Part shown: positions 1 to 64,000 of the stretch, one piece after another
Layout: the number at the start of each line of letters is the position of its first letter
How positions within the stretch are numbered: position 1 is the stretch's first letter
NCBI GenBank assembly: GCA_037574385.1
Contig: GCA_037574385.1_4529.1
Source: a phage
Direction: 5' to 3' (one strand)
Length of the DNA: 64,000 nucleotides
The notes under the pieces: generated by a model
What the model was told of the DNA's origin: nothing
Database searches by the model: none
Seen by the model: only the letters and a program-made list of their open reading frames with translations
Position numbers and translations under genes: made by a program

Positions 1-210
1 TGCATCCAACCCTTGTTTAGAACGTTGACGTCCTACAAAGAATCGTGCTGCTACTTGACGCCAATCAGATGAACCTTTAACAAAGAAGTAAAAACCTTCA
101 CGAGAACGAAACTCTTTAGAAACTTCAGAACCATATTCACCATTACGAACTACTGCAACAACTTCACCGCCAACTGCCAGAAGGTCTTTACGAGTTAAAT
201 ATTTGGTCAT
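1..210 (-). CDS. hypothetical protein, 5' partial (about 70 N-terminal codons; continues past window start)
   Basis: ATG at 208-210 (minus) preceded by GAGGAA SD; frame open to window edge; early promoter upstream at 255-283. Confidence 0.45.
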   Translation of the reverse strand, partial: MTKYLTRKDLLAVGGEVVAVVRNGEYGSEVSKEFRSREGFYFFVKGSSDWRQVAARFFVGRQRSKQGLDA

Positions 211-254
211 GCTAATTTCCTCAATTGATTAATGTTTTTGTAATCCATGAGAGC

Positions 255-283
255 ATTATACTCTGCTCTCAAGAGTTTGTACA
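255..283 (-). promoter_or_regulatory. sigma70-type early promoter (TGTACA-N17-TATAAT); -10 flanked by GAGAGC/GCTCTC inverted repeat
   Basis: Minus strand TGTACAAACTCTTGAGAGCAGAGTATAATGCTCTC; near-identical copy at 44650-44678. Confidence 0.5.
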
Positions 284-286
284 ATT

Positions 287-487
287 TTATTCGGTCATAT
301 CAGAACGTTCAAAAAGCTCTTCAACAGTTAAACATTCGGTGTCATCCTCAATAAAGAATCGGGTCCAACACGTTGGGGCGATGCAGTTATGAGTTTGTCC
401 AGCTATAGAAGCTACACGAATAAGCTGCTGACCATTATTCAGGACAAATTTTTCACCAATTTCAACATCTTTAAAAAGCTTAGCCAT
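287..487 (-). CDS. hypothetical small early protein (66 aa)
   Basis: Track ORF 287-547 trimmed to internal ATG (MAKLF...) with GAGGAA SD; upstream codons are a translated promoter. Confidence 0.5.
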   Translation of the reverse strand: MAKLFKDVEIGEKFVLNNGQQLIRVASIAGQTHNCIAPTCWTRFFIEDDTECLTVEELFERSDMTE

Positions 488-515
488 TTTGTATTCCTCA
501 TGTTTAAGTAGGACT

Positions 516-545
516 ACTATACCATAATCATACCGTGATGTAAAC
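516..545 (-). promoter_or_regulatory. early promoter (GTTTACA-N17-TGnTATAGT)
   Basis: Minus strand GTTTACATCACGGTATGATTATGGTATAGT, about 30 nt upstream of ATG at 487. Confidence 0.5.
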
Positions 546-737
546 AATTAAATTACATTAAAATATGTTAAAGCCAACCATGTTCCAGTGAACGAACATG
601 CAATGTAAAAAACCGTATCACAAATTGTTTTTAGTACAATAAGAAGTGCATTTTTCATAAGTACCTCAATGCAATTGAAAATATTATACAAATCATAGGG
701 ATACTAAGCAACCATATTCCGATCCACATTTTAGAGC

Positions 738-1001
738 TCATATCTCAACTTCCGCGAGTTCCATATATCCTTTGCTGATAACCTCTTTAAGGTCTTTAGA
801 AAGAATAACATCAAAATGGTCGTTCATATGTCCATTAACCAGACGAGTTATTTCGGCTTCAGATGACATATAAGGCACGTCTGAGTCCCAATGAGATAGA
901 CCTAAATGGGTATAAATCATCCCTTCGTCGTCTGCGGTGTTGTACATTGAAACAAACTCACCTGTCACTTTATGTTTTGCGTAGAAAAATTTAAATTTCA
1001 T
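738..1001 (-). CDS. hypothetical protein (87 aa)
   Basis: ORF with AGAGGA SD; early promoter at 1028-1057. Confidence 0.5.
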   Translation of the reverse strand: MKFKFFYAKHKVTGEFVSMYNTADDEGMIYTHLGLSHWDSDVPYMSSEAEITRLVNGHMNDHFDVILSKDLKEVISKGYMELAEVEI

Positions 1002-1027
1002 GATGTTATCCTCTTTTAGATAGGACT

Positions 1028-1057
1028 ACTGTATCATAGTCCTACTTAGTTGTAAAC
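1028..1057 (-). promoter_or_regulatory. early promoter (GTTTACA-N17-TACAGT); -10 inside TAGGACTA/TAGTCCTA palindrome
   Basis: Minus strand GTTTACAACTAAGTAGGACTATGATACAGTAGTCCTA. Confidence 0.5.
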
Positions 1058-1069
1058 ACTTTTATGAAA

Positions 1070-1546
1070 TTAAAGTTGAAGATACCACCCGTTGTAGTTG
1101 CTCTTGCGGACGATTTTCTTTAGGTCTTCATGGTCTCCCACGAACTTTATAGAATAAGAGAAGACGTCAGGTGAGGTTTCTTTGACATTCAATATAATAA
1201 TACAGTCTGCAACTCGATGATTCAGGAATGGCCCTATGTTGATTCCGTTGCCACCCGGATAATCACCACTGTATCCTGTGGTAACAGAAATCCATTTAGA
1301 ATCCATCTGATGTGTCTTGACTTCTACACGAATTCCACAATATTTAGGATGGGCTAACACGTCCCATGCATATGTGTACGGGTCTTCTACGTCTTCATTA
1401 CCTTTATTAACATATCCGTCTAGCCAATTTGCTACTACATACTCTGCAAAGACTGCAACCTTACAACGTCGAACTACATCTTCTTTGTTTTGGTCTGGAT
1501 TTTGGCTCAATGAATATCGAGCAGTGTCAGCAATCTTCACCTTCAT
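1070..1546 (-). CDS. hypothetical protein (158 aa; start uncertain, alternative ATG at 1627 gives 185 aa)
   Basis: Long minus ORF; 5' part of track ORF overlaps the upstream gene in another frame, so internal ATG chosen; occupies the position of T4 denB but no recognisable motif. Confidence 0.4.
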   Translation of the reverse strand: MKVKIADTARYSLSQNPDQNKEDVVRRCKVAVFAEYVVANWLDGYVNKGNEDVEDPYTYAWDVLAHPKYCGIRVEVKTHQMDSKWISVTTGYSGDYPGGNGINIGPFLNHRVADCIIILNVKETSPDVFSYSIKFVGDHEDLKKIVRKSNYNGWYLQL

Positions 1547-1562
1547 TTCACTAGTCAAAAAC

Positions 1563-1850
1563 TCATTCGACAGGATAAATGTCGGAAGATTCTTCAGTCT
1601 CAATAGTCCCAAGTTCGTCTTTACCATAGATACCTCTGATGTGTAGTTCGCCAAAATAAATGCGGTCTCCTTCTTCAAGATAGTTAGCATCTACCGGCGG
1701 GATTTCAATAACAACTTCGTCGCATTCTAACCAGCCGTAGTGTGCATCACCAGGATGTTTTACCAATTTAGCACAATAAACTGATTTACACTTATGATGA
1801 CCACGAAGATTAGCAATTTTGGATTCTGATACGTCAAATGGATGAATCAT
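1563..1850 (-). CDS. hypothetical protein (95 aa)
   Basis: Track ORF starts with TTG overlapping rIIB; first ATG at 1850 has AGGGG SD just after the rIIB terminator hairpin. Confidence 0.45.
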   Translation of the reverse strand: MIHPFDVSESKIANLRGHHKCKSVYCAKLVKHPGDAHYGWLECDEVVIEIPPVDANYLEEGDRIYFGELHIRGIYGKDELGTIETEESSDIYPVE

Positions 1851-1860
1851 AATTACCCCT

Positions 1861-1885
1861 AAAGAAAAAGGGGACCGAAGTCCCC
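1861..1885 (-). terminator. intrinsic terminator after rIIB
   Basis: Minus strand GGGGAC-TTCG-GTCCCC hairpin followed by TTTTTCTTT. Confidence 0.6.
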
Positions 1886-1890
1886 AATTA

Positions 1891-2826
1891 TTATTCTGCA
1901 AACAATTCAGTAACGTCTGAAATTACTTCATAACGACAAGTACGCATCTTAGCATCACCATAGTCAACTGGGATGGATACAACATCACGTGGATGAACTT
2001 TAACCTTAACAACTTTATCTGAGCTTGAACCAAAGTGGCGAATATAAGATTTAGCACAAACGTGGAGACCACGAGAACAGGTTTGAGTATCATCGTCGTT
2101 AACTCGAGTACGAGGCATTGAAACAACTTTACCTGGGGAGTTATCAAATGTACCACTATAGCAGTCTAAATAGTCCTTACGAACTACTTTCCACGCGTAG
2201 AAATGCCCATCTTCAGTGATTTCAATATCATTTGCAACCAAGAAGTCGAATAAACGTTGTACAGCTTTTTCGCTCGGGTTTTCTAACAGGTTTTCAAGGA
2301 ACGGCAGATAGAATTTAAAGTCTTCGCCTTTTTCCATGGAATCAATAATACGATTAACCAGACCTGAACGAATTTCTATACCTTGATAAAATAAACTACC
2401 ACCTTCAATAGTAACATTACCGTCAACAAACTTAGTAATAGCTTTCTTGACGTTAATAAGTTCAACAGCTTTACTAAGGTTTCCTGCGACCAGATTAGCT
2501 TTAATTTCTTCAAAATTTGCATGACTTGATGGGGTCGCATTGTATGCTACGCGTCCTTCAATGATTGAAATAAATTTAGATGACGCGTTCCATACGATTT
2601 CTGGACGATGTCCGCCGATAATAGGTTCATCATTTTCTGGGATCTGTTCTTCGTCTTCAAATTCAGCTGCTTTCTCTTCAGCTTTAAAATTCTTAACAAT
2701 CTTACGAAGAGTATCTGTTGAAATGTCGAAGTAATCGGCAATTTCTTTACGAGTCCATTTGCCCGATTCAACCAGGCCGTAAGCTTCTAACTGTTCTTCT
2801 TGGGACAAGCATTTAATATTGTACAT
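1891..2826 (-). CDS. rIIB: rIIB protein (membrane-associated lysis-inhibition/Rex-exclusion protein)
   Basis: 311 aa; near-collinear with recalled T4 rIIB (MYNIKCL..., WNAS.KFISI, C-terminal PRDVVSIPVDY..AKMRTCRYEV). Confidence 0.93.
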   Translation of the reverse strand: MYNIKCLSQEEQLEAYGLVESGKWTRKEIADYFDISTDTLRKIVKNFKAEEKAAEFEDEEQIPENDEPIIGGHRPEIVWNASSKFISIIEGRVAYNATPSSHANFEEIKANLVAGNLSKAVELINVKKAITKFVDGNVTIEGGSLFYQGIEIRSGLVNRIIDSMEKGEDFKFYLPFLENLLENPSEKAVQRLFDFLVANDIEITEDGHFYAWKVVRKDYLDCYSGTFDNSPGKVVSMPRTRVNDDDTQTCSRGLHVCAKSYIRHFGSSSDKVVKVKVHPRDVVSIPVDYGDAKMRTCRYEVISDVTELFAE

Positions 2827-2835
2827 AATGTTTCC

Positions 2836-5049
2836 TTATTTGGCCGCTTCCACGGCCTTCATGAATTTAACGATTTGAGCGACTTGTTCTTTAGAAAGAG
2901 TACCACGTCGTCCCATGTATTCTGACACAATATGATAATTGGTTTCGAATTCAATAACCATTTTATCATCATTATCGTAAGCATTATCTTTAAGCTTATC
3001 GAAAATTTTAGCACACAATTCTAACTTTTTATTCAGTTCTCTGTTAGTAGCACCTGAGAATCGATTCCATCCCCAACGATTATTTACCGTTGAGAGTTTT
3101 GCAAAATCTTTACTGATTTCTTTGTTTTTAGAGCTAAAATACTTACTAAGGAAGTTAAGCTCTTCGTTACGAGTAATATGATTCAAATAAGGCTGTGCTC
3201 TACGACTTGGTGATACATACTCATCATAATCCACTTTATCAATTAGCGTAATATAGTCATTAATTGATTTTTCGAACAAGCATTCTACTTCGCCAAGTTT
3301 ACGAACTTTCTTAGCAATCTGTGGACGAACTACAGTGAACTCTTTAATACCTGACAAATCAGCAATACGGGTCAAGAAATTGGAGTCATAGTTCAACCAA
3401 CCTTTATCTGCGTCAAGACATTCAGCATTAGAACGATTACGAACTATAGCATAACCTTGGATTTCATCTGCTTCACTTGCTGGAATAAAGAGGTCTTCTG
3501 ATACCCAAACATCGTTTTCATTCTTAAAGAATCGATGAGCACTTGGCGATTTAGGACGAGGCTCATTAGTCCGTTTCCTGACTTCAATCCATGGCTTAAC
3601 GATTTGTAAAAGCTCTGAAGTCTTGTACATGTTAATGTTGTCGCCGTCAAAGATAACTTTAAGGCGTTCCAGAAGTTTCATTGCATCTTCGTCTGTAGGG
3701 TCAACGAATAGTACGCTTTTACCAAAACCGCGTGGAACTTTACCGGTTAATTTAACCTCGTCTTTAGACATTTCAATTGAATTAAGAGCTCGCATTAATG
3801 GAACGCGTCCCTTAACGTCGTCAATAACAATTTCAACGTTTTTAATGTTAATGCCAATCAGGCTGTTAATTGAAATAGTTGATGATGAGCTACCACTTTC
3901 ACGAATACGACGAAGACGAGGGGATTCAACGATATCGTATACGACGCCAAGATTACACCACTCAGGCCCCATTTTAAAACGTTTATACAACTCAGAATAA
4001 GTTAGTTGTTCTTTAGAGTATTTCAGTGATTCAATATTAGACCCAGCCTTTTCCATGTATTTACGAGCGGTATAGCCAAGAGAATCAATTTCACGGAACA
4101 CATGACGTGGGTATTTACAATCAATCCATTTCTTAGAATCTTCAGCGAACAATTTAGCATCGATTTCTGCAACGCGTTTATGGATATTTGCTACTGTACG
4201 TTTATCAAACGACAATGCTTCACGAGACGGAGCTACATCTAGTTCACCCATAGGGAATTTAATATAAGCTGTAGTGCATCGTGTCATCATCCATGTTTGT
4301 TCTTTAATAACACTTCCGATTGGATAAACAATACCACCATAAACAGCCATGATATTACCACGTTCACCCCGTGGAGCTTCCTTGGCCAAATATACATCGT
4401 CAAATTCTGGGAAGTATTTAATATCTTTAACACCACGAACTTCTGCTATATCACCTAAAGGACGCATAACATATGCAATTTCAGATGCGAACTTTTCAAA
4501 ATCTTCTGGGTTAACCGGTACGACTACTTCTACACCCGTACGGTCATCAGGACCCATCTTATCTACAAAGGTTGGCTTAATTTGAGGACCCGTGTCATCT
4601 TGGTAGATTACGTAACCACGAACTTCACCGTTGTGATAAGACGTAAGGTTAAACGTATCGGTATATGCTAGCGGAGCTTTAGAGCCGAGCCCGAATCCAC
4701 CAATGAAATCGTTGCTCGATGTTTTAGTTGAAGCAAAATATGAGTTATAGATTCCTGGCTCTTCGTCATTACCTCGAATAGTGAAATCACTCATACCAGG
4801 ACCAAAGTCTCGAACTACAAAACGTGGGTCTAAACGACCTGGAGCCTGAACAATAAACTTATCAGTGCAACCGTTAAGAATTTGTCCATCAATACAGTTT
4901 GTGATTAATTCACGTACACAAGCCAATTCTTTGTTTGTATAAAGGTCATTAGACAAAATCTTATAAACTTTGCTATTGCCTTGAATAGTGAATGCTGTAC
5001 TCTTACCGCCTGAACCAATAATCGTTTCTTTAGCCGTTTCAATAATCAT
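2836..5049 (-). CDS. rIIA: rIIA protein (GHKL-type ATPase domain)
   Basis: 737 aa directly upstream of rIIB as in T4; N-terminal GHKL ATPase-like motifs (ELITNCID, DFGPGM, GGFGLGSK). Confidence 0.9.
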   Translation of the reverse strand: MIIETAKETIIGSGGKSTAFTIQGNSKVYKILSNDLYTNKELACVRELITNCIDGQILNGCTDKFIVQAPGRLDPRFVVRDFGPGMSDFTIRGNDEEPGIYNSYFASTKTSSNDFIGGFGLGSKAPLAYTDTFNLTSYHNGEVRGYVIYQDDTGPQIKPTFVDKMGPDDRTGVEVVVPVNPEDFEKFASEIAYVMRPLGDIAEVRGVKDIKYFPEFDDVYLAKEAPRGERGNIMAVYGGIVYPIGSVIKEQTWMMTRCTTAYIKFPMGELDVAPSREALSFDKRTVANIHKRVAEIDAKLFAEDSKKWIDCKYPRHVFREIDSLGYTARKYMEKAGSNIESLKYSKEQLTYSELYKRFKMGPEWCNLGVVYDIVESPRLRRIRESGSSSSTISINSLIGINIKNVEIVIDDVKGRVPLMRALNSIEMSKDEVKLTGKVPRGFGKSVLFVDPTDEDAMKLLERLKVIFDGDNINMYKTSELLQIVKPWIEVRKRTNEPRPKSPSAHRFFKNENDVWVSEDLFIPASEADEIQGYAIVRNRSNAECLDADKGWLNYDSNFLTRIADLSGIKEFTVVRPQIAKKVRKLGEVECLFEKSINDYITLIDKVDYDEYVSPSRRAQPYLNHITRNEELNFLSKYFSSKNKEISKDFAKLSTVNNRWGWNRFSGATNRELNKKLELCAKIFDKLKDNAYDNDDKMVIEFETNYHIVSEYMGRRGTLSKEQVAQIVKFMKAVEAAK

Positions 5050-5061
5050 ATTTTTCTCTCA

Positions 5062-5262
5062 TCACAAGTTACGTTTAAAAATTTCTGCTACTTCAAGAAG
5101 TTCTTCTTTAGTAGCTGTATCGGTTTGTATTTTATATCGAATTTCTTTAAAGCGTTCTTTAAAGGACTCTGCTGACTCGATATCAAAAAATCTTTGGATA
5201 AGCCGGAATTCCCGGAGCACTGCTTTATCAAAAAGTTCCAAGTCCACGTTATATGTTCTCAT
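5062..5262 (-). CDS. rIIA.1-like small protein
   Basis: 66-aa ORF immediately upstream of rIIA with AAGAGA SD; position and size as T4 rIIA.1. Confidence 0.5.
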   Translation of the reverse strand: MRTYNVDLELFDKAVLREFRLIQRFFDIESAESFKERFKEIRYKIQTDTATKEELLEVAEIFKRNL

Positions 5263-5285
5263 AATATTCTCTTCAGTAGATTCCT

Positions 5286-5345
5286 AGGGCACTATTACTA
5301 AAGACCATATAATCTATCATCTTATGTGTAATAGTGCCTCAGGCG
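5286..5345. repeat. 11-bp inverted repeat with about 29-nt spacer
   Basis: GGCACTATTAC ... GTAATAGTGCC between the glycosyltransferase gene and rIIA.1. Confidence 0.5.
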
Positions 5346-5354
5346 ATTCAGGAT

Positions 5355-6455
5355 TTACGCTGTGAAGATTTTATCCCACATTGCAACAACTGCATCTCGG
5401 TTATACTTCTTCCATACTGCTTCAGCACGTTTAACTCGAGCTTCGTATGTGTCAGTGAATTCTAATACAGCTTTTGTGTAAAGCGCAACTACTTCTTTCT
5501 TAGGAGTAGAGGAATCAATTTCTACACGCACAGTATCTGGGTCATATTCGAATGTCGCATGCGGATAATCCTTAAAAACTAACTGAATTACAGGGACACC
5601 TTTAGAAATGGCTTCAATAGAACTATTCTCTACCGTACCTGTGTCAGGACACGTATTAATAAGTGCTTTAGCTGTTTTAAGACGTTCCATAATTTCACTG
5701 TGTGGAGCATCAATAATAACAGGATACTTAGCCGGTGGTGCCCATTTACTAGGACAGTATCCTGCGCCATTTTCGCCTAGTGCTTTAATCGCTTCAAGAG
5801 CAACATCAGTACGACGCATTTTAGTGTCATAACGTTGTGCACTAATAATCAGATCAGTCGCCGGAAGAACTTCAGGTTTCTCATTCAAACAAATAACCGG
5901 ATAATCTTCGGCTTCAAACAACGGATTTGCTCGCCAATAATCATAATCAATTTTGTCAGTCAGACCTGAAGTCATATAACAATATTTGCGTTCAAATTCA
6001 CGGAAGGCTTTAGTAGGAGCATAACTCTTACCACCGTTCTTATGAATTTGAATAGTCTGGTCCCAAATTTGAACAATGCCACGAGATACCGGCTCAAACG
6101 GTGTTGCCATAAAATTCTTATGAACTTTAGAGAGACCTGCGTCTTTAATTGCCTGAACGGTTAGTTTAGTCGGTTCCATTGTAACAACGAAATCGTACTC
6201 ATTAATGCCGGCTAGTTCAACAATCTTACGAGCCATAGTATAACTCATACCTAGACTGAATTTAGTCAGATGACCAACAGGATGATGATTAACCTTCCAA
6301 TCACCAAACGTGTCATTATCAAAGCCGATATAATCAATATCAGCACCGATGGACACAAGATATTTCAACACATTTAAATGTACTGCTTCAAGACCACCTT
6401 GTACACGTTCTGGGTTAAACGGGACTGCGCGAGATGGGATAAACATAACTTTCAT
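5355..6455 (-). CDS. GT-B fold glycosyltransferase (GT4-like), candidate DNA sugar transferase
   Basis: 366 aa; C-terminal TGTVENSSIEAISKGVPVI resembles the GT4 E-x7-E/G-PVI donor-binding motif; sits between rIIA.1 and gene 39 where T4 has gene 60/mobA. Confidence 0.65.
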   Translation of the reverse strand: MKVMFIPSRAVPFNPERVQGGLEAVHLNVLKYLVSIGADIDYIGFDNDTFGDWKVNHHPVGHLTKFSLGMSYTMARKIVELAGINEYDFVVTMEPTKLTVQAIKDAGLSKVHKNFMATPFEPVSRGIVQIWDQTIQIHKNGGKSYAPTKAFREFERKYCYMTSGLTDKIDYDYWRANPLFEAEDYPVICLNEKPEVLPATDLIISAQRYDTKMRRTDVALEAIKALGENGAGYCPSKWAPPAKYPVIIDAPHSEIMERLKTAKALINTCPDTGTVENSSIEAISKGVPVIQLVFKDYPHATFEYDPDTVRVEIDSSTPKKEVVALYTKAVLEFTDTYEARVKRAEAVWKKYNRDAVVAMWDKIFTA

Positions 6456-6465
6456 AATTAAGCCT

Positions 6466-6499
6466 TATTAAAATTAAAATGAAGCTCCCGAAGGAGCTT
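6466..6499 (-). terminator. intrinsic terminator after gene 39
   Basis: Minus strand AAGCTCC-TTCG-GGAGCTT hairpin overlapping the gp39 stop, followed by CATTTTAATTTT. Confidence 0.5.
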
Positions 6500-8315
6500 A
6501 GGACATCCATTCTTTACGAAGTTCTGAATCATCACCCAACAACATTTCAAAGAGTTCTTTCCAATTTTCAGGAAGTTTAACTACGTCGTACACAGGGTTT
6601 TGAATCATTTCACGATATTCTGACTTTTCAAGGGAGCCCAATCCCTTGATGTATCGAATACTATGCTTAGGCAGTGTATCTTTAGCTTCTTCATACTCAG
6701 CTACAGTATAAAACCATTTTTGAGTTTTGCCGATTTGTGCAATAATTACAGGTGTTTTAACAAAGCGAATACGTCCTTGTTCAAACAATTCAGGCCAATT
6801 ACTAAAGAAAGCAAGCAAAGCCGGATAGATACTTCCAAGACCGTCATGATCGGCATCGGTCATAATTGCAATATTACGATAGTTCGTATTCTCTGCCTTT
6901 TCACCAAGAATAAGACCTGTGATAGCACAGATATCAAAGAGCTCTTTGTTCTTCATCATATCGGCATATGACATACCCCAGCTATTCATCACCTTACCAC
7001 GTAATGGGAATCCGCCGTGTAGTTCACGGTCACGAACATCAATGAGATATCCAATTGCCGAATCACCTTCTGTTAAAAACAATGTCGTATCTGCATCTTT
7101 ACCGCATTGGTTAGCTTTAATATGCTTATGAACCTTAGCTTTAGTTGCCTTTTTAGCTGCTTTAGTTTCTGCAGCCTTTTCTGCTGCCAATTTACGAGCT
7201 AATGCTGCTTCAACAATAGGCATAATCAAGGCTTCGTTTTTAAGAAGTGCCTGAGCAATTTTCTTAGCATCTAATTGGATATGATTACGAATATCACCAT
7301 ACGTTGACGTTAAACGTTCTTTAGTCTGAGAATCAAAACGCATGTTGCTCATGTCTCTAATAAACATCAACATTGTGAGACATTCTTTAACACGAGCTTT
7401 AGTGACTTCAATACCCTTATATTTCTTTTTAATACCCGGCAAAAGATGTTCGCAAATATCATCCATTACACATTCAACATGATGACCACCATTTTTAGTA
7501 TGGATGTTATTCACATAAGTTAAATGACGGAAGCCATCCGGTGATGTTGTGAATGCTATAGAGACTTTATCATTTTCTTGAATGATGTTATCTTCACCAA
7601 ATTGTTTAGCAAATCGTTTAAAATTGCCATCAACCTTTTTACCATTAAATGTGAACTTGATATCAGGATAAACGACTGCCAATGTTTGAAGTCGGTCTAA
7701 AGTAATATCTAAATAAATTTGAGATAAATTATGCTCTTCAAATGAAGTGAAATCAGGAGTGAAGATTACTTTAGTGCCTTTACCTTTAGATTTCTTAGAA
7801 GACCATGATTTGTTTTCCATTCCGTTTGAACAGTTAACAGTGATTTCATTTTCGCCATCTGACGTGATGCCTGTAAACAACGTAGAGAAGATATTAGTTA
7901 AACTACTCCCGACGCCGTTCATACCACCTGTCTTGCGTTCAGAGTCGTCACCAAAGTTACCACCGGCCTTTGGAATAGTCCAGGCTGCTACAGGCCCAGG
8001 AATTTGTTCACCCGTTTGGTCGGTAACTAAACCTTGAGGAATACCACGTCCGTTATCTTCCACTGAAACTTGATTATTTTTAATTTGCACATCAATTTTA
8101 TTTGCAAACTTAAATGATGTACGAATAGCTTCATCAACCGAGTTGTCAATAATCTCATCGATTAATTTAACCAGACCAGGAACATATTCAACTTGTTGAT
8201 ATTTACCAAACAAAAAACGCTCATGTGCTTCTTTAGCTGAAGAACCAATATACATACCACTACGTTTCTTAATATGTTCTACATCTGACAGTACCTTAAT
8301 TTCATTTTTAATCAT
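6498..8315 (-). CDS. 39: DNA topoisomerase II large subunit (ATPase), unsplit gp39/gp60 form
   Basis: 605 aa; N-terminus MIKNEIKVLSDVEHIKKRSGMYIGS and GyrB-like ATPase/TOPRIM motifs match recalled T4 gp39; GAGGAG SD. Confidence 0.93.
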   Translation of the reverse strand: MIKNEIKVLSDVEHIKKRSGMYIGSSAKEAHERFLFGKYQQVEYVPGLVKLIDEIIDNSVDEAIRTSFKFANKIDVQIKNNQVSVEDNGRGIPQGLVTDQTGEQIPGPVAAWTIPKAGGNFGDDSERKTGGMNGVGSSLTNIFSTLFTGITSDGENEITVNCSNGMENKSWSSKKSKGKGTKVIFTPDFTSFEEHNLSQIYLDITLDRLQTLAVVYPDIKFTFNGKKVDGNFKRFAKQFGEDNIIQENDKVSIAFTTSPDGFRHLTYVNNIHTKNGGHHVECVMDDICEHLLPGIKKKYKGIEVTKARVKECLTMLMFIRDMSNMRFDSQTKERLTSTYGDIRNHIQLDAKKIAQALLKNEALIMPIVEAALARKLAAEKAAETKAAKKATKAKVHKHIKANQCGKDADTTLFLTEGDSAIGYLIDVRDRELHGGFPLRGKVMNSWGMSYADMMKNKELFDICAITGLILGEKAENTNYRNIAIMTDADHDGLGSIYPALLAFFSNWPELFEQGRIRFVKTPVIIAQIGKTQKWFYTVAEYEEAKDTLPKHSIRYIKGLGSLEKSEYREMIQNPVYDVVKLPENWKELFEMLLGDDSELRKEWMS

Positions 8316-8337
8316 GTTGTCTCCTCGTTATGAAGGT

Positions 8338-8364
8338 ATTCTATCATCCGAAATCTAAAGCAAA
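8338..8364 (-). promoter_or_regulatory. middle-type promoter (MotA box TTTGCTTTA, 12-nt spacer, TAGAAT) for gene 39
   Basis: Minus strand TTTGCTTTAGATTTCGGATGATAGAAT; MotA box abuts the T-run of terminator 8355-8380. Confidence 0.45.
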
Positions 8365-8380
8365 AAGGGCCGAAGCCCTT
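8355..8380 (-). terminator. intrinsic terminator
   Basis: Minus strand AAGGGC-TTCG-GCCCTT followed by TTTTGCTTT. Confidence 0.5.
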
Positions 8381-8804
8381 ATTTAAATTTAATTTTCTGA
8401 AGTGCATCAATTGCAGCCAAACGCCCTTGTTCACTTTTAACTGTAATGACCACATCGCCTGATACGATCACCGAACCATCAACAAATTCTATAGAGTCTT
8501 TTTTGAAATCGACAGCTGTATCTGGTTCCGGAACTTCTTCAAAGAATTTAAATTCTGCACCATAAATCAGAATATCACCTTGCATACTATGAATAGTTCG
8601 GCCATAATCGCCTACGGCTTCTACAGCAATCATTGAAACACCGTAACCAATCATCTCTTCCACAATAAAATCTTTAGACAATAAAGTAGTATGCAGATTA
8701 GTATTAAGACGTTTACCAGTCGTATTAAGAATTCTCAAGAAATTATCTTCCTGTCCTTTGATAATACGGTATTTCTTGCCAATTTCAAAACCTTTAAAAG
8801 CCAT
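8379..8804 (-). CDS. hypothetical protein (141 aa; goF position)
   Basis: ORF with ATG at 8804; size and position as T4 goF, no motif support. Confidence 0.45.
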   Translation of the reverse strand: MAFKGFEIGKKYRIIKGQEDNFLRILNTTGKRLNTNLHTTLLSKDFIVEEMIGYGVSMIAVEAVGDYGRTIHSMQGDILIYGAEFKFFEEVPEPDTAVDFKKDSIEFVDGSVIVSGDVVITVKSEQGRLAAIDALQKIKFK

Positions 8805-8806
8805 AA

Positions 8807-8986
8807 TTATCCCTTCTTAAGTAAGTCGTAAAAACCACCGTTCACATGTTTAGGAGCAGAAACCCGACGAGTAGACAGACGATGACATTCAGGGCAAACA
8901 TCGTTTTCTCGTTCAGAAATCCTTTTAATTTTTTCATATTCATGACCACAATCTTCAGATTGACATTTATAGTCGTATAACGGCAT
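8807..8986 (-). CDS. small zinc-ribbon protein (59 aa)
   Basis: Not in ORF track (<60 aa); CxxxxC...CxxC (MPLYDYKCQSEDCGH...VCPECHRL); AAGGA SD; packed between neighbours with 2-nt gaps. Confidence 0.5.
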   Translation of the reverse strand: MPLYDYKCQSEDCGHEYEKIKRISERENDVCPECHRLSTRRVSAPKHVNGGFYDLLKKG

Positions 8987-8988
8987 TA

Positions 8989-9399
8989 TTATTCCTTAAA
9001 ATGTGTTTTCAACATTTGATACAAAGACCATGCCTGGTCGTTATTTTCGATAGTAATCGTCATCACCGGAAATTCGGTCAATTCATCAAGTTCTTCAGAG
9101 TCTTGCTCTTCAGACGCTTGATATGGATTTCCAACTTCATCAAAAAACTCTGCTTCACTAGTAGAGAGCCAGATAAAGTTTTCATCAAGAATATCACCAC
9201 CAGTTGCGTATCCAACCATGCCAGTAGATGTCACAATTTTAGTAGGTCGACCAAGATGGTCAACATCTAATACTTTAAATGGTTCCATGCCAAGACGTCG
9301 TGCATAAATCCCATTATCAGTGTGGTTTTTAATAAACTCTTCTTGGACACGTTTATCTTTAAATTGGTACCATGAGTTAACGCGGAATTTATTAGCCAT
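8989..9399 (-). CDS. hypothetical protein (136 aa)
   Basis: Track ORF trimmed to ATG at 9399 that overlaps the upstream stop (TAATG). Confidence 0.5.
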
Positions 9400-9626
9400 T
9401 AGTAAGTTTCCTTCCAATAAGTTGTACCATTTTCAGTGATTTCACGGAAGATACCATAGATAGGCATTTCATCACCGAGTTTTTCGTAAACGTAAACCAC
9501 TTCAGTGTAGCATAAAAATTCAGTCCAGTTTTTCTGTACAACAACTAAATCAGGATTAAACAGAACATCTTCAAACTCATCGATGTTTGAATCAGTAGTT
9601 ACGTTTTTAATGATTTGACGTTTCAT
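9399..9626 (-). CDS. hypothetical protein (75 aa)
   Basis: Internal ATG (MKRQ...) with AAGAGGAG SD downstream of early promoter 9655-9683. Confidence 0.5.
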
Positions 9627-9654
9627 AATATTCTCCTCTTGTTTTGATAGGTCT

Positions 9655-9683
9655 ATAGTATCATAGACCATAGTTGTTGTACA
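9655..9683 (-). promoter_or_regulatory. early promoter (TGTACA-N17-TACTAT); GGTCTAT/ATAGACC inverted repeat around -10
   Basis: Minus strand TGTACAACAACTATGGTCTATGATACTATAGACCTATC. Confidence 0.5.
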
Positions 9684-10208
9684 TCATTTTAGCAAAATAA
9701 AATCAACTTGTTCTGCCAATGAACGTCTGAACATTAATTGACAACTTCCGAGGATGAAATCAGGTGCTTCATAGACCGCGATGTAGTATCCTTTAGCTTT
9801 CAAGAGTTCAACATCTACCTGGTCATCAAACCATGCATAAACCGCGTCAACACTTTCAAATCCAAAATAGAACCCTTGAGCCCAATCTTCACTCAATTCA
9901 AATGTGTGCTCAATTCTATAGTATCTTAAGATATTTTGTTCAAGGAGTTTATCTTCATTTACTGTAGGACGATTAGGGACATTATAGTTGTCGCCGTGAT
10001 GGTAGAAATTACCTGAGAGTATTCCATGTTTATCAAGGAACTCCCATGTTTCTTCAGAGTTGTCGGTGCCCGACCAACCGTAAGGTGAGCGAGGTTCTTT
10101 ATTCCAAGAGGTTTCCCAAATTCTGACGGCTTTACCGTCTTCGATGGCAATTCCTGGTAATGATTCACGTTGAGTACAAAAACTACGTTCTACGCGGTAA
10201 ACTAACAT
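9684..10208 (-). CDS. hypothetical protein (174 aa)
   Basis: ORF with AGAGGAGAA SD; early promoter 10235-10263. Confidence 0.55.
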   Translation of the reverse strand: MLVYRVERSFCTQRESLPGIAIEDGKAVRIWETSWNKEPRSPYGWSGTDNSEETWEFLDKHGILSGNFYHHGDNYNVPNRPTVNEDKLLEQNILRYYRIEHTFELSEDWAQGFYFGFESVDAVYAWFDDQVDVELLKAKGYYIAVYEAPDFILGSCQLMFRRSLAEQVDFILLK

Positions 10209-10234
10209 ATTATTCTCCTCTGGTTGATACGGTT

Positions 10235-10263
10235 ATAATATCAAAACCAGAGGAGAAGTAAAC
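10235..10263 (-). promoter_or_regulatory. early promoter (GTTTAC-N17-TATTAT) with spacer complementary to downstream SD
   Basis: Minus strand GTTTACTTCTCCTCTGGTTTTGATATTAT; spacer TTCTCCTCTGGTT pairs with AACCAGAGGAGAA at the RBS. Confidence 0.5.
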
Positions 10264-10267
10264 AACT

Positions 10268-10687
10268 TTATGCGAAAGCAGCCGGGCTATATTTTTTAAT
10301 TTGGAATTCAGGAACTACCATGAACTGACCAGCGAAAACGATGTTATAAAGCTTAACACCATCTTCTACCCAACGGTCGCTAATAAATCCGGCGATTTGC
10401 TTAGTTTTCCATGGCGTTCCATCGGTTGCCGCAGCAATAGTGAATTCGTGGTCTTTTTCAACAGAAACTGATCTGCATAGTCCCCATTTGAACGCTTTTT
10501 CTTCTGGTTCAATGAATTGGCTTGAGACGTAGCCAATGTTGCCATCAGCATCACGAACTTTAACTTGATGTGGACTAAAGAGTCCACAACTTACAGAAAG
10601 AACTTCAACCAACTTCCCAGCAACTTTAGAGCGAGAAGCAACAGATACATATACGTAATCACCAATAGAGAGATTTGCAATATTCAT
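10268..10687 (-). CDS. hypothetical protein, paralog family member (139 aa)
   Basis: C-terminal FISDRWVEDGVKLYNIVFAGQF shared with the two upstream genes; AAGGAA SD. Confidence 0.55.
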   Translation of the reverse strand: MNIANLSIGDYVYVSVASRSKVAGKLVEVLSVSCGLFSPHQVKVRDADGNIGYVSSQFIEPEEKAFKWGLCRSVSVEKDHEFTIAAATDGTPWKTKQIAGFISDRWVEDGVKLYNIVFAGQFMVVPEFQIKKYSPAAFA

Positions 10688-10696
10688 AATAATTCC

Positions 10697-11182
10697 TTAA
10701 GCTTTACGAGGAGACACATAACGAGTGATTTCGGATTCTTTAACAACTCTGAAGTCACCTAAGAATACGATATTGTATAACTTTTCACCATCTTCAACCC
10801 ATTGGTCACTAATGAAGCCACACATAGTATCAGTTTTGCTTGGATAACCGTATTCATCGATGAAGTCAAATTCTTTATCAGTCTGGAATTCAACGCCTTT
10901 GCAAAGGGCCCATTTGAACTGTACATTATGCTCTGTGGATTCAACTTTTTCTCTTGAAGCAAAAGCACTACTCACAGGCGTTTCCAAGAACTTTGCACGA
11001 ACATAAGCAAATTTGGTTTCCTGTGTCCCAAAACTAGGAATAATACGAACCTTTACCTCAGAATCTTCATCTTTAACGCCTTCTTTAAGTTGAATACTTA
11101 CAACTTCGACCAATTTTCCTGCGGCTTTAGAACGAGATTTGTTAGATACGCGAACGATTTCACCAATAATACCAAGATTCAT
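10697..11182 (-). CDS. hypothetical protein, paralog family member (161 aa)
   Basis: Track ORF trimmed to ATG (MNLGIIGE...); shares SRSKAAGKLVEV and FISDQWVEDGEKLYNIVF with 10268-10687. Confidence 0.55.
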   Translation of the reverse strand: MNLGIIGEIVRVSNKSRSKAAGKLVEVVSIQLKEGVKDEDSEVKVRIIPSFGTQETKFAYVRAKFLETPVSSAFASREKVESTEHNVQFKWALCKGVEFQTDKEFDFIDEYGYPSKTDTMCGFISDQWVEDGEKLYNIVFLGDFRVVKESEITRYVSPRKA

Positions 11183-11212
11183 AATTTCTCTCTCTTTGTT
11201 TAAATTGAATTC

Positions 11213-11241
11213 ATTATACTCCATCCATCCTTGGATGTACA
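11213..11241 (-). promoter_or_regulatory. early promoter (TGTACA-N17-TATAAT), CCAAGGATGG-spacer family
   Basis: Minus strand TGTACATCCAAGGATGGATGGAGTATAAT. Confidence 0.5.
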
Positions 11242-11244
11242 ACA

Positions 11245-11739
11245 TTAATTAAGGATATTAACCACAGCACTACGTGGAACTACACTAAAATCACCTGCAT
11301 GAACAACGTTCAGAAGTTCAACACCGTCTTCAATCCACTGGTCAGTTACCCATCCATTTACTGGACCTGCGAAAGGACGTCGAATTGAAACATATTTACA
11401 CAGCAAATCAGTAGGCTCAATAGGCTTAATCAGAGTACCGTACATACAAGCGATATCCATATCAATACAGATGTCTTTAACGGGTTCTACTTCTTCAATC
11501 AACAGTTCAAAGTCTGTGCTTGGAAGGGCGGTAGTGGAAATTGTACCATATGAATTTTTAATTTCTAAGAATAACCAAGGGCCTTCAGCTTGTTTGATGA
11601 AGTTAACAATAGTGAAACTATTGCCTTGAGTGGCACCTAAAATTTCACAAAACTTTTCGTAAGCTCGCACTGAAGCACTGTACCAGTTGATTTGTTTTTC
11701 GTCTTTCAGGATGTAAGTAGCCGTAGTATTGATATTCAT
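11245..11739 (-). CDS. hypothetical protein, paralog family member (164 aa)
   Basis: C-terminal WVTDQWIEDGVELLNVVHAGDF related to the two downstream genes; early promoter 11771-11799. Confidence 0.55.
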   Translation of the reverse strand: MNINTTATYILKDEKQINWYSASVRAYEKFCEILGATQGNSFTIVNFIKQAEGPWLFLEIKNSYGTISTTALPSTDFELLIEEVEPVKDICIDMDIACMYGTLIKPIEPTDLLCKYVSIRRPFAGPVNGWVTDQWIEDGVELLNVVHAGDFSVVPRSAVVNILN

Positions 11740-11770
11740 AATGTTTTTCCTGTTTGGTTAAGATAGAAAG

Positions 11771-11799
11771 ATTATACTCCAACCATCCTTGGTTGTAAA
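11771..11799 (-). promoter_or_regulatory. early promoter (GTTTACA-N17-TATAAT), CCAAGGATGG-spacer family
   Basis: Minus strand GTTTACAACCAAGGATGGTTGGAGTATAAT; identical core at 52583-52611 and 53601-53629. Confidence 0.55.
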
Positions 11800-11805
11800 C
11801 TGATT

Positions 11806-12483
11806 TTATCGCTGTTTTACACTTAACGGGTCAGGATTCTCAGGGACATCTTCAAGGCCAAGCGCATAACGCTGAGCATATTTTAACATCAAAATATCTT
11901 TAGCACAATCATGAATACTATCATGGGCAATGAATCCTTTTAGCGTACCCATAGGTAATGGACACATACTTAATCCTCGCGTCAACGAGTAAGCTTCGAT
12001 TGCCGTACGAATATCGCGTTGAGCCCAGAATTTAACCGGTTCTAATTTATCAGTATCAATATCTGGTTCAAGAACACCTTCATCACGATAGAGGTCACGA
12101 ATCAAATCGACCAAGATCGGGAAGTCAAAGCTCATACCACGGCACCACATCTGTGATTTCCATTGGTCAACTTTATTAGCTCGACAATAATCTAAAAAGA
12201 TTTTAATGCCTTCAAGCGTAGTGACATCGTCTTCAGACGGAGCCAGGTTTTTACGTGCTTCTGCTGATTGTTCTTTCCACCATTTCATAGTGGATTTAGC
12301 GAAAACTCGCTTCCCTTTTTGAGAAGCTAAATTAAATTTAATTCGCTTACCTCGTTGAACAAGTTCTTCAAATGTTTCAACAACTTCAGGGTCCGAATTA
12401 TATGCAATAACCGCAAGGTCAATAACAGCCGCTTTTGATGTATTGCCGAATGTTTCAAAATCTATAATAACATCAGTGCTCAT
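11806..12483 (-). CDS. dexA: exonuclease A (DnaQ/DEDD-family 3'-5' exonuclease)
   Basis: 225 aa; DEDD motif IIDFETFG at N-terminus; position immediately downstream of dda as in T4. Confidence 0.8.
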   Translation of the reverse strand: MSTDVIIDFETFGNTSKAAVIDLAVIAYNSDPEVVETFEELVQRGKRIKFNLASQKGKRVFAKSTMKWWKEQSAEARKNLAPSEDDVTTLEGIKIFLDYCRANKVDQWKSQMWCRGMSFDFPILVDLIRDLYRDEGVLEPDIDTDKLEPVKFWAQRDIRTAIEAYSLTRGLSMCPLPMGTLKGFIAHDSIHDCAKDILMLKYAQRYALGLEDVPENPDPLSVKQR

Positions 12484-12492
12484 AATTTTCTC

Positions 12493-13806
12493 TCAAATAA
12501 AATGGACGTCAAAACGACCACGAGTCGTGCCGACATACAATAACTGTTTAGCTAATTCTGAATCGGCATAATGGATACAAGGTGTATAAACAAAGGCTGT
12601 GTCAACAGACATACCCTGAGCCTTATGGAAGGTTGATACTGGTAGTGCCTTCACCTTAGTGAACATACGTTTAGCATCCCAGAATTCGCTCCATGGAGCT
12701 TTACCACCTTTATTCCAGAATTTGTATGTTTCTGCAGTCTTAGCCAAAAACAAATTGAATTTATAAAGCTCTTCTTCAGAAGAAATAACCTTTATATCTT
12801 CGCGGATGTATTCTTCATCATCCCCATATGTTTCTACTGTAAGATTCCAGTATCGTATCATATACTCGCCAGAAACACCACGTGCTTTAACGAATGTAGA
12901 CGTTTCTACAGCATCTCGAATACGAACGAATTGCCCGTTATTGAAAAGCATTTCGGTCATATTTTTGCCATCTAGCTTATATGTCTTAGTAAATGGCTCT
13001 TGTAGAACAATGACCTCGTCTTTAATAAATGGCTTTTCTGTTTCAAGAAGTTTTCGGCGAATAATTGAATTCAACTTATCCACCGACTTATTTGTGAATG
13101 CCATCATTCGATTTTCGAAAAGGTCTTCAGGAGTTTTAACGACGTTAAAATAGTTCATCATATACGATTTAAGGTCTGTATATCCATGAACACCGTGCCC
13201 ATCAACTACTTTATCATAAATCCATTTGCCATTACGAATATCGGTCGCAACATCAATAATTGGTGCATTGCTACGTTTAACTTCTGTAAGGTTGCATTGC
13301 ACGAAGTCTTTGTGAGTGAAGAAAGGACTTAGATACGCAGTTGATTCGCCGGGGTCCACTGGACGAATCTGACATCGGTCACCAATTCCAATTACTGTAC
13401 ACCATTTAGGGATACTAGCTAACATTATTTTAAACAGAGAACGGTCACACATTGACGCTTCATCAAATAACAGTACACGACACAAGGCTAAGTCGGGAAC
13501 CTTTTTCTGTTCAAATAATACGTTTTCTTCGTATGTAGTTGGGTTGATTTTAAGAATGCTATGAATAGTCGATGCTTCTTGTCCAGCAAGTTTGCTTAGA
13601 ACCTTTTTAGCAGCGTGTGTTGGTGCTGCTAAAATAATACCTGATTCTCCAGAAGAAATAAGGGCTTCAACGATGAATCTAGTAAGGGTTGTTTTACCTG
13701 TACCCGCAGGTCCATTAATAGTTACGTGATGTTTCTTTTCTTTAATAGCTTTCATAACAACGTTGAAGGCGTTTTTCTGGCCTTCAGTCAAGTCATCAAA
13801 TGTCAT
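12493..13806 (-). CDS. dda: Dda DNA helicase (SF1B)
   Basis: 437 aa; MTFDDLTEGQKNAFN..., Walker A GPAGTGKTT; near-identical stretches to recalled T4 Dda. Confidence 0.92.
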   Translation of the reverse strand: MTFDDLTEGQKNAFNVVMKAIKEKKHHVTINGPAGTGKTTLTRFIVEALISSGESGIILAAPTHAAKKVLSKLAGQEASTIHSILKINPTTYEENVLFEQKKVPDLALCRVLLFDEASMCDRSLFKIMLASIPKWCTVIGIGDRCQIRPVDPGESTAYLSPFFTHKDFVQCNLTEVKRSNAPIIDVATDIRNGKWIYDKVVDGHGVHGYTDLKSYMMNYFNVVKTPEDLFENRMMAFTNKSVDKLNSIIRRKLLETEKPFIKDEVIVLQEPFTKTYKLDGKNMTEMLFNNGQFVRIRDAVETSTFVKARGVSGEYMIRYWNLTVETYGDDEEYIREDIKVISSEEELYKFNLFLAKTAETYKFWNKGGKAPWSEFWDAKRMFTKVKALPVSTFHKAQGMSVDTAFVYTPCIHYADSELAKQLLYVGTTRGRFDVHFI

Positions 13807-14114
13807 CGTAAAGTCCCTGCAATTGGAATACTAACAATACGGCCAGTATCTAGAATTCGTTGATACAATCTTTGCGTCTCTGCATCTAGTTTAACGTGTT
13901 TCATTTCAAGCTTATTAAACCAGAACTTACGCGGAGTTTCGACCATTCTTAGAACTCCCATTTTTAAATCTGTTTTATACTGTGTTTTCAAAGTATCGAA
14001 AACTTTATCTGCAATATCCTTTCTAAAAAATACTGCAGGACGATATTCATCAAGAGGAACCGGGACAGTAAATCCTTCCATATCTCGATAAACTATTGCA
14101 TATACATAAACCAT
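13803..14114 (-). CDS. hypothetical protein (dda.1 position)
   Basis: 103-aa ORF with ATGA overlap onto dda. Confidence 0.5.
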   Translation of the reverse strand: MVYVYAIVYRDMEGFTVPVPLDEYRPAVFFRKDIADKVFDTLKTQYKTDLKMGVLRMVETPRKFWFNKLEMKHVKLDAETQRLYQRILDTGRIVSIPIAGTLR

Positions 14115-14116
14115 AA

Positions 14117-14863
14117 TTAACCTTTAACCAATTGGAATAATGATGCGCTAAGTGGTAAGCCACGTTTCAATTTTAATTTACCAATGAAACCAATCTTTTC
14201 AAAACGTTGCAAACCTTGGATAACTTTATCATATGTATCGAAAAGCGATTCAGCGTCAGTTAATTTAGTTTTAGTTTTCCAGTCAGAGCCTTTAAGAAGA
14301 ACGTTGAGTTTAGTAAGTTCATGGCCTTCTGCTTGGTGTGAACCATTAATGCGTGCTTTCAAAGCAACAATTCTAAGTTTAGATTCGTTAGATAAAGGTT
14401 GATTTTTCATCATGTTCGCCATATGCTTAACACGATTTTCACGTTTTGCTCGGATTTTTAAAATAGTACCATAAACCTTTTTAATTTGGGCCCATTTCTT
14501 CTCGTCGAGATTAAGTTTCTCTACTTTACGGACAGAAGGATTAGCGATACGTCTTGCAATGGCATCACGTTTCTCAATAAGTTCTTCTAATGTTAAATCA
14601 GAACGAGCCGTGTTATATTTTTTCTTAACTGGGATAACATTACCTTTAATGTAGCCGATATCGTTATCAAAACGTTCTAAGGATAATTTCTCACCTTCAA
14701 CAGAGTTATTGAAAGATTCACCTGAGTAAGCGCAGACCTTTTGATCAAGAATGTTTTTAAGGTAATTAAAGTCTAAGTTAAAATCCTTAGAGCGTCTCTT
14801 CGCAGAAGCTCTGGTGTGGTCAAGACGACGATTGATTTTGTTAATTTTATTATTTGATAACAT
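14117..14863 (-). CDS. hypothetical basic protein (248 aa; Srd position)
   Basis: ORF with AGAGGAAA SD and early promoter 14913-14940; Lys/Arg-rich; assignment by synteny only. Confidence 0.5.
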   Translation of the reverse strand: MLSNNKINKINRRLDHTRASAKRRSKDFNLDFNYLKNILDQKVCAYSGESFNNSVEGEKLSLERFDNDIGYIKGNVIPVKKKYNTARSDLTLEELIEKRDAIARRIANPSVRKVEKLNLDEKKWAQIKKVYGTILKIRAKRENRVKHMANMMKNQPLSNESKLRIVALKARINGSHQAEGHELTKLNVLLKGSDWKTKTKLTDAESLFDTYDKVIQGLQRFEKIGFIGKLKLKRGLPLSASLFQLVKG

Positions 14864-14912
14864 AATATTTTCCTCTGTCTTACGGACGTTAGGTCATTTA
14901 GCTGATAAGCTT

Positions 14913-14940
14913 ATAATATCATGCCCTCAGGTAGTGTACA
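14913..14940 (-). promoter_or_regulatory. early promoter (TGTACA-N16-TATTAT)
   Basis: Minus strand TGTACACTACCTGAGGGCATGATATTAT. Confidence 0.45.
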
Positions 14941-15016
14941 CTCTTTTTTTCGTAAAATGCTTTAATTTTTTATGTGTTATAATGGTTCTGAGTTCCATCC
15001 GGTTATTCCAATCCAG

Positions 15017-15625
15017 TCAGTAACTGACAATAGTCAGATTCCAGATTGTATAATTTCCATCTTGAATAATAGAATCTACACGCAGTGTAGTCCCTATAGG
15101 GAGCATAAATTCACATTCGTCAGATATAAGTCTAGCATTAGACCGTCTTGTCGCTTCAGGGAAAGCTCCATTGAACTCACAAGACGGCGCAGCCAGAATC
15201 ATATTAAGCATATGTTCACGGAAGTTGAAAGCAAATGGTGCATCTTTGATGCAGAACATATTAAATGTTCCATAAAAATTATATGAAGCAAAGTTACGTG
15301 CTACACCGAACACCGGGCTGAAGCTCATTACTCTGTCAAATTTAATAATACTACCAACGCCTTTATCATCAAGTGTGGCCATAGTTTTCTTAGAGATTCC
15401 ACGATACATTGTCTCAGGAACAGAAGACGACCAATTTCTACGAACAATTGCACTTAAATCTTGTTGGATGCTATCAGGCTTGTTTTCCATACACTGCCAC
15501 AGTATACTTTGTTCAATGTCGCTGAATTGACTATCAATTTCGTACTGCAATACATCTTGATATTCGGGGTTTTGAGCACGACGAACCATTTCTTCAATTT
15601 CACACTCGTTATACGGCATAAACAT
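15017..15625 (-). CDS. ADP-ribosyltransferase (ModA/ModB-like)
   Basis: 202 aa; ART triad candidates YRG, SFS and ECE; size and location as T4 modA/modB. Confidence 0.55.
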   Translation of the reverse strand: MFMPYNECEIEEMVRRAQNPEYQDVLQYEIDSQFSDIEQSILWQCMENKPDSIQQDLSAIVRRNWSSSVPETMYRGISKKTMATLDDKGVGSIIKFDRVMSFSPVFGVARNFASYNFYGTFNMFCIKDAPFAFNFREHMLNMILAAPSCEFNGAFPEATRRSNARLISDECEFMLPIGTTLRVDSIIQDGNYTIWNLTIVSY

Positions 15626-15653
15626 TTAGGTTTCTCCTGTGGTTGATAAAGGT

Positions 15654-15682
15654 ATAGTATCATCGTCGGTAGAGTTTGTACA
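15654..15682 (-). promoter_or_regulatory. early promoter (TGTACA-N17-TACTAT)
   Basis: Minus strand TGTACAAACTCTACCGACGATGATACTAT upstream of the ART gene. Confidence 0.45.
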
Positions 15683-15817
15683 CTAAAAATTCAACATTTT
15701 CAAATGAATGATTTTGTATAATCGAGATAAAGGGTCATATTCTAAGTCTTCAATTTCCACAATCTCAAATCTAGAGATACTTGAGACCATGTACTCTTGT
15801 TCAGATTGACATGTCAT
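15683..15817 (-). CDS. hypothetical small protein (44 aa)
   Basis: Not in track; ATG with GGAGG SD 8 nt upstream, downstream of early promoter 15845-15873. Confidence 0.35.
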   Translation of the reverse strand: MTCQSEQEYMVSSISRFEIVEIEDLEYDPLSRLYKIIHLKMLNF

Positions 15818-15844
15818 GATAGACCTCCATTTAAAGATAAGCCT

Positions 15845-15873
15845 ATCATAACACGAGAGGAGGGAATGTAAAC
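15845..15873 (-). promoter_or_regulatory. early promoter (GTTTAC-N17-TATGAT)
   Basis: Minus strand GTTTACATTCCCTCCTCTCGTGTTATGAT. Confidence 0.4.
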
Positions 15874-16037
15874 TACTTTTTAAGCTTTCCGACTAAAGGT
15901 CCATCAGGGCCAGGTTGTTCTAACATGAATGGTGATGCTTTAAGAAGCAATGCCAACCCTTTCACCATTCGATACCATATCTCAAAGTCCTTTTTCTTGG
16001 TTTCCACTAAGAATTGCTCTTTCAAATGCTCTTTCAT
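15873..16037 (-). CDS. hypothetical small protein (54 aa)
   Basis: Not in track; ATG overlaps the stop of the upstream gene (ATGA). Confidence 0.35.
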   Translation of the reverse strand: MKEHLKEQFLVETKKKDFEIWYRMVKGLALLLKASPFMLEQPGPDGPLVGKLKK

Positions 16038-16225
16038 TTCCAAGGACTCCACGGTGGTGGGTCGTCATAATAAGAGGCAAGGTCTTTCAGGGCTTCAACA
16101 GGTAAACTAAAGCCATGTCGTTGTATAATACTATCTAGTTCATCAACAAGTTCACTACGATGCACTTTAGGAGCCTCAACTTCAGGCTCATCAAACATAC
16201 TCATCAAGTCCATATTATTCACCAA
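16034..16225 (-). CDS. hypothetical protein (63 aa)
   Basis: ORF in tight operon context. Confidence 0.45.
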   Translation of the reverse strand: MVNNMDLMSMFDEPEVEAPKVHRSELVDELDSIIQRHGFSLPVEALKDLASYYDDPPPWSPWK

Positions 16226-16679
16226 GATAAAAACTAGCCGGTTCAGAGAATGTTTCTAGTGCTACACCTTTTGTCTTAAAAAATTTCCAAATAGCTCGTT
16301 GCAAATGGGTTAAATCTGCTAATGATGTAATAAAGTATTTTTTGGCAAAATACTTATGGTCTCGCTTTTCAAACAGGTCTAAACGCTTTTCAGGATTCAC
16401 ATAAACGGCATTTTCTGTAGATTCATACCCTAAATCCTTTATGCCTTCTTCAAGACTAAACGGAGAATTTTTAGAATGAGTAATAGCTCCAACTCGCTCT
16501 ACACGAATTTTGTAACCTTTAGGAATCTGCAATTTGCAGAATTCTTCTACGATATATTGCGGATTATTTAGACTTTTGTTAATGAGAATAGCTATTTCTA
16601 GCGGAGTCTTATCTTCTACTGGTATATGTTTAAACGACTTGGCTTCAAGCAAATACATTTTAAATAGCATAGCATCCAT
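16215..16679 (-). CDS. hypothetical protein (154 aa)
   Basis: ORF; start overlaps the upstream stop. Confidence 0.5.
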   Translation of the reverse strand: MDAMLFKMYLLEAKSFKHIPVEDKTPLEIAILINKSLNNPQYIVEEFCKLQIPKGYKIRVERVGAITHSKNSPFSLEEGIKDLGYESTENAVYVNPEKRLDLFEKRDHKYFAKKYFITSLADLTHLQRAIWKFFKTKGVALETFSEPASFYLGE

Positions 16680-16858
16680 TATAATTTCCTCAATGGTTCA
16701 CCCATATAAAGTTTTACAATACGTTCGCCTTCATCTTCGACGAGCTTTTCTTCATGTTTCTGGAATTCTTTAGCCATATTCTCTTCAAGAACATCCAGCC
16801 AATCTTCTGGACCGACTCCATCATTCAAGCTTTTAAACCATTTTACTATTCTGTTCAT
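16679..16858 (-). CDS. hypothetical protein (59 aa)
   Basis: Track ORF trimmed to ATG forming ATGA overlap with the upstream stop. Confidence 0.45.
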   Translation of the reverse strand: MNRIVKWFKSLNDGVGPEDWLDVLEENMAKEFQKHEEKLVEDEGERIVKLYMGEPLRKL

Positions 16859-17055
16859 TCGCAGCTCCCTGAGCTTGAACCACAATCAGAATAACTTGAC
16901 CCAGAATCACCAGGCCAAGACGATACGTATGAATGATTATAACTTGAAGAGCTTGAAGCATTAACCTGTTTTGTTTTTGGACGAATAACTTCTTCCATCA
17001 TTCCGTCACCGATATATTCCCAACTTTTTTCGTGTGTATCAGGAATAGGCATCAT
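16855..17055 (-). CDS. hypothetical Ser-rich small protein (66 aa)
   Basis: Track ORF trimmed to ATGATG with GAAGGT SD; C-terminal SSSSSYNHSYVSS...SGSSYSDCGSSSGSCE. Confidence 0.4.
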   Translation of the reverse strand: MMPIPDTHEKSWEYIGDGMMEEVIRPKTKQVNASSSSSYNHSYVSSWPGDSGSSYSDCGSSSGSCE

Positions 17056-17068
17056 ACCTTCGCCTGGT

Positions 17069-17296
17069 TTAACAGCAAATAACTTCTTCAGTATCGTAAG
17101 CATTAATTGTTCCTCGAACAAAACGAACACCACCATCATCCCAACGGATTTCGGCATTAAATTTGACGTCTTCACCATCCATCATGAATGAGTGTACGAC
17201 TACATCATCGTAATATCCAAGACCGTATTTCAACGAAACTTCTTGAGCAATCAAAGCACCTAATGTGTTATTAGGTTTAATCCAACGATTTAACAT
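17069..17296 (-). CDS. hypothetical protein (75 aa)
   Basis: AAGAGGAGAA SD; early promoter 17325-17355. Confidence 0.5.
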   Translation of the reverse strand: MLNRWIKPNNTLGALIAQEVSLKYGLGYYDDVVVHSFMMDGEDVKFNAEIRWDDGGVRFVRGTINAYDTEEVICC

Positions 17297-17324
17297 ATTG
17301 TTCTCCTCTTGAGTAGGTAAGAAT

Positions 17325-17355
17325 ATCTTAACACAGTTTTTAGTGGTTGTAAACT
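17325..17355 (-). promoter_or_regulatory. early promoter (GTTTACA-N17-TAAGAT)
   Basis: Minus strand GTTTACAACCACTAAAAACTGTGTTAAGAT. Confidence 0.4.
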
Positions 17356-17364
17356 CTAGAAACG

Positions 17365-17393
17365 AAAAAAAAAAGGAATCCCGAAGGATTCCT
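17365..17393 (-). terminator. intrinsic terminator after soc
   Basis: Minus strand AGGAATCC-TTCG-GGATTCCT followed by nine T. Confidence 0.65.
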
Positions 17394-17401
17394 TAAATTA
17401 T

Positions 17402-17638
17402 TTAACCGCTTACTGGTGTAGGGGTAAACATTGCGGCGTTCTTAGTTTTCCAAGTTGCTGCATCAGAAACGACATCAGAATAAGCTGCCTTTTCTGATGG
17501 AAAGATTTGGTAATGAGAATCTGCAATCCGATGTTCGTTTGAATAAATCTCAAACGGAACAGAAACTTCCATACCTTTAACTTCTTTACCTTCACCAGCT
17601 GGATGCGTGAAGGTTTTGATATTAACGAAACCACCCAT
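17402..17638 (-). CDS. soc: small outer capsid protein Soc
   Basis: 78 aa; GFVNIKTF...HYQIFPSEKAAYS matches recalled T4 Soc; own TATAAATA late promoter and downstream terminator. Confidence 0.85.
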   Translation of the reverse strand: MGGFVNIKTFTHPAGEGKEVKGMEVSVPFEIYSNEHRIADSHYQIFPSEKAAYSDVVSDAATWKTKNAAMFTPTPVSG

Positions 17639-17669
17639 AATAAACTCCTTTGTTGTTTAATTACAGGTG

Positions 17670-17677
17670 TATTTATA
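17670..17677 (-). promoter_or_regulatory. late promoter (TATAAATA) for soc
   Basis: Exact T4 late consensus TATAAATA on minus strand about 32 nt upstream of the soc ATG. Confidence 0.6.
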
Positions 17678-17679
17678 AC

Positions 17680-17961
17680 TTACAATTTAGCAGCTTGGAC
17701 TGCTTTATTGGCTTCAGTCATTTTAGCTAGATTTTCAGCAGTAGGATTAGCAATGTATTCGGCTGTAGCTTGAGCAAAAACATTATGAGTTTCGATTACA
17801 TTTTTAGCATTTTCAGTATTCATATCAATTTCTTGTTTAGATAAATTTTTTAGTTGATTGGCTAAGAGTTCTACAAAGATTTCAACATTAGCGTTTTCAA
17901 TTATAGCATTAATATGCTTCTTACGAGCTTTCTTAAGCTGACGTTTATTTAAACGAGACAT
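17680..17961 (-). CDS. hypothetical protein (93 aa)
   Basis: ORF immediately downstream of gene 56 (stop/start adjacent). Confidence 0.5.
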   Translation of the reverse strand: MSRLNKRQLKKARKKHINAIIENANVEIFVELLANQLKNLSKQEIDMNTENAKNVIETHNVFAQATAEYIANPTAENLAKMTEANKAVQAAKL

Positions 17962-18482
17962 TAATAACCTCGGTCCTGACGAGCAAAGTTCTCGGCGTTT
18001 TTCAGGTAATACAGTTTAAAGATTTCTTCTGCAGTCAGTCCAAGGCCATGGAACATATTCAGAACAAAGTGGAGGATATCAATCATTTCGAATTTAATTT
18101 CGAGCTGGTCTTCAGGAGACAACTCATCAATACGACGATTACGGAATTCAGCATGTTGTACTTTCCAAGGCTTCCATACACTGCTGGCAGCTTTTTCACC
18201 ATTGCTCATACCACCAAGTGAAGTCAGCAGTTCACGGAATTCATCATCAATATAATCTTTCTGATTACGCAGCCAATCAACAACATCGCCAGCAGTGGCC
18301 AATTCATCAGGATGTTTGTTATGTTCAGGCTTGTCATTTGCCAGACGAACCTGTAAAGATTTCTGCATATCAAGCATAACTTGCAGTGGGTCTTTATCTT
18401 CGTGAATCAGAGCATTAAAATAAGCTTCTTCTGCTTTATCAACACCAGAAATAAGTTGTGAACATTCGTTAAAGTGTGCCAT
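17961..18482 (-). CDS. 56: dCTP pyrophosphatase (dCTPase/dUTPase, MazG-like)
   Basis: Track ORF trimmed to ATG (MAHFNEC...) giving 173 aa; DPLQVMLDMQ, ETAGDVV, EIFKLYYLKN..FARQDRGY match recalled T4 gp56. Confidence 0.9.
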   Translation of the reverse strand: MAHFNECSQLISGVDKAEEAYFNALIHEDKDPLQVMLDMQKSLQVRLANDKPEHNKHPDELATAGDVVDWLRNQKDYIDDEFRELLTSLGGMSNGEKAASSVWKPWKVQHAEFRNRRIDELSPEDQLEIKFEMIDILHFVLNMFHGLGLTAEEIFKLYYLKNAENFARQDRGY

Positions 18483-18571
18483 TATTTTTCCTTTCAATTC
18501 AGTAATAAGTGAGTTAATTCTAACATTAATTTTATAAAGCGTAATAAATAATAGGTAACTAAGGAGATATT

Positions 18572-18769
18572 ATGTTTAAACTTCCATCGTTAATCAACGC
18601 TATTAAAGGCAATAAAAAGAAAACTGCTATCGCTGCAATAGTTGTAGGCGGCATTATTTCATGGAACTTCGGGATTGCACCATTGTTAGTTGCCCATGGT
18701 GTTATAGTTCCTTCTGTTCCATTGGATACTGTAGTTGATTTGGCCTTTGCTATTATAGGGCTTGTTTAA
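18572..18769 (+). CDS. small hydrophobic membrane protein (65 aa), plus strand
   Basis: Only convincing plus-strand gene: AAGGAG SD 6 nt before ATG; two predicted TM segments; convergent with gene 61. Confidence 0.5.
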   Translation: MFKLPSLINAIKGNKKKTAIAAIVVGGIISWNFGIAPLLVAHGVIVPSVPLDTVVDLAFAIIGLV

Positions 18770-19788
18770 ATCTTCGAATAACGAGATAATCTCATTTTAG
18801 CATGCAACCCACTTGAAATATTCTGTTTCATATATTCTAAAATTTCTTGTGGTGTTGCATTTTCTTTCATTACCATATCATTCACATCCTTTGATCTCCA
18901 TGGAGCTCTATCCCAGAACATAACACGTTCGCCTGCATCTACTAATCGCTTCATACGAGCTATAGTATCCGGATGCCTAGGTTCATTATCCATTACCCAT
19001 ACCCGACGTTCTTTAAATGGTACCACATCTAAATCTATTGAGCCGCCTGTAATAGCGATTGCATTGGGTATGAATAAACTATCAATAGGGCCTTCCATTA
19101 CCCAGACGTCTCCTTCCTTAACACGTTCAACACCATAAATTTTTGTTGCAGACTCAAACGCTTTAATAGTGATATATTTCTGAGGAGCATCTTTACGAAG
19201 TGCACGTCCTTGGAATGACTCGGCCTTCCCGTCTTTATTAAAAATAGGAATCACTAAACGTGGTTCAGGAATCTCTTTCTTATACGTACCAGGTTGAATT
19301 TTGTTAACCAATTTAGGCCATTCTAATGTGAACCATAATCTGTTCCACGATTCTTTAGGAATACACCGAGACTTAACATATTTCACAATAGGATGCTCTT
19401 CAGGCAGCTTGTCCAGACGAGAACAAGACGGCAAAGAATTTATAGTCTTTTTCTCCGGTTCTGGTTTATGTTCAGGAACCTTTTCAATCTTTGGTTCCAT
19501 TCTAGCTTTTTCTTTACGAACTTCCATTAGATATTCACGATAAAGATCTTCGTCATACTCTTTTAAGTATCCGGAAATTGTATTATGATATTGACAGTTA
19601 TAGCAATGCACATTACCTGGAGTACCGCCATAATACCATCCGCGAGCTTTCATTGCATCTGTCTGAGAGTCGCCACAAACTGGACAACGAAACGTTAATT
19701 TAAATGTGCTTGAATTATTGATTTGTCTAAAACGAGGTAGGTGAGAAAACGCACGATAAGCAAATTCATTATCTATCCATTCAGCCAT
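18766..19788 (-). CDS. 61: DNA primase gp61 (zinc-binding domain + TOPRIM)
   Basis: 340 aa; N-terminal CPVCGD...HCYNCQYH zinc ribbon; size and position as T4 gene 61. Confidence 0.85.
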   Translation of the reverse strand: MAEWIDNEFAYRAFSHLPRFRQINNSSTFKLTFRCPVCGDSQTDAMKARGWYYGGTPGNVHCYNCQYHNTISGYLKEYDEDLYREYLMEVRKEKARMEPKIEKVPEHKPEPEKKTINSLPSCSRLDKLPEEHPIVKYVKSRCIPKESWNRLWFTLEWPKLVNKIQPGTYKKEIPEPRLVIPIFNKDGKAESFQGRALRKDAPQKYITIKAFESATKIYGVERVKEGDVWVMEGPIDSLFIPNAIAITGGSIDLDVVPFKERRVWVMDNEPRHPDTIARMKRLVDAGERVMFWDRAPWRSKDVNDMVMKENATPQEILEYMKQNISSGLHAKMRLSRYSKI

Positions 19789-19827
19789 AGTATTCTCCAG
19801 AGGCCTTAAATTAATAAGGCCATCATA

Positions 19828-20295
19828 TCACAACTTATTGATATTTACTTTAATTCGCTTTCTTTTCTTGGAAGGAATTTGTTCTGGACCTTTATTTACG
19901 ACTGCACCTGTAGTTGTTCCTGATGCAATAGCTTGAGGACTGCCACCTGAATCACCAGCCACCATATCCTCAAATAAAGGGAGTTCTTTAAATATTTCTT
20001 TCTGCTGTTCTTCTGTAATGTTATAGCGGGATGCTACAGCACTCCAGGCAGACATCATTGAGGCCATTCCATTAAGACCCGGAACAGTGCTCATCATTCG
20101 CTTCATTGAACGAACTGAAGCATGAAAAGGTGTATAAGCCGCTTTCTCTTCAGGAGTGGAAGGACGTTTAAGAACACTTCCACGTTCGTCGATGATTTTG
20201 GCTTCATACGCTTTCCATTCGGTAAAAGGTTTTTGCATTAGACGAATAAACTTATATGCATAAACTGAATCTATTGCAGTGTTAATAATACCCAT
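19828..20295 (-). CDS. hypothetical protein (155 aa)
   Basis: Track ORF (TTG) trimmed to ATG with AGGAGG SD. Confidence 0.5.
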   Translation of the reverse strand: MGIINTAIDSVYAYKFIRLMQKPFTEWKAYEAKIIDERGSVLKRPSTPEEKAAYTPFHASVRSMKRMMSTVPGLNGMASMMSAWSAVASRYNITEEQQKEIFKELPLFEDMVAGDSGGSPQAIASGTTTGAVVNKGPEQIPSKKRKRIKVNINKL

Positions 20296-20314
20296 AGGTA
20301 CCTCCTGAGTATAT

Positions 20315-20512
20315 TTAATCAATCACAAAGATCGCTTTATCACCGTTCGCATCTGTGACTTCATATGTAGTGTCTTCATAGTGTGGAATATTCCAAATTA
20401 CACCGTCATTAGCTTTTACGCTAATATGACATTGGTGTTTTGAAACAACTTCATAATCTTCAAAACTTGTAAAAACACTAATTTTAGAACCAGTGCAAAT
20501 TGCAGTAGTCAT
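20315..20512 (-). CDS. hypothetical protein (65 aa)
   Basis: ORF with GAGG SD. Confidence 0.45.
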   Translation of the reverse strand: MTTAICTGSKISVFTSFEDYEVVSKHQCHISVKANDGVIWNIPHYEDTTYEVTDANGDKAIFVID

Positions 20513-20513
20513 T

Positions 20514-21164
20514 TTAACCTCGATTCATAAATGCATTAAATATTTGGTCATCAACAGAAATTTCTAATTCGACTTCAATTGCTTCAGCCTTTTCTTCAGG
20601 TGGTAATTCGTATCCACACACTACAATTTTTTCATCGATATCAAAATATACAGAAGCAATATGATTAATGTTATTTTCAGTTAAGTCTAAATCAACATCA
20701 ACATCTTTTTGACCTACACTTAAAGGATAACTAATACGGGTTATTTTATTATCTTTAACAAAGAGTCCACCAACATACTCTGTACTACGTTTGAAGTTTA
20801 CACGTTTCCGAATTGAAAGATATGATGCATCTTTACCGTGAGCTCGGCTCATAGGACATAATGAATAACTAGAATAAGAGATATCAAATCCTACGCCTTC
20901 AACATGTGCCAGAGTATCATGAGTAAACCAATTATAGTCGTATGCCAAATCCATTAAATTATAATATGTGAACGGAACTGGATTAACGTCATACGTTGTA
21001 CCTTTAAAATCTGCCCAGGCAACGATTTCGTTATCTTTAACAATTACAAAAATTACACCAATATGGTATCCGTTATTATTTTCATTCGGCGTTATATTAT
21101 AACATTGTGCATTAGGAAATTTACCATATTTAAATGGCGCGTTTTTGTGCATATAATAAATCAT
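20514..21164 (-). CDS. hypothetical protein (216 aa)
   Basis: Track ORF (GTG) trimmed to ATG with AGGTGA SD directly after the upstream stop. Confidence 0.5.
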   Translation of the reverse strand: MIYYMHKNAPFKYGKFPNAQCYNITPNENNNGYHIGVIFVIVKDNEIVAWADFKGTTYDVNPVPFTYYNLMDLAYDYNWFTHDTLAHVEGVGFDISYSSYSLCPMSRAHGKDASYLSIRKRVNFKRSTEYVGGLFVKDNKITRISYPLSVGQKDVDVDLDLTENNINHIASVYFDIDEKIVVCGYELPPEEKAEAIEVELEISVDDQIFNAFMNRG

Positions 21165-21165
21165 A

Positions 21166-21459
21166 TTATTCACCTGTGATTTCGGTTACGATATCTTTGT
21201 TATCGAAATTAGGGTCACAATACAAAACATAGTTGTACTGCATGATACCGCCAGACTTAAGTTGTTCAACAACTTTATTAACCATATTAGGACGGTCTCG
21301 TTTAGTGATGTTCATGATATCAGAGAAGATTTGTTGTTCAACATCTTCTTGATTTGCAGTCATTGACCACTCACAGAGGTCTTTATCATAACCTGCTGTA
21401 ACTGGAGCTGGTGCACATGATACTGCAAGTAAGATTGCTGCCAATGATAACTTTTTCAT
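21166..21459 (-). CDS. sp: Spackle-like periplasmic protein (lysozyme inhibitor / superinfection exclusion)
   Basis: 97 aa with signal peptide; mature GYDKDLCEWSMTA...GGIMQYNYVLYCD matches recalled T4 Sp (61.3); early promoter 21489-21517. Confidence 0.6.
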   Translation of the reverse strand: MKKLSLAAILLAVSCAPAPVTAGYDKDLCEWSMTANQEDVEQQIFSDIMNITKRDRPNMVNKVVEQLKSGGIMQYNYVLYCDPNFDNKDIVTEITGE

Positions 21460-21488
21460 TTTAACTCCTTAGTTGATTTGATAGGACT

Positions 21489-21517
21489 ACTATACTATAG
21501 TCCATCTATAATGTAAA
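21489..21517 (-). promoter_or_regulatory. early promoter (GTTTACA-N17-TATAGT) for sp
   Basis: Minus strand GTTTACATTATAGATGGACTATAGTATAGTAGTCC. Confidence 0.5.
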
Positions 21518-21522
21518 CAAGT

Positions 21523-21771
21523 TTATTCTTTTTCGCGAATAATAATTACTTGTTGAGGCTGCTGAGCAGATTTCTTTTCGGCAACGATAGACCAAATTAA
21601 AGTTCCAATCCAACCAACCATCGTCCAGTTAAAGAGCAAAGATACAAAGAAGATTGCTGTTGTGCTTTTTGTGCCACGAATAAGTGCGATTACCCAAGGC
21701 AACATGTAAATGATGATTGAACCAATACCTGCGATTAAAACTGCTACTGAACTAGCTACGAATAATTCCAT
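21523..21771 (-). CDS. Imm-superinfection-family small membrane protein
   Basis: 82 aa, two TM helices; YMLPWVIALIRG...WTMVGWIGTLIWSI resembles the Imm_superinfect motif; AAGAGGAAA SD. Confidence 0.45.
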   Translation of the reverse strand: MELFVASSVAVLIAGIGSIIIYMLPWVIALIRGTKSTTAIFFVSLLFNWTMVGWIGTLIWSIVAEKKSAQQPQQVIIIREKE

Positions 21772-21832
21772 GTTAATTTCCTCTTGATTTGTTATGTTTA
21801 TAGTATCTTGTTTTAACTTTGGCGTAAACCAA

Positions 21833-22201
21833 TTAATTAAATTTGTTTAAACGTTCAATACACTGGACGTAGTTATTCGCGATTTGTTTCTGGGTAGGCT
21901 CTTTACCAGTTGTTTCAATATAGCGAATGAATGCGATTTCAGTAGCCTGTAAGCAATGTTCTTTAACGCGTTGTTCTTTTGTCAATGCTACAGTATCAGA
22001 ATCACGATAACGTTGAGCATGGGCATCAGCTTGAATCATTCGATTACCTACAGTAACCGGGTCTTCCACTTCAACTTTAGGTTGGTTGTACTGTTTAACA
22101 TTCGGGTTATAAATCAATTGGCCAACATTATTAGGGATAAAGCCGTGAGCACCACATCCAGTTAATCCGAATACCATTGCTAAAGCGATTAATTTTTTCA
22201 T
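21833..22201 (-). CDS. putative lipoprotein (122 aa)
   Basis: Signal peptide with lipobox LTGC; early promoter 22230-22258. Confidence 0.5.
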   Translation of the reverse strand: MKKLIALAMVFGLTGCGAHGFIPNNVGQLIYNPNVKQYNQPKVEVEDPVTVGNRMIQADAHAQRYRDSDTVALTKEQRVKEHCLQATEIAFIRYIETTGKEPTQKQIANNYVQCIERLNKFN

Positions 22202-22229
22202 TTCAATTTCCTCTGTAGTTGATAAAAAG

Positions 22230-22258
22230 ATAGTAACACAGTATGTGGTGCTTGTAAA
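22230..22258 (-). promoter_or_regulatory. early promoter (GTTTACA-N17-TACTAT)
   Basis: Minus strand GTTTACAAGCACCACATACTGTGTTACTAT. Confidence 0.45.
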
Positions 22259-22272
22259 CAGTTATTTTAAAA

Positions 22273-22461
22273 TTATCGAAAATCAGCTTCAAAAACTTTC
22301 TCGTCATTAATAAATGCTTTAACAAGTGCACTGTTCACTTCGGCGAGTTGTACCGCAACCCACTCGATTTCTTCACGATCACCTGATAACATGATATCTT
22401 TAGTGAACATCTCACCACTTTTAAACCAGCCAATAAAAGTAATTTTAGTTAATTTGCTCAT
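22273..22461 (-). CDS. hypothetical protein (62 aa)
   Basis: Track ORF trimmed to ATG with GAGGAAAT SD. Confidence 0.4.
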   Translation of the reverse strand: MSKLTKITFIGWFKSGEMFTKDIMLSGDREEIEWVAVQLAEVNSALVKAFINDEKVFEADFR

Positions 22462-22775
22462 ATTTCCTCGCAAAATGCCCATTCAGCGTGATAAACTGTA
22501 GCACCTTTAGTATCGTTCATTTGAACTACGTCTACCGGAGAAATTACTCGATAGAGACGTGGTTCACCTCCATAAGAGCGTGCTGCTCGTCCTGCATAAA
22601 TCTTTGCTAAACCGATATCTTCAGTAAAGAATACACGATTCAAGTTTTTCTTACGTCCAGTTTCAGACAGAACTCCTGTTTCTTCAGGAGGACAAAGCAT
22701 GTTTTCGATGTTAGCTGAACTACTTGAACCGTGATAAAAAATCTTAAATTCTGCTTTACAATCGATGGTTTTCAT
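22458..22775 (-). CDS. hypothetical protein (105 aa)
   Basis: GGAGAA SD; early promoter 22802-22830. Confidence 0.5.
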   Translation of the reverse strand: MKTIDCKAEFKIFYHGSSSSANIENMLCPPEETGVLSETGRKKNLNRVFFTEDIGLAKIYAGRAARSYGGEPRLYRVISPVDVVQMNDTKGATVYHAEWAFCEEI

Positions 22776-22801
22776 TTTGTTCTCCAGTAGTTGATAGGTC
22801 T

Positions 22802-22830
22802 ATAATAACACAACTACTGGAGAAGTAAAC
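22802..22830 (-). promoter_or_regulatory. early promoter (GTTTAC-N17-TATTAT) with spacer complementary to downstream SD
   Basis: Minus strand GTTTACTTCTCCAGTAGTTGTGTTATTAT; spacer pairs with CAACTACTGGAGAA at the RBS. Confidence 0.5.
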
Positions 22831-23205
22831 TTAAAAACGTAATTTAGATATATCTGCGTTGATTTCGTTTTGGTTTGCGTCGTATGCAATTAAACGAACC
22901 GCTTTAGATGGGTCATTCAATGCATAGAAATGATGGAACATTGCTCGAACGATATCACCATTTACGAGTTCTACCTGGATAGGAGAACCTTTTTCTAGTT
23001 GGAAATGTTCATAAGCTTTGATGGTTCGCAGATAATCAAGTTTTTGATTTCCGGCTCCAACAATTTGTACGATACGTTTGCCCATGTTTTCCATACGAGA
23101 TACAATAGTTTTAGGAGCAAGAATAACGTAGGTTGCCAACGGAGAAACTACTTCAACAGTTGTGTTTTCGGTGATTGCAGTAAAAATTGCTTGAGACATA
23201 TTCAT
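22831..23205 (-). CDS. hypothetical protein (124 aa)
   Basis: AAGAGGAAAA SD; early promoter 23235-23263. Confidence 0.5.
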   Translation of the reverse strand: MNMSQAIFTAITENTTVEVVSPLATYVILAPKTIVSRMENMGKRIVQIVGAGNQKLDYLRTIKAYEHFQLEKGSPIQVELVNGDIVRAMFHHFYALNDPSKAVRLIAYDANQNEINADISKLRF

Positions 23206-23234
23206 AATGTTTTCCTCTTGGTTGGTGTAAGTAC

Positions 23235-23263
23235 ATCATATCATGCCTAGAGGAAGATGTAAA
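23235..23263 (-). promoter_or_regulatory. early promoter (GTTTACA-N17-TATGAT)
   Basis: Minus strand GTTTACATCTTCCTCTAGGCATGATATGAT, just after the gp41 terminator hairpin. Confidence 0.45.
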
Positions 23264-23288
23264 CCCCGAAAGGAGACCGAAGTCTCCT
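23260..23288 (-). terminator. terminator-like hairpin after gene 41
   Basis: AGGAGAC-TTCG-GTCTCCT stem-loop; U-rich on both strands (plus-side TTTTATTAAAATTTT), possibly bidirectional. Confidence 0.4.
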
Positions 23289-23293
23289 TTTTA

Positions 23294-24736
23294 TTAAAAT
23301 TTTAACTCATTGGCTAAGCTATCTAGGTCAGCACGTGTTGCTTTGGCTTTACCTACGCGTTCCGTACGATTCACCTCTGCCTGACGCATCTGAGCACCTG
23401 CGTTTTCATTTACTGTGTTAGGTGTGTTCATGCCTTCTTGCTCAATCTCAACCCATTTCTGATTGCCTTTACGTACACCCATCAAGAACTTGTTCCACTT
23501 ATTCTTATCACCATATCGTGATTTGATTTGTTTGATAAGTTGTTGTTCAGCTTGTGCAAGTTCTTCAGTTTCAATTACGGCCAACATGAAATCTGCCGTT
23601 GCTGGTAAACCTGCTGATTCTGCAATATCACTCATGTTCATGTCTGAAGCATCCCATGCTGCACGTCCTACTTGAGCTGCAGTCCATAGAACTGTTTCAG
23701 ATTCTACTGCTAATGCACGAAGTTCTTCTGCAATAGCTTTAACTAATGTGTAACTATTTTCAGTGTAAACTCTGATACGACAAGACCCACAAATACCTAA
23801 GTAATCGACTATAATTACAGACGGCACAAAGTTCTTCTTAAGTTTCAATTCATTAAGCAATGCACGGAATGTATTAGCATTAGCTCCACCAGTAGGATAC
23901 TGTTTGACTACTAAACGTCCTAATGTTGATTTTGAACGCCATTTTTCCATCTTGGCTTTATATTCAGCATAAGATACGTTACCATCATCGATATCATCGA
24001 GTGATACGTCAAGCATGTTTGCATCTATACGCTTAGCACAAACTTCTTCAGCCATTTCCATGGAAATATAAAGAACATTATGTCCTGTTTGAAGATAATC
24101 TGCAGCAAGTGAACAAAGGCCTAAAGATTTACCAACGTTAACACCAGCCATTAAAACGTTCAGTGTACCTGTTTCTGCGCCACCTTTGGTGATTTTATTA
24201 AGAATGTTTAATTTGAACGGGACCTTACGTGCTTTATTTAGATAAGAAAGCCAGCGTGCTTCATAGTCTTCCATCCAGTCATGTCCAACATAACTATCGA
24301 ACGAAATTGAAAGTGCTTGACGCATAATATCAGGAATAGCTCCTACGTCAGGCATTTTCTTGTTACGTTGTTCTGGAGGTAGTTCAGCATTAGACTGAAT
24401 CTCAATGATTTTGGATGTAGCATTATACATCGCTTTTTGCTGGACATATTTCTCAGTTTCTTTAACCAACCATTCGTGGTCTTCAGGAGTATCAGCCAAT
24501 TTTTCAATTAGGTCTGAAGTTCCTTTATATTCGGCTTCAGTTAAAGAACTGTTATCTAAAGCCACCTTTAATGCATTGATGGATGGCATTGCATTATATT
24601 CGTTAACGTGGCTCTTTATAATTTTAAAGACATTTTTTGCCGGTCCACGCTCAAAATACTCAGAATCCATATAAGGCCAGACCTTAGAAAAATAAGCCTG
24701 GTCGTATACGAGATGAGACAAAATAATTTCTACCAC
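23294..24736 (-). CDS. 41: replicative DNA helicase gp41 (DnaB family)
   Basis: 480 aa; RecA-like core with Walker A GVNVGKS; N-terminus matches recalled T4 gp41; order 41-40-uvsX as T4. Confidence 0.9.
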   Translation of the reverse strand: MVEIILSHLVYDQAYFSKVWPYMDSEYFERGPAKNVFKIIKSHVNEYNAMPSINALKVALDNSSLTEAEYKGTSDLIEKLADTPEDHEWLVKETEKYVQQKAMYNATSKIIEIQSNAELPPEQRNKKMPDVGAIPDIMRQALSISFDSYVGHDWMEDYEARWLSYLNKARKVPFKLNILNKITKGGAETGTLNVLMAGVNVGKSLGLCSLAADYLQTGHNVLYISMEMAEEVCAKRIDANMLDVSLDDIDDGNVSYAEYKAKMEKWRSKSTLGRLVVKQYPTGGANANTFRALLNELKLKKNFVPSVIIVDYLGICGSCRIRVYTENSYTLVKAIAEELRALAVESETVLWTAAQVGRAAWDASDMNMSDIAESAGLPATADFMLAVIETEELAQAEQQLIKQIKSRYGDKNKWNKFLMGVRKGNQKWVEIEQEGMNTPNTVNENAGAQMRQAEVNRTERVGKAKATRADLDSLANELKF

Positions 24737-24745
24737 GATAACTCC

Positions 24746-25087
24746 TTAAAAGAATTTAAATTTTTTCTTGGTTCGTTCATTAAAAGCTTGTTGTACCTGC
24801 ATTGTAACACATTTTTCAACATGCGGCGCAAGTTCTGCTTTTCTGTCCTGGTCAAGAACTGCAAAGTCCATTACGATTTTACCATCAACCCAATCTAGTT
24901 TTGTAATATAGACTATATGATGGGAGCCGTCTTCAAGTGTAATCAGAATCTCTTGAATGACATTTTCCATTGCTGAACGGATAATTTTAAGAGATTCATT
25001 AAACACTCGTTCTTTGCGAATGTCTTCCCCTTCCGAAGAAGGGGATTCATCAACGATTTCTAGATTCAAATCATCGAGATTATTCAT
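24746..25087 (-). CDS. gp40-like protein (by position)
   Basis: Track ORF trimmed to ATG with GGAAGA SD; between 41 and uvsX. Confidence 0.45.
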   Translation of the reverse strand: MNNLDDLNLEIVDESPSSEGEDIRKERVFNESLKIIRSAMENVIQEILITLEDGSHHIVYITKLDWVDGKIVMDFAVLDQDRKAELAPHVEKCVTMQVQQAFNERTKKKFKFF

Positions 25088-26252
25088 CGAAATCTTCCAT
25101 TTCGTCAAGGTCGTTTTCTATATCTGCTGCAGATGGAGCATCAGAAGCTTTAACCGGAACTTTAGTTGTTGCTTTGCAATTAATAAGGTCGTTAACAGCG
25201 TCATCAACTTCTTTAATAGAAGAGATAGCACCTAGTTTATATTTAGTTTCAATTGCATCTCGGAAAGGTTTGTGTTTAAACAACGGTCCCCAGAATTCTA
25301 CACAATCAGTAGCTTTAGCACGCCATGATTTCTCTTCACGAATCATTTCGCCTGTTTCTTCGTCAAGGAATTCGCGAGCATACCACCCAGCTTTAGGCTT
25401 AACTACAAAACCAATTTCGGTTGCCATTTCTAGCAAGCCACTGAATGGGTCGATACCGCCATCAAAATTAACCGTGATCGGGAAAGTAGATTTCTCTTTA
25501 ACTGTACGAGATTTTTCTGCTTTCAACGTGAAGTCATAACCGGTCAATTCTGTACCTTCTTTAACCTGACGTTTAGAGATAAAGAATACAGTGTTAGCAG
25601 AGTAAAGAATACCTGTACCACCGCCCATAATCTCTTTAGGATATAGTCCGCCGATTTCCATTGCGGTATGGTTGATTGCAACACACGGAATATCTTTAAT
25701 AGTCAGATAAGGAGTCACAATGCGGAAAAGAGATTTAAGTGCCTTAGCACGAGACATATCACCTACGACTTTCTCGTTCAATGCATCTTCGGTTTCTTTC
25801 TTAGATGCAGTATTACCGATTGAATCGATAAAGATAATAACTTTATCACCGCGTTCAATTGCATCAAGCTGATTAGTCATATCAACTTTAAGTTGTTCGA
25901 CAGACTGAATTGGTGTATGAACTACACGGTCTAAATCAACACCCATTGAACGAAAATAAGATTCTGAAGCACCAAATTCCGAGTCATAAAACAAACAGAT
26001 TGCATCTTTATATTTCTTCATATACGCTGCAACCATAGTCAGCCCAAACAATGTTTTAAAATGTTTAGAAGGTGCAGCAAAAATAGTCAAGCCTGATTGC
26101 AATCCTGCATTCAGAGCACCACCTAGTGCAATATTCAACATCGGAATACGAGTAGGGACTTCATCACGATTATTAAACAGCTTAGACTTAGTCAAGTCTG
26201 CAGTCATTTTAGAAGTAGAAGCTTTAATCAGACGAGATTTTAAATCAGACAT
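25080..26252 (-). CDS. uvsX: UvsX recombinase (RecA/Rad51 family)
   Basis: 390 aa; MSDLKSRLIKASTSK..., Walker A GPSKHFKT; long identical stretches to recalled T4 UvsX. Confidence 0.93.
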   Translation of the reverse strand: MSDLKSRLIKASTSKMTADLTKSKLFNNRDEVPTRIPMLNIALGGALNAGLQSGLTIFAAPSKHFKTLFGLTMVAAYMKKYKDAICLFYDSEFGASESYFRSMGVDLDRVVHTPIQSVEQLKVDMTNQLDAIERGDKVIIFIDSIGNTASKKETEDALNEKVVGDMSRAKALKSLFRIVTPYLTIKDIPCVAINHTAMEIGGLYPKEIMGGGTGILYSANTVFFISKRQVKEGTELTGYDFTLKAEKSRTVKEKSTFPITVNFDGGIDPFSGLLEMATEIGFVVKPKAGWYAREFLDEETGEMIREEKSWRAKATDCVEFWGPLFKHKPFRDAIETKYKLGAISSIKEVDDAVNDLINCKATTKVPVKASDAPSAADIENDLDEMEDFDE

Positions 26253-26351
26253 TGTATTTTTCCATAGGCATCATTATATTTTACTCATGTTTAAAAGATA
26301 AGATGATTATATACTAAGAGTTATACAGCATTTAAAACTTTAAACAGGCTC

Positions 26352-26900
26352 TTAACGAGCCCATTTGATAATTTCTGTAATCAAATTATTACGTTCGCTT
26401 GCATTAAATCCTATAACTTTGTTAGCACCATCATGATTAAGTAATTGATACGTTTGGATTTTGTTATGAATTGCAAACTCTTCAAAATGTGAAATGACTG
26501 TATTAAAACCGAATGAAGACAAAGTAATAAGGTCGTCTTCAAAACTTTCAGTCATTTCGTTACGTGTTAAAATAATTGTGAACACATCATGGTTTTGGCA
26601 AAGACGAATATAATCCTGTTCATAAACGTCAAGAACCGAGTCCGCATCTTGTCGAATACGTCCATAAACCCAGTTACTAATATATCCACGGTCTAATAGA
26701 TAAATCTTAGTAGGGTCTAAATAATTCAACATCGTTTCGAAACAGCCAACTTCATTTCGAGACTTAACATCGAAACGCCCATCAACTGTTCGTTTAGGGA
26801 AATCAATCTTTACATATCTTTCACTAATTTCCATTATGTCATTAATGAAAGTTGTTTTACCAGCATTATCCGGTCCGTCTACTAAAATAATTTTAGCCAT
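26352..26900 (-). CDS. P-loop nucleotide kinase (thymidylate/dNMP kinase-like)
   Basis: 182 aa; Walker A VDGPDNAGKTT and DRGYIS lid-like motif; at the T4 beta-gt locus between uvsX and 42. Confidence 0.6.
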   Translation of the reverse strand: MAKIILVDGPDNAGKTTFINDIMEISERYVKIDFPKRTVDGRFDVKSRNEVGCFETMLNYLDPTKIYLLDRGYISNWVYGRIRQDADSVLDVYEQDYIRLCQNHDVFTIILTRNEMTESFEDDLITLSSFGFNTVISHFEEFAIHNKIQTYQLLNHDGANKVIGFNASERNNLITEIIKWAR

Positions 26901-26901
26901 T

Positions 26902-27801
26902 TTATTCCTCGATTACGACATCTTCGTATTTAGGTATATTATACGGTGAAGAAATTAAAGCATTAAAGTAGATGAACTCACCAAGACCTGGATGGAATAC
27001 TTCTTCAGGATTTTCGAAATATTGAATCTTCGGACGTCCTTTAAGAATTTGATAGTACTCAGTTTTAGTTGGTTTAAAAATTCGAATCAGCGCTTCTTCA
27101 GGGTACTTATTTCTGTCGAAGCTAATATTTGGATCTGTTATATAAAGCGGTTGGCCTAATTGAATTGCACATTCAACCACTTGTTCAAAACGATAGCACG
27201 GGTCACTAATTCGAAATGGATGAAAAATACCATCTAGATGAATAGGAGCCAAATCACCTACAAGACGCTGCATGATGGAAGGACGTATAACTTTCTGCGT
27301 TACGATAATCTTATTACCATCTGCACCTGCGTTAACCAGCACTTCCTTTTGACGTTCATTCAACACAGTAGTTTGAAGTGAACGATTAACCGACAACATA
27401 TCGGTTTTTAAGAATTCATCAATATAAAAGCGTGGTTTATTAGGGTCTGTAGTGATATTGAAATTGAATTCCACATCAAAAGCGCCATCATATCCAGTGA
27501 TATCTGTGATTAGAAAATCACAATCATAATAAGCAATTAATGAATCAACCACAAATTCATTTTCAGACCAGAAATATTTACGAGTGTTATACGCGTTATC
27601 TTTATACCATAATGGAACAAACTTAAATTCCGGGAAAAGACGTTCACATTCTTTAATATCAGATGCATTACGTGGATATGTAATCACATCACCCGGATTA
27701 GCACGGTGCAAATGAAGTTGGAAGTTGCCATCCTTAAGGATAGCATACTGTCCAGTTTCATAAGACCGCATACTCAAGATTGGTACGCGGAAAATAGCCA
27801 T
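26902..27801 (-). CDS. hypothetical protein (299 aa) at beta-glucosyltransferase locus; candidate DNA-modification enzyme
   Basis: Translationally coupled to gene 42; no similarity to recalled T4 beta-gt; function by synteny only. Confidence 0.55.
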   Translation of the reverse strand: MAIFRVPILSMRSYETGQYAILKDGNFQLHLHRANPGDVITYPRNASDIKECERLFPEFKFVPLWYKDNAYNTRKYFWSENEFVVDSLIAYYDCDFLITDITGYDGAFDVEFNFNITTDPNKPRFYIDEFLKTDMLSVNRSLQTTVLNERQKEVLVNAGADGNKIIVTQKVIRPSIMQRLVGDLAPIHLDGIFHPFRISDPCYRFEQVVECAIQLGQPLYITDPNISFDRNKYPEEALIRIFKPTKTEYYQILKGRPKIQYFENPEEVFHPGLGEFIYFNALISSPYNIPKYEDVVIEE

Positions 27802-28517
27802 TAGTCAAGGAATCCTTTAACATAATCAAAATCACGTTCAAACACATGGGCACTTACCATGGTATGAGTATAATCACCAACTTCTACACCGCATTCGTTA
27901 GCGATATAATGAAGTAATTTTCCTTGGAGATAAAAATCCAACTGCATAACAACAGCACAGTTCTGAGAACGCATATGGCAGTGCGTATAAAGCTTACCAT
28001 CACGAATATAATAAGTAACTGAGTCAGTACATGGATATTCAAGCGTTTCGTCTGAATCAAGCAAAGCCTGATCAGAACTTTCTAGAATTTGGAACACAAC
28101 TCTTCGGGAGTTAGGCTTCTCTTTAAGTTCTTTTAGAAGAGCTGGTAATTGGGCCGCAATGCGAGGACCATAGAAAGTGTTGAAGTTCGCCGGCAAAACA
28201 TCTGATTTTGGTTTAGAAATAAATTTAGCGACATTAGGATATGCCTTAAACGCTTCTTCTGCGTTGGTACCACCAGAAATCATAAACTTCCAGAAGTCTT
28301 CGGCATATTCATAAGAGATGCGGTTAATACGTGGGTCGGTCATTTTGAATGATGATGGAGTGTCAACAACTACTGTCATAGACCCAATTTCATTACAACG
28401 TCCAATACGAGAATCAGTTACGAATTCCGGGTTTTCTAAAATTTCACGATTGACTGCTTTAAATGCGGTTTGAAAATCTGCGGCTTTGATATATTTCATT
28501 GTGTTATGTTTTCCCAT
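27801..28517 (-). CDS. 42: deoxycytidylate 5-hydroxymethyltransferase (thymidylate synthase fold)
   Basis: 238 aa; RRVVFQI...YPCTDSVTYYIRDGKLYTHCHMRSQN parallels T4 gp42 catalytic region; position between uvsX and 43. Confidence 0.8.
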   Translation of the reverse strand: MGKHNTMKYIKAADFQTAFKAVNREILENPEFVTDSRIGRCNEIGSMTVVVDTPSSFKMTDPRINRISYEYAEDFWKFMISGGTNAEEAFKAYPNVAKFISKPKSDVLPANFNTFYGPRIAAQLPALLKELKEKPNSRRVVFQILESSDQALLDSDETLEYPCTDSVTYYIRDGKLYTHCHMRSQNCAVVMQLDFYLQGKLLHYIANECGVEVGDYTHTMVSAHVFERDFDYVKGFLD

Positions 28518-28536
28518 GTTTACCTCAATACAATTT

Positions 28537-28559
28537 ATTATATACTCAATTCGTAAAGC
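28537..28559 (-). promoter_or_regulatory. possible middle-type promoter for gene 42 (imperfect MotA box GCTTTA, 11-nt spacer, TATAAT)
   Basis: Minus strand AAGCTTTACGAATTGAGTATATAAT. Confidence 0.3.
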
Positions 28560-28799
28560 TTATTTGAATTTCTTGACAATGTTGATATAACGTAAAGCTT
28601 CAGCATCGATACTTCCAAGGACACTATGAAGAAATGCATCAGCGTAGTATTCCAATTGAATAGGTTCTTTAATCACTTTAGCCGCTTTGGTTTCAAACAG
28701 GCCCATCAGGGCCTTTTTAAGAATTTGTTCGTTGCTGTTAATTTTCGTAGTCAAAATCTCTTCATTAAGTTGGTGGTTAAAAGTTTTTCTAGAAATCAT
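28560..28799 (-). CDS. hypothetical protein (79 aa)
   Basis: ATGA-coupled to upstream gene. Confidence 0.45.
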   Translation of the reverse strand: MISRKTFNHQLNEEILTTKINSNEQILKKALMGLFETKAAKVIKEPIQLEYYADAFLHSVLGSIDAEALRYINIVKKFK

Positions 28800-29956
28800 T
28801 CCGGGTACCTCAAAGCGTCATCAGAGTTAGTTATATCAATAATAGATATAGAGTTTTCTGCTAACCCATTTTTAGATAATTGACGTTTATAATATCTTTC
28901 ACAATATGTACACGTTGACCCACAGATTTCATTAGCACAATCAAAATCAGGATGTCTGAACCACCTTTTTTCTAAAAAGCCATCTAACAAAGAGGTTTCA
29001 ATATTTACTGTATGTGAAAACTCAGTCTCATTTTCAAGAGTGAAAATAGTCTCTAAAGGCTTCCACAGTTCTAACAAATTACCTTCAAACTTTTCAGAAG
29101 CGTATGCTTCAAGAACTTTCAAAATGTAGTCTGTGCTACCTGTACGTCCTGAAACTTTGAATTGAGTGATACCAATATCATTATAAAGTTTCAAATCTTG
29201 AGGACGAACAAAACGAGTTCTCAACCAGTTAAATGGGTCTGTATCACGAGCTTTAATACAGTGCTGCATTGGATATCCATTTAAGGATTTAGCATCATCA
29301 GCTGTAACATCAGTACTATGGAAAATATAGCAAGAGTCACGATAGCTACAATGTGTTGTATACCCTTTACCAGCATTAGAACAGAACTCATTTACAAGAA
29401 CTTCAAATATTATATTGTTCTTATTGCAAAACTCTGCTGCACGCTTCAGGAAAGAAACTGAACGGTTCTTATGAATTCCACAGCAGACCTTTTTGATATT
29501 ATATTGGTCATGCAAGTATTTGATTTGAGTTACGGCATCGACATGTAGAATTGTTGAAACTTCAATCTCAATATCTTTATTGACTTCACGAACAATTTCC
29601 ATAACAACAGGGTTAGCGATAGTAATACGCCATACGCCTATTGACCAAAGATACTGAACATAATCCTGAATAGCTTTCTTCTTCCACTCAACTAGTTCTC
29701 TTTTTGAACCAGGATTTATCGTGTTGAGTGTATAGTTAAAGCAAATACCTAATTCGTTACAACGTTTAACGTAGTCTTCTAACATCTTTTTGTCAACGTC
29801 AGGAAGCCTAAAATCAGGTCTGGCTGCTACAAAAGCCATTTCTCTTGTAGAGCCATATACTTCGTTTATCAAGCTATTAGGATAGGTTTTATTGAGCTCT
29901 ACGATTTTATCAAGAAGAGCTAAATCAAAATTCGTTCCGATTTTAAAAGTATTCAT
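28796..29956 (-). CDS. Cys-rich putative Fe-S protein (386 aa), unknown function
   Basis: Track ORF (GTG) trimmed to first ATG; Cys cluster VCCG...EFC...EFCSNAGKGYTTHCSYRDSC and C-terminal CGSTCTYC (CX3CX2C). Confidence 0.55.
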   Translation of the reverse strand: MNTFKIGTNFDLALLDKIVELNKTYPNSLINEVYGSTREMAFVAARPDFRLPDVDKKMLEDYVKRCNELGICFNYTLNTINPGSKRELVEWKKKAIQDYVQYLWSIGVWRITIANPVVMEIVREVNKDIEIEVSTILHVDAVTQIKYLHDQYNIKKVCCGIHKNRSVSFLKRAAEFCNKNNIIFEVLVNEFCSNAGKGYTTHCSYRDSCYIFHSTDVTADDAKSLNGYPMQHCIKARDTDPFNWLRTRFVRPQDLKLYNDIGITQFKVSGRTGSTDYILKVLEAYASEKFEGNLLELWKPLETIFTLENETEFSHTVNIETSLLDGFLEKRWFRHPDFDCANEICGSTCTYCERYYKRQLSKNGLAENSISIIDITNSDDALRYPE

Positions 29957-30012
29957 TTTTTTGCATCTCACGTTAATTGATGCGATGGTTTTTGCAGGTC
30001 TTACTTAAATTA

Positions 30013-30399
30013 TTATAGATTCGGTTTATATGATTTAAATGTTTCGAATTCGCCTTTATTCATAAGAGCTTTGAATTCGTCAGGACGCATAGCTTTGTCG
30101 TCGATAATCCAATCATATACTGGTTTATGTGTTAGCAAATTATGGTACTTCAAGCCAATGTTTGCCAAGTTCTGAATCAGACTTGGGAGAATGTCAATTG
30201 CTATACGTCCAGGACCTACTGACTTCATACCACGAGCAGTGTAAAGCGTTATGGTATGCCCTGCATCATACAGGGCATTAATGGCAGACACCATTTCGAC
30301 GTCTGGTTTGAAGTTCACGTAATCGCGATTGTTATTCCATTCTGTGATGCAATCATCGACATCAAAACAAAGATTAAGCATGTTTTCTACACGGTGCAT
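30013..30399 (-). CDS. HAD-superfamily phosphatase (small; start uncertain)
   Basis: N-terminal LCFDVDDCIT (HAD motif I-like), LYTARG, YDWIIDDKA; chosen ATG overlaps upstream stop (TAATG); alternative ATGs at 30414 and 30381. Confidence 0.55.
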   Translation of the reverse strand: MHRVENMLNLCFDVDDCITEWNNNRDYVNFKPDVEMVSAINALYDAGHTITLYTARGMKSVGPGRIAIDILPSLIQNLANIGLKYHNLLTHKPVYDWIIDDKAMRPDEFKALMNKGEFETFKSYKPNL

Positions 30400-32084
30400 T
30401 AGATTTGTTCCCATTGATGAGTGATATCGCCACCGATTGGACGATAAGAAACACCAGTTTCTTTATCAGTTAGTACCCATTTACCAGGATTTTTTGTAAT
30501 CAGAGTAGCCGTTACAGGTTCTGCTACGTCATAACTAATAGAGCCGTCTTGAAGTACACGGCCCATGTTACGTAATTGCTTAGTTAGAAGTTCCATACCT
30601 TTATAATATGCGGCTACCGCTTTAAGTGGATTATTCTTGAAATAACCACCTAATGCAATCCAGATAATTGCCACTGCCAAATGATGATACTCGTTAAACG
30701 AACTCATCTTTCCATATTTGTAAACTAATGGATTGATGTTAATAGTCACATTACAAGTTGTTTCATCAATAATAAACTGGCCCCAGGTCGGATTAGCGTT
30801 GAATTCATCATAACCTGAAACAGCATAAAGCACTTTAGCTTCATCATACAATTTTGGCCCGTAAATCTTGGTTTCACCAAAATATCCACGAGGGTCGATA
30901 AACTTGACTTCGCCGTTATCAGTAATCATAGTATTACTGAAGTTCGGGTCACCGTGAATAACAGAGTACTGTCCCTGAGAACGGTTATGATAACGAATAA
31001 GGTGTTCTAAAGCTTGTTTCAGCATTGGCTTCAGACGTCCAATCTTAGTGTAGTTCACGTGTGTGATTTTACCAAATGAATCAATCAATGGCTGAATGCT
31101 TTCACAACGATCAATAACTTTCGTATAGAACTCTTTAGTGAAATCACGACGAACAGTTTCAGGACTTACAAAATAAATGTCTGTGTTAAATTTCAGTGCA
31201 TCTAAAATTGCATCAATAATTTGTGGACGAGCAAGACTTGATTTGGATTTAATATATTCAAATGCTGGCTTACCTTTAATGCGTTCCATTTCAAAGTTAT
31301 TTTCATTAACAGAAACTAACTGAGGAACTGAATCTGATTTCACTTTCAAATACCATGAAATCTCATCTTTTTGAAGAGCTCGACCTTGTTCAGTTAATGC
31401 GAATTTAGTTACAGTTTCTTCACCAATTTCAACCGCATTAAAACTACGATTAAGTTCACGAACTTCATGAGCTTTTTCAAGTTTAGGCATATCACCAAGG
31501 TCGATGATATTCATAAGCTCTGATTTATTGAATGCGCCGCTGTAAAGGAATTCTACAAAATCACGTCCTTTGCAGTATTCGTGAATTTCCTCATCAGTAG
31601 AACCCATGTAGAATTCCCAGTCTTTGAACTGATAAATTCCTACAACATTACCGCCTGTTGCACCTACATTAGTGATATTTTCACCATCGAAATTATATCG
31701 ACATTCATCACCTTTAACATAGATTGCGTTAACATTCCAAGACCATGAACCAAAATCAGGAATAATATCACACCAGTTAACAACTACGTTATGGCCGTCT
31801 AAATCTTTGTGTAATTTAGCAAGAGCATAAGCAGAACCATACGCTTCATCAACTGTACGAATAGTCACATTGAACCCTTCTTGCTCACAATAAGCTCGAA
31901 CAGTTTCAGCAAATTTTGAATGAACTACTACAATAATTTCATCTGCGCCAAGGTCAGAATAAATTGTATACAAATTGCTCAGAATAGTGTCTTGTTTATA
32001 GTTCACAAGAACTTTTGGAATATGGTGAGTAATTGGATATAAACGAGTTGCCAATCCAGCACCAAGAATAACAGCTTTTTTCAT
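30399..32084 (-). CDS. bifunctional sugar-1-phosphate nucleotidyltransferase / APH-type sugar kinase
   Basis: 561 aa; N-terminus ILGAGLATRLYPIT (RmlA/GlmU-type G-x-G-T-R-L-x-P-x-T); C-terminal VIHGDPNFSNTMI and IDPRGYFG (APH/choline-kinase catalytic loop). Confidence 0.7.
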   Translation of the reverse strand: MKKAVILGAGLATRLYPITHHIPKVLVNYKQDTILSNLYTIYSDLGADEIIVVVHSKFAETVRAYCEQEGFNVTIRTVDEAYGSAYALAKLHKDLDGHNVVVNWCDIIPDFGSWSWNVNAIYVKGDECRYNFDGENITNVGATGGNVVGIYQFKDWEFYMGSTDEEIHEYCKGRDFVEFLYSGAFNKSELMNIIDLGDMPKLEKAHEVRELNRSFNAVEIGEETVTKFALTEQGRALQKDEISWYLKVKSDSVPQLVSVNENNFEMERIKGKPAFEYIKSKSSLARPQIIDAILDALKFNTDIYFVSPETVRRDFTKEFYTKVIDRCESIQPLIDSFGKITHVNYTKIGRLKPMLKQALEHLIRYHNRSQGQYSVIHGDPNFSNTMITDNGEVKFIDPRGYFGETKIYGPKLYDEAKVLYAVSGYDEFNANPTWGQFIIDETTCNVTININPLVYKYGKMSSFNEYHHLAVAIIWIALGGYFKNNPLKAVAAYYKGMELLTKQLRNMGRVLQDGSISYDVAEPVTATLITKNPGKWVLTDKETGVSYRPIGGDITHQWEQI

Positions 32085-32112
32085 GTTGAAGTCCTCATTG
32101 GTAAGTAGGTGT

Positions 32113-32139
32113 ATTGTACACTATTCTAGTTAAAGCATT
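32113..32139 (-). promoter_or_regulatory. middle-type promoter (MotA box ATGCTTTA, 12-nt spacer, TACAAT) upstream of the nucleotidyltransferase/kinase gene
   Basis: Minus strand ATGCTTTAACTAGAATAGTGTACAAT, 25-30 nt upstream of ATG at 32084. Confidence 0.4.
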
Positions 32140-32269
32140 CATACTTTGCCTGTAGACCAATCATAATCCATCCAATTACAAGTGTTGGAATCATTACTGG
32201 AGCCGTTAAGCTCCAGTAGATAGTCATGACAAGCATCAATAGTAAAAGTCCTATTGTTATTGCTTTCAT
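32126..32269 (-). CDS. small hydrophobic peptide (47 aa)
   Basis: Not in track; ATG overlaps the stop of the SIS gene (ATGA); predicted membrane helices. Confidence 0.35.
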   Translation of the reverse strand: MKAITIGLLLLMLVMTIYWSLTAPVMIPTLVIGWIMIGLQAKYECFN

Positions 32270-32901
32270 TGTTCGCCTCGTAACATGGCACCTAGTGCAC
32301 CGCCAGGGTGGAACTTAAGGAAATCATTAGAGGTAAATCCGCGTTCAGACGAAAGGTTGATAGCGAACGTATCGATAAGCGCTAACAACAATGTAGTGGA
32401 CATAGTCGGAGCTAAAGAGTTCTCGTCAACTTCTACCGCGATACCGGTACAGAATGTATAATCAAAAAGAGCTTCGTATTCTTGTGGAATGTCAGGGTTA
32501 CAATGTAACAGAATCTGTTTAACCTGAGGACGAATCATACGAAGATGTTTAGCAACACCTATCATTTCTTCAGTCTTACCAGAACGACTGATGTGAACTA
32601 ATACATCATTAGGTGCAATGAATCCTGCATCACCGTGAGAATAATGCCCAGTGTTCAAATACATGCTAGGAATACCTAGTGAAGCAAAAGTCTCGGAAGC
32701 TTTAGTTGCGATATTAGCGTTCTTACCAACACCTGTAATAATTACACGACTTTCATAATTACTCAGTCCTGGGCGTCGAAGAGTTTCTAGAATAGCATTA
32801 TAACGAGCAGGGTTTTGACTAATTACTTTGGCCATAGCGGCCAAAGAAGAAGCTTGTTTTATGATTGCGTCAATAGCGATAGTGATTGGTGTAGTTTTCA
32901 T
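32266..32901 (-). CDS. SIS-domain sugar-phosphate isomerase (KdsD/GutQ-like arabinose-5-phosphate isomerase, no CBS domains)
   Basis: 211 aa; ITGVGKNANIATKASETFASLGIPS, ISRSGKTEE, LAPTMSTT, FHPGGALG match KdsD SIS-domain motifs. Confidence 0.7.
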   Translation of the reverse strand: MKTTPITIAIDAIIKQASSLAAMAKVISQNPARYNAILETLRRPGLSNYESRVIITGVGKNANIATKASETFASLGIPSMYLNTGHYSHGDAGFIAPNDVLVHISRSGKTEEMIGVAKHLRMIRPQVKQILLHCNPDIPQEYEALFDYTFCTGIAVEVDENSLAPTMSTTLLLALIDTFAINLSSERGFTSNDFLKFHPGGALGAMLRGEQ

Positions 32902-32941
32902 ATTTCTCTCATTTAATTAGTTTACCGTCCTTGGCATTATA

Positions 32942-35653
32942 TCAAAAATCGAACATATCGAACAGAGATGCTTTCTTCTCGTAATCGAGTTTCGCTGCTG
33001 ATGTGAATCCTTCAAGTGGTTTAATAAATGTCTTCTCAAGGAGAACCGTGTAGTCCATCCAATGAAGTACGTCGTCTTTAATTAAATCTGTGATTTCAGT
33101 ACCAGAAGGCCATGCGATACATTTATCACCGAATGGGTTTCCTTCACGTAAAGGCAGAACATATACTTTTTCACCTTCTACAACTTGTGGTGCATCAATA
33201 TTACCTTTGATAGCCCGGTTATACGTTAGAATTCCACGAATATGGAACGGGCATTTGGGACCCGGGAATCCACCTACATCATATTTAGCAATGTTATTCG
33301 CAGAAGATACCGACGCGATGCTAATATAATTCAATTGACGGAATTCTTTTTCAAACTCTTTAAAATACTCTTGTAATGATTCTTCACCTTCCTGAAGCAT
33401 ACGACGAATACATTCCTTAAGAGCTTTCTGTACCGCTTTAGGAGTTGAAGATTTCTGTGTTTCGAGACCCATGATTTTGAGTTTAGGCTTAGCGTAACGA
33501 GTACCTTCCATATCCCACACGTTTAATGCATAACGTTTCTTACCAGTCCAAAATCCGCCAATACCTTTAGAACCGAGCGGAGGACCAGCGATAGCTTCTC
33601 GGTCCATGAACATCAAATGTTGCTTATTATTCATGTATTCGCACATTTCACGGAAACCTCTATCAATAGCAGGTTCCATACGTTCACGAGCGAACTTATC
33701 TAAGAAGTCTACCCAATGGTTGGTATCACGGAATTTAGATTCACCAACCTTATCAATAATTTTATCTGCAGATACATAAATGGAGTCTGTATCACCGTAT
33801 AGAACGAAAGCTTCACCTTCTGTACCACAAACTTCGTTCAGATATTCATTAACTTTACGTTCAATCCACTGTAAAGCCATTTGCCCGAATGTTGTGATTG
33901 CAGTAGCATTACGCAAATCATAATAACGGAACCAAACGTTGCCAAGTGCACCATAAAGTGAGTTGATAAGCAATTTACGGTTAATCTGTGCAGTCATACC
34001 TGCAACTTCAGTACGTTGAGCTCTAAACAACATTTCATTAAGAGATTTAGCAGACAACTTTTTAATCTTTTCTTTAATCTCGTCAGTGAAGTCGAAACGA
34101 TAATCAACATCTAATGGTTCGTCAACAGAAAGATTAGGATTATGCAATGCCTCTTTAATTATTTCACCATTACGTTGAGCTGCAAGCATGTAACCTTTAT
34201 GTTCTTTACGCTGATTAAAGACCTTAGTGATTTCAGTTGGAACTACACCATCACGGTCTTTATAATACATCATGCCATTAGGAGAGCAACTGTACACATC
34301 TGAAGGACGTTCAGCAACAGCGTTAATATAATCATGTAATGGAGCTACTTTAAACGTTCCTGCTATTGTTTCTGGGCTAATATTCACTTGGCGAATAATA
34401 CTTGGATACAGAGATGTAAGGTCGAAACTCATTACATATTTGTATCGATTTGGAATAGGTTCCTTAACAAAAGCGCCTGGGTAAGGTTGAACCGGGTGAG
34501 AACGACCTTGTGGAATCACCTTGTTCTGCTCTTTAAGGCTATTAAAAATAATAGCATCCCATGTTTTAATTGGGCTAAACACAGATTGAATCTGTATCTT
34601 AGCATAATAACCCATGTCCAAACTCAAGTTGATGAACTGACGCTTAGCATCAATTTGCAATACACGATACACGTCGATAATGTTATAAGAAATATATCGT
34701 TGGTGATTGCTTTCACGAAGCTTAGAAATAGGGCCGTCATATTTCAGTTTACCAACGTTCAATTCAAATTCTGAAATGTAATCCAGAGAATACGACGGTT
34801 GATTGGTAAAAGAGAATTTTTTGTAAAGGTCAATGTAATCAAGAACAGAGATACCGAACAATGTAATGATTTCACGAGAACCATACATGTTTTCGATAAC
34901 TTTAACATGAGTTTTACGATGTGGTGATAAACGTTTCGCAGTAGATTCGCCAAAAATATTCTTGATTCGGTTATACACATATGGAATATCAAATGACTCA
35001 ACGTTCCATCCGGTTAAAATGACAGGAGTTTTCTGTTGCCAGAAGTTGAGATATTCCATCAACAATTCTTTTTCGTTATCGAACGGCATATAAATGATTT
35101 TATCAATAATTTCGGATGGAACTTCATCACCACCTTGTTCTTGAAGCTTAGCAGCGATTTCAATAGACCATTCTTCTACATTACCATATGGAGAATTCAA
35201 TAGATCAAATACGTAAAACCTGTCGTCAATTGAGTCATAATGAGTGATAGCATCAATCGGATGTTTTGCTTGTGACGGCTCAGGGAACCCATCCGGAGAT
35301 GTTACTTCGATGTCGAAGTTAGCCACACGAATTTTTGTATGGTCGTATTTGATTTCATAGTTATAAGTGTCAGACAAATACGCCAATTTGAAATCGTCCA
35401 TGCCAAGTGCTTCAAGTCCGATATCTTCCATGCGTTTAATCCATTGGGAGGCATCACGCATATTAGCGAACAACTTACGAGTACACGACTTACCGTAGAT
35501 ATCGAAATATTTCGTAGCCTGACTTTCTGGACAATGAGCAAACAGTGATGGTTTATATTCTACTTCACGAGTACGTTCACGGCCATTAGAATCGATGTAA
35601 CGTTCAAAAATTGAATCACCGATCTGTTCAACCGTTAAGTAAAATTCTTTCAT
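32942..35653 (-). CDS. 43: DNA polymerase (family B, gp43)
   Basis: 903 aa; exonuclease FDIEVTS and polymerase YGDTDS motifs; length and N-terminus match recalled RB69 gp43. Confidence 0.95.
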   Translation of the reverse strand: MKEFYLTVEQIGDSIFERYIDSNGRERTREVEYKPSLFAHCPESQATKYFDIYGKSCTRKLFANMRDASQWIKRMEDIGLEALGMDDFKLAYLSDTYNYEIKYDHTKIRVANFDIEVTSPDGFPEPSQAKHPIDAITHYDSIDDRFYVFDLLNSPYGNVEEWSIEIAAKLQEQGGDEVPSEIIDKIIYMPFDNEKELLMEYLNFWQQKTPVILTGWNVESFDIPYVYNRIKNIFGESTAKRLSPHRKTHVKVIENMYGSREIITLFGISVLDYIDLYKKFSFTNQPSYSLDYISEFELNVGKLKYDGPISKLRESNHQRYISYNIIDVYRVLQIDAKRQFINLSLDMGYYAKIQIQSVFSPIKTWDAIIFNSLKEQNKVIPQGRSHPVQPYPGAFVKEPIPNRYKYVMSFDLTSLYPSIIRQVNISPETIAGTFKVAPLHDYINAVAERPSDVYSCSPNGMMYYKDRDGVVPTEITKVFNQRKEHKGYMLAAQRNGEIIKEALHNPNLSVDEPLDVDYRFDFTDEIKEKIKKLSAKSLNEMLFRAQRTEVAGMTAQINRKLLINSLYGALGNVWFRYYDLRNATAITTFGQMALQWIERKVNEYLNEVCGTEGEAFVLYGDTDSIYVSADKIIDKVGESKFRDTNHWVDFLDKFARERMEPAIDRGFREMCEYMNNKQHLMFMDREAIAGPPLGSKGIGGFWTGKKRYALNVWDMEGTRYAKPKLKIMGLETQKSSTPKAVQKALKECIRRMLQEGEESLQEYFKEFEKEFRQLNYISIASVSSANNIAKYDVGGFPGPKCPFHIRGILTYNRAIKGNIDAPQVVEGEKVYVLPLREGNPFGDKCIAWPSGTEITDLIKDDVLHWMDYTVLLEKTFIKPLEGFTSAAKLDYEKKASLFDMFDF

Positions 35654-35712
35654 TTAATTTCCTTTAGACGAGTTATTGTCTTTTGTTTGTTGATGAACTT
35701 ATTATACTCCAA

Positions 35713-35730
35713 ATGGGACCGAAGTCCCAT
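35713..35730 (-). other. stem-loop in regA-43 intergenic region (candidate RNA operator/attenuator)
   Basis: ATGGGAC-TTCG-GTCCCAT perfect 7-bp stem just after regA stop and just upstream of a TATAAT element; no U-run. Confidence 0.4.
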
Positions 35731-35734
35731 TGCT

Positions 35735-36103
35735 TTAATTACCAATTGTATATTTTGCTTTCAAAGTCCAGTCATCTTTCTGTTTAAAAGAGATAACTCG
35801 GAAGTTATTAGTCAGGCTAAATAGATCTTCACGAGCAGAGTCTTCAATAACAATCAATCCCCAGTCTTCAAGCAACTGAGCAATCGAATCACGTCGCTGA
35901 TAGTCTTCGCCGTCAATATCAACCTGGCGTCCATCCATACGCAACATTTCTTTAAAGTGGACAATATAGTACTTACCTTGCTTTTGGAGGATATGACAAG
36001 ACTGGTAAAGGACTTTATCTTTGTTATTAGCGATGCCCATACGGGTCAAAGTCTCTTTGACTTTCAGAAAATCTTCAGGGTTCTTCAATTTAATTTCAAT
36101 CAT
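35735..36103 (-). CDS. regA: RegA translational repressor
   Basis: Track ORF trimmed to ATG (MIEIKLK...) giving 122 aa; near-identical to recalled T4 RegA. Confidence 0.9.
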   Translation of the reverse strand: MIEIKLKNPEDFLKVKETLTRMGIANNKDKVLYQSCHILQKQGKYYIVHFKEMLRMDGRQVDIDGEDYQRRDSIAQLLEDWGLIVIEDSAREDLFSLTNNFRVISFKQKDDWTLKAKYTIGN

Positions 36104-36105
36104 TT

Positions 36106-36669
36106 TTACCATTCCAATGCTAATTTTTTAAATTGTTTTTGTTCTTTCACGTTTTTGGTAACTTCTTTGAGAAATTCATCAGTGACCATGGCCTTCAGTT
36201 CTTTAAGGACTATTGGCAACTTGTTATTTTTTTCAAGGAGCCGCTTATACTCGGTAGCATCATTCATGTTGATTGTGTAATGTTTCATCAACAGTTTGAT
36301 AACTAGTAACTCTGAAGTGTCTTCGACTAGTTTAGCCCATTTAGAGAATCGACGACCACGCGGAATTGCCGCCATCATATAGTTGAAGTGCGCTTCATCA
36401 CTTAATTCAGAACCGACTAAGTTCATCATGTAAACGGCTGGCATACATTCTGGGAACTGGGATAATGAGTTCTCAACCATAAATTTTGAGTAGTCGACCT
36501 GAGCAATTGACATAGATTTCTTTTCGTTAATAGCATTAATGATTTTAAAGAATTCATTCTCAGGTTTTTCTTTAAACATATCAGCACATTTTTGAATCGC
36601 ATCAGCGTCATTAGACTTCCATGCAATTTGGTGCTCGTTAAGCTGGACGTCATCATCGAATAAGTTCAT
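36106..36669 (-). CDS. 62: clamp loader small subunit gp62
   Basis: 187 aa; N-terminal and C-terminal stretches ([14 protein letters not shown]) match recalled T4 gp62. Confidence 0.9.
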
Positions 36670-36670
36670 A

Positions 36671-37633
36671 TTATTTCCAAGTCAGTTCGCAGGTCAGCTG
36701 AAGAAGCATATACATAACATGTAATTCAATATTACTTGCTAGTCCATGAAACTTATTATTTTCGCCTGCAATTTCGTAAAGCGAAATAATACTTTTACCA
36801 GGTGCAACTTGGTCATAACATTCTGAAACTAATTTATCGATGAACCACGAATAATCTGCAGCATATTTTGGAGCTAATGCACGAAGCTGTTTGATATCTT
36901 TGTTCTTCATTGCTTCGATAACATCAGAGACTGTGCCACGGTCATTAGTTACGATAGACAGAATACCTGCATCAAGAACACCTTTAGACGAGTACTGGTC
37001 TAATTGGCCGATTGTGCGACGAAAGTCTGGGAAGTTCTTTTTAACCAGAGCTGCAACAACTTTCATATCAGCGATTTCGATATTTTCGTTCTTACAGATT
37101 TCAACCATACGATGAATCATTTTCTTCATCATCGAGATTTTATCTTCTTCGGTTGGACGACCGAATTCGATAACTCGACAACGGCTACGTAATGGTTCAA
37201 TAATTCCGTCAATATTGTTAGCAGTGATAATAATAGAGCAGTTACTAGAGAATTCTTCCATAAACGTACGAAGGTGACGTTGTGATTCGGCGAGGCCACT
37301 ACGGTCAAATTCATCAATAACAATAACTTTAGGCTTGCCTTCCATTGAGACTGAACGAGCGAATGCAGTTAACGGACCACGAACAAAATCAATCTTACAA
37401 TCAGAACCGTTGACGAACATCATTTCGGCATTGATATCGTTACATAATGCTTTTGCTACAGTTGTTTTACCTGTACCAGGAGAAGGAGAGTGCAAAATAA
37501 TATGAGGAAGTTTTCCTTTAGATACTAAAGACTTGAATGTTTCATGGTCATACGCAGGCAGAATACATTCGTCAATGGAAGAAGGACGATATTTCTGTTC
37601 TAGAATGTGTTCTTTAGAATTGATAGTAATCAT
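36671..37633 (-). CDS. 44: clamp loader large subunit gp44 (AAA+ ATPase)
   Basis: 320 aa; Walker [11 protein letters not shown], Walker B VIVIDEFD; matches recalled T4 gp44. Confidence 0.9.
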
Positions 37634-37708
37634 GTAATTTTCCTCATTATCATTAAACTGGAGGATTTCTCCTCCATAATCGTATCACATTAAACTTAAA
37701 GCTTTGAC

Positions 37709-38395
37709 TTAGAAGTCGTGAGTAGAATCGGCTTCCATTGCAATAACATAACTTACTTGAGAGCTTTCAAACTTGGCTGCAACTTTATCACCAGCTCCCC
37801 ACAACATTACTTTATAGTTACCTGGCTGGATTTTCATATTAGCCATATTGATTACGAAGTTAAAGTTATTAGAACCATCATAATCGGTAAGAGTCAAAGA
37901 ATACTTAGGACGAGTTAGTCCAGAATCTTCAACTTTATTATAACCGTTGATAACAATTTTACCATCTTTATTTGTAATAGCAATTGTATCAATCTGAAGA
38001 CCACGTGAAACTCGAAGCAATTGTTGAAGGTCCTCAGCTTTAATTTCAGTAATCACCGAAGCCACCGGGAATTGAATTGGCTTATTAGGAAAAACAATGG
38101 TGCTCTTGTCGGCAGCAGGCCAATAAACTGTGGAACGTGTATCTGCAATTTTAATATTGCCATCGGTGTGCATTGAAATTTCAGCATCATCAGACACTAG
38201 ACTCAAAATGCTTAAGAAGCTATTCAAATCATAAAGTGCTACGTCAAAATCAATTTCATCAGAGATATTTGCTTCCGCATAAGTGGTGCCATTAACTGCA
38301 CGAGTCATAATAAATTTACCTTGACTCAGCAGAATGCCTGAGTTAATAGAGGCAAAGTTTTTCAGAATAGCGATAGTATCTTTAGACAGTTTCAT
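37709..38395 (-). CDS. 45: sliding clamp gp45
   Basis: Track ORF (TTG) trimmed to ATG giving 228 aa; MKLSKDTIAILKNFASINSG... matches recalled T4 gp45. Confidence 0.9.
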   Translation of the reverse strand: MKLSKDTIAILKNFASINSGILLSQGKFIMTRAVNGTTYAEANISDEIDFDVALYDLNSFLSILSLVSDDAEISMHTDGNIKIADTRSTVYWPAADKSTIVFPNKPIQFPVASVITEIKAEDLQQLLRVSRGLQIDTIAITNKDGKIVINGYNKVEDSGLTRPKYSLTLTDYDGSNNFNFVINMANMKIQPGNYKVMLWGAGDKVAAKFESSQVSYVIAMEADSTHDF

Positions 38396-38435
38396 TTTAT
38401 TTCCTTTCAAGACAATTCAAAGTTTAACAAATTTA

Positions 38436-38852
38436 TTATGCAGCAACCATTTGCTTTTTAATAGCTTCAGGCAGTGATTCAATATATTCTGGAATTTTAG
38501 AAGCAACAATTTCGCCGGCTGCAATTAGTTGTTCGTCGGCATCAACACAATAGAAATCTTCCAGGCGCTCAGAACCATCTTTATCAAGAACGATTTTTCC
38601 ACCAGCTTCAATAGAATCTTTATAGTGCTTACGCATCAGATGAATCCACATATCAGATACATCGTTATCAATAAAACCATAAATCATAAAACGAGTTTCT
38701 TGTGGCAAAGATTGAAGCTTTTTAGCACTTGCGTCATCACAATGCAGGACCCATGCTTTACGAACACGATTATGGTTATGCGGGTTAGCGTCAGTACGGA
38801 TAGAAGTAACTTTCAGATCAGCAGCAGTGAAACCTTTAGCAGTAGTAAACAT
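38436..38852 (-). CDS. RpbA-like protein (by position)
   Basis: 138-aa ORF directly downstream of gene 45 as T4 rpbA; no motif support. Confidence 0.45.
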   Translation of the reverse strand: MFTTAKGFTAADLKVTSIRTDANPHNHNRVRKAWVLHCDDASAKKLQSLPQETRFMIYGFIDNDVSDMWIHLMRKHYKDSIEAGGKIVLDKDGSERLEDFYCVDADEQLIAAGEIVASKIPEYIESLPEAIKKQMVAA

Positions 38853-38864
38853 ATTATTTCTCTC

Positions 38865-39065
38865 TTATTCGTAGAAGTCGGTAACTGTCCATGCGGAATT
38901 GCGATTAGACATTATTTTATTATACTCATCTTTAAAAGCAGATTTGAGCATTTGTTCAGTAACAATATGTTCTTCACCTGAAAACGTATTGGTCAAAACA
39001 TATTTTTTAATTTCAGGGACAACGAGAAGATGATGTCCGGTTGAATACTCCATGTTGTTCTCCAT
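38865..39065 (-). CDS. hypothetical protein (66 aa)
   Basis: ORF between rpbA-like gene and gene 46. Confidence 0.45.
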   Translation of the reverse strand: MENNMEYSTGHHLLVVPEIKKYVLTNTFSGEEHIVTEQMLKSAFKDEYNKIMSNRNSAWTVTDFYE

Positions 39066-39107
39066 TTAATTTGATGTGGTCATTATAACCACATCGTGTT
39101 AAAGCGT

Positions 39108-40796
39108 TTATGAAACAGTCATTACAGTAAATCGTCCAACTTTGCTCATCTGAAGATGTTGTCCATAAGCTTGTGGGTCATGGTCTCTGTGACTAATTAT
39201 AAACACGTTTGCATCGGTTAGAGAGTTAAGAATCGTTGAAATAGCTTTAATACCTTCAGAATCAGTCGCGGAATCCATGACTTCGTCCATAATTAATGTA
39301 TTGATTCTAACACCAGAGACCTTTTCAGCAATATCTCGCCATGTAAACAACAACGCGATATCAATGCGTGCTTTTTCACCTTGACTAAATGAAGCATAAC
39401 TAAAATCTTCACGGCCGCGTGATTTTATAGATTCATTGAATTCTTCGTCAATAGAAAACACATAATCAGCTTCCATGATTTTAAGATAATGGTTAATCTG
39501 CTTGTTGAACAGAGGCACATATTTTTTAATGATAGCACCTTTAATACCAGAATCTTTTAACATATCTGTGATAATACCACGATGGTATTTTTCAAGAACG
39601 ATATCCGATTTTGTTTTAATGATTTTATCAAGTTCTTTTTGAAGCAAAGCTATCTCATCGGCATGGTCGATAAATTCCGCCGAGGCTTGTTCTATTGCAG
39701 CTTTAACTTTCTTAGCTTTATCAATAGTAGCAATCATTGCTTGTTTCTTTGTACGAATATCGGATGCAAGGTCCTGTTTAGTCTTAACATTAGCTCTATA
39801 TTCGTCCACTAGGACACTCAGATTATCTCTGTGACAGGTAAGTTGCTCGAATGAGTGATTACATTCATGAAGCTTATCGGTAATCTTAGAGACAATAGGA
39901 TCGCCCTGGTGCAACTGTGATGCACAAGTAGGACATGTACCGCCATCGTGATACATCTTAATAACTTTGTTATATGAGTCAATTTTAGATTTAATCAAGA
40001 ATGCTTCTTGTCCTATCTTGTTGAATGCCTCAGTAGGGTCTTCATCAAGAACGATATTAAGTAGTCGCTCATTAGCTTCTTCGATTTCTGCTTTTAATGA
40101 ACGAGCTTCTTTGGCTAGGTCGTCATACATATTCTGTAGACGTGCTACATTATCGCCAGATAATTTCTTTTGGCGTTCGATATTCTCGTTATAAATCTTA
40201 ATTTGTTGGATAATACCATCTTTCTTGGCATCGAGAACTTGTCCCTGGGAATTAAGTTCTCGAACTTGAGACTTATTGATTTTATCCATTTCAGCGAGTG
40301 TGCCGACTTCTAAAAGGTCTTCGACAAGTTTTCTACGAGCAGGGGTGCTAAGAGCCATGAAAGGGGTATACCCTGCCGTCCCAAGCACAACGATCTGTTT
40401 AAAAGACGCGTATGACATTCCGATGCTACGTTCAAATTCTTCTTGGAAGTCGCGACTGCTGGCAGATTCATCAAGACGAACACCGTTAACGGAGATTTCG
40501 AAAATATTGGGCTTTTGGCCACGTTTAATGAAGTATTTTTTATCATCGAATTCCATCCAAAGCTCAACTAAGAGCTCTTTCTTGTTCGTGCTATTAATGA
40601 TTTGTCCTTTCTTAACATCACGAAATGGTTTACCGAAAAGTCCGAAAGTAATGGCTTCTAACATCGTAGATTTACCACCGCCATTTTTACCAGTGATTAA
40701 TGTCTTTTGGACTTTATCTAATTGGATATCAATAGGATTCCCACCTACCGACATGATGTTTTGATAACGAACACGATTTAATTTAAATGATTTCAT
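39108..40796 (-). CDS. 46: recombination endonuclease subunit gp46 (SbcC/Rad50-like ATPase)
   Basis: 562 aa; Walker A GKNGGGKST, central coiled coil with CPTC zinc hook, C-terminal ABC signature region. Confidence 0.88.
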   Translation of the reverse strand: MKSFKLNRVRYQNIMSVGGNPIDIQLDKVQKTLITGKNGGGKSTMLEAITFGLFGKPFRDVKKGQIINSTNKKELLVELWMEFDDKKYFIKRGQKPNIFEISVNGVRLDESASSRDFQEEFERSIGMSYASFKQIVVLGTAGYTPFMALSTPARRKLVEDLLEVGTLAEMDKINKSQVRELNSQGQVLDAKKDGIIQQIKIYNENIERQKKLSGDNVARLQNMYDDLAKEARSLKAEIEEANERLLNIVLDEDPTEAFNKIGQEAFLIKSKIDSYNKVIKMYHDGGTCPTCASQLHQGDPIVSKITDKLHECNHSFEQLTCHRDNLSVLVDEYRANVKTKQDLASDIRTKKQAMIATIDKAKKVKAAIEQASAEFIDHADEIALLQKELDKIIKTKSDIVLEKYHRGIITDMLKDSGIKGAIIKKYVPLFNKQINHYLKIMEADYVFSIDEEFNESIKSRGREDFSYASFSQGEKARIDIALLFTWRDIAEKVSGVRINTLIMDEVMDSATDSEGIKAISTILNSLTDANVFIISHRDHDPQAYGQHLQMSKVGRFTVMTVS

Positions 40797-41041
40797 ATGT
40801 ATTCTCTTCGAATGAAGTCCTCTACATATTTTAACATGTCATCCCTATCAGCAAAATATTCATCTAGTTCTGCATACATAACAACACCCGGTGCGTACTC
40901 ACAGGTAACATACATTGTTCCAAAGAAACGAGGAGTTGATTCCTCGCAATTCTCAGTCCATTCAACGATACCAATATAACCGTCACCAATACTAAATTCA
41001 TGACGATGGATTTCATAATCAGTCTTCGTCATTATACGCAT
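40793..41041 (-). CDS. hypothetical protein (82 aa)
   Basis: ATGA-coupled to gene 46. Confidence 0.45.
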   Translation of the reverse strand: MRIMTKTDYEIHRHEFSIGDGYIGIVEWTENCEESTPRFFGTMYVTCEYAPGVVMYAELDEYFADRDDMLKYVEDFIRREYI

Positions 41042-41276
41042 CCTCGATACATGCTTCAGCCATTTTAAGAATAGAGCCAGGAGTATCGTTGTCCATTATA
41101 TTAAAGCTAAATTCAATAGCCCAGTCGGTGCAGACATGAACTGCTTTAACTTCATTGCCTTCAACGCGTAATGGCTCAATCCAATACTTGATGGTGTTCT
41201 CGAATCCATCATCATCTTTAACGTCTATTTCAACTTCAAGCCCGAGCCCAGCATTGTTAAATTCATCTAAAGTCAT
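41019..41276 (-). CDS. hypothetical protein (85 aa)
   Basis: ATGA-coupled to gene 47. Confidence 0.45.
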   Translation of the reverse strand: MTLDEFNNAGLGLEVEIDVKDDDGFENTIKYWIEPLRVEGNEVKAVHVCTDWAIEFSFNIMDNDTPGSILKMAEACIEDAYNDED

Positions 41277-42292
41277 TGTGTTGCCTCAATATAAAGTTCG
41301 TTGGAATATTTGACCAGCGCTTCTCTGTCTTCGTCTGAGATATCTGGAATCGCGTCAATATATTCTTTAATGATATCTTGAAGTGATTTAATCTCGATTT
41401 CCTGGTCGTCATCAGATTCAACACTGTTATCAACTTTAGAAACCATACGAAGAGAGTGAACTACTTTTTCAAGTTCAGATTCAAACTTAGTCAACTCTGA
41501 ATCAATTTCTGATACTATAACACGTACGGCTAGATTAGTATAATCAGAATAATTGATTTTGCCTTTAAACGGATAAGTGATTCGTCGATGCCATGTCGTT
41601 TCATTGGGAATAAATTCCATACGTTCAACGTCGGTGTCAAATACCCAGAATCCGCGAGGATCATTCTCGTCACCTGCAGTAAGGGTCCATGGTGTCCCAA
41701 TATATTTGACGTTAGCAGCTTCAGAGATTGTGTGGAAGTGGCCGGACCAGACTTGTTTATAGGTCTTTAAGAAATCAGGTTCAAGCCCATGAGACTTCAT
41801 TCCTTTATAGAAATAAAAGCCGTTCAGTTCCCAGTGCCCAACACAATACGCAGCAGAAGAAGTCTTGATATGCTCTAAGATTTCACCTGTATTTTCTTCA
41901 CACATCCATGGAACGATATCAATCAGACATCCGTCAAAATCTACAGTAGTTGGATGTTCATAAATAGTAAAGTTTTCAAATTGAGTTAACAATTCAGAAA
42001 CAGTGTTAGGTGTTATTGTATTCTTAAACGCCATGTCATGGTTTCCTATCGTGACATGAACGTGAATGCCTGCCTTAGAAATCATATCAACTATTTCACG
42101 ATTGAATTCCATCGTACGATGTGTAATTGCTTTACGGACGTCGAACCAATCACCGTACTGAATCCAAGTTTTAATCCCGTGTTTCTTAGAGTATTCAATT
42201 GCTTGACGAATACCATCACGTTGAATATCTTGGACCCATGGGTCGTCCTGTTTAACGCCGATATGGAAGTCACCTAAATGTAAAATTTTCAT
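41273..42292 (-). CDS. 47: recombination endonuclease subunit gp47 (Mre11/SbcD-like phosphoesterase)
   Basis: Track ORF (TTG) trimmed to ATG giving 339 aa; MKILHLGDFH, GNHD, GHWE phosphoesterase motifs; matches recalled T4 gp47. Confidence 0.9.
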   Translation of the reverse strand: MKILHLGDFHIGVKQDDPWVQDIQRDGIRQAIEYSKKHGIKTWIQYGDWFDVRKAITHRTMEFNREIVDMISKAGIHVHVTIGNHDMAFKNTITPNTVSELLTQFENFTIYEHPTTVDFDGCLIDIVPWMCEENTGEILEHIKTSSAAYCVGHWELNGFYFYKGMKSHGLEPDFLKTYKQVWSGHFHTISEAANVKYIGTPWTLTAGDENDPRGFWVFDTDVERMEFIPNETTWHRRITYPFKGKINYSDYTNLAVRVIVSEIDSELTKFESELEKVVHSLRMVSKVDNSVESDDDQEIEIKSLQDIIKEYIDAIPDISDEDREALVKYSNELYIEATQ

Positions 42293-42480
42293 AAGTCTAA
42301 CGCCGTTATCGCAATGCAAAATAAAACCACAGAAATTAATCCATCTGGGGTACTAAAGAAACCTATCCAACACGCCCTAGTGAATAGATAGAAGGCTAAT
42401 ATCAATATAGTCACACCTAAAAATATAATCATATGTTTTCCTCATTAGTTGGTTCATTTTATCATCCAGAATATAAAGCA

Positions 42481-42508
42481 AAAAAAAAGGAAGCACTAGG
42501 CTTCCTTT
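42481..42508 (-). terminator. intrinsic terminator upstream of gene 47
   Basis: Minus strand AGGAAGC-loop-GCTTCCT followed by nine T. Confidence 0.55.
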
Positions 42509-42669
42509 CCAATTAACACACCGTACAGAGGTTCGCGATTAGACGTGAACTTGATAGGCTTATACGTAATAGTACCTTCATTTTCTGCTTTAATACGAGC
42601 GGCTTCAAATTGAAGTATCATCTCATTTTTGTCAGATTTAATCTTATCAAAATCCATCGAATTCGTCAT
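42496..42669 (-). CDS. hypothetical small protein (57 aa)
   Basis: Not in track; AAGAGG SD; stop lies within terminator hairpin 42481-42508. Confidence 0.35.
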   Translation of the reverse strand: MTNSMDFDKIKSDKNEMILQFEAARIKAENEGTITYKPIKFTSNREPLYGVLIGKEA

Positions 42670-42818
42670 TCATAAAACCTCTTAAACTTTTTCGTATTCG
42701 TAATTCATAAGCTTAAAAATCTGGGTGTTCGTCTTTCATTAGCCACCTGTCCACGTTATCATCGTTTCCACCATTTCTTAACTTGAAATGAATCAACCCT
42801 GCGTTCAGCTTCAGACGT

Positions 42819-43142
42819 TTAAACTTTGTTTGAACTAGCGCCATTAATGATGTCCTCAATAGCCTGACGAGTAGTAACCCACTGGATTTTAATTAACTTG
42901 TCATTATACGGTTGTCGTAGAATATCCCGAGATTTCTTAATAGCATATTCATAAGCTTCGAAGTTGTTTTGAATTGCTGCTTCTTGAGCATGAGCATAAA
43001 GTCGATTTAGTTCGAAACGATTCTTTTTAAGAATCTTTTCGGATTTTTTACGTGCTTCAGCTTCATTTTTCTTTTGTATTTCTTGTAGCATTTTAGCTAC
43101 TGCATCTTCTGCTTCTTTATTTTCAATAATCTCGGTAGTCAT
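42819..43142 (-). CDS. hypothetical protein (107 aa), at the T4 alpha-gt locus
   Basis: ORF between 47 and 55 where T4 has alpha-glucosyltransferase. Confidence 0.45.
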   Translation of the reverse strand: MTTEIIENKEAEDAVAKMLQEIQKKNEAEARKKSEKILKKNRFELNRLYAHAQEAAIQNNFEAYEYAIKKSRDILRQPYNDKLIKIQWVTTRQAIEDIINGASSNKV

Positions 43143-43143
43143 A

Positions 43144-43353
43144 TTATCTCATTAAATTAAAATAAAAACGTCCGTCCTCTTCAATACAGAACTCGTACTC
43201 AACTGGAGTCCCATTTATTGAAAATGACACGTCATGTGGGTTCAAAGGGTCGATGTCAAAATTAATTTTAAATTCTCGACCCAACAGTTTTACCAAATAA
43301 GGGATTGCTTCGTCAAAAGGTTCTTCTAAGTAGTTAGAGATGTCAATTGTCAT
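43144..43353 (-). CDS. hypothetical protein (69 aa)
   Basis: Track ORF trimmed to ATG just past the gene 55 stop; weak SD. Confidence 0.35.
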
Positions 43354-43900
43354 CCTCATATAAAAAATCCAAACTAGGCGAATCGCTAACAACTTCCTTC
43401 TTTTCAGCCCCAGGAGCTTTATAAGCGGATTCTTCATAATGCGTCATTTTATCGTAGATGTCTTGAATAAACGTTTCATCTACCAACGCTACCATATCAT
43501 CGTCATGACTGTCGTAGACATTATGAACGAAGTAACTATATTTCTTTGCAACTTCCTTACGTTCTTTTTTGATACGTTGGACAAAAGCATTAAAACAAGC
43601 TCGAGTTATGTATGCATGTGGGTTATTGTACTTAGTTTCGTCGAAATTATGAAGTCCCTTAATAGAGGCTTCAATCCCATCTGCAATCATCTCCTGCTTC
43701 CAAGACTGGGTATACCCTGAAAAGTTGAAACGTTTGGACAGGCCTTCGGCGATAAGCATAATTGCTAAACCGATGGTATCATTCTGACGAATAATTTTGT
43801 TTGGGTCTTTATTATTTAAGAGCTCCTTTTTCCACTCGATTATAGCAGCGAGAAGCTCTTTATTATTCACATAGTTATTTTTAGGTTTTTGTTCAGTCAT
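43343..43900 (-). CDS. 55: late-transcription sigma factor gp55
   Basis: Track ORF (TTG) trimmed to ATG giving 185 aa; NYVNNKELL...[47 protein letters not shown] near-identical to recalled T4 gp55. Confidence 0.92.
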
Positions 43901-44055
43901 AAGTACCTCTTGGCTCAATTCATAGGTCTATTATATCATAATATTTAGAGACCTATCTTAAAGCACGAGATACTATCAAAGATACGTAACTTTCATAAAG
44001 TTGACGACTTAAAATTCACCAAACTTTTCTTCGGTTATAGCAATTCTAGATAGTT

Positions 44056-44283
44056 TCATTCTAATTCCTTCGCTGCAAATAAGGCAGCATCCAACGAATC
44101 AAATTGGTCAACGAAATCAATATTCAACGCATCGTCAACCGTAGCATATAACCACCATTGTTTGAATTCGTATTCTAGAATAAATCCAGGACCTTCAATC
44201 TGAGGAAGACCTAGGCTATTTGTACCAACTTCGTAACCAGCTAGACGCAGGTCATTAATCAAAGTTTCTGTTAATACGCTCAT
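44056..44283 (-). CDS. hypothetical protein (75 aa)
   Basis: ATGA-coupled ORF. Confidence 0.45.
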   Translation of the reverse strand: MSVLTETLINDLRLAGYEVGTNSLGLPQIEGPGFILEYEFKQWWLYATVDDALNIDFVDQFDSLDAALFAAKELE

Positions 44284-44612
44284 TTTGCCGCCTTAACAAT
44301 TTTCAGGTCAATGAATTTTTTCTTACGTTGATTTTTCATACGACGGATAGTCTTTTCAGAGATTTCATGTTTCTGATAAGCTTTAGATTCAACACCAAAT
44401 GCAGCAACGTCAAATTCAGAAAGAATATATTGTACTAGAATTTCACGAATAGAATTACGTCCAATTTTCTGGTCGTGTTTTTGCATGATTTCATAAAGAC
44501 GGAATTCCCACGCGTCAAGAACTTGAGGAGTAACAATATTGCCGGATTCCAGAAGAGCAACAACTTTATCGAAAGCGAAAGAATTAACTACGTTTTTGAT
44601 TTTAGTAGACAT
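44280..44612 (-). CDS. hypothetical protein (110 aa)
   Basis: Track ORF trimmed to ATG with GAGGAAAA SD; early promoter 44650-44678. Confidence 0.5.
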   Translation of the reverse strand: MSTKIKNVVNSFAFDKVVALLESGNIVTPQVLDAWEFRLYEIMQKHDQKIGRNSIREILVQYILSEFDVAAFGVESKAYQKHEISEKTIRRMKNQRKKKFIDLKIVKAAK

Positions 44613-44649
44613 ATTATTTTCCTCGGTTATTTTATTATCCAACGAGAGC

Positions 44650-44678
44650 ATTATACTCTGCTCTCAAGAGTCTGTACA
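44650..44678 (-). promoter_or_regulatory. early promoter (TGTACA-N17-TATAAT), copy of the 255-283 element
   Basis: Minus strand TGTACAGACTCTTGAGAGCAGAGTATAATGCTCTC. Confidence 0.5.
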
Positions 44679-44918
44679 CTATTTTTTAAGCATGAAAAGC
44701 AAGTAATTTGTATCACGTGGAGTAATATCAACACCCATATCAAAGATGCCTTTATAGATTGGGTATTTGTTTTCGGTTGTATCGAAGCTGAAACTATTTC
44801 CATCACATCTAACAGTAATGGCATCTGTTAAAATGTCATACTCAATCCTAACAATTGAATCCCCAATTTTAACGTCGAGGTGTTTTTTGAATTTGATAAA
44901 ATCTAATTCTTCGGCCAT
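44679..44918 (-). CDS. hypothetical protein (79 aa)
   Basis: GAGGAAAA SD. Confidence 0.5.
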   Translation of the reverse strand: MAEELDFIKFKKHLDVKIGDSIVRIEYDILTDAITVRCDGNSFSFDTTENKYPIYKGIFDMGVDITPRDTNYLLFMLKK

Positions 44919-44978
44919 GATATTTTCCTCATTTTAAGACGATAGGAAGAAGTGTTATCTTCCTACTATCGTAAACTA

Positions 44979-45179
44979 TTAACCGAACTTTTTAGCACCT
45001 TTCCAGCCTTCGTACATAACTGCACAAGTCAATAGTACAGCATGTTGGCATTCTTTGTATTTGTAAACCCAGAACCAGCGTAAGAAGTCTTCATCCTCAA
45101 CGCCGTTGAGTTTCATGTTGGCAAAGAATTCTGCACGTTCTTCACGAAGTTGCCATGACACAATATTTTCAGGATTCAT
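44979..45179 (-). CDS. hypothetical protein (66 aa)
   Basis: Trimmed to ATG forming ATGA overlap. Confidence 0.45.
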   Translation of the reverse strand: MNPENIVSWQLREERAEFFANMKLNGVEDEDFLRWFWVYKYKECQHAVLLTCAVMYEGWKGAKKFG

Positions 45180-45310
45180 TTTATATTCCATGCCCCATTT
45201 TCATCGATGAACTTAATCCAGTCATTTACAGACCATTTAGTTGTATCACCCTTTGGATTAACATTTAAAGTATATAATCCCTGCTTAAAAAGCATTCGTT
45301 TGATATTCAT
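45176..45310 (-). CDS. hypothetical small protein (44 aa)
   Basis: Trimmed to ATG with GAGGAAATT SD. Confidence 0.35.
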   Translation of the reverse strand: MNIKRMLFKQGLYTLNVNPKGDTTKWSVNDWIKFIDENGAWNIK

Positions 45311-45317
45311 AATTTCC

Positions 45318-45611
45318 TCAACTGTAACGATAACATTCGTTAGCTTTACGTTTGGCTTCAGTATGAGAAGTATTATAATCATAATCTTCTTTACTGTAAA
45401 CATCCTTTTTCAACTTACGAACTTCTTTGCGGAGTTGTCGATTCATTTCGTTCTTGACTTCAGAATCAACACCTTTCGTACGTTTCCATTTATCTGAGCG
45501 GAAGATGTTTTCAACCATGTCTTTGTGGCTAACACCATCAGGAGCTTTACGCTTACCAAAATAGTCGTAATCGCGAACTTTCAAATCTTTACGACGATAT
45601 GTTTTACCCAT
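45318..45611 (-). CDS. hypothetical basic protein (97 aa)
   Basis: Trimmed to ATG with GAGGTA SD; Lys/Arg-rich. Confidence 0.45.
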   Translation of the reverse strand: MGKTYRRKDLKVRDYDYFGKRKAPDGVSHKDMVENIFRSDKWKRTKGVDSEVKNEMNRQLRKEVRKLKKDVYSKEDYDYNTSHTEAKRKANECYRYS

Positions 45612-45618
45612 AAGTACC

Positions 45619-45867
45619 TCAGAGGTTGATTGATACAATGCGTTTGATAAAATTCACTTCACTTACTGAAAGGTCTTTAAGGCCAATTGCTTCTAAACGC
45701 TGAGTAAGCGTCAACATCGGGATATAATCCCATTGAGTTTTATTTGCTTGATAAGTACGAACGCCATTAGCAATTTCAACATGCAAATCTGAAATGGTAA
45801 CGAATACCGGTCGCTCATCATTAACTTTAAGGGTTAGAACAACTTTCTTTGAATCTAAACTAATCAT
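45619..45867 (-). CDS. hypothetical protein (82 aa)
   Basis: GAAGGAAA SD. Confidence 0.45.
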   Translation of the reverse strand: MISLDSKKVVLTLKVNDERPVFVTISDLHVEIANGVRTYQANKTQWDYIPMLTLTQRLEAIGLKDLSVSEVNFIKRIVSINL

Positions 45868-46046
45868 AGTTTAATTTCCTTCGCGATTGAACAGAAGATA
45901 CCACGGTCACAAAGCATTTCACCGATTTCTGGATATTTGATTGAACGATACCAAACATCCAGGCTTGAAATTCTGGTTATCCGTACTGCATTACCATTGA
46001 CAGAATAGTACTGGTCAACCTTAATTTCTTTATCTTCAATTGTCAT
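45864..46046 (-). CDS. hypothetical protein (60 aa)
   Basis: Trimmed to ATG with AGAGGAAAA SD; early promoter 46075-46104. Confidence 0.45.
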   Translation of the reverse strand: MTIEDKEIKVDQYYSVNGNAVRITRISSLDVWYRSIKYPEIGEMLCDRGIFCSIAKEIKL

Positions 46047-46074
46047 TTTGTTTTCCTCTGTGGTAGATGGTGTT

Positions 46075-46104
46075 AATCTTAACATATCTATCGAGGATGT
46101 AAAC
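46075..46104 (-). promoter_or_regulatory. early promoter (GTTTAC-N17/18-TAAGAT)
   Basis: Minus strand GTTTACATCCTCGATAGATATGTTAAGAT. Confidence 0.4.
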
Positions 46105-46212
46105 TGGTTTATGAAAATATTTTCGATTTGAGAGGGGCACAAGGAGATAGCGAAGTGAAGATTCCAATGGATTATATTAGAAATGAGATAAAGAAGACCA
46201 GGCGGCACCTGG

Positions 46213-46536
46213 TCAATCTTCTATGATATCAGAGTCGTATCCTAATGAAATCAAGGACTTTTTAAACTCTGCAATATTCTTTTGTTTCTTATCATTTAAA
46301 AATATGACAGGATAACGAATATTAAGTGAAGTGAATCCTGCACGTTTAGCAAGAGATACGATTAAAGGACGGTCATATTCAATCTTACCATTATTAGTGA
46401 GGACTTTATAAAATGTATAAGGAGCATTGAGCTCCTTTAAAAGTTTTGTAACGGTATAACATCCTGGACAACGTCCTACTTCTTCAGGGATGCCATAGAT
46501 TTCAATCTTATTCTTTAAGTTCGAGTTTTGTTCCAC
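46213..46536 (-). CDS. glutaredoxin/NrdH-like redoxin (about 107 aa; start uncertain, possibly GTG)
   Basis: Thioredoxin-fold signature IEIYGIPEEVGRCPGCY (CxxC); no in-frame ATG after the upstream stop, so GTG with AAGGAA SD proposed; T4 nrdH position. Confidence 0.45.
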   Translation of the reverse strand: MEQNSNLKNKIEIYGIPEEVGRCPGCYTVTKLLKELNAPYTFYKVLTNNGKIEYDRPLIVSLAKRAGFTSLNIRYPVIFLNDKKQKNIAEFKKSLISLGYDSDIIED

Positions 46537-46819
46537 GAGAAATAATTCCTTGATACGCCCAGTATGGCGGGTTAACAGAATCCTCACCAGAGTTTTCTTC
46601 AGGAAAATAAACCTGGATAACGAAGCCGGATTCATCAAAGGTGAAATAAGTAGTAGGCAGTTCACCTAACAAATCGGCACGAGCGTTGATTTCTTCGAGG
46701 TCTTGTTCACGTCCAGCCCAGAAGCTTGGGTTCAGACTACATTCATAGAAATAATAGTCATTACCGAACATATCAAACCCCTTCCAACTCTCTACCACGT
46801 ACCGCTCAAAACTAATCAT
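46508..46819 (-). CDS. hypothetical protein (103 aa)
   Basis: ORF with AAAGG SD. Confidence 0.45.
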   Translation of the reverse strand: MISFERYVVESWKGFDMFGNDYYFYECSLNPSFWAGREQDLEEINARADLLGELPTTYFTFDESGFVIQVYFPEENSGEDSVNPPYWAYQGIISRGTKLELKE

Positions 46820-46821
46820 AA

Positions 46822-47037
46822 TTAAGCCTTTTTATCAAGAACAGAATTCAGTTTATTAGTAATTTTGTCCAAACGTTCATTGAATTCGCTGGAGGATAAA
46901 CCCTTTTCCGGAGAAATTAAACTAATCACGAAAAATACACCAGTAAAAGGAATAAGAAAAATAGCTCCAACTGCCATAAACAGAAAGAATGTTACAGTTG
47001 TAAGAAAATCAGCTAAACCTTTACGAAATTTATACAT
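46822..47037 (-). CDS. small membrane protein (71 aa)
   Basis: AAGGG SD; hydrophobic TM segments. Confidence 0.5.
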   Translation of the reverse strand: MYKFRKGLADFLTTVTFFLFMAVGAIFLIPFTGVFFVISLISPEKGLSSSEFNERLDKITNKLNSVLDKKA

Positions 47038-47151
47038 ATTTACCCTTAATTAATTAACCAAGCATTGATAAGCACTAAACTATATTGCGAATAAAATTCT
47101 GGACCAAAATGAAAAATCATATCATTTATAGTATCCATAATATAATTCAAT

Positions 47152-47622
47152 TTAATCATGTTTCCACACCCCATCGGTATTTGACCAAAGTCGCTGATTA
47201 TCTGATCCTCGCCACAGCTTTTTAGTCGGAAGATTTTTCTCATACTTCCCATCAATAATAACATCAACATATTTAAGCATTTCTAGCTGTTTAATATCTT
47301 CAAACTTATATCCTGTCCACAACCAAATGCTTTTATTGGGATAAAGATTTTTAATAGTTTGAACCACAGAGTGAATAACATCTCGGTTATCAGGATAGAG
47401 AGGGTCGCCTCCAGTTATAGTCAATCCTTCTATATAATCATTATTCAAACATTGAATTAATTGTTCTAGTGTTTCACCAGTGAATGGAGCACCATTTCTA
47501 GCATTCCATGTTGATTTATTATAACACCCTTCGCATTTATGCAAACAACCTGTAACGAAAAGAACGACCCTACAACCAGGGCCATTAACAAAATCGCAAG
47601 GATAAAATCTATCATAATTCAT
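47152..47622 (-). CDS. nrdG: anaerobic ribonucleotide reductase activating protein (radical SAM)
   Basis: 156 aa; CLHKCEGC (CX3CX2C) radical-SAM motif; ATGA-coupled to nrdD. Confidence 0.88.
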   Translation of the reverse strand: MNYDRFYPCDFVNGPGCRVVLFVTGCLHKCEGCYNKSTWNARNGAPFTGETLEQLIQCLNNDYIEGLTITGGDPLYPDNRDVIHSVVQTIKNLYPNKSIWLWTGYKFEDIKQLEMLKYVDVIIDGKYEKNLPTKKLWRGSDNQRLWSNTDGVWKHD

Positions 47623-49436
47623 TGGTGTTTAACCCTATGCATGATTTCTTTATTTTTACCGAGATTAAATCCGCGTTCGTTCGGATTTCCCAAATAACCG
47701 CACGTTCTTCTTATTGTGTTCATCTTTTTAGGATCAGTTTCTCCGCAAACTGAACAAACAAATCCGTTTTCAGTAGGAGTCATTTCATGGGTACTTCCGC
47801 ATGTAAAACATTTATCCACTGGCATATTAACACCAAAATAATCTAAATGTTGTGCAGCATAATCCCAGACGGCCTCAAGTCCTTTTAAGTTATTTTTCAT
47901 ATCAGGAAGTTCAACATAAGAAATGTGACCACCTGTCGCAATGAAATGATATGGCGCTTCACGAGAAATCTTTTCAAACGGAGTAATATTTTCTTCTACT
48001 GAAACGTGGAAACTATTAGTGTACCAGCCTTTATCGGTAACATCTTTTACACTTCCGTATTTTTCTGTATCAAGTTTACAGAAGCGATAACAAAGGTTTT
48101 CAGCAGGAGTCGAATATAAACTAAAAGCAAATCCAGTTCTTTCAGTCCACTGTTTAAGATGAGCATTCATTTTAGTTAAAATTTCTTGCCCAATATCACG
48201 ACCGACAAGAATATTCAATTCGTGAATACCAATGTATCCCAAAGACACTGAACTTCTACCGTTTTTAAATAACTCAATTATGTCGTCATCAGGTTTAAGA
48301 CGAACACCGAATGCACCTTCTTGGTAAAGAATAGGAGCAACAGTCGCTTTAACTCCTTTTAAGGAACTAATTCTACACATCAAGGCTTCAAAACACAGAT
48401 CCATTCGTTCATTGAATAATTCAACAAATTTCTGTTCATTGAACTGTGTTCCAATATAAGAATCTAATGCGATACGAGGAAGATTCAGCGTTACAACACC
48501 TAGATTATTACGCCCATCAAGAATTTCATTACCGGTTGAATCTTTCCACACACTCAAGAAACTACGGCAACCCATTGGAGAAACTGGAACTGAAGAACCG
48601 GTAATAACTTTGTTATTCTTAACCGAAATGATGTCAGGATACATTCTTTTGCTTGCACATTCTAAAGCAAGCTGCTTAATATCATAGTTCGGGTCGTCTT
48701 TATAAAGATTAACACCTTCTTCAATGAACATAACAAGTTTAGGGAAAATAGGAGTTATCCCATCACGTCCAAGACCTTTAATCCGATTTTTCAGAATTGC
48801 TTTCTGAATCATTCGTTCAGTCCAATCGGTTCCCATGCCAAATGTAATTGTTACAAAAGGCGTTTGTCCATTTGAACTAAAGAGAGTATTTACTTCATAT
48901 TCATAAGCTTGGAATGCATCGTATACGTCTTTTTCTGTTTTAGATTGAGCATAATTCAACGCATCAGCGATTTGCCATTTTTCTGCATCTTCAACATGTT
49001 TAGCGTATGTGCGTTTAACATAAGGAGAAAGAACTTTATCGACATTCGCAAATGTAGTTCCGCCATACTGATGTGAAGCAACTTGTGCGGTAATTTGTGC
49101 CATAATTGCAGTAGCAACACCAATTGATTTAGGCGTTTCAATTTGAGCATTGCCTAATTTAAATCCATTCTCAAGCATCCCCTTTAAATCGACTAAACAG
49201 CAATTAGTAAATGGAAGAGCAGGAGAATAATCAATATCATGCATGTGGATAATTCCACTTTCATGCGCATTCATAATAAAAGACGGGACCATATTTTTGG
49301 CAATGTGCTTAGACACAATACCAGCCATAAGGTCCCGTTGAGTTGGAAAAACACGAGAATCTTTATTAGCATTCTCGTTCAAAAGATCTTTATTAGTTTT
49401 ATGAATTAATCCTTCAATTTCTTTTTCAATTTTCAT
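47619..49436 (-). CDS. nrdD: anaerobic ribonucleoside-triphosphate reductase (glycyl radical enzyme), uninterrupted
   Basis: 605 aa; C-terminal zinc ribbon CFTCGS...CSVCG and glycyl-radical motif RRTCGYLG. Confidence 0.9.
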   Translation of the reverse strand: MKIEKEIEGLIHKTNKDLLNENANKDSRVFPTQRDLMAGIVSKHIAKNMVPSFIMNAHESGIIHMHDIDYSPALPFTNCCLVDLKGMLENGFKLGNAQIETPKSIGVATAIMAQITAQVASHQYGGTTFANVDKVLSPYVKRTYAKHVEDAEKWQIADALNYAQSKTEKDVYDAFQAYEYEVNTLFSSNGQTPFVTITFGMGTDWTERMIQKAILKNRIKGLGRDGITPIFPKLVMFIEEGVNLYKDDPNYDIKQLALECASKRMYPDIISVKNNKVITGSSVPVSPMGCRSFLSVWKDSTGNEILDGRNNLGVVTLNLPRIALDSYIGTQFNEQKFVELFNERMDLCFEALMCRISSLKGVKATVAPILYQEGAFGVRLKPDDDIIELFKNGRSSVSLGYIGIHELNILVGRDIGQEILTKMNAHLKQWTERTGFAFSLYSTPAENLCYRFCKLDTEKYGSVKDVTDKGWYTNSFHVSVEENITPFEKISREAPYHFIATGGHISYVELPDMKNNLKGLEAVWDYAAQHLDYFGVNMPVDKCFTCGSTHEMTPTENGFVCSVCGETDPKKMNTIRRTCGYLGNPNERGFNLGKNKEIMHRVKHQ

Positions 49437-49906
49437 TTTAAACTCTTTCTAAGCTGCTTTTTGAATGAAGATATTAATTGTGTTTTAGTATCAGATTCAT
49501 TATATTCAAATCCTCTTTGAAGCATCTCAGCCATCATTTCCTCTTTACCTAGTCTTGAGAACTCTTTAGTTTTGTCTGGAACAAAATTAGGATGGATATT
49601 ATTATCAGAATAATCTTGTTTCAAATAAGCAAGAAGAGCTTCAAGCCATTCGAGGTAATCAACGTTTTGACCTTTCAAACCGGAACGGTTGAACTTATGC
49701 TTCATTTGACCTTCTGCTGCGTTGCACAGATTACAGAGTAATCCACGAACTCTACCGGCTTTTGGCCCGTTTAATTCATGGTCGTGGTCAAGATGGTTAC
49801 CTTGAACATCAGAGTCTAATTCACGGCGGCAAATAGGACACTTACCGTTCTGTGCATCATAAAATTTTTGTTTTTCTTCTTTATATTTTGCGCCTGATAA
49901 TAACAT
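49433..49906 (-). CDS. 49: endonuclease VII (Holliday junction resolvase)
   Basis: 157 aa; MLLSGAKYKEEKQKFYDAQNGKCPIC...HLDHDHELNGPKAGRVRGLLCNLCNAAEG near-identical to recalled T4 gp49. Confidence 0.92.
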   Translation of the reverse strand: MLLSGAKYKEEKQKFYDAQNGKCPICRRELDSDVQGNHLDHDHELNGPKAGRVRGLLCNLCNAAEGQMKHKFNRSGLKGQNVDYLEWLEALLAYLKQDYSDNNIHPNFVPDKTKEFSRLGKEEMMAEMLQRGFEYNESDTKTQLISSFKKQLRKSLK

Positions 49907-49945
49907 GATAAACCCTTACCTTAAATAGATAAGGGTATTTATAAT

Positions 49946-50116
49946 TTAGTAAACTTTATAAAAGTTACGATGAGAACGTTTAGCTTTGCGAAGCTGACGT
50001 TTAGTAGGACGAACTGTAAATGGTTGTCCAGAGAAAAAATTCGGATCGGTTTTAATAAGCAAATACCAATCATGCTTGCCATTTTTTAATAAACGGTACA
50101 ATAATTTAACTTGCAT
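49946..50116 (-). CDS. hypothetical protein (56 aa)
   Basis: Trimmed to ATG with GGGAAGAG SD. Confidence 0.4.
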   Translation of the reverse strand: MQVKLLYRLLKNGKHDWYLLIKTDPNFFSGQPFTVRPTKRQLRKAKRSHRNFYKVY

Positions 50117-50244
50117 AATAATCTCTTCCCATTTCCATATCAATTAATTCATTTATTGAAGGTTCATCATAACATGGTTCTTCGTCGTTGTAAACTGTTT
50201 CGACGTCTGGCTCGACTGTCTCCCATCGAGCAGAATACCACGGT

Positions 50245-50415
50245 TTAACCCCGGAGTTTATTGAGCTCTTCATAATCAATCCAGGATTCTAGCCCAGATG
50301 GCAAATCAGATTCAATTTCCCAAAGAAGCTCTTCAATTTTCTGAAGACGATCTAATTCTTCAACAGGAATAGTAACCATTGATGGAGCTCTTGCTGCACT
50401 AATATCGTATATCAT
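50245..50415 (-). CDS. hypothetical protein (56 aa; start uncertain)
   Basis: Trimmed to ATG with GGGGTAAAT SD just past the upstream stop. Confidence 0.35.
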   Translation of the reverse strand: MIYDISAARAPSMVTIPVEELDRLQKIEELLWEIESDLPSGLESWIDYEELNKLRG

Positions 50416-50417
50416 AT

Positions 50418-50633
50418 TTACCCCAGTTTGACCATACAATCGCCGTATTTCCACTTAGAAATAGACTTTTCGCCATTAGAATAATAAACTTCTAGTTTAG
50501 CACGATTATTTTTAATTTGAATAATCTTTGCTGTCATCAAAGTTCCATACCCATAATAAACTGCAACTTCGTCACCTACATATACTGCGTTTCCACGGTA
50601 GTCATGGATATAATCAGTTCCTTCAAGCATCAT
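50418..50633 (-). CDS. hypothetical protein (71 aa)
   Basis: ATGA-coupled to nrdC. Confidence 0.45.
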   Translation of the reverse strand: MMLEGTDYIHDYRGNAVYVGDEVAVYYGYGTLMTAKIIQIKNNRAKLEVYYSNGEKSISKWKYGDCMVKLG

Positions 50634-50893
50634 TTAAAATATTCTCGCAGTTGGTCAAATCCACCAATGTGACTTCCGTCAGGAGCAAATACTTGAGGCA
50701 TAGTCAATCCAACTTGTGATTCACGTCCAAGCTTAACCAAAAGCTCAGTAATTTTCTCATCGTCGAACACACCTTTTTCCGGCATAACATTAATGAATTC
50801 GAACGGCTGTTTCTTAACAGTCAACAATCGTTTCGCATTATCACAATAAATGCATTTATGAATAGTAGAGTCATACCCGTACACTTTAAACAT
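50630..50893 (-). CDS. nrdC: thioredoxin/glutaredoxin NrdC
   Basis: Trimmed to ATG giving 87 aa; MFKVYGYDS.IHKCIYCDNAKRLL... near-identical to recalled T4 NrdC. Confidence 0.9.
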   Translation of the reverse strand: MFKVYGYDSTIHKCIYCDNAKRLLTVKKQPFEFINVMPEKGVFDDEKITELLVKLGRESQVGLTMPQVFAPDGSHIGGFDQLREYFK

Positions 50894-51299
50894 TATTTTT
50901 CCTTTCGTCAATTAAGCAATTAACACCCAATACAATACATGTAATAAAACCTGTGATACAGATAGAAACTAACAACACTGTACCAAAGAACCAAATCAGG
51001 TTATCTTTACTATTTTGTTGAATATCCATCTCGCGAATTTCTATAGCTATCGTATCACCTTTATTCAGAAGCGTATAAAACGATGGTGATACATGCCTGT
51101 CAAAAACTCGTCCTTGCTCATCTTTATAGACTGCAATAAATTCTAATTTAGAATATTTTCCTGTAGATTGGCCTGAGATTAATTCCACTACCTCCACAGG
51201 AATTACTTTAGTTTCCATATAAGTATTCTGGCTGTTCCAAATGAATGGAATAATGGCAAAAACTAAAGCTGCAATAAAACAACGAAGACTATATCTCAT
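50886..51299 (-). CDS. membrane protein (137 aa)
   Basis: N-terminal and C-terminal TM segments. Confidence 0.5.
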   Translation of the reverse strand: MRYSLRCFIAALVFAIIPFIWNSQNTYMETKVIPVEVVELISGQSTGKYSKLEFIAVYKDEQGRVFDRHVSPSFYTLLNKGDTIAIEIREMDIQQNSKDNLIWFFGTVLLVSICITGFITCIVLGVNCLIDERKNNV

Positions 51300-51604
51300 T
51301 ATAATGTTCTCTCAAATTTGTGGAAGCATTTACGGCATTTCAATTTCAGGTTATCAGTGGTCCAGTTAACCAATTGAACCTGAATAGTTCCACATTCCGG
51401 ACACGGATGTTTTGCTGCCGATTTGGCAGCATTTTCACGTCGTTCAACCATTTTCATTATTTCGTTCCATGCCGGAGGAACGAACTCTTCTTTACCATGA
51501 ATTTTATCTCGCTGAACAAATTCAATCTTTGAACTATCGTCAATAAACTTAACTAAGCTGTGATTAGTGTTCATATCAATATCCTCTAAAAGACGTAGTT
51601 TCAT
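51299..51604 (-). CDS. zinc-finger protein (101 aa)
   Basis: CPECG...CRKC zinc-ribbon pattern. Confidence 0.5.
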   Translation of the reverse strand: MKLRLLEDIDMNTNHSLVKFIDDSSKIEFVQRDKIHGKEEFVPPAWNEIMKMVERRENAAKSAAKHPCPECGTIQVQLVNWTTDNLKLKCRKCFHKFERTL

Positions 51605-52554
51605 TATAACACCTCAATGGCATTTCGTAAACCATCCGCTTTCGCATTCAGAGCTTTTAACGATTTAGTTTGTTCTTTAATCTGGGCTTCGACTTCTTTC
51701 AGACGAGATTTGAGATATTCACGTTCTTCTCTTAAGTTATCAACTTTTTCTGCTTTAGGCTCTTTAATAGGCTTAGGCTTATACTCGTTAGGGTTCTTCA
51801 GTTTAATTTTAATTCGAGAACTGAATAACATTGAACCGTTATCTTCGGTTTCGTCGAACATTTCAACAACATCCATAGTCTGTAACATCATGCGAAGTTT
51901 ATAAGACAGAGAACGAACGGTTTTATTGTGCTTCTTAATTTCTTCAGCTTTCATGGTACCGAGATTACGTGAGTAGTAATAAGGAACCTGGATATCAATT
52001 GATAACGACGCGGTGCCATTACCAGTTGGTTTGAATACTGCAGTAACCCAATCTTTAACATGAACTTTATTTGTACGATCATCGCCGCCTGTGAATAATT
52101 TACATGAATGTTTAAAAAGCATATTCACTTGGTTATTGAATTCACAAGCAAATTTATCAGCAAATTTAGTTTCAGGAATGGTAGATAACCAATCAGCCAA
52201 ATGAGTCTTTTTAACATCATTAACAATAGTGAATTCAACCAAATCGGTTTTAGATGTCACAGATTTAATAAAGCTCGGCTTCATAAAGTTTTTAATGTTA
52301 TCGCGAGCTACAGTAGAAGATAATAAACGAGAACGTTTGAACCATTGAAGCAGTGTCCCTAATGAATGAGAATACGCATTCTGAGTATCTTTACAGATAT
52401 GATTTTCTTGGCCTGTGTATGTACCAAAATCGCGAAGAATACCACTTACTACATCTCGGTGTGGAACATCAAATCCTAGTGCACCAGTAGCGCGCTGAGC
52501 ATGAACGTTAGCGATAAGACCGGCAAAGTATTCAATGTAATGTGAACGTGTCAT
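51604..52554 (-). CDS. hypothetical protein with C-terminal coiled coil (316 aa)
   Basis: Early promoter 52583-52611; C-terminal heptad-rich segment. Confidence 0.55.
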   Translation of the reverse strand: MTRSHYIEYFAGLIANVHAQRATGALGFDVPHRDVVSGILRDFGTYTGQENHICKDTQNAYSHSLGTLLQWFKRSRLLSSTVARDNIKNFMKPSFIKSVTSKTDLVEFTIVNDVKKTHLADWLSTIPETKFADKFACEFNNQVNMLFKHSCKLFTGGDDRTNKVHVKDWVTAVFKPTGNGTASLSIDIQVPYYYSRNLGTMKAEEIKKHNKTVRSLSYKLRMMLQTMDVVEMFDETEDNGSMLFSSRIKIKLKNPNEYKPKPIKEPKAEKVDNLREEREYLKSRLKEVEAQIKEQTKSLKALNAKADGLRNAIEVL

Positions 52555-52582
52555 AATATTTTCCTCTCGTTAAGATAGATTC

Positions 52583-52611
52583 ATTATACTCCAACCATCC
52601 TTGGTTGTAAA
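52583..52611 (-). promoter_or_regulatory. early promoter (GTTTACA-N17-TATAAT), CCAAGGATGG-spacer family
   Basis: Minus strand GTTTACAACCAAGGATGGTTGGAGTATAAT. Confidence 0.55.
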
Positions 52612-52616
52612 CTGAT

Positions 52617-53573
52617 TTATGATTTTAATGCATTCATTGCGTTAAAAAGTTTAGAGTACTGCAACTGGAGATTGGTCACCACCTGTTGAGCATCACGAAG
52701 CTTAGCTTGTGCCTTATCAAGTTCAACAGACAGTTGGTCTACAGTAGCCTTGATTTGATTGTAATGATAATCTTCAGCCGGAAGAAGGTCATTAGAAACA
52801 TTTAGTTTTGCTGCCGACAGTTTGCACACATTTGGCAAACCTTTAAACATACCAGATTGTGCTGGAGAATATGCGCCTAGAACCTCTGCATTACCGACTG
52901 GTGTTGATGTAATATTGCCTTCGAACGTTGCATTTTCCTTTTTAAGATTTTTATAATATTCAGAGTCTTTGTGCCACCATGGTGCAGGAACCTTTTTACC
53001 AATAGATACACGAGCCTGGATAGCGATATGGCCCTTATTCTTGATAGGGTCGATAATATTAAGCTCACGAGAATAAATTGCTTTAATCTGGTGGATATTA
53101 TCACCTAAAACTTCCAACGCTTGGTGGAATACACGAGCAACGTTATCATTCTTAGGTTTATACGTAAGAGTGAACTCGTTCTCACTGATAACCATGGTTT
53201 CTAACTTATCGTAAGTATATTTCAAATGCTTCATGTTAATTGCTTGAGGACGAATACGAGAAGCAATGGCCATCAGATTGTTAAGGTTATTTCTGAACTG
53301 TTTAGCAAAATATTGTCCATAACCGCCAATACAAAAATTACGAAGTTTCTGTTTGGCCAGTAAACGACTGAACTCACCGTTTTTAATGAACTCTTTAACG
53401 GGTGTGTTAGTAACACATTCAAATTGAGTAAACTTACGAGAAGTAATCCCATAATATGAACAGATTTCCTCAATCTCTTCAGGAGTCTTTACAGGCATAC
53501 GGATAGGATTAGGTCCTGGAGTATATGCGTTCGAGGTAAATTCTTTGATAAGTTCTCTACGTGTAATAGCCAT
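52617..53573 (-). CDS. hypothetical protein with C-terminal coiled coil (318 aa)
   Basis: Track ORF trimmed to ATG (MAITRREL...) with GAGGAA SD; early promoter 53601-53629. Confidence 0.55.
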   Translation of the reverse strand: MAITRRELIKEFTSNAYTPGPNPIRMPVKTPEEIEEICSYYGITSRKFTQFECVTNTPVKEFIKNGEFSRLLAKQKLRNFCIGGYGQYFAKQFRNNLNNLMAIASRIRPQAINMKHLKYTYDKLETMVISENEFTLTYKPKNDNVARVFHQALEVLGDNIHQIKAIYSRELNIIDPIKNKGHIAIQARVSIGKKVPAPWWHKDSEYYKNLKKENATFEGNITSTPVGNAEVLGAYSPAQSGMFKGLPNVCKLSAAKLNVSNDLLPAEDYHYNQIKATVDQLSVELDKAQAKLRDAQQVVTNLQLQYSKLFNAMNALKS

Positions 53574-53600
53574 TTTATATTCCTCATGTTGAAAAAAATT

Positions 53601-53629
53601 ATTATACTCCAACCATCCTTGGTTGTACA
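53601..53629 (-). promoter_or_regulatory. early promoter (TGTACA-N17-TATAAT), CCAAGGATGG-spacer family
   Basis: Minus strand TGTACAACCAAGGATGGTTGGAGTATAAT. Confidence 0.55.
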
Positions 53630-54625
53630 TCATTCCTTAAGAAGTTTTACTACCTGAATAAGATTAGCTCGTTCTGTTTTATTTTTACCGTTCAGTCCGG
53701 CCAATCGCGAGATTTCATCGTCAGTTTGTTGAATAGTTACATTAAGTTCATTAATCAAAGCTTCAAAGTATTTGATTTGCTCAGCATGTTTTGATTCAAA
53801 TTTCTGAACCGGAATAACGTCTTGGTTCAGTTCATCAATAAGGTCTTTAAGAGCATCTTCTTGGTTGATATCATATTCAACTTCTTTTATTTCTTCAACG
53901 AGCTCGTCTTTATATCTAACGTCTTTTAGTCCTGGTGCTGGTCCTGAAATCTCTTCTTTAAGAGTACAAACATATCCAATACGGTATCCAGTTCCGTCTC
54001 GCTTGATATCAACTTCGTCGATAAATCCACAATGTTTAAGTCCAGAGCCGATTATGTCAAAATATCCTTGACGTCGTCCTTCAAACGTTACACGAACTAC
54101 TAAGACAGTTTTGCCACCAACCTTTTGAAGCTCACATTTATAAAAGTCTGTTGAACCTGAATAACGTGGATGAGTTTTAAAGTTCATCTGACGATCTAAG
54201 CCCATTTGTAAACGTGCTGTTACGGCCATAAAACGTGTTTGGTTCTCGTTAAGATGAGCAACGATCCATTTCAAAGGCATTTTACACTGTTCACGTCCGA
54301 ACAAATCAGTACGTCCTAGATTACGCAGGATGTTGTTAGAGTTAATCATCGACAGAACGTTAAGTTTATTCAGCGCGCTGAAGATTCCATCAGCCATTGA
54401 TTTTCCATAACCTTTACACGCTTTAATAAGTGCTCGCGGCAGATTAGCATAGATTTCGGACGGCATATGAAAATCAAATTTACTAGTCAGTAATTGATGA
54501 ACTTGGATAGCAATTTGCTCATAATTAAGTGCTCTGCGATCGTTATGGTCTTTAAACCACACTTTAATCTGTGAAGCACATAAACCGTTAATTTCATGTT
54601 TTACCGCATCAGATGTAATGCTCAT
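53630..54625 (-). CDS. hypothetical protein with C-terminal coiled coil (331 aa)
   Basis: GAGGAAATAG SD; promoter-like element 54661-54689. Confidence 0.55.
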   Translation of the reverse strand: MSITSDAVKHEINGLCASQIKVWFKDHNDRRALNYEQIAIQVHQLLTSKFDFHMPSEIYANLPRALIKACKGYGKSMADGIFSALNKLNVLSMINSNNILRNLGRTDLFGREQCKMPLKWIVAHLNENQTRFMAVTARLQMGLDRQMNFKTHPRYSGSTDFYKCELQKVGGKTVLVVRVTFEGRRQGYFDIIGSGLKHCGFIDEVDIKRDGTGYRIGYVCTLKEEISGPAPGLKDVRYKDELVEEIKEVEYDINQEDALKDLIDELNQDVIPVQKFESKHAEQIKYFEALINELNVTIQQTDDEISRLAGLNGKNKTERANLIQVVKLLKE

Positions 54626-54687
54626 AACTATTTCCTCAGATTGAATTGGAACTCAAAACCATTATAACCCGTCCTTGGGTAAAGCGT

Positions 54688-55215
54688 TTATGCGTGAACC
54701 GTCTTTAAACGTTCTTCAAATTTCCGAAGAGTACTAATACGTTCTGATTTCTGTTTTGTGTAGTTTGCAATACGTTCTGAAGTGAGAGCGTATCGTTCGT
54801 TTACTGTTTCTTTCATGAAGTCAGGGATTTCACGAGAAGCTTTAATTTCATCAAACTTATCGATTACTGCCTGGTCTTCAGCGATTAAATTTTCGTACAT
54901 CTCGATATCTTTCTTGATAAACTCGATATCTTCCTGGGTTACTTTGGATAAACGAGATGCTTTATCCTTTTTGTACTGCTCGTTAGTTTCACGAGACCAG
55001 AATAATGTACGTTTTTTATTAGTGTTTTTGTAGACTTCCACAATTCCAACCGAATCGATGATAACAATCCAATTCCAGCGAGATTTGAAAATCTGACCTC
55101 CGTCCACGGTAATCTCGTTACCATAAGCAACGTCATTAAAGAACTTGCTTTGTGCTTCAGATTTAAATTTACCGTCGTTATAATTTACCAGGTTGAAAAT
55201 ATCTTTAGCGTTCAT
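54688..55215 (-). CDS. hypothetical protein (175 aa)
   Basis: GGAGG SD; early promoter 55243-55270. Confidence 0.5.
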   Translation of the reverse strand: MNAKDIFNLVNYNDGKFKSEAQSKFFNDVAYGNEITVDGGQIFKSRWNWIVIIDSVGIVEVYKNTNKKRTLFWSRETNEQYKKDKASRLSKVTQEDIEFIKKDIEMYENLIAEDQAVIDKFDEIKASREIPDFMKETVNERYALTSERIANYTKQKSERISTLRKFEERLKTVHA

Positions 55216-55242
55216 GTTTTACCTCCAGTAGTTGATAGGTCT

Positions 55243-55270
55243 ATAATAACATAACCATAGACCTTGTAAA
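55243..55270 (-). promoter_or_regulatory. early promoter (GTTTACA-N16-TATTAT); AGGTCTAT/ATAGACCT inverted repeat around -10
   Basis: Minus strand GTTTACAAGGTCTATGGTTATGTTATTATAGACCT. Confidence 0.45.
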
Positions 55271-55273
55271 CAA

Positions 55274-55561
55274 CTAAAAGAAACTTTTTTCGGTATTTTT
55301 TCCACTGAACCAAACAGACTTCGGGATTTTTTGTAATTTTTCAGATTTAAGTTTCTCTTCCTGTTCTTTCTTATATACACCCTTGTCGTACTGGAGCATC
55401 TCTATGGCATTCTTTTGCAAACGATCTAAGGTAATTAAGGCTTTAGTTTTTCCTTTCAAGGAAGAGTCCTGGCGAACCTCCTCGCTATATTGCATCGTAG
55501 AACTAACCATACGATGAGCATAGAGTTCGACTGCGGCTTTAATTTTTTGCATAAAATCCAT
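55274..55561 (-). CDS. hypothetical protein (95 aa)
   Basis: AAAGAGGA SD; preferred over the overlapping alternative frame 55456-55662. Confidence 0.45.
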   Translation of the reverse strand: MDFMQKIKAAVELYAHRMVSSTMQYSEEVRQDSSLKGKTKALITLDRLQKNAIEMLQYDKGVYKKEQEEKLKSEKLQKIPKSVWFSGKNTEKSFF

Positions 55562-55699
55562 AACATATCCTCTTTGATTTGTACATCATTATTTTTAAAT
55601 ATTTCTATGCCCTCAGTAGGTTCCTGGTGTCCTTCTTTGAGGTAAGCCATATGATTATCCATCTTTATGGCTTTTGTTACCTCAGGACTTCCTATAAGC

Positions 55700-56692
55700 T
55701 TATTTCAGTAAAGTAACTTCCGAGATTTCTTCCCAACCATCTTTATCAGTTGAAATAAAATCTGCTACATAAAGAGCCGTACGTAATGATACATTGCGAA
55801 GACGAGATACGTTAGCCTTCATCCAGGACAATGCTTTATACGTTTCAGCATCAGTCAGACCACGTTTCTGCATCATGTCAGTAGATAATATTACATCTTC
55901 AACTCGAACCATAATCTCTTCATTAGAGTGTACTCCAAGGTCGAGATACACTGAACGAGATACTAAAGCTTGAAGGTGTGGAGCAAGTTTCGAACCCCGT
56001 TCTAACTCTTTATCGATATCAACGTTTGTAATGAAAACGATAGTACCTTCAAACTCAAATTCTTTATCAATACCCTTATCCTCGAGATAAGATGACGCAG
56101 TGCTCCAACAAACTTTGCGTTTATCGCCGGTATCTAATGCTGCTTTAAGAAGGTTCAAGATGTCCATATCTGAGAATACGTCAACGTCGTCGATTAAGAG
56201 AACGCTGTCTGCATCACGGTTGAGCCAAAGTTGTTCGTAAAGGCCAATACCAGAGATTTTACCATTAATGCTTTTGTATTTGATGAAACCATTATCATTA
56301 GCATTATTAAGTGCTTTATCCAGAGAATACGTCTTACCAATACCAGCTGCACCTGAAATAATGAGTGAACGAATTTTGCCATCGATAATACCATTCGTCA
56401 TCATGTTCATTACTTTAAAGCGTTTGTTGATACGAGTTTTCATATCTTCAGTGCTTTCAACAACTGCAACCGGTGACGTCTCAACTCCTTCCATTACGAT
56501 GTCTGATTTGAAGACCCATACTCCACGTTCAGAACCATCAATCATAACGAAAATTTTACCATCACCTAAGTGAGAACATTCAGGATTAAGCTTTGCTGGG
56601 AACCATGTCTTTGTGGCAACATAAGAACCAGAGATTTCGTTATTACGATAGATACCTTTTTTGATTTGAACGTTGAACATTTTATTCTCCAA
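55700..56692 (-). CDS. P-loop NTPase (AAA-like ATPase), unknown function
   Basis: 330 aa; Walker A ISGAAGIGKT and Walker B LLIDDVD; early promoter 56720-56748. Confidence 0.6.
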   Translation of the reverse strand: MENKMFNVQIKKGIYRNNEISGSYVATKTWFPAKLNPECSHLGDGKIFVMIDGSERGVWVFKSDIVMEGVETSPVAVVESTEDMKTRINKRFKVMNMMTNGIIDGKIRSLIISGAAGIGKTYSLDKALNNANDNGFIKYKSINGKISGIGLYEQLWLNRDADSVLLIDDVDVFSDMDILNLLKAALDTGDKRKVCWSTASSYLEDKGIDKEFEFEGTIVFITNVDIDKELERGSKLAPHLQALVSRSVYLDLGVHSNEEIMVRVEDVILSTDMMQKRGLTDAETYKALSWMKANVSRLRNVSLRTALYVADFISTDKDGWEEISEVTLLK

Positions 56693-56719
56693 ATTTACTC
56701 ATTTCGTTTCGATAGGTCT

Positions 56720-56748
56720 ATAATAACATGTTTAAAGCAAAAGTAAAC
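56720..56748 (-). promoter_or_regulatory. early promoter (GTTTACT-N16-TATTAT)
   Basis: Minus strand GTTTACTTTTGCTTTAAACATGTTATTATAGACCTATC. Confidence 0.45.
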
Positions 56749-56750
56749 AA

Positions 56751-56969
56751 TTATTTGCGACGAGATTTTTTGGTAAGAGGTTGAAAGAACACTGCTTTAC
56801 CAGCAGGAGTCAAAGTGACTCGTAATGCATTACCGATTCCTAAGGATGCTTTAACAAGACCTTTAGATTTCAGTTCACCGAATGCTTGGCGTTGGTCTGC
56901 ATCACGAGTGTTAACCATAAGACCTTTATCACCAGCTTCACGAATCATTTCTAACATTTTGGTTTTCAT
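56751..56969 (-). CDS. hypothetical basic protein (72 aa)
   Basis: AAGAGGAGAAA SD; early promoter 56999-57026. Confidence 0.5.
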   Translation of the reverse strand: MKTKMLEMIREAGDKGLMVNTRDADQRQAFGELKSKGLVKASLGIGNALRVTLTPAGKAVFFQPLTKKSRRK

Positions 56970-56998
56970 TTTGTTTTCTCCTCTTGTTTTGATAGGTC

Positions 56999-57026
56999 TA
57001 TAATAACATATCCTAAAAGCATGTAC
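56999..57026 (-). promoter_or_regulatory. early promoter (TGTACA-N16-TATTAT)
   Basis: Minus strand TGTACATGCTTTTAGGATATGTTATTATAGACCTATC. Confidence 0.45.
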
Positions 57027-57075
57027 ACTACTTTTTAAAAATATTTTGACCCCCTAAAGGGCCCGAAGGCCCTTA

Positions 57076-58065
57076 TCATTTATAGTACGAATTGTGGTTT
57101 TCTAAGTAGACTTGTTCAAGGAAGTCATCCCAGAAACTCATATCTACTTTTTGTTGCATACCGTTCTTAGCAGCTTGTTCTGCTGCATGTTCAACTTGGT
57201 CGACGATATCTTCTAGGAATTCTTGTACAGTTTTAAACGTATGTTTACCAAGCTTAACATCGAGAATAAATGGAGCATCCTGAAGTGGGTAAACCAGGTC
57301 GCCGGTTTTGTAAATTTCTAAGAGCTGAAGCCCACCACGGCATGCATGACTCAATGCTTTCCAGTCAATACCTTCGTTGGCTTCCGCCTTACGAGCACGT
57401 TCGCCATAGTTCTCTTCCAGTTTAACCAGGATGGCATTGAACTCTTTATTGGTTAACGTATCTTGGAATTTACGGTCTAACAGATTATAGAATGTTTGCT
57501 TACCTGTTTTCTCGTTTTCGGTTTCAACCCACGAAGCAAATTCACCTACAGGCAGAACATTCTTCATATGTGATAAACGAATTACTGCACCATTATCAAA
57601 GTATTGTCCCCATTCATTAGAACGTTTAAGGGCTTGACGAAGAACAGCCAGTCGAGAACCCTTGACGCCATATTTAGAAGCTTGCTTACGGACATACCCT
57701 AAATAAGATTTCATGTTAGTGGTATAGAAACGAGACCTGTTATCTTGAATATACTTCCATACATCAGGCAAATCAGATTTAACTACTAGACTTTGTGGAG
57801 TGTGAAGCATATCTAATGCGACGGTTTCACCATCCGCAGCTAGTTTAAAGAAATATTTGAGACTATACAACTCATGGTCCACGTCGTCTTTTGTGTTCTT
57901 AGAAGATGTGTTATTTGTGTTCTTGCTCATGTGTTCTTTAACGTTACCGGTCAAGATATCACGAGCATGAGGGACATAAATTTCTTTAAAATCGACGTCA
58001 GATTCAGGAGTAGACGTTCCATAAAGGTGGCTACCAAAGTAGCCTTTCATAATTGTTTTCATCAT
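57076..58065 (-). CDS. Pol-beta superfamily nucleotidyltransferase
   Basis: 329 aa; N-terminal GSHLYGTSTPESDVDF (G[SG]-x(9-13)-D-x-[DE] NTase signature); ATGA-coupled to upstream membrane-protein gene. Confidence 0.55.
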   Translation of the reverse strand: MMKTIMKGYFGSHLYGTSTPESDVDFKEIYVPHARDILTGNVKEHMSKNTNNTSSKNTKDDVDHELYSLKYFFKLAADGETVALDMLHTPQSLVVKSDLPDVWKYIQDNRSRFYTTNMKSYLGYVRKQASKYGVKGSRLAVLRQALKRSNEWGQYFDNGAVIRLSHMKNVLPVGEFASWVETENEKTGKQTFYNLLDRKFQDTLTNKEFNAILVKLEENYGERARKAEANEGIDWKALSHACRGGLQLLEIYKTGDLVYPLQDAPFILDVKLGKHTFKTVQEFLEDIVDQVEHAAEQAAKNGMQQKVDMSFWDDFLEQVYLENHNSYYK

Positions 58066-58535
58066 TTAGCCTTATATTCAAGAGTAGGACAGACTTTTTC
58101 TTTACGAGCTTTAAGGTATTCACCTATTAATGATTTCTTACGTTCAATAGGCTCAAGTCCATTTTTAATTCGTTCTTGGTTTTGTGCAATGAGCTCAATT
58201 TCTTTATAATATTTTCTGTCATTATATTTGTCTAACAACCAAGACGGACCAATTATCAATCCGGCAGAAATAAAAGCCATGACTGATACCATTAAAATGC
58301 CTACACCAATTGAGGCCGGAACTAATGTCCATAGACTGCTAAAAACAAAGAATTTAGTTAAAATTTCCTGGCCAATGATTGTGACTGCTGCTAAAATCGC
58401 AAATCCAATAATTGAAACAGCCAATACAGGGATTAACGTTTTCCAAAAATAAGCACACAACGTTTTCGGACGATTCCATGTACTATTGAACGCGGCATAA
58501 ATTTTAAAGTGCCAAGAGTTTTCATTGATAATCAT
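58062..58535 (-). CDS. integral membrane protein (157 aa)
   Basis: Several predicted TM helices; AGGAAT SD. Confidence 0.5.
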   Translation of the reverse strand: MIINENSWHFKIYAAFNSTWNRPKTLCAYFWKTLIPVLAVSIIGFAILAAVTIIGQEILTKFFVFSSLWTLVPASIGVGILMVSVMAFISAGLIIGPSWLLDKYNDRKYYKEIELIAQNQERIKNGLEPIERKKSLIGEYLKARKEKVCPTLEYKAK

Positions 58536-58544
58536 AATAATTCC

Positions 58545-59075
58545 TTATTTCAAAGTTGGGATAATGGAATCGAGATAAGCTTTAAGAGCTACAGCTTCGT
58601 CTTTGGTAAATGTAGTAACATGTGAACGTAAATCATCATTTTGGCGAATAGTTACGACATCACCATCTTCATAAGAATTCATGACAGCCAAAGTCGTGGT
58701 ATAGTTTGGAGCTATTGGATTAATAATGTAAGCACCACGACTGATACCCCATTTAAGTTTAGCCTTTTCAGGTGGTTCGGATTCCAAGAATTCTTTCACC
58801 TTAGCAACGAATGTTTTCCAGTTATCGATAGAAAGGCATTTGTCTTCAGTTTCGATATTAGCACCGTTATAAAGCCCATGATAAAAACGAGCCTGAAGGT
58901 CTCCACCAATATTAATTGCCGATGCATGACCAGGCGGATTGAGTTTCAAAATCTCGTCTAGTTCCATAGGACAAATAGTAATACCATCATCTTCCTGAGT
59001 CAGAACGTATACATTACCACTTTTTTCGATAGTCAAATCACCGAACAGTTCGGTTGTTTCAATTACAGTTTTCAT
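58545..59075 (-). CDS. hypothetical protein (176 aa)
   Basis: Track ORF (TTG) trimmed to ATG. Confidence 0.5.
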   Translation of the reverse strand: MKTVIETTELFGDLTIEKSGNVYVLTQEDDGITICPMELDEILKLNPPGHASAINIGGDLQARFYHGLYNGANIETEDKCLSIDNWKTFVAKVKEFLESEPPEKAKLKWGISRGAYIINPIAPNYTTTLAVMNSYEDGDVVTIRQNDDLRSHVTTFTKDEAVALKAYLDSIIPTLK

Positions 59076-59076
59076 A

Positions 59077-59256
59077 TTATTCACCAATTAAAGTTTCAAC
59101 AAAATTCACCAAATCATTCTGACGAGCATCAACTTGTTTTTCATAAAAGTCTCCACAGTCATTTACTGCATGATAAGCTACATCATTTAAATCTGAATCA
59201 GCTTCACGTAAGTCATGGATAAGGTCCATCAATTTATTAGCTTGTTCGCGTGTCAT
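59077..59256 (-). CDS. hypothetical small acidic protein (about 59 aa)
   Basis: Not in track; ATGA-coupled to a second small ORF upstream. Confidence 0.3.
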   Translation of the reverse strand: MTREQANKLMDLIHDLREADSDLNDVAYHAVNDCGDFYEKQVDARQNDLVNFVETLIGE

Positions 59257-59363
59257 TTTACCATACTCGCTTCAATAAGATTCACTATGCCGTTTACCAT
59301 GTTATAAGTAAACATCGGATAATTGTATTGTACTACAACATAAGCGATAAGCAAAAGTTTCAT
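59253..59363 (-). CDS. hypothetical hydrophobic peptide (about 36 aa)
   Basis: Not in track; ATG with GGAGAACAAA SD directly downstream of early promoter 59392-59420. Confidence 0.3.
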   Translation of the reverse strand: MKLLLIAYVVVQYNYPMFTYNMVNGIVNLIEASMVK

Positions 59364-59391
59364 TTTGTTCTCCGTTCGTTTTGGTAGGACT

Positions 59392-59420
59392 ACTATAACA
59401 TAATCCTACCAAGATGTAAA
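59392..59420 (-). promoter_or_regulatory. early promoter (GTTTACA-N17-TATAGT); TTGGTAGGA/TCCTACCAA inverted repeat around -10
   Basis: Minus strand GTTTACATCTTGGTAGGATTATGTTATAGTAGTCCTACCAA. Confidence 0.45.
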
Positions 59421-59630
59421 CTACCGATTGTGTTTTAAATGTTGATAAAGTTCTTCAACTTGTTTAGGGTCCAAAACAATTAGGTCATTTTCTTGACGAA
59501 GATAAATCCATCCCTTATCCCCAGGGCCATTTTTACAAAACATCACCGTCGTCATATCATCATCTTCAGCGCTTTCAGGTAAAAGTTCAAGTACGCCGTC
59601 TTCAGATTTTCCAGTATAATCGTAAAGCAT
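59421..59630 (-). CDS. hypothetical protein (69 aa)
   Basis: Trimmed to ATG with GAGGATATT SD. Confidence 0.4.
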   Translation of the reverse strand: MLYDYTGKSEDGVLELLPESAEDDDMTTVMFCKNGPGDKGWIYLRQENDLIVLDPKQVEELYQHLKHNR

Positions 59631-59637
59631 AATATCC

Positions 59638-59817
59638 TCACATAATCTCGTTAACATACATTTGCAATTCGGTGTGGGAGTCGGCCATCTTTTTCATTGC
59701 CTTATTGATATCGATATCACCGTCTTCACACCCATGGGCATTTTCCCAATCAGATACAGCATTAGCATACTCTTCAATCAAAAACATTAACTTAGAAATC
59801 TTTTCTTTACGTGACAT
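59638..59817 (-). CDS. hypothetical protein (59 aa)
   Basis: Trimmed to ATG with AGAGGAGAA SD; early promoter 59845-59873. Confidence 0.45.
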   Translation of the reverse strand: MSRKEKISKLMFLIEEYANAVSDWENAHGCEDGDIDINKAMKKMADSHTELQMYVNEIM

Positions 59818-59844
59818 AACGTTCTCCTCTAGTAAGTAAGGTCT

Positions 59845-59873
59845 ACTATAACACAACCTGAGGAGAAGTAAAC
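59845..59873 (-). promoter_or_regulatory. early promoter (GTTTAC-N17-TATAGT) with spacer partly complementary to SD
   Basis: Minus strand GTTTACTTCTCCTCAGGTTGTGTTATAGT. Confidence 0.45.
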
Positions 59874-59885
59874 TGATAGATACAA

Positions 59886-59916
59886 AAAAGCCCCAACCTT
59901 TCGGAAGGGGCTAGTG
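59886..59916 (-). terminator. intrinsic terminator
   Basis: Minus strand AGCCCC..CC-GAAA-GG..GGGGCT hairpin followed by TTTTTTG. Confidence 0.55.
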
Positions 59917-59918
59917 AA

Positions 59919-60221
59919 TTAGATAGATGTAGGCTCTAATTTTATTTTCATGAACTCGGCAAATTGTCTGGCAGTTTTTATGCCTTGTTCCTGGCATTCA
60001 AATGCATCATCACAGGGGCTATTTTTGTAATGCTTTGCCATATACTTATAAAATTTTTCAGAATTCTCAACATTTTGAATTTCGAACAAAGTATATACGT
60101 TTTTAATCCCTGATTCCATAAAGTTATCAAAGTACGGGTCAACATATGCAGTACCAACAATAGGAGTCGTTGCTGCAAAAAACCCCAGCATCGCCACAAT
60201 GGCTATCGCTCTTAAGGCCAT
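59919..60221 (-). CDS. secreted/periplasmic protein (100 aa)
   Basis: N-terminal signal peptide MALRAIAIVAMLGFFAATTPIVGTA; followed by terminator 59886-59916. Confidence 0.5.
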   Translation of the reverse strand: MALRAIAIVAMLGFFAATTPIVGTAYVDPYFDNFMESGIKNVYTLFEIQNVENSEKFYKYMAKHYKNSPCDDAFECQEQGIKTARQFAEFMKIKLEPTSI

Positions 60222-60233
60222 ATAGGCCTCCTG

Positions 60234-60446
60234 TTAATTTTGGCCAGTATTTATTTTTCGCCTTTGAACGGCCTTAACATCTGCGAGGTATTTTTCCAGC
60301 TTGCGCTTGCGTGTATAATCAGCTTTAGAACCAGTTTGACGGATATCCTCGTTTAAATGAGAAATAGAATGTCCTAATTCTCTTCGGATTTCATCCAATT
60401 GGGTTACAGTAAGATTACGAAGTTGTCTTTCGTTTAATTGCTGCAT
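60234..60446 (-). CDS. hypothetical protein (70 aa), probably late-expressed
   Basis: AAGAGGT SD; TATAAATA late-promoter consensus at 60473-60480. Confidence 0.5.
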
Positions 60447-60472
60447 ATATACCTCTTGGTTAGATATTAGTA

Positions 60473-60480
60473 TTTATAAC
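60473..60480 (-). promoter_or_regulatory. late promoter (TATAAATA)
   Basis: Exact TATAAATA on minus strand about 27 nt upstream of ATG at 60446, overlapping the tk 3' end. Confidence 0.5.
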
Positions 60481-61055
60481 AACCCTGTCAAATCATTCCA
60501 ATGCTTCCGGCATAATGACACATATCTATCGGTATCACCAATTTCAATTTGTCCACCGTCTGTAATTGGAAGTCCATCTTCCGTGACTCTAGCTACCATA
60601 GTGGCCTTTTTACCACAATGACAGACACCTTTAAGTTCAACAAGCTTGTCGGCAATAGCCATTAATGCTTGAGAACCTTCAAATAGATTACCTTTAAAAT
60701 CTGTTCGTAGTCCATATGCCATTACTGGCACATTGTATACGTCAACAATACGACTAAGTTGATACACCTTTTCAGTAGTTAAGAACTGAGCTTCGTCAAC
60801 AAATACACAGTGAATATCCTTTTGTGCTGCAGCCCATTTATAGAATTCAAAGATATCCATGTCTTTTGTAATTATATTGGCATCCTGACGAATACCAATA
60901 CGAGAGACTATTTCACCTTTTGAATCACGAGTATCAATAGCCGGTTTAAGAACTAATACACTCATGCCACGTTCTTTATAGTTATGTGCGGCAGTAAGTA
61001 ATGAAGCAGACTTACCAGCATTCATGGCGGCATAGGTAAAAATTAAACTAGCCAT
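60474..61055 (-). CDS. tk: thymidine kinase
   Basis: 193 aa; P-loop YAAMNAGKS, VDEAQF and C-terminal CHCGKKA zinc motif; matches recalled T4 Tk. Confidence 0.9.
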   Translation of the reverse strand: MASLIFTYAAMNAGKSASLLTAAHNYKERGMSVLVLKPAIDTRDSKGEIVSRIGIRQDANIITKDMDIFEFYKWAAAQKDIHCVFVDEAQFLTTEKVYQLSRIVDVYNVPVMAYGLRTDFKGNLFEGSQALMAIADKLVELKGVCHCGKKATMVARVTEDGLPITDGGQIEIGDTDRYVSLCRKHWNDLTGLL

Positions 61056-61063
61056 AAGAGTCC

Positions 61064-61249
61064 TTATTCGGTAATTCGTTCTAGATAATCATCTAATGCC
61101 CTTTGGGCATCTTCCAGTTCTTGTGTTGCGAGCTGTTTTGCCAGTTTAGACGAGAAATACGATGAATGTTCCCATTCATAAGCTTGTTCAGCCAAACGTA
61201 TTTCATTAGACAAATAAATTATCTCTTCTTTCTGTTGACGAGTAATCAT
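61064..61249 (-). CDS. hypothetical protein (61 aa)
   Basis: ATGA-coupled. Confidence 0.45.
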   Translation of the reverse strand: MITRQQKEEIIYLSNEIRLAEQAYEWEHSSYFSSKLAKQLATQELEDAQRALDDYLERITE

Positions 61250-61428
61250 AATGAGTTCACATAATTAATGAGTTCTTGTTCTTTCCTGTCAAATGATTCC
61301 AACAATGCTTGATATTCTTCATCTGTTAAAGGAGCATATTCATCGTACGCATTGGTGGCTGCTTGCTCATCCAATAGGTCATGGATAAGTTCGAACAGTT
61401 TAGCTTTCTCTTCTTTAGTCAATTTCAT
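61246..61428 (-). CDS. hypothetical acidic protein (60 aa)
   Basis: ATGA-coupled. Confidence 0.45.
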   Translation of the reverse strand: MKLTKEEKAKLFELIHDLLDEQAATNAYDEYAPLTDEEYQALLESFDRKEQELINYVNSL

Positions 61429-61919
61429 TTAGGTTCCCAATCAACAATCACAATTTCTAGTTTAGTGGAATACGTATCTAAAATCTCTTCGATGACATCC
61501 CAGTTTCCACCACCTATACCTGCACCAATTCTTGGCATATAAATTACAGGCTTTGTTATCTTATTCTTTCCGAATTCATTTAATTCTATTATACAATTCA
61601 TTAAAGCAGAGTACTCAAAATTAGGTCCCGGCTCAAACTGTGTATAAAGATTAAAGCAATAAGCTTTATGGGTCTTAAAATATTTTTCATAAACTGAATA
61701 AGTCCCGAGTTTAGACTCGTCTCCGAATTCGGTTTGAAGTTTATCAGCTTCCAGAATTTTTGGATAAGCCTTTGCTAATTGTCCTGCTACACCAGCGCCC
61801 ATTGTATGAAAACAATTGCACCCATGAGCAATATTATTACCTTTAGAAAACAGGGCGACAATATCGCCCTTGATATAGTTTTTAATCACTTGCTGCAAGT
61901 CCTCTAGTATAAGAGTCAA
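61425..61919 (-). CDS. macro-domain protein (putative ADP-ribose binding/hydrolase)
   Basis: 164 aa; macro-domain glycine-rich motifs HTMGAGVAG and RIGAGIGGGNW. Confidence 0.6.
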   Translation of the reverse strand: MTLILEDLQQVIKNYIKGDIVALFSKGNNIAHGCNCFHTMGAGVAGQLAKAYPKILEADKLQTEFGDESKLGTYSVYEKYFKTHKAYCFNLYTQFEPGPNFEYSALMNCIIELNEFGKNKITKPVIYMPRIGAGIGGGNWDVIEEILDTYSTKLEIVIVDWEPK

Positions 61920-62229
61920 CTAGACGGTCCACCATAGAATTGCATGCTGCCTTATCTTTAGGTTCCGCCACCGAGCATTCTAATATTTGCCATTTTTTAT
62001 GATATCGTTTAATTAAGGTAGACGCCTTGAACCTACTAGACGCCCCATCTTTTTCTCCGTCTTTATATGCGTATAACAATTTTTGTGAAAAATCTACTTT
62101 ACACTCTTGACTTTTACCACAATAATCAGACGCCGTTCTGTTTGTATACTCCGTTACATCAGTATATGTAGTATTAGCAAGAGCGTTAAATGAAACCAAG
62201 CCAACTATTAAAGCCAACATTTTGGTCAT
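61882..62229 (-). CDS. secreted protein (115 aa)
   Basis: Signal peptide MTKMLALIVGLVSFNALA; ATGA-coupled to upstream gene. Confidence 0.45.
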   Translation of the reverse strand: MTKMLALIVGLVSFNALANTTYTDVTEYTNRTASDYCGKSQECKVDFSQKLLYAYKDGEKDGASSRFKASTLIKRYHKKWQILECSVAEPKDKAACNSMVDRLVDSYTRGLAASD

Positions 62230-62768
62230 TCTTTTACTTCCAGTAGTTTATTTGATTTAAGGTAATTAGCCTTTTCTAGGACTTCAGAAGCATATTTACT
62301 TCCAGCACTTGTCTTCCATCCCGCATTATATGAGGATATAGCTTTTCTTATATCCCCGTTATGTATATTTAACCAATAAGAAAATTCGATATAAGCCCAT
62401 CTGGCTGAATTAGACCGCTTAGATAGCATTTTCTTAATTTGGGCATCAGTCATATTATAACCAAGCTGGTTAATTCTTGCCCTCATTGTTGGTAGATAGT
62501 TTTGGAACATTCCATACGCATGGTGACCTTTCTTATCTTTAAGATTAACACCGGCAGATGATTCCTGCCATAGTATTGCGGCCATTATGTATCCAAGTCC
62601 TTTCTTATGCATATTTTCATGCGTTTTAAATTTTCCGTCCTTAGAAAACTGTTCCCCAAACTGATAAGCATAATTCAAGTTATCGAGTTGGACATTACTA
62701 AAAGTATGCTCGGAGCTATGTGCTGATAACGAAAGAGCAAATAGACCAGCGAGTAGTGCTTTTCTCAT
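62226..62768 (-). CDS. secreted lytic transglycosylase-like protein (SLT domain)
   Basis: 180 aa; signal peptide; SLT motifs LWQESS, AYGMFQ, YNAG. Confidence 0.55.
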   Translation of the reverse strand: MRKALLAGLFALSLSAHSSEHTFSNVQLDNLNYAYQFGEQFSKDGKFKTHENMHKKGLGYIMAAILWQESSAGVNLKDKKGHHAYGMFQNYLPTMRARINQLGYNMTDAQIKKMLSKRSNSARWAYIEFSYWLNIHNGDIRKAISSYNAGWKTSAGSKYASEVLEKANYLKSNKLLEVKE

Positions 62769-62776
62769 GTTTACCT

Positions 62777-63235
62777 CTAGATTTTAATCACTGCTTTAGA
62801 AGCTTTTCCTGGTAGTCGTTTACTGTTAATAATAGCCATTCTACATTGAAGAGTCTTCATTTTGAATGCCGGATTTTCGCGACAAACTGTAAGGCCTAAC
62901 CAAAGATTTCCATCAGTTATTTCTAAACGGCCTGGGCGGTATTCGACACCTTCGACAAAATCTTCATCAACATCTGGACGTGCCGGCATTGATAAAAATT
63001 CTGCAACTTCTTTAACGTGATTTTTTACTTTACGAAATAATTCAAAAACATAATTCTCATCTATTTCTCTCTGGATGGCACGATCTAAGAGATGTTGAGA
63101 ATACTTGATATGAAAGCCCGGTAGTCCAAGAGACTTTGCAGCATCTTTTATACCGGCATTTATTTTGCGGAACTCCGTTTCAAAGATTCGACGGAGTTTA
63201 TTACGGCGGATAAAAACTTCCGAATTGATAGTCAT
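62777..63235 (-). CDS. regB: RegB endoribonuclease
   Basis: 152 aa; MTINSEVFIRRNKLRR..., FHIKYSQHLLDRAIQREIDE..., RLPGKASKAVIK match recalled T4 RegB; early promoter 63264-63292. Confidence 0.9.
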   Translation of the reverse strand: MTINSEVFIRRNKLRRIFETEFRKINAGIKDAAKSLGLPGFHIKYSQHLLDRAIQREIDENYVFELFRKVKNHVKEVAEFLSMPARPDVDEDFVEGVEYRPGRLEITDGNLWLGLTVCRENPAFKMKTLQCRMAIINSKRLPGKASKAVIKI

Positions 63236-63263
63236 TTTGATTTCTCCTCTAGTTTACAGGTCT

Positions 63264-63292
63264 ATAGTAACACAACTAGAGGAGAAGTAAAC
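63264..63292 (-). promoter_or_regulatory. early promoter for regB (GTTTAC-N17-TACTAT) with spacer complementary to SD
   Basis: Minus strand GTTTACTTCTCCTCTAGTTGTGTTACTAT; 13-bp perfect complement AACTAGAGGAGAA at the regB RBS. Confidence 0.55.
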
Positions 63293-63296
63293 TACT

Positions 63297-63512
63297 TTAT
63301 TGATAAAATGGAGTTAAAGCCCAAGATTCTTTAGATACCATATCGGCGAAATGCCTCATCTCTTCGATTTGGCGACGACGCTGGTCAGCATAGTCTTCTT
63401 CGCCTTCTTCTTTACAATCTTCAAGGTCTTCTTCAAGATACTTTAAGTATTCACTACAAATTTTGTTGACCTTTTCCTGGAAGTCCAATAACCCAGTAAT
63501 AGTAGAAGCCAT
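63297..63512 (-). CDS. hypothetical acidic protein (71 aa)
   Basis: ORF abutting the upstream stop. Confidence 0.45.
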   Translation of the reverse strand: MASTITGLLDFQEKVNKICSEYLKYLEEDLEDCKEEGEEDYADQRRRQIEEMRHFADMVSKESWALTPFYQ

Positions 63513-63778
63513 TAGTATTTTTCCTCAGGTCGAAATACTGCGCGGCATGCCCACATGCTGGCTTCTTTTAGATGTTGCTTAGCATACTTAAGAGCCTGCA
63601 CTGCATCCATATCTTCTTTGGTTTGTTGCTCTGTTTCATTTTCTTTCAAGATATATGCTTCTTCAATCAGAGCATCAAACAACAATCCAAGACGGACTTC
63701 AGCATCTTTAATAGCGTTCACTTTACCAATTTTATCATCGGTATGCGGCTTGTAGCCTTTGATGTCTTCAATCGACAT
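63512..63778 (-). CDS. hypothetical protein (88 aa)
   Basis: Track ORF trimmed to ATG with GAGGAAATT SD. Confidence 0.45.
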   Translation of the reverse strand: MSIEDIKGYKPHTDDKIGKVNAIKDAEVRLGLLFDALIEEAYILKENETEQQTKEDMDAVQALKYAKQHLKEASMWACRAVFRPEEKY

Positions 63779-63992
63779 AAGGAATTTCCTCATCGGTGGC
63801 AAGGTCATATTCGACCAATTGGATAGGCTCATTAATACCGTATCCACGTACAGTGATATCAGTTGTCGGATAGTTTCCAGTAATATCACCCATTCTAAAT
63901 GCTTCAATGAATGATTGCTCGCCTGAGCAACTAAACCAGGCGGCAAAACATTTTAAAACATCTTCAGACCCTTCTATAATCAATTTAGCCAT
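63768..63992 (-). CDS. hypothetical protein (74 aa)
   Basis: ORF ending 10 nt inside the downstream gene; start at window edge region. Confidence 0.4.
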   Translation of the reverse strand: MAKLIIEGSEDVLKCFAAWFSCSGEQSFIEAFRMGDITGNYPTTDITVRGYGINEPIQLVEYDLATDEEIPYVD

Positions 63993-64000
63993 TATAGACT

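Follow-up and report, generated by a model that had tools for sequence, protein, structure and literature searches.

The window analyzed here is a 64,000-nt stretch of phage DNA (GenBank assembly GCA_037574385.1, contig GCA_037574385.1_4529.1) in which nearly all open reading frames (ORFs) lie on the minus strand. One short ORF runs the other way, in the gap between genes 56 and 61. Is it a gene, when would it be transcribed, and what might its product do?

The plus-strand ORF between genes 56 and 61

The locus is closest to the RB69-like T-even phages (genus Mosigvirus), with Shigella phage ESh27 as the top match (98% identity). A 2-kb query of the locus matched 577 phage records, 155 of which cover at least 80% of the query. 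Features are listed in Table 1. The preliminary description of this DNA had reported a lone plus-strand ORF of 65 amino acids between the two genes, with an AAGGAG Shine–Dalgarno (SD) sequence at good spacing and a stop codon overlapping that of gene 61; reading of the sequence bears out each of these points. The intergenic region upstream of the ORF measures 89 nt (18483–18571), counted from the gene 56 limit in relatives' annotation. In the ORF listing, the gp56 frame extends to a TTG at 18497, as against 18482 in the relatives.

Table 1. Coordinates of features at the locus and of related motifs in the window
Feature	Position	Strand	Details
ORF (CDS)	18572..18769	+	65 codons; ATG at 18572, TAA at 18767–18769; sequence reading
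Shine–Dalgarno AAGGAG	18561–18566	+	5 nt ahead of the ATG; sequence reading
gp61 DNA primase, convergent neighbor	18766–19788	-	TTA (reverse complement TAA) at 18766–18768
TTAA	18766..18769		Common to both convergent stops (ORF TAA 18767–18769; primase TAA 18768–18766)
gp56 dCTPase, divergent upstream neighbor	17961–18482	-	Limits per relatives' annotation
Predicted gene 56 middle promoter	~18509..18549	-	Pm:16038 mapped through near-identical RB69 sequence
CGCTTTA box; -10 TAGAAT	18541–18535; 18522–18517	-	Placement is our own reading of the sequence
AATAAATA, T4-type (gp55) late-promoter motif	18543–18550	+	21 nt upstream of the ATG
Other WATAAATA copies	17670–17677, 49936–49943, 60248–60255, 60471–60478	-	

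A census of non-overlapping ORFs in the 64-kb window gave 102 on the minus strand and two on the plus strand at a minimum length of 50 amino acids (greedy selection), and 104 and five, respectively, at a minimum of 40. The strong strand bias described earlier stands, but the accompanying figure of more than 110 minus-strand genes was slightly generous. The only other long plus-strand ORF, at 38529–38981 (150 amino acids), is an antisense shadow of two minus-strand ORFs, which we take to be rpbA-like and 45.2-like; it had no PHROG match and was judged spurious. Set against about 104 ORFs on the minus strand, the ORF at 18572–18769 is the sole credible gene on the plus strand.

The ORF is almost certainly a real gene. 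A tblastn search with its product matched 693 phage records, and the copy is intact over at least 80% of the length in 686 of them. Identity is 95–100% in Mosigvirus, 72% in Dhakavirus NC-G, about 54% in Tequatrovirus (T2, T4, T6 and RB phages, including T4 Dam.1) and 46% in Gaprivervirus VR7 (VR7ORF033w). Shigella phage phi25-307 encodes an identical product (YP_010093341.1), and identity across Mosigvirus is about 97%. It matches phrog_2024, a family of unknown function, over residues 1–65 of 65 (E = 2.1e-27). Between genera, dN/dS is 0.10–0.44 with synonymous sites near saturation (pS 0.56–0.74). The annotated frame contains zero stops; four genus pairs were checked, and in three of them its pN/pS is lower than that of the other five frames. 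A GGAGG-type SD is found in all relatives compared. Conservation had been named beforehand as the test of a genuine plus-strand gene; it extends across at least eight Tevenvirinae-type genera, with purifying selection visible at the codon level.

A chance open frame in an intergenic gap, without expression, might be suspected because the ORF is short and the T4 reference genome does not annotate it. However, about 690 genomes from several genera carry the frame, dN/dS is well below 1 at near-saturated synonymous sites, a strong SD is present in every lineage, and a promoter motif that is depleted in the window is placed exactly upstream. The intact copies and the dN/dS values effectively refute this explanation, to which we give next to no weight.

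The gene is already known: hundreds of genome annotations list it as a hypothetical protein. Existing names include RB69ORF029w, RB32ORF030w, VR7ORF033w, dam.1 in T4T and 'putative transmembrane protein' in phage 55, and source names are all 'hypothetical' or 'uncharacterized' apart from a few propagated mislabels. Misleading names occur for orthologues in T6/T2, CGG4-1, OE5505 and UPEC01 ('putative head morphogenesis protein', 'dCTP pyrophosphatase', 'Holin' and 'DNA packaging ATPase'), none of them supported by the present sequence analysis. The T4 reference AF158101.6 (NC_000866) contains an intact 66-codon orthologue at 17738–17938 that is left unannotated, although T4T calls the same gene dam.1; in T4, the dam gene lies between gene 56 and this ORF. 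Literature searches on dam.1, RB69ORF029w, the accessions and the locus tags found no paper mentioning the gene; ribosome-profiling work on small T4 proteins was also looked for, with no relevant result.

Predicted promoters and read-through at the locus

The T4 late promoter is a short TATAAATA at -13 to -6, with A frequently in place of the first T in RB69-type phages (Nolan et al., 2006; PMC1524935). An element of this kind, AATAAATA, stands close upstream of the ORF and is the only plus-strand WATAAATA in the 64-kb window. On both strands of the window together, WATAAATA occurs five times against 17.6 +/- 4.1 expected from shuffles; the motif is thus strongly depleted, and avoided. All five copies lie within 21–31 nt upstream of an ATG ORF. 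The four on the minus strand precede soc, gene 49 (endonuclease VII), rI and a 70-aa ORF beside rI, at distances of 24–31 nt. The identity of rI in the window was confirmed by tblastn, and its motif is likewise AATAAATA. In T4, soc, gene 49 and rI have late promoters. A sixth match, to the pattern NATAAATA, is CATAAATA at 41959–41966 on the plus strand; no ORF follows it. For the ORF between genes 56 and 61, transcription is predicted to start near 18556, which would give a 16-nt leader carrying the SD.

The motif recurs with the gene in most of the related lineages. (N)ATAAATA is found 12–22 nt upstream of the first cassette gene in T4, JB75, T6, VR7, VR5, PhiKpNIH-6, Q7622, Kosakonia 305 and K65, and ATAAATA also precedes the second-type (B) copy in NC-G. 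An exact TATAAATA lies upstream of the ORF in Marfavirus and in two Kanagawaviruses; the T at -13 is replaced by A (RB69-type), G (T4) or C (VR7, NC-G, K65). The upstream neighbor varies (56, dam, mobE, a homing endonuclease gene or hypothetical genes), while the distance from motif to ATG is kept. In the Gelderlandviruses CGG4-1 and Proteus phage ABTNLPp2, TATTAAATA replaces (N)ATAAATA at the equivalent position, and may be a genus-specific late-promoter variant.

From motif statistics and placement, we infer that the gene is probably transcribed late, from its own gp55-type promoter. The predictions for RB69 of Nolan et al. (2006; PMC1524935) list no late promoter at the equivalent site. The earlier proposal that the ORF is transcribed antisense to the flanking operons gains support from the candidate motif.

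The gap also appears to serve gene 56. A MotA-dependent middle promoter, Pm:16038, is predicted in RB69 with a score of 21.6 (Nolan et al., 2006, supplement; PMC1524935), and maps to the minus strand of the window (Table 1). The 89-nt region thus seems to hold back-to-back divergent promoters, the middle promoter of gene 56 on the minus strand and the late motif on the plus strand. We considered whether ATAAATA is merely the A/T-rich flank of the middle promoter, and rejected this because the motif tracks the plus-strand ATG: its spacing is kept in lineages with a different minus-strand context or none (T6, Marfavirus, Kanagawavirus and Kosakonia 305). A sigma-70 promoter for the ORF was looked for on the plus strand and not found.

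No plus-strand intrinsic terminator was found after the ORF stop; the next candidate is weak and lies 5.4 kb further on, at 24178. Late RNA should therefore run antisense into the 3' part of gene 61. This raises the alternative that the main function is exerted at the RNA level, with a late transcript passing antisense through the primase gene and further early genes and silencing them, and the peptide being secondary. The convergence with the primase 3' end, which is kept across genera and often comes with the 4-nt overlap, would fit such a role, as would the missing terminator. Against it, the region is protein-coding rather than the source of a non-coding cis-antisense transcript. Purifying selection on amino acids, together with residues that are invariant across subtypes only 20–30% identical, shows that selection acts on the protein. 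Two relatives, NC-G and Klebsiella phage K65, have a GC hairpin separating the ORF from the primase gene; it would stop the transcript there, so antisense read-through is not conserved. Finally, an Rfam scan of the region gave no match, and there is no structured-RNA signal. We consider an RNA-only role improbable; antisense read-through into gene 61 may occur as a side effect of transcribing the coding gene.

Distribution and subtypes

In Tevenvirinae, the family gene always abuts the 3' end of the primase gene. It occupies this place, on the strand opposite the early genes, in RB69, Shf125875, T4T, T6, VR7, NC-G, VR5, PhiKpNIH-6, Q7622, CGG4-1, Kosakonia 305, K65 and a Proteus phage. The 4-nt TTAA stop overlap seen in the window is also annotated in RB69, T4T, T6, VR5, PhiKpNIH-6 and Kosakonia 305.

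Several protein types share the slot. Type B is a divergent paralogue (MGT.FYQIWKL...LWNL.VVP.AATQG) of the Mosigvirus-like type A, and two phages have both in tandem. In VR7, the unannotated B copy comes after A and reaches about 70 nt into the 3' end of the primase gene (extracted locus 1707–1976); in NC-G, B precedes A and is frameshifted in a T run (extracted locus 1307–1500). B alone fills the slot in Dhakavirus VR5, Marfavirus, Kanagawavirus and Gelderlandvirus CGG4-1, whereas Klebsiella phage K65 and a Proteus Gelderlandvirus carry a third type. Dhakavirus NC-G has a Mosigvirus-like A copy, whereas other Dhakaviruses have B. All B and Kosakonia-type copies tested match phrog_2024. In a 10-sequence alignment, M1, W31, N32, P37, G43 and P47 are invariant. 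The resulting W-N ... P ... G ... P signature is also present in the K65 and Proteus variants.

The gene is absent from the slot in Krischvirus GEC-3S, Slopekvirus Matisse and an Acinetobacter phage. GEC-3S and Matisse have gene 56 immediately after the primase gene, in the same orientation, and the Acinetobacter phage has hypothetical genes of that orientation in this place. An exhaustive profile search of 1.8 billion proteins and a word-indexed search matched only close T-even relatives, and a pattern scan of IMG/VR returned three loci, all VR7-like. The family profile matched no other ORF in the window, including rI and Imm. Judged by these comparisons, this is an accessory gene restricted to Tevenvirinae-type phages of enterobacteria, with what looks like cassette-like exchange of subtypes (A, B, A+B, B+A and the third type).

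Some copies are broken or differ at the start. Two deposited T4 laboratory clones are frameshifted within AT repeats, MZ375356 by loss of 4 bp and OL964745 by loss of 2 bp (T4_583L extracted locus 1490–1560), and phage a48 is frameshifted by a 1-bp deletion in an A run (extracted locus 1440–1483). From these copies, some of which could be sequencing errors, the gene is apparently dispensable in the laboratory. In T6, an ATT stands at the position of the first ATG of T4 (extracted locus 1490–1510) and the annotated start is the internal Met6, far from the SD; the T6 start codon may be non-canonical.

Predicted topology and possible function of the product

The AlphaFold2 model (family alignment, pLDDT 80.6) has helices at residues 3–11, 15–41 and 51–62. 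The layout is a basic amphipathic N-terminal helix, a transmembrane (TM) helix at about 15/18–41, a conserved HG..P.VP loop and a C-terminal helix. A published TMHMM prediction for RB69ORF029w has one TM helix, at 21–41 (PMC1524935, supplement). The N-terminal part of the window protein carries a charge of +5 and the C-terminal part -2. Across the family the N-terminal part ranges from +2 to +6, and the C-terminal part from -3 to 0 in nine of ten aligned members; the exception is the VR7 B copy, which has an extended tail and a C-terminal part of +3. By the positive-inside rule, this bias predicts a cytoplasmic N-terminus, with the last ~23 residues on the periplasmic side. The product is likely a membrane protein of N-in topology.

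It had been described as a two-helix membrane protein. That it is small, hydrophobic and probably membrane-embedded agrees with our analysis; the two-helix description holds only in part. With 12 residues and conserved acidic positions, the last helix is too short for a normal span, and the model, the charge bias and TMHMM together indicate a single span and a short C-terminal helix that is interfacial or re-entrant, rather than a clear hairpin of two spans. In the model, the invariant W31-N32, P37, G43 and P47 lie close together, within the outer half of the TM helix and the adjoining loop, and look like a binding surface.

Database searches with the protein point to no characterized family. 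Pfam and NCBIfam gave no match, a PDB sequence search gave nothing meaningful, and a fold search with the AlphaFold2 model returned only family members from BFVD and nothing from the PDB. No similarity to lysis, lysis-inhibition or immunity proteins was found in the Pfam/NCBIfam, PDB sequence and window-profile searches.

The name 'Holin', given to the orthologue in phage OE5505 by its depositor or by UniProt, implies a holin or pinholin-like lysis effector. The protein is small, hydrophobic and probably expressed late, it has at least one TM domain (AlphaFold2 helix 15–41; TMHMM 21–41), and in the RB69-type copy the TM helix is rich in Ala, Gly and Ser. But a charged hydrophilic C-terminal tail is missing: the C-terminus, GVIVPSVPLDTVVDLAFAIIGLV, has no basic residues and a net charge of -2, and ends in hydrophobic ...IIGLV. 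Neither an endolysin nor any other lysis gene is adjacent, the neighbors being gp56 and gp61, and no holin family model is matched in Pfam or NCBIfam. T-even phages already use holin T, and copies in deposited T4 laboratory clones and phage a48 are frameshifted. We regard a holin function as very unlikely.

The reading we favor, at a little better than even, is an accessory late inner-membrane protein that acts on a late envelope event. The late gp55-type promoter (AATAAATA, start near 18556) would drive the gene on the strand opposite the early and middle genes, and the transcript would run past the stop, antisense into the primase gene. In the protein, the basic amphipathic N-terminal helix would stay cytoplasmic and the helix at ~18–41 would span the membrane, leaving an acidic, hydrophobic C-terminal part of ~23 residues (the loop and the 12-residue helix) at the periplasmic face. 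The invariant W31-N32, P37, G43 and P47 would be the likely surface for binding a partner. Like other very small bitopic proteins, the product may bind and modulate a larger membrane protein. The process affected would most probably be lysis timing, lysis inhibition or superinfection control. We infer this envelope or lysis-related role from size, location and timing, and hold it as a tentative suggestion. rI is present in Slopekvirus, where the dam.1-family gene is absent; the gene thus does not strictly accompany the lysis-inhibition machinery, and co-occurrence lends the proposed role no support.

A late membrane protein could also act outside lysis, by blocking a membrane-based host defense, excluding competing T-even phages or aiding membrane-bound head assembly. 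Subtypes are swapped between genera (the A copy of NC-G against B in other Dhakaviruses) and arranged in A+B and B+A tandems, a pattern typical of conflict genes, and the gene is restricted to Tevenvirinae-type phages of enterobacteria. On the other hand, the source of the 'head morphogenesis' label in T6 and T2 is a similarity note generated automatically. The known exclusion proteins Imm and Sp are encoded by early genes, and the family profile does not match the Imm ORF of the window. We think a role outside lysis rather doubtful. A bolder form of the envelope-control reading, which we likewise consider unlikely, is that the family is an overlooked late T-even component, either a holin/antiholin partner or a phage-exclusion specificity factor, whose A, B and C cassettes would represent matching specificities. 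Under that reading, its omission from the T4 reference annotation would explain why functional work has passed the gene by.

T4 and RB69 are reference systems, and studies based on AF158101 / NC_000866 would skip a conserved, probably late membrane-protein gene. If the gene modulates lysis timing, lysis inhibition or superinfection, it would be a new component of a very well-studied phage pathway; otherwise it simply adds to the conserved small accessory genes of unknown function.

Among known T-even proteins, the RI antiholin and Imm of T4 are the natural comparison, being likewise products of small, membrane-anchored, T-even-specific accessory genes. Neither shares sequence similarity with the window protein. 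RI has a globular periplasmic domain of ~70 residues, whereas the window protein has only ~23 residues past the TM helix, and the family profile misses the rI of the window; an RI-type antiholin is thus a poor fit. Imm is made early and has two transmembrane helices. In mode of action, the closest likeness may be to bitopic proteins of the AcrZ, MgtS and MgrB type, which are also shorter than 70 amino acids, with a single TM helix and conservation on one helix face and the juxtamembrane region, a pattern that suggests binding to a larger membrane protein. This comparison is an analogy of mechanism, not homology.

In its candidate promoter, the gene resembles soc, rI and gene 49, T4 late genes inside early regions that likewise have a short late motif 21–31 nt upstream of the start codon. 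Those three lie on the same strand as their early neighbors, whereas the window ORF runs opposite to its neighbors, toward the 3' end of the primase gene, and its motif begins with A rather than T. RB69ORF029w, RB32ORF030w, VR7ORF033w and T4T dam.1 are the same gene in the same place, convergent with gp61, and the window copy is an ordinary member of this family. The existing records of the dam.1/RB69ORF029w family come without function, promoter or topology; to these the present analysis adds a candidate late-promoter assignment, a subtype structure with fixed primase synteny, a predicted single-span topology and the omission from the T4 reference.

Follow-up and report, generated by a model that had tools for sequence, protein, structure and literature searches.

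Thymidylate-kinase-fold and GT-B-fold proteins in the arabinosyl-5-hydroxycytosine DNA-modification cluster of an RB69-like phage

Two adjacent ORFs between uvsX and the gene 42 position of an RB69-like phage, encoding proteins of 182 and 299 aa, belong, we conclude with somewhat better than even confidence, to a gene cluster that replaces virion-DNA cytosine with arabinosylated 5-hydroxycytosine in a five-step order. The 299-aa protein is a GT-B fold glycosyltransferase with a putative activity on 5-hydroxycytosine, while the 182-aa protein has the fold of a thymidylate kinase (TMPK) and is a candidate 5-hydroxy-dCMP kinase. The locus is an arabinosyl-5-hydroxycytosine DNA-modification cluster of the RB69/HY126/DLP3 type, already described in outline in the 2025–2026 literature. 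As a discovery it is not new, the cluster having been published by Lee et al. (NAR 2026, PMC13326640), and the roles of the two proteins, called open in a preliminary description of this DNA, are no longer fully so. Arabinosylated 5-hydroxycytosine was measured in virion DNA of RB69; for the phage analysed here it is predicted.

The window, i.e. the whole stretch of phage DNA analysed (64,000 nt; assembly GCA_037574385.1, contig GCA_037574385.1_4529.1), is ~98% identical to phages RB69 and HY126, and we assign it to an RB69-like Mosigvirus. The 1.65-kb region of the two ORFs has 98.1–98.6% identity to ~150 Mosigvirus genomes, RB69 and HY126 included. In T4 the interval from uvsX to gene 42 holds segA and beta-gt, so the replacement of beta-gt at this locus, as given in the preliminary description, is borne out; both ORFs lie where that description put them, on the minus strand, and the motifs it quoted, ILVDGPDNAGKTT and LLDRGYISNW, are found in the 182-aa protein. 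In the T4 region, counterparts to window proteins are confined to DNA polymerase, UvsX and a 25%-identical gene 42 product; there is no kinase homologue. Upstream of the gene for a 238-aa thymidylate-synthase homologue, in the gene 42 position, are a 79-aa ORF and genes for a U32-family protein, a HAD phosphatase, a 561-aa fusion protein, a SIS-domain isomerase and DNA polymerase (Table 1). The cluster genes are all present and intact, and those for UDP-arabinofuranose supply (isomerase, 561-aa bifunctional enzyme and HAD phosphatase) are 97–99% identical to the genes of RB69.

Table 1. Genes and sites of the modification cluster and its surroundings in the window
Feature	Coordinates	Strand	Remarks
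366-aa second glycosyltransferase (RB69 gp3 orthologue)	5355..6455	-	Between rIIA and topoisomerase gene; E 2.6e-248 to PDB 9iqz/9ir0 'phage HY126 glycosyltransferase'
uvsX	25080..26252		Downstream of the 182-aa kinase gene
182-aa P-loop kinase, divergent thymidylate-kinase fold	26352..26900	-	ATG start; orthologue of RB69 gp45, DLP3 gp78; proposed 5-hydroxy-dCMP kinase
299-aa compact GT-B fold glycosyltransferase	26902..27801	-	ATG start; orthologue of RB69 gp46:47, DLP3 gp79, Thanatos TH1_063; proposed first arabinosyltransferase on 5-hydroxycytosine
238-aa thymidylate-synthase homologue, flavin-dependent 5-hydroxy-dCMP synthase	27801..28517	-	Match to PDB 9iqc/9ir2; D169N and N177D
Possible MotA-type middle promoter	28539..28560	-	AGCTTTA, 9-nt spacer, TATAAT, read by eye; upstream of the synthase-transferase-kinase unit
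79-aa ORF	28560..28799	-	Start overlaps U32 gene stop by 4 nt
391-aa peptidase-U32-family protein (RB69 gp50)	28796..29971	-	Pfam PF01136, E 7.4e-11; aligned with UbiU, UbiV, TrhP, RlhA
133-aa HAD-type sugar phosphatase (RB69 gp51, HY126 AfhF equivalent)	30013..30414	-	NCBIfam TIGR01689 capsule biosynthesis phosphatase, E 4e-13; EcbF/BcbF phosphatase family
561-aa bifunctional sugar kinase / sugar-1-phosphate uridylyltransferase (RB69 gp52:53, HY126 AfhE equivalent)	30399..32084	-	Pfam NTP_transferase N-terminal, weak APH/kinase matches C-terminal; role in UDP-arabinofuranose synthesis
211-aa arabinose-5-phosphate isomerase (RB69 gp55)	32266..32901	-	Pfam SIS domain; NCBIfam KpsF/GutQ E 9e-32, KdsD E 4e-30

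Stop and start codons overlap where the 238-aa gene meets the 299-aa ORF (TAATG at 27801), which agrees with the coupling to 'gene 42' noted earlier, and the 299-aa stop and the kinase ATG have one base between them (TAAaATG at 26902/26900). The overlap and the one-base gap thus make the 238-aa, 299-aa and 182-aa genes one translationally coupled unit. A scan of the region for sigma-70 promoters and terminators yielded fewer sites than shuffled sequence, or no excess. The RB69 reference record lists the 182-aa ORF as RB69p045 and names it 'thymidylate kinase'. In that record the 299-aa ORF, intact in the window, is split by a frameshift into ORF046c and ORF047c, a split that Lee et al. put down to sequencing error (NAR 2026, PMC13326640).

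The nature of the base is set by the 238-aa protein. Its identity to T4 gp42 is 25%, as against 99% to RB69 gp48 and ~98% to the solved HY126 enzyme PDB 9iqc (full-length match to 9iqc/9ir2, E 7.9e-161). Where T4 gp42 reads RSND...RND, the window protein reads RSQN...QLD (D169N and N177D), and D169N is the published signature that defines flavin-dependent 5-hydroxy-dCMP synthases. By its sequence the protein is a hydroxylase, not the hydroxymethylase for which the preliminary description took it. RB69 gp48 was shown to convert dCMP to 5-hydroxy-dCMP with a loosely bound flavin and with oxygen taken from O2, as traced by 18O2 labelling (Lee et al., NAR 2026, PMC13326640). Since this 99%-identical enzyme makes 5-hydroxy-dCMP in an O2-dependent way, the relevant chemistry is that of 5-hydroxycytosine and arabinose, not of hydroxymethylcytosine and glucose.

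Several further results of Lee et al. (PMC13326640) bear on the two ORFs. In RB69 DNA, LC-MS and NMR showed beta-D-Araf-(1-3)-alpha-D-Araf attached through an ether bond, the base being 5-hydroxycytosine instead of hydroxymethylcytosine; no phosphate is reported in the final modification. The T4-gp1-type kinase of RB69, gp159, phosphorylates 5-hydroxy-dCMP, and gp48 together with gp159 is enough to place 5-hydroxycytosine in E. coli DNA. In their Table 1, gp46:47 is named 'arabinosyltransferase 1' and gp45 'nucleotide kinase', by structure prediction alone. Purified DLP3 transferases, the gp79 orthologue included, were individually inactive on 5hoC-DNA with UDP-Araf or UDP-Arap; later arabinosylation steps take place on DNA, and the authors cannot tell whether the first one occurs on the mononucleotide or on DNA. 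They credit He et al. (2026) with showing that UDP-arabinofuranose is made in HY126 by the bifunctional enzyme and the phosphatase; the title of that work speaks of hydroxylation followed by arabinofuranosylation. Rhizobium phage RL38J1 has hexoses rather than arabinose on its 5-hydroxycytosine and the same kinase-GT-synthase triad, with RL38J1_214 listed as 'nucleotide kinase' (PMC13326640).

In its sequence the 299-aa protein does lack recognisable motifs, as the preliminary description said: Pfam and NCBIfam (both at E up to 0.1), phmmer and a 51-sequence profile run against PDB sequences gave no match, none of 120 listed homologues has a Pfam domain, and the canonical EX7E pair is not evident; E275 alone is present there, after the invariant HPG of a conserved HPGxxE segment. 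Its structure is more telling. Two Rossmann-like beta/alpha/beta domains can be superposed on known GT-B enzymes; the top structural matches are all glycosyltransferases, with no nucleotidyltransferase among them, and T4 alpha-GT is one of the structural matches. The protein is a GT-B fold glycosyltransferase outside the sequence-defined families, an assignment that independently reproduces the published one and leaves its activity putative. Homology to T4 beta-gt was considered and rejected (best E 3.7). Isoelectric points (5.13 for the 299-aa protein, 6.11 for T4 alpha-GT and 9.05 for T4 beta-GT) are uninformative on DNA binding. Identity is 98–99% to RB69 gp46:47 and 47.5% to Thanatos TH1_063, and 139 representatives of metagenomic clusters match the protein, down to 36% identity. 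The preliminary description had raised the possibility of a second transferase; a transferase it is, but it is more likely the first, base-proximal one, the second being the 366-aa protein encoded near rIIA.

Structural matches place the 182-aa protein in the TMPK fold, and a search of viral structures returned TMPKs and no DNA kinases. RB69p045, 98% identical, has the same TMPK structural matches, and many phage records label the protein 'thymidylate kinase'. The type-I TMPK motifs GxDxxGK(T/S)T, FPxR and DR..S are conserved in its family, with invariant positions (G9, D11, G14, K15 and T16; F34, P35 and K36; D70, R71 and S75) that align with vaccinia TMPK, yeast TMPK and E. coli Tmk. Type-I TMPKs have a catalytic arginine in the P-loop and type-II enzymes an arginine-rich lid. 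At the type-I arginine position the kinase family has an invariant Asn12, and the lid of E. coli Tmk, KRARARGELDR, is without counterpart, an invariant F-x-DDLI-x-L segment standing there. Sequence-only searches produced P-loop-level or marginal TMPK matches: the TIGR00041 score was 16.5 bits versus a cutoff of 83.25 bits, the Pfam model Thymidylate_kin (PF02223) gave no match, and hhalign with E. coli Tmk aligned just 25 columns. Two distant relatives do score above the Pfam Thymidylate_kin cutoff (P0188, 33 bits; P0197, 37 bits), and two others are fused to a domain similar to HhH-GPD DNA glycosylases (P0179, 26.7 bits with a cutoff of 26.2 bits; P0180, 22.0 bits, below the cutoff).

The substrate of the kinase is suggested by its genomic company. 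We placed the window proteins on loci from eight phages (seven non-T4 genera and T4). The cluster, kinase and transferase included, is retained in all seven non-T4 genera (Mosigvirus, Thanatos, Dhakavirus, Lazarusvirus, Muldoonvirus, Bragavirus and Marfavirus), and in each of them the transferase gene directly follows the synthase gene. The kinase gene comes directly after the transferase gene in four genera (RB69, Thanatos, DLP1 and WSPA) and directly after the HAD phosphatase gene in the other three (PSD9, Proteus PM2 and Marfa). By tblastn, 349 phage records carry the 299-aa protein and 351 carry the kinase, the counts per genus being nearly equal; both proteins are conserved far more than chance would allow. 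The order transferase-kinase-uvsX is repeated at two further loci (L018 and L019). On a metagenomic contig (L014), an HhH-GPD-like kinase fusion has a D169N-type synthase on one side and an FMN reductase on the other, with an arabinose-5-phosphate isomerase and a homologue of the bifunctional enzyme further along, and at another locus (L015) the gene of a D169N-type synthase is overlapped at its end by a second fusion of this kind; at neither of these two does a transferase gene separate the kinase relative from the synthase. Because these distant relatives adjoin D169N synthases in this way, what the kinase tracks is the 5-hydroxy-dCMP synthase, not the transferase or the sugar, and the linkage favours 5-hydroxy-dCMP as the probable substrate rather than dTMP. 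The triad of the hexose-bearing RL38J1 also supports such a role. The earlier proposal of a TMP-kinase-like protein tied to modified-nucleotide metabolism is therefore probably right on the grounds of fold, motifs and linkage to D169N synthases, the substrate itself being one that we infer.

In the order of steps that we favour, the 238-aa synthase would hydroxylate dCMP at C5 with flavin and O2, an activity that others have demonstrated for its orthologues in RB69 and HY126. The 182-aa kinase would convert 5-hydroxy-dCMP to the diphosphate (step 2, suggested by fold, motifs and linkage), host NDP kinase would form the triphosphate and the phage polymerase would incorporate it. Isomerase, 561-aa kinase/uridylyltransferase and HAD phosphatase would supply UDP-D-arabinofuranose (step 3), in line with what is credited to the HY126 work. 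The 299-aa GT-B enzyme would then attach the first arabinose to the base at its 5-hydroxyl, in a reaction that is probably retaining and probably takes place on DNA, which would give the alpha linkage (step 4), and the 366-aa transferase would add the second arabinose (step 5). Translational coupling would keep synthase, transferase and kinase co-expressed. For step 4 the argument comes from the fold, from the invariant adjacency to the synthase and synteny, and from phage Thanatos, whose DNA is mono-arabinosylated (PMC13326640) and which carries only the 299-aa type of transferase.

Some observations fit this order poorly. The individual inactivity of the DLP3 transferases on 5hoC-DNA speaks against it, as does the UDP-xylose synthesis reported for Thanatos TH1_063. 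RB69 gp159 already phosphorylates 5-hydroxy-dCMP, and gp45 is not strictly required, since gp48 and gp159 suffice in E. coli (PMC13326640). The kinase lacks both the type-I P-loop arginine and the type-II arginine-rich lid and falls far below curated TMPK thresholds; its gene follows that of the sugar phosphatase, not that of the transferase, in three genera; and the HhH-GPD fusions of its relatives hint at a role at the DNA level.

Four other readings were weighed. A general role for the 182-aa protein as dTMP (or dNMP) kinase, boosting nucleotide supply with no specific link to modification, we consider improbable. TMPK fold and motifs would suit such an enzyme, as would the label in many records, yet the protein occurs in almost exactly those records that have the transferase, rearrangement has not taken its gene out of the cluster, its distant relatives accompany D169N synthases, the equivalent T4 region holds no homologue, and its score is far below the TIGR00041 equivalog cutoff for dTMP kinases. 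Moreover, T4-like phages already have gp1 for dTMP, and this too argues against a general kinase. Distinctly improbable, and in one place of our assessment rated slightly lower still, is glycosylation before replication, in which the 299-aa enzyme would arabinosylate free 5-hydroxy-dCMP, the TMPK-like kinase would handle the bulky product and the polymerase would incorporate a sugar-bearing triphosphate. A gp1-type kinase would not accept arabinosyl-5-hydroxy-dCMP, hence the need for the 182-aa enzyme; this would account for a second nucleotide kinase although gp159 takes 5-hydroxy-dCMP, and for a lid region remodelled relative to TMPKs. The adjacency and coupling of transferase and kinase genes in four genera point the same way. 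So does the inactivity of each DLP3 transferase by itself on 5hoC-DNA, and Lee et al. leave it unsettled where the first arabinosylation takes place (PMC13326640). Set against this are the three genera in which the kinase gene is apart from the transferase gene, the L014 and L015 kinases that adjoin a synthase with no transferase between, the later arabinosylations on DNA (PMC13326640), the order of events in the title of the HY126 paper and the T-even precedent, where glycosylation is post-replicative, T4 alpha-GT being among the structural matches. To our knowledge, such a route, if real, would have no natural precedent as a way to make a glycosylated deoxynucleotide as a monomer.

Two further readings assign different chemistry to the enzymes. 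According to a published Thanatos study, His-tagged TH1_063 with UTP and xylose-1-phosphate gave UDP-xylose by LC-MS, from which the 299-aa protein, 47.5% identical, could be a UDP-pentose pyrophosphorylase (sugar-1-phosphate uridylyltransferase) and not a glycosyltransferase acting on DNA or nucleotides. The GT-B fold and the structural matches, glycosyltransferases with no nucleotidyltransferase, make this role unlikely, as does the dedicated nucleotidyltransferase domain of the 561-aa protein, credited in HY126 with making UDP-arabinose; the acceptors of that study had no 5-hydroxyl, its sugar was xylose and carry-over of a host GalU-type enzyme was, as we infer, not excluded, so that we give the pyrophosphorylase very little credence. 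Even less should be staked on a kinase that acts on DNA, or with a DNA-bound enzyme, phosphorylating a hydroxyl of the modified base or sugar by analogy with the 5-hydroxymethyluracil DNA kinases of thymidine hypermodification. Relatives fused to the base-flipping glycosylase-like HhH-GPD domain (P0179 and P0180), encoded beside D169N synthases, would suit this idea; apart from them, a role like that of 5-hmU DNA kinases found no structural or motif support and was rejected. The TMPK residues that bind the acceptor 5'-phosphate (FPxR and DR) are conserved, the viral structure search gave TMPKs and no DNA kinases, and the final RB69 base has no reported phosphate (PMC13326640).

Outside the coupled unit, the U32-family protein and its neighbours make a separate observation. 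RlhA, TrhP and UbiU/V, with which it aligns, are, like it, members of the U32 family. RlhA and TrhP are oxygen-independent, prephenate-dependent hydroxylases, RlhA making 5-hydroxycytidine in rRNA. Chorismate mutase makes prephenate. In Thanatos the U32 gene forms a translationally coupled pair with a chorismate mutase gene, which in Proteus PM2 lies between the U32 and synthase genes; 50 phage records have homologues of the mutase, usually next to the 'peptidase'. The 79-aa ORF of the window, with homologues only in Mosigvirus, fills the slot of this gene in other genera; that it is itself a diverged chorismate mutase was rejected on the evidence so far (no Pfam match, hhalign probability 0.7%). 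As the gp48-type synthase needs O2, the U32 protein and chorismate mutase may, by analogy with RlhA, supply a way to 5-hydroxycytosine that works anaerobically. Lee et al. call gp50 a 'sugar or heterocycle reductase', and U32, prephenate and chorismate are absent from their text (PMC13326640); in the literature searched, no paper links them.

Arabinosyl-5-hydroxycytosine shields many T4-like phages, a large group of them, from restriction enzymes, from DNA glycosylases and from some CRISPR systems. Phages bearing the transferase (~350 genomes in the collection searched) infect Escherichia, Shigella, Klebsiella, Acinetobacter, Serratia, Yersinia and Proteus hosts, and the modification is relevant to phage therapy and to engineering of these phages. 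Of the whole pathway, the 182-aa and 299-aa genes, for a second nucleotide kinase and the enzyme of the base-sugar bond, have been characterised least in the open literature. Further papers on the cluster, by Mahler et al. in Cell Host Microbe in 2025 and He et al. in Nat Chem Biol in 2026, may contain assays of both proteins. Settling both roles would complete the pathway; it would also provide a kinase that takes 5-substituted dCMP analogues and an enzyme for the direct O-glycosylation of a nucleobase.

Compared with known systems, the 299-aa protein shows no difference of substance from RB69 gp46:47, DLP3 gp79 and TH1_063, apart from the split in the RB69 record. GT4-type retaining enzymes (sucrose-phosphate synthase 6kih, BshA 6n1x, PimA 2gej and WaaG 8b5s) share 7–13% identity with it and are ~60–100 residues longer (GT-B enzymes of 340–400 aa versus 299), and the GT4-type Pfam models Glycos_transf_1 and Glyco_trans_4 do not detect it. 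The T4 beta-GT and alpha-GT, of 351 and 400 aa, use UDP-glucose as donor and 5-hydroxymethylcytosine as acceptor, whereas UDP-arabinofuranose and 5-hydroxycytosine are proposed for the window protein. The 182-aa kinase does not differ from RB69 gp45, DLP3 gp78 and RL38J1_214. Type-I TMPKs (vaccinia A48R 2v54, yeast 1tmk and human 1e2d) are ~16% identical to it, with Asn in place of their P-loop Arg/Lys, and are linked to dTMP synthesis, while the 182-aa kinase is linked genomically to 5-hydroxy-dCMP synthases. A parallel in role may be the T4 gp1 deoxynucleoside monophosphate kinase (1dek), which would be analogous in phosphorylating a modified dCMP made by a thymidylate-synthase homologue.

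In the fetched regions of the arabinosyl-5-hydroxycytosine modification cluster, no homologue of the window's arabinose-5-phosphate isomerase was found in Dhakavirus PSD9, Proteus PM2, Klebsiella Marfa or Thanatos, and the regions of PSD9 and of two further phages, DLP1 and WSPA, lack the U32 gene. Therefore, within these regions, the invariant core of the cluster is made up of the bifunctional kinase/uridylyltransferase, the HAD-type phosphatase, the O2-dependent 5-hydroxy-dCMP synthase, the 299-aa transferase and the 182-aa kinase. Two of the core genes, those of the transferase and the 561-aa bifunctional enzyme, are each represented by two ORFs in the RB69 genome (NC_004928). Both are intact in the window and in most related genomes, which fits the idea that the splits stem from sequencing errors in this old record. 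Coordinates are listed in the table.

Coordinates of genes and regions in the window and in the compared loci
Feature	Location	Strand	Remarks
366-aa glycosyltransferase	window 5355-6455	-	flanked by rIIA and topoisomerase gene
299-aa transferase	window 26902-27801	-	
79-aa ORF	window 28560-28799	-	start overlaps U32 stop by 4 nt
U32-family protein	window 28796-29971	-	counterpart regions: Thanatos (L002) 7462-8852; Proteus PM2 (L007) 5797-8294
561-aa bifunctional enzyme	window 30399-32084		
Isomerase	window 32266-32901		
Transferase, two ORFs	RB69 (L001) 8650-9550		
Bifunctional enzyme, two ORFs	RB69 (L001) 12147-13833		
TH1_063	Thanatos (L002) 5995-6897		orthologue of 299-aa transferase, 47.5% identical
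Extended kinase relatives	L014 6001-7074; L015 1446-2390		P0179, P0180; also P0185, P0187

The Thanatos protein TH1_063 was given UDP-xylose pyrophosphorylase activity in a 2025 paper. This assignment is at odds with its GT-B fold, as well as with the presence of a dedicated nucleotidyltransferase in the same cluster.

The 366-aa glycosyltransferase, which had no match in a Pfam search, is nearly identical to 'phage HY126 glycosyltransferase', the structure of which is known (PDB 9iqz/9ir0, E 2.6e-248); its RB69 orthologue is gp3. We presume that this protein is the second arabinosyltransferase.

Distant relatives of the window kinase (P0179, P0180, P0185 and P0187; E ~1e-19 to 1e-12) carry an extra ~150 aa at the C-terminus. 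In P0179 the extension matches Pfam HhH-GPD, a domain of the DNA glycosylase superfamily, with 26.7 bits (cutoff 26.2); the score for P0180, 22.0 bits, is below the cutoff. A nucleotide-kinase-like domain appears fused to a base-flipping domain. The P0179 and P0180 genes directly follow genes of D169N-type thymidylate synthase homologues. Alongside such a fusion and synthase, the metagenomic contig L014 carries genes for an FMN reductase, an arabinose-5-phosphate isomerase and a homologue of the bifunctional enzyme.

In genera other than that of the window, a chorismate mutase gene accompanies the U32 gene of the cluster. Its position is taken in the window by the 79-aa ORF, whose homologues were found in Mosigvirus only; this ORF does not resemble chorismate mutase (Pfam gave no match; hhalign probability 0.7%).

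Thanatos TH1_066 (Pfam CM_2, 34.7 bits), whose start overlaps the U32 stop, and Proteus PM2 gp015 (46.8 bits) are such chorismate mutases; homologues occur in 50 phage records, most of them adjoining the U32 gene (annotated as 'peptidase'). When the U32 proteins of the phages are aligned with known members of the family, some of the cluster cysteines prove to be conserved, and the phage sequences have an additional C-terminal CX5CX3CX2C motif. In the accessible literature, we did not find the U32/chorismate mutase pair linked to anaerobic synthesis of 5-hydroxycytosine. Hydroxylation by RlhA (ho5C in rRNA) and by TrhP (ho5U) depends on prephenate and needs no O2; by analogy, the phage pair may provide an anaerobic route to 5-hydroxycytosine, a backup for the O2-dependent synthase.

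Follow-up and report, generated by a model that had tools for sequence, protein, structure and literature searches.

Six open reading frames, all on the minus strand, are enclosed by the gene for DNA polymerase gp43 and a gene for a ThyA-like protein in the window, by which we mean the whole 64,000-nucleotide stretch of phage DNA analyzed (contig GCA_037574385.1_4529.1; Table 1). An ORF check of the window returned ends that agree exactly with the coordinates assigned to the region, 28560-32901. The initial annotation had counted five extra genes here; we find six ORFs, of which four encode enzymes. The translations contain every motif it quoted (ETFASLGIPS, ISRSGK, HPGGALG, FDVDDC, GAGLATRLYPIT, and HGDPNFSN).

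Table 1. Positions of the cassette genes and associated features in the window
Feature	Position	Strand	Remarks
Second arabinosyltransferase, proposed (RB69 ORF003c equivalent)	5355..6455	-	363/366 residues identical to RB69p003; outside the cassette region
P-loop thymidylate-kinase-like nucleotide kinase (RB69 gp45 equivalent)	26352..26900	-	98% identical to RB69p045
GT-B glycosyltransferase (RB69 gp46:47 equivalent), 299 aa	26902..27801	-	98% identity to RB69 within residues 1-181, the part that could be matched; PHROG 3891
ThyA-like 5-hydroxy-dCMP synthase, flavin- and O2-dependent, predicted	27801..28517	-	99% identical to RB69 gp48; flank, with the gp43 gene at the other side
79-aa ORF (RB69 ORF049c equivalent)	28560..28799	-	4-nt overlap with the U32 stop codon
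U32-family protein, putatively Fe-S (RB69 gp50 equivalent), 391 aa	28796..29971	-	PF01136, 7.4e-11
HAD phosphatase, AfhF-type, predicted (RB69 gp51 equivalent), 133 aa	30013..30414	-	99% identical to RB69p051
Bifunctional AfhE-type fusion, predicted (RB69 gp52:53 equivalent), 561 aa	30399..32084	-	98% identical to RB69
T4 middle-promoter-like site: MotA box TGCTTTA, 12 nt, TACAAT	32113..32137	-	pattern match only
47-aa hydrophobic membrane ORF (RB69 ORF054c equivalent)	32126..32269	-	100% identical to RB69
SIS-only D-arabinose-5-phosphate isomerase, predicted (RB69 gp55 equivalent), 211 aa	32266..32901	-	98% identical to RB69p055
DNA polymerase gp43 gene	32942-35653		flank of the cassette

Judged by its proteins, the source phage is an RB69-like Mosigvirus: gp43 and every protein of the module are 95-100% identical to their RB69 counterparts, and the gene order is the same. 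Two genes that are split by sequencing errors in the RB69 GenBank record are intact in the window (561 aa and 299 aa), and the comparison of the GT-B protein is confined to residues 1-181 because the RB69 record splits that gene. Otherwise there is no essential difference between the window and the RB69 gp45-gp55 genes or the HY126 Afh cluster. Nucleotide comparison found the cassette in 153 phage records at 95-99% DNA identity. The cassette is already known; a role in supplying NDP-arabinose was proposed in 2018 (PMC6024577) and refined in 2025-26 (PMC13326640, drawing on HY126 biochemistry). In other genera the 79-aa ORF is missing or little conserved, and the 47-aa ORF matches PHROG 3610, a family of unknown function, with no match in a Pfam search.

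The SIS protein matches PF01380 (E = 9.6e-10; 38.8 bits against a cut-off of 25) and, among NCBIfam models, KpsF/GutQ (TIGR00393; 8.9e-32) and KdsD (3.9e-30), falling below the full-length cut-offs of these two because it is a shorter protein. Of the 328-position KdsD profile, the matches take in only positions 47-202, and the C-terminal tandem CBS domains of E. coli KdsD and GutQ are absent. The protein is a SIS-only form like the Bacteroides 3etn, an active isomerase according to literature cited in PMC13326640, and its closest solved structures are the arabinose-5-phosphate isomerases 3etn, 5uqi, and 2xhz. The earlier assignment as a KdsD-type isomerase, against which GmhA had been named as the competing family, is upheld by the three profiles; no GmhA model was among the NCBIfam matches to E = 0.1, and these profiles gave no KdsA signature either.

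The suspected small HAD phosphatase was likewise borne out. NCBIfam matches to the capsule-biosynthesis phosphatase model TIGR01689 (4.3e-13) and to HAD-IIIA (0.026) lie below the equivalog cut-offs and therefore indicate superfamily membership only. Motif I, DxDx(T/V), occurs at the N-terminus as FDVDDC (residues 17-22), and Pfam gave no match at 0.01. The true start of the gene is probably the ATG at 30399. In PMC13326640, RB69 gp51 is named as the analogue of HY126 AfhF, a 5-phosphatase acting on arabinofuranose-1,5-bisphosphate. PHROG 1238 mislabels this protein as a "phosphoheptose isomerase".

The fusion protein had been described as a nucleotidyltransferase joined to an APH-type kinase. 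The N-terminal half matches PF00483 on residues 3-99 (E = 8.1e-10; 39.1 bits against a cut-off of 21.2), with just profile positions 1-101 covered, and carries the nucleotide-binding signature GxGxxR(L) as GAGLATRL at residues 8-15. The expected match of the kinase half to PF01636 (APH) was not obtained in Pfam at E <= 0.01; this half has weak, sub-threshold matches to fructosamine kinase (0.0035) and EcKL (0.0094), contains the HxDxxxxN motif as HGDPNFSN, and is listed as structurally similar to 3ham (PMC13326640, Table 1). As for the middle-type promoter that had also been claimed, a well-formed putative site (aaTGCTTTA-N12-TACAAT, 32137-32113 on the minus strand) lies just ahead of the fusion gene, with GAGGA and then the start ATG after it. 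Across the window the MotA-box/-10 pattern turns up 51 times where 19 would be expected, and it was absent from the sequence searched upstream of the SIS gene.

The region is very probably one half, the sugar-activating one, of the module by which RB69-type (Mosigvirus) phages hypermodify their DNA with arabinosyl-5-hydroxycytosine. Near-identity to the RB69 proteins and the domains present suggest that the SIS enzyme would divert ribulose-5-phosphate to arabinose-5-phosphate, that the C-terminal kinase of the fusion would phosphorylate C1 to give arabinose-1,5-bisphosphate, and that the HAD enzyme would remove the 5-phosphate. The N-terminal nucleotidyltransferase would then combine arabinose-1-phosphate and UTP into UDP-arabinofuranose (both fusion activities following PMC13326640, section 27), the presumptive donor for the two glycosyltransferases of Table 1. 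The initial annotation's route from ribulose-5-phosphate through arabinose-5-phosphate to NDP-arabinose for a modified DNA cytosine agrees with the published proposals (PMC6024577, PMC13326640). Its order of steps, dephosphorylation followed by phosphorylation at C1, departs from the published order of isomerase, C1 kinase, 5-phosphatase, and uridylyltransferase (PMC13326640).

The acceptor base also differs from the 5-hydroxymethylcytosine (5-hmC) first supposed. The ThyA-like gene had been taken for gene 42; orthology to T4 gp42 dCMP hydroxymethylase is ruled out by its 99% identity to RB69 gp48 and by the structural comparison, in which no T4 gp42 structure was among the 60 best solved-structure matches, 9IQC coming first and ThyA and MilA after it. 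The protein shares 233 of 238 residues (98%) with the structures 9IQC/9IR2. RB69 gp48 makes 5-hydroxy-dCMP from dCMP with O2 and flavin (PMC13326640, section 24) and is alone enough for 5-hydroxy-dC in aerobic E. coli (PMC13326640). In close relatives of this phage the modified nucleotide replaces dC in DNA, and one or two D-arabinofuranose residues are then ether-linked at C5 (PMC13326640). The GT-B protein belongs to the type proposed as the first arabinosyltransferase on DNA 5-hydroxycytosine (PMC13326640), and the role of the second enzyme was proposed in PMC6024577 and PMC13326640. The P-loop kinase matches PHROG 761, thymidylate kinase (2.6e-45).

Two other readings of the cassette have to be weighed. 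That it supplies NDP-arabinose for 5-hmC made by a T4-type gene 42, by way of free arabinose and then arabinose-1-phosphate, is very improbable, although on paper such a route could run with these enzymes, 5-hmC was likewise the assumption of the first publication in 2018 (PMC6024577), and Table 1 of PMC13326640 lists "dephosphorylates Araf5p to Ara" for gp51. The base part is already refuted by LC-MS/MS and NMR, which place the sugar in ether linkage on 5-hydroxycytosine (PMC13326640), and by the activity of RB69 gp48; the 5-hmC assignment is called erroneous in PMC13390438. The text of PMC13326640 has the HY126 enzymes AfhE and AfhF acting as kinase first and phosphatase next, with uridylyl transfer after them. 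A host-takeover or surface-sugar module for Kdo, heptose, or capsule precursors, with no role on DNA, is what the public annotations "capsule biosynthesis protein", "phosphoheptose isomerase", and "GlmU" would suggest. We give this almost no weight, since it is contradicted by the published nucleoside analyses, which find arabinose on RB69 DNA and on that of related phages, and the module is always linked to genes for a base hydroxylase, a kinase, and a DNA glycosyltransferase; the missing GmhA and KdsA signatures also argue against it.

The sugar-activation module resembles the ADP-heptose pathway (GmhA, HldE, and the 7-phosphatase GmhB) in its four-step logic and its folds: a SIS isomerase, an anomeric kinase, removal of the distal phosphate by a HAD enzyme, and nucleotidyl transfer, with kinase and transferase in one polypeptide in HldE as in the phage fusion. 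It differs in using a pentose and, as the papers propose, UDP in place of ADP, in having a KdsD-type rather than a GmhA-type SIS enzyme, and in its putatively APH/choline-kinase-like kinase, where that of HldE has a ribokinase fold. The glucosyl-hmC system of T4 (gp42 and the alpha- and beta-glucosyltransferases), encoded in the same region from gp43 to uvsX, likewise modifies C5 of dCMP before replication with a thymidylate synthase homologue and glycosylates afterward with GT-B enzymes. However, T4 adds a hydroxymethyl group by folate chemistry, whereas the RB69-type phages add a hydroxyl group with flavin and O2, and T4 draws on host UDP-glucose, whereas the RB69-type phages have to make a sugar donor that is absent from host metabolism.

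The remaining enzyme gene encodes what had been called a Cys-rich putative Fe-S protein, to which the initial annotation assigned no role. Its true start is probably the ATG at 29956. The protein belongs to the U32 family (PF01136, Peptidase_U32; 42.2 bits against a cut-off of 22.4), and its AlphaFold2 model (pLDDT 89.7) is a TIM barrel, distantly like MetF and glycosidases, for which Foldseek ranks the U32 protein 5d88 first (TM 0.72 on the target). Ten cysteines are invariant in an alignment of 30 diverse relatives. In favor of an Fe-S cluster, C214 and C238 align with C176 and C193 of UbiU, which are 4Fe-4S ligands (PMC6747719); on the other hand, the fourth canonical cysteine is unaligned and the spacing is CX9CX6CX23C, where the family motif has CX6CX15CX3/4C. 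The nearest of the four E. coli U32 members is RlhA, with weak similarity (hhalign probability 81%). With RlhA, TrhP, and UbiU-UbiV the viral clade shares about 20% identity, and it differs from them in its cysteine spacing and in an extra C-terminal CX4CX3CX2C. It has in common with these enzymes, which act on 23S rRNA (ho5C2501), tRNA (ho5U34), and ubiquinone, the U32 domain, and some of its conserved cysteines align with 4Fe-4S ligands. Every U32 protein characterized by genetics takes part in hydroxylating ring carbons without O2, among them RlhA at C5 of cytidine and TrhP at C5 of uridine, with prephenate as the oxygen donor (PMC10990095).

A link to prephenate appears in the viral clade through its gene neighbors, an argument from guilt by association within ±8-10 kb. 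Among 25 distant viral U32 loci, the neighbors include thymidylate-kinase-like genes (nine), DAHP synthase (six), and chorismate mutase (four), along with dCMP deaminase, dUTPase, SIS, and nucleotidyltransferase genes. AfhE/SIS-like genes or a gp46:47-like glycosyltransferase occur directly upstream in distant loci. No ThyA-like hydroxylase gene was found within that distance of any of these loci, though one may lie elsewhere on the contigs. The DAHP synthases are true ones, three of them fused to chorismate mutase; one locus (L056) has a standalone chorismate mutase, and among 50,697 phage records just 11 contain such genes. On one faecal phage contig the fusion is present but no U32 gene follows it downstream. 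The eight species genomes with this type of U32 come from lineages usually classed as obligate anaerobes, and hosts of metagenomic contigs are taken from MAG labels. Phages that fully arabinosylate their DNA lack the gene (every one of the 57 Acinetobacter records, DLP3, and JS98), so the sugar pathway can run without it; JS98-type coliphages from stool are among them, so gut phages can dispense with it as well.

We favor, by a little over even chances, the reading that the U32 protein is an Fe-S, O2-independent, prephenate-dependent pyrimidine C5 hydroxylase. It would then be no sugar enzyme but would act on a deoxynucleotide much as RlhA and TrhP act on RNA, supplying 5-hydroxy-dCMP where the O2-dependent enzyme cannot work, as in the anoxic gut. 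On balance we also lean toward two routes to 5-hydroxy-dCMP in RB69-type phages, an aerobic ThyA-like one (flavin/O2) and an anaerobic U32 one, with U32 relatives as the sole hydroxylase in many uncultivated phages of anaerobes, where chorismate mutase or DAHP synthase would provide for the oxygen donor. Such a pair would parallel the ribonucleotide reductases of the phage, likewise aerobic and anaerobic (nrdD and nrdG are also encoded in the window), and the pairing of E. coli U32 enzymes with O2-dependent counterparts (TrhO/TrhP, UbiIHF/UbiUV). Against the U32 role count the weak similarity to RlhA and the fact that in aerobic E. coli RB69 gp48 needs no partner to form 5-hydroxy-dC (PMC13326640). 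In the literature covered we found no paper proposing this role; He 2026 (Nat Chem Biol) and Mahler 2025 (Cell Host Microbe), outside that coverage, may assign the gene differently.

The protein could instead belong to the sugar branch, as the "sugar or heterocycle reductase" of PMC13326640 (Table 1) or as an epimerase tailoring the pentose before or after activation. The placement of the gene between sugar genes and base genes, the likeness of the barrel to MetF and glycosidases, and the AfhE/SIS-like genes near U32 in about 11 distant loci speak for this. Yet phages that add one, two, or three arabinoses do without U32, many distant loci pair U32 with a glycosyltransferase or nucleotide kinase and have neither AfhE nor SIS, a reduced or epimerized sugar is unreported in RB69 DNA, and the chorismate mutase neighbors would go unexplained; we regard a sugar role as unlikely. 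A similarly low probability attaches to hydroxylation of RNA, at U34 of phage or host tRNA or C2501 of 23S rRNA, for translational takeover. RlhA and TrhP are indeed the nearest characterized relatives and T4-like phages encode tRNAs, but the constant neighbors are deoxynucleotide enzymes, DNA-base glycosyltransferases, and nucleotide kinases rather than tRNA genes or RNA enzymes, and the host already has both RlhA and TrhP.

That arabinosylated 5-hydroxycytosine protects the DNA of phages against restriction enzymes, DNA glycosylases, and some CRISPR systems is already published, and the novelty left in the cassette is the U32 protein. If the hydroxylase role is correct, this would be the first U32 hydroxylase acting on a DNA precursor, and prephenate-dependent hydroxylation would extend from RNA and quinones to DNA precursors. 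U32 enzymology would also gain a soluble, small-molecule substrate; no U32 protein has so far been shown to hydroxylate in vitro (PMC10990095), one reason being that the substrates known so far are ribosomes, tRNA, and membrane lipids. The same role would account for replication under anoxia by phages in which dC is fully replaced, though the known hydroxylase needs O2, and it predicts 5-hydroxy-, 5-glycosyloxy-, and perhaps 5-methoxy-pyrimidine DNA in the phages of gut anaerobes.

The phage belongs to the RB69 group of T4-like phages, with gp43 and every protein of the region 95-100% identical to those of RB69. The 4.3-kb stretch between the ThyA-like gene and gp43 was found in 153 phage records (95-99% DNA identity, coverage of at least 80%), mostly from Escherichia and Shigella Mosigviruses. 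It contains six ORFs, all on the minus strand (see the table), and the coordinates in the initial annotation are exact ORF boundaries; every motif quoted there occurs in the translations. The U32 protein probably starts at the ATG at 29956, inside the maximal ORF, because its homologues begin MNTFK. The HAD-like protein probably starts, likewise inside its maximal ORF, at the ATG at 30399, as annotated in RB69; this codon and the stop of the fusion gene overlap. Family searches with the 47-aa and 79-aa ORFs led to phage groups of unknown function and to nothing beyond these.

Positions of the genes and sites discussed, in the window unless a locus is named (L numbers, phage or viral contigs or genomes compared for the gene context of U32 relatives)
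Feature	Position	Strand	Length	Remark
gp43	32942-35653	minus		95-100% identity to RB69
SIS protein		minus	211 aa	between ThyA-like gene and gp43
Hydrophobic ORF		minus	47 aa	between ThyA-like gene and gp43
Fusion protein	30399-32084	minus	561 aa	
HAD-like protein	30013-30414	minus	133 aa	
Cys-rich U32 protein	28796-29971	minus	391 aa	
Small ORF		minus	79 aa	between ThyA-like gene and gp43
Middle-promoter-like site	28540-28565	minus		
5-hydroxy-dCMP synthase (ThyA-like)	27801-28517			outside 28560-32901
Proposed first arabinosyltransferase	26902-27801			outside 28560-32901
Kinase of module	26352-26900			outside 28560-32901
Proposed second arabinosyltransferase	5355-6455			outside 28560-32901; 99% identity to RB69 ORF003c
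nrdG, nrdD	47152-49436	minus	156 aa, 605 aa	
Shikimate-pathway gene near U32	L040:8411-9433			
Shikimate-pathway gene near U32	L042:7302-8357			
Shikimate-pathway gene near U32	L044:8332-9387			
Shikimate-pathway gene near U32	L008:9145-9891			
Shikimate-pathway gene near U32	L028:9384-10130			
Shikimate-pathway gene near U32	L056:13297-13581			
DAHP synthase-chorismate mutase fusion, faecal contig	L064:6-908			MT837090.1
GP88-U32 module	L060:6929-11086			
GP88-U32 module	L061:7878-11086			
GP88-U32 module	L062:3044-7137			
U32-glycosyltransferase cluster	L009:7028-10486			
U32-glycosyltransferase cluster	L036:9025-12512			
JS98 module	L001:17573-33243			NC_010105.1

Much of this system has been described in RB69. 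Thomas et al. 2018 (PMC6024577) reported that RB69 DNA carries arabinose, showed ORF052c and ORF053c to be a single 561-aa gene, and named the module lying between uvsX and the polymerase gene, the same module as here, as a likely source of UDP-arabinose. By MS/MS and NMR, Lee et al. 2026 (PMC13326640) identified the base as 5-hydroxycytosine, ether-linked to one or two D-arabinofuranoses, and showed that the flavin-binding ThyA homologue gp48 makes 5-hydroxy-dCMP with oxygen from 18O2. The ThyA-like protein of the window matches the solved structures 9IQC/9IR2 at 233 of 238 residues; we presume these structures to be the gp48-type hydroxylase. The proposed supply of NDP-arabinose for DNA modification thus agrees with the published module (PMC6024577, PMC13326640). 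The acceptor base put forward with it, 5-hmC, has to be replaced by 5-hydroxycytosine (PMC13326640), the older 5-hmC assignment having been called erroneous (PMC13390438), and the supposed dCMP hydroxymethylase "gene 42" is the ThyA-like gene.

The order of the sugar reactions also needs revision. In work on phage HY126 by He et al. 2026, as cited in PMC13326640, AfhE phosphorylates arabinose-5-phosphate to the 1,5-bisphosphate, AfhF then removes the 5-phosphate, and AfhE finally produces UDP-arabinose; the RB69 analogues given there are gp52:53 for AfhE and gp51 for AfhF. On that account the kinase precedes the phosphatase, the reverse of the initial proposal, and uridylyl transfer follows. 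The ADP-heptose route (GmhA, HldE, GmhB) has an equivalent logic.

Profile searches bear out most of the enzyme assignments. The SIS protein matches PF01380 (9.6e-10), KpsF/GutQ (8.9e-32) and KdsD (3.9e-30), lacks the CBS domains of KdsD, and has the arabinose-5-phosphate isomerases 3etn, 5uqi and 2xhz as its closest solved structures. GmhA gave no match to it in the profile search, so the heptose assignment that would have told against a KdsD-type enzyme does not arise. The N-terminal domain of the fusion is a sugar-1-phosphate nucleotidyltransferase (PF00483, 8.1e-10); its C-terminal half has only sub-threshold kinase matches, with the HxDxxxxN motif present as HGDPNFSN. The 133-aa protein carries the DxD motif of HAD enzymes, and its profile match is to a subfamily of capsule-biosynthesis phosphatases (4.3e-13). 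Public annotations are misleading for several of these genes: the phosphatase is mislabelled "phosphoheptose isomerase" in RefSeq and PHROGs, the fusion appears as "GlmU" or "capsule biosynthesis protein", and the U32 protein as "peptidase/collagenase".

The middle-type promoter ascribed to the cassette was recovered at the level of pattern matching before the fusion gene, where a good MotA-box/-10 site is followed by a Shine-Dalgarno sequence; no MotA box was found upstream of the SIS gene. Over the whole window, TGCTT-N12-16-TANNNT occurs more often than expected (51 matches vs 19 expected). A sigma-70 scan was uninformative, since it gave fewer sites (20) than shuffled controls (27). Another middle-promoter-like site, close to the consensus (aGCTTTA, 11 nt, TATAAT), is located between the ThyA-like gene and the 79-aa ORF.

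The cassette is therefore real and its first interpretation right in essence, but the system is already known and partly characterised biochemically; the remaining interest is the U32 gene. Its Cys-rich product belongs to the Peptidase_U32 family (PF01136, 7.4e-11). PMC13326640 lists gp50 only as a "sugar or heterocycle reductase", without a test, and mentions pyrimidine hydroxylation by RlhA and TrhP as an unrelated process, leaving gp50's membership of the same family unremarked. A search of 5.8 billion proteins revealed a large family of about 360 aa, 46-58% identical to the window protein. Ten cysteines are invariant in 30 diverse members, as is a C-terminal CX4CX3CX2C motif; C214 and C238 align with C176 and C193 of UbiU, which are proven 4Fe-4S ligands (PMC6747719). 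Confidence in the AlphaFold2 model is high (pLDDT 89.7). Fold comparison gave the U32 protein 5d88 as the closest solved match, while a sequence search against solved structures returned nothing. Among the four E. coli U32 proteins the nearest, weakly (probability 81%), is the cytidine-C5 hydroxylase RlhA; hhalign yielded nothing meaningful with a single sequence each of UbiU and UbiV.

A tblastn search placed the U32 protein in 222 phage records with identities of 80% or more, and the hosts among the matches listed are Enterobacterales or Shewanella throughout. The fusion gene occurs in 377 records, including 57 Acinetobacter phages and JS98-type coliphages, both of which lack the U32 gene; activation and transfer of arabinose thus do not require the U32 protein. 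Within Straboviridae, no other protein of the module is as well conserved between genera: identity is 82-89% for U32 (window vs loci L015-L029), compared with 64-79% for gp43 and 42-73% for the fusion. In the Dhakavirus JS98, neither the SIS isomerase nor U32 is part of the module, and imm still adjoins gp43; this phage presumably takes arabinose-5-phosphate from host KdsD/GutQ. Only 8 of about 100,000 species genomes contain the U32 type (Erysipelotrichales, Bacillota, Lachnospiraceae, two Romboutsia, BRC1, Tannerella and Phocaeicola). These lineages are usually regarded as obligate anaerobes.

The distant relatives were examined over 8-10 kb on either side of the gene in each contig. AfhE-like and SIS-like genes lie upstream of U32 in about eleven loci, and a gp46:47-like glycosyltransferase directly upstream in six. 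Frequent neighbours are nucleotide kinases, dCMP deaminase, dUTPase/dCTP-deaminase-family proteins, deoxynucleoside kinase, 5'-nucleotidase and uracil-DNA-glycosylase-family proteins. Counted by Pfam family, the 140 neighbours within three genes on either side in 25 loci include Thymidylate_kin (9), DAHP_synth_1 (6), CM_2, the chorismate mutase family (4), SIS (4), and dUTPase, dCMP deaminase and NTP_transferase (3 each). An HMM scan of the same contexts found no ThyA-type protein except one canonical thymidylate synthase.

Some uncultivated viral contigs have, one to three genes from U32, a DAHP synthase, either alone or fused to chorismate mutase, or else a chorismate mutase gene on its own. 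The cluster at L040 runs SIS, AfhE-like, kinase, DAHP synthase-chorismate mutase, HAD, U32; one further cluster has chorismate mutase as a standalone gene. Kdo-8-phosphate synthases, which use arabinose-5-phosphate, were considered for these neighbours and rejected, because the scores are stronger for DAHP synthase (1e-36 to 1e-70 vs 1e-7 to 1e-18) and three are fused to chorismate mutase; they are genuine 3-deoxy-7-phosphoheptulonate synthases. Only 11 of 50,697 phage records contain a homologue of any of these shikimate-pathway genes. Prephenate, the product of chorismate mutase, is the oxygen donor in U32-dependent hydroxylation, and in vitro reconstitution has been achieved for no U32 enzyme (PMC10990095).

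Two other arrangements were seen. A conserved four-gene module in anaerobe-lineage genomes (also at L004 and L057) consists of GP88, a guanylate-kinase and SAM-methyltransferase fusion (425-443 aa), a protein of about 270 aa and U32, which suggests a nucleotide that is hydroxylated, O-methylated and phosphorylated, comparable to the conversion of ho5U to mo5U in tRNA. At L009 and L036, U32 is flanked by a 332-334-aa ORF (gp46:47-like by tblastn at L009) and a TET-associated-glycosyltransferase-like gene, followed by a dUTPase/dCTP-deaminase-family gene; L009 additionally has UDP-galactopyranose mutase. The arrangement hints that 5-hydroxypyrimidines in DNA may be glycosylated with a hexose and arise with no ThyA-like enzyme.

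We lean towards regarding the U32 protein as a candidate prephenate-dependent, O2-independent C5 hydroxylase acting on the pyrimidine of a deoxynucleotide. Against this activity stand the weak similarity to RlhA, the Cys spacing, which is atypical for the family, and the absence of the gene from gut coliphages of the JS98 type, which also makes a clean aerobe/anaerobe split of hosts too strong a statement. Strict linkage to the shikimate genes has a counter-example as well: a human faecal phage contig (L064) opens with a fusion of DAHP synthase and chorismate mutase that shares 43% identity with its L044 counterpart, and the 10 kb downstream of it contain no U32 gene. No paper that connects U32 proteins with the modification of phage DNA came up in full-text searches, whose coverage did not extend to He et al. 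2026 or Mahler et al. 2025.

If the U32 protein has this hydroxylase activity, it would be the sole hydroxylase in phages of anaerobes. Acinetobacter is a strict aerobe, and its phages have the O2-dependent ThyA-like enzyme only; RB69-type phages of facultative anaerobes have both enzymes. Such a ThyA-like/U32 pair would parallel the TrhO/TrhP and UbiIHF/UbiUV pairs of E. coli. The anaerobic ribonucleotide reductase that the phage itself encodes (nrdD and nrdG) equips it for O2-free dNTP synthesis and offers a further parallel to the role proposed for U32.
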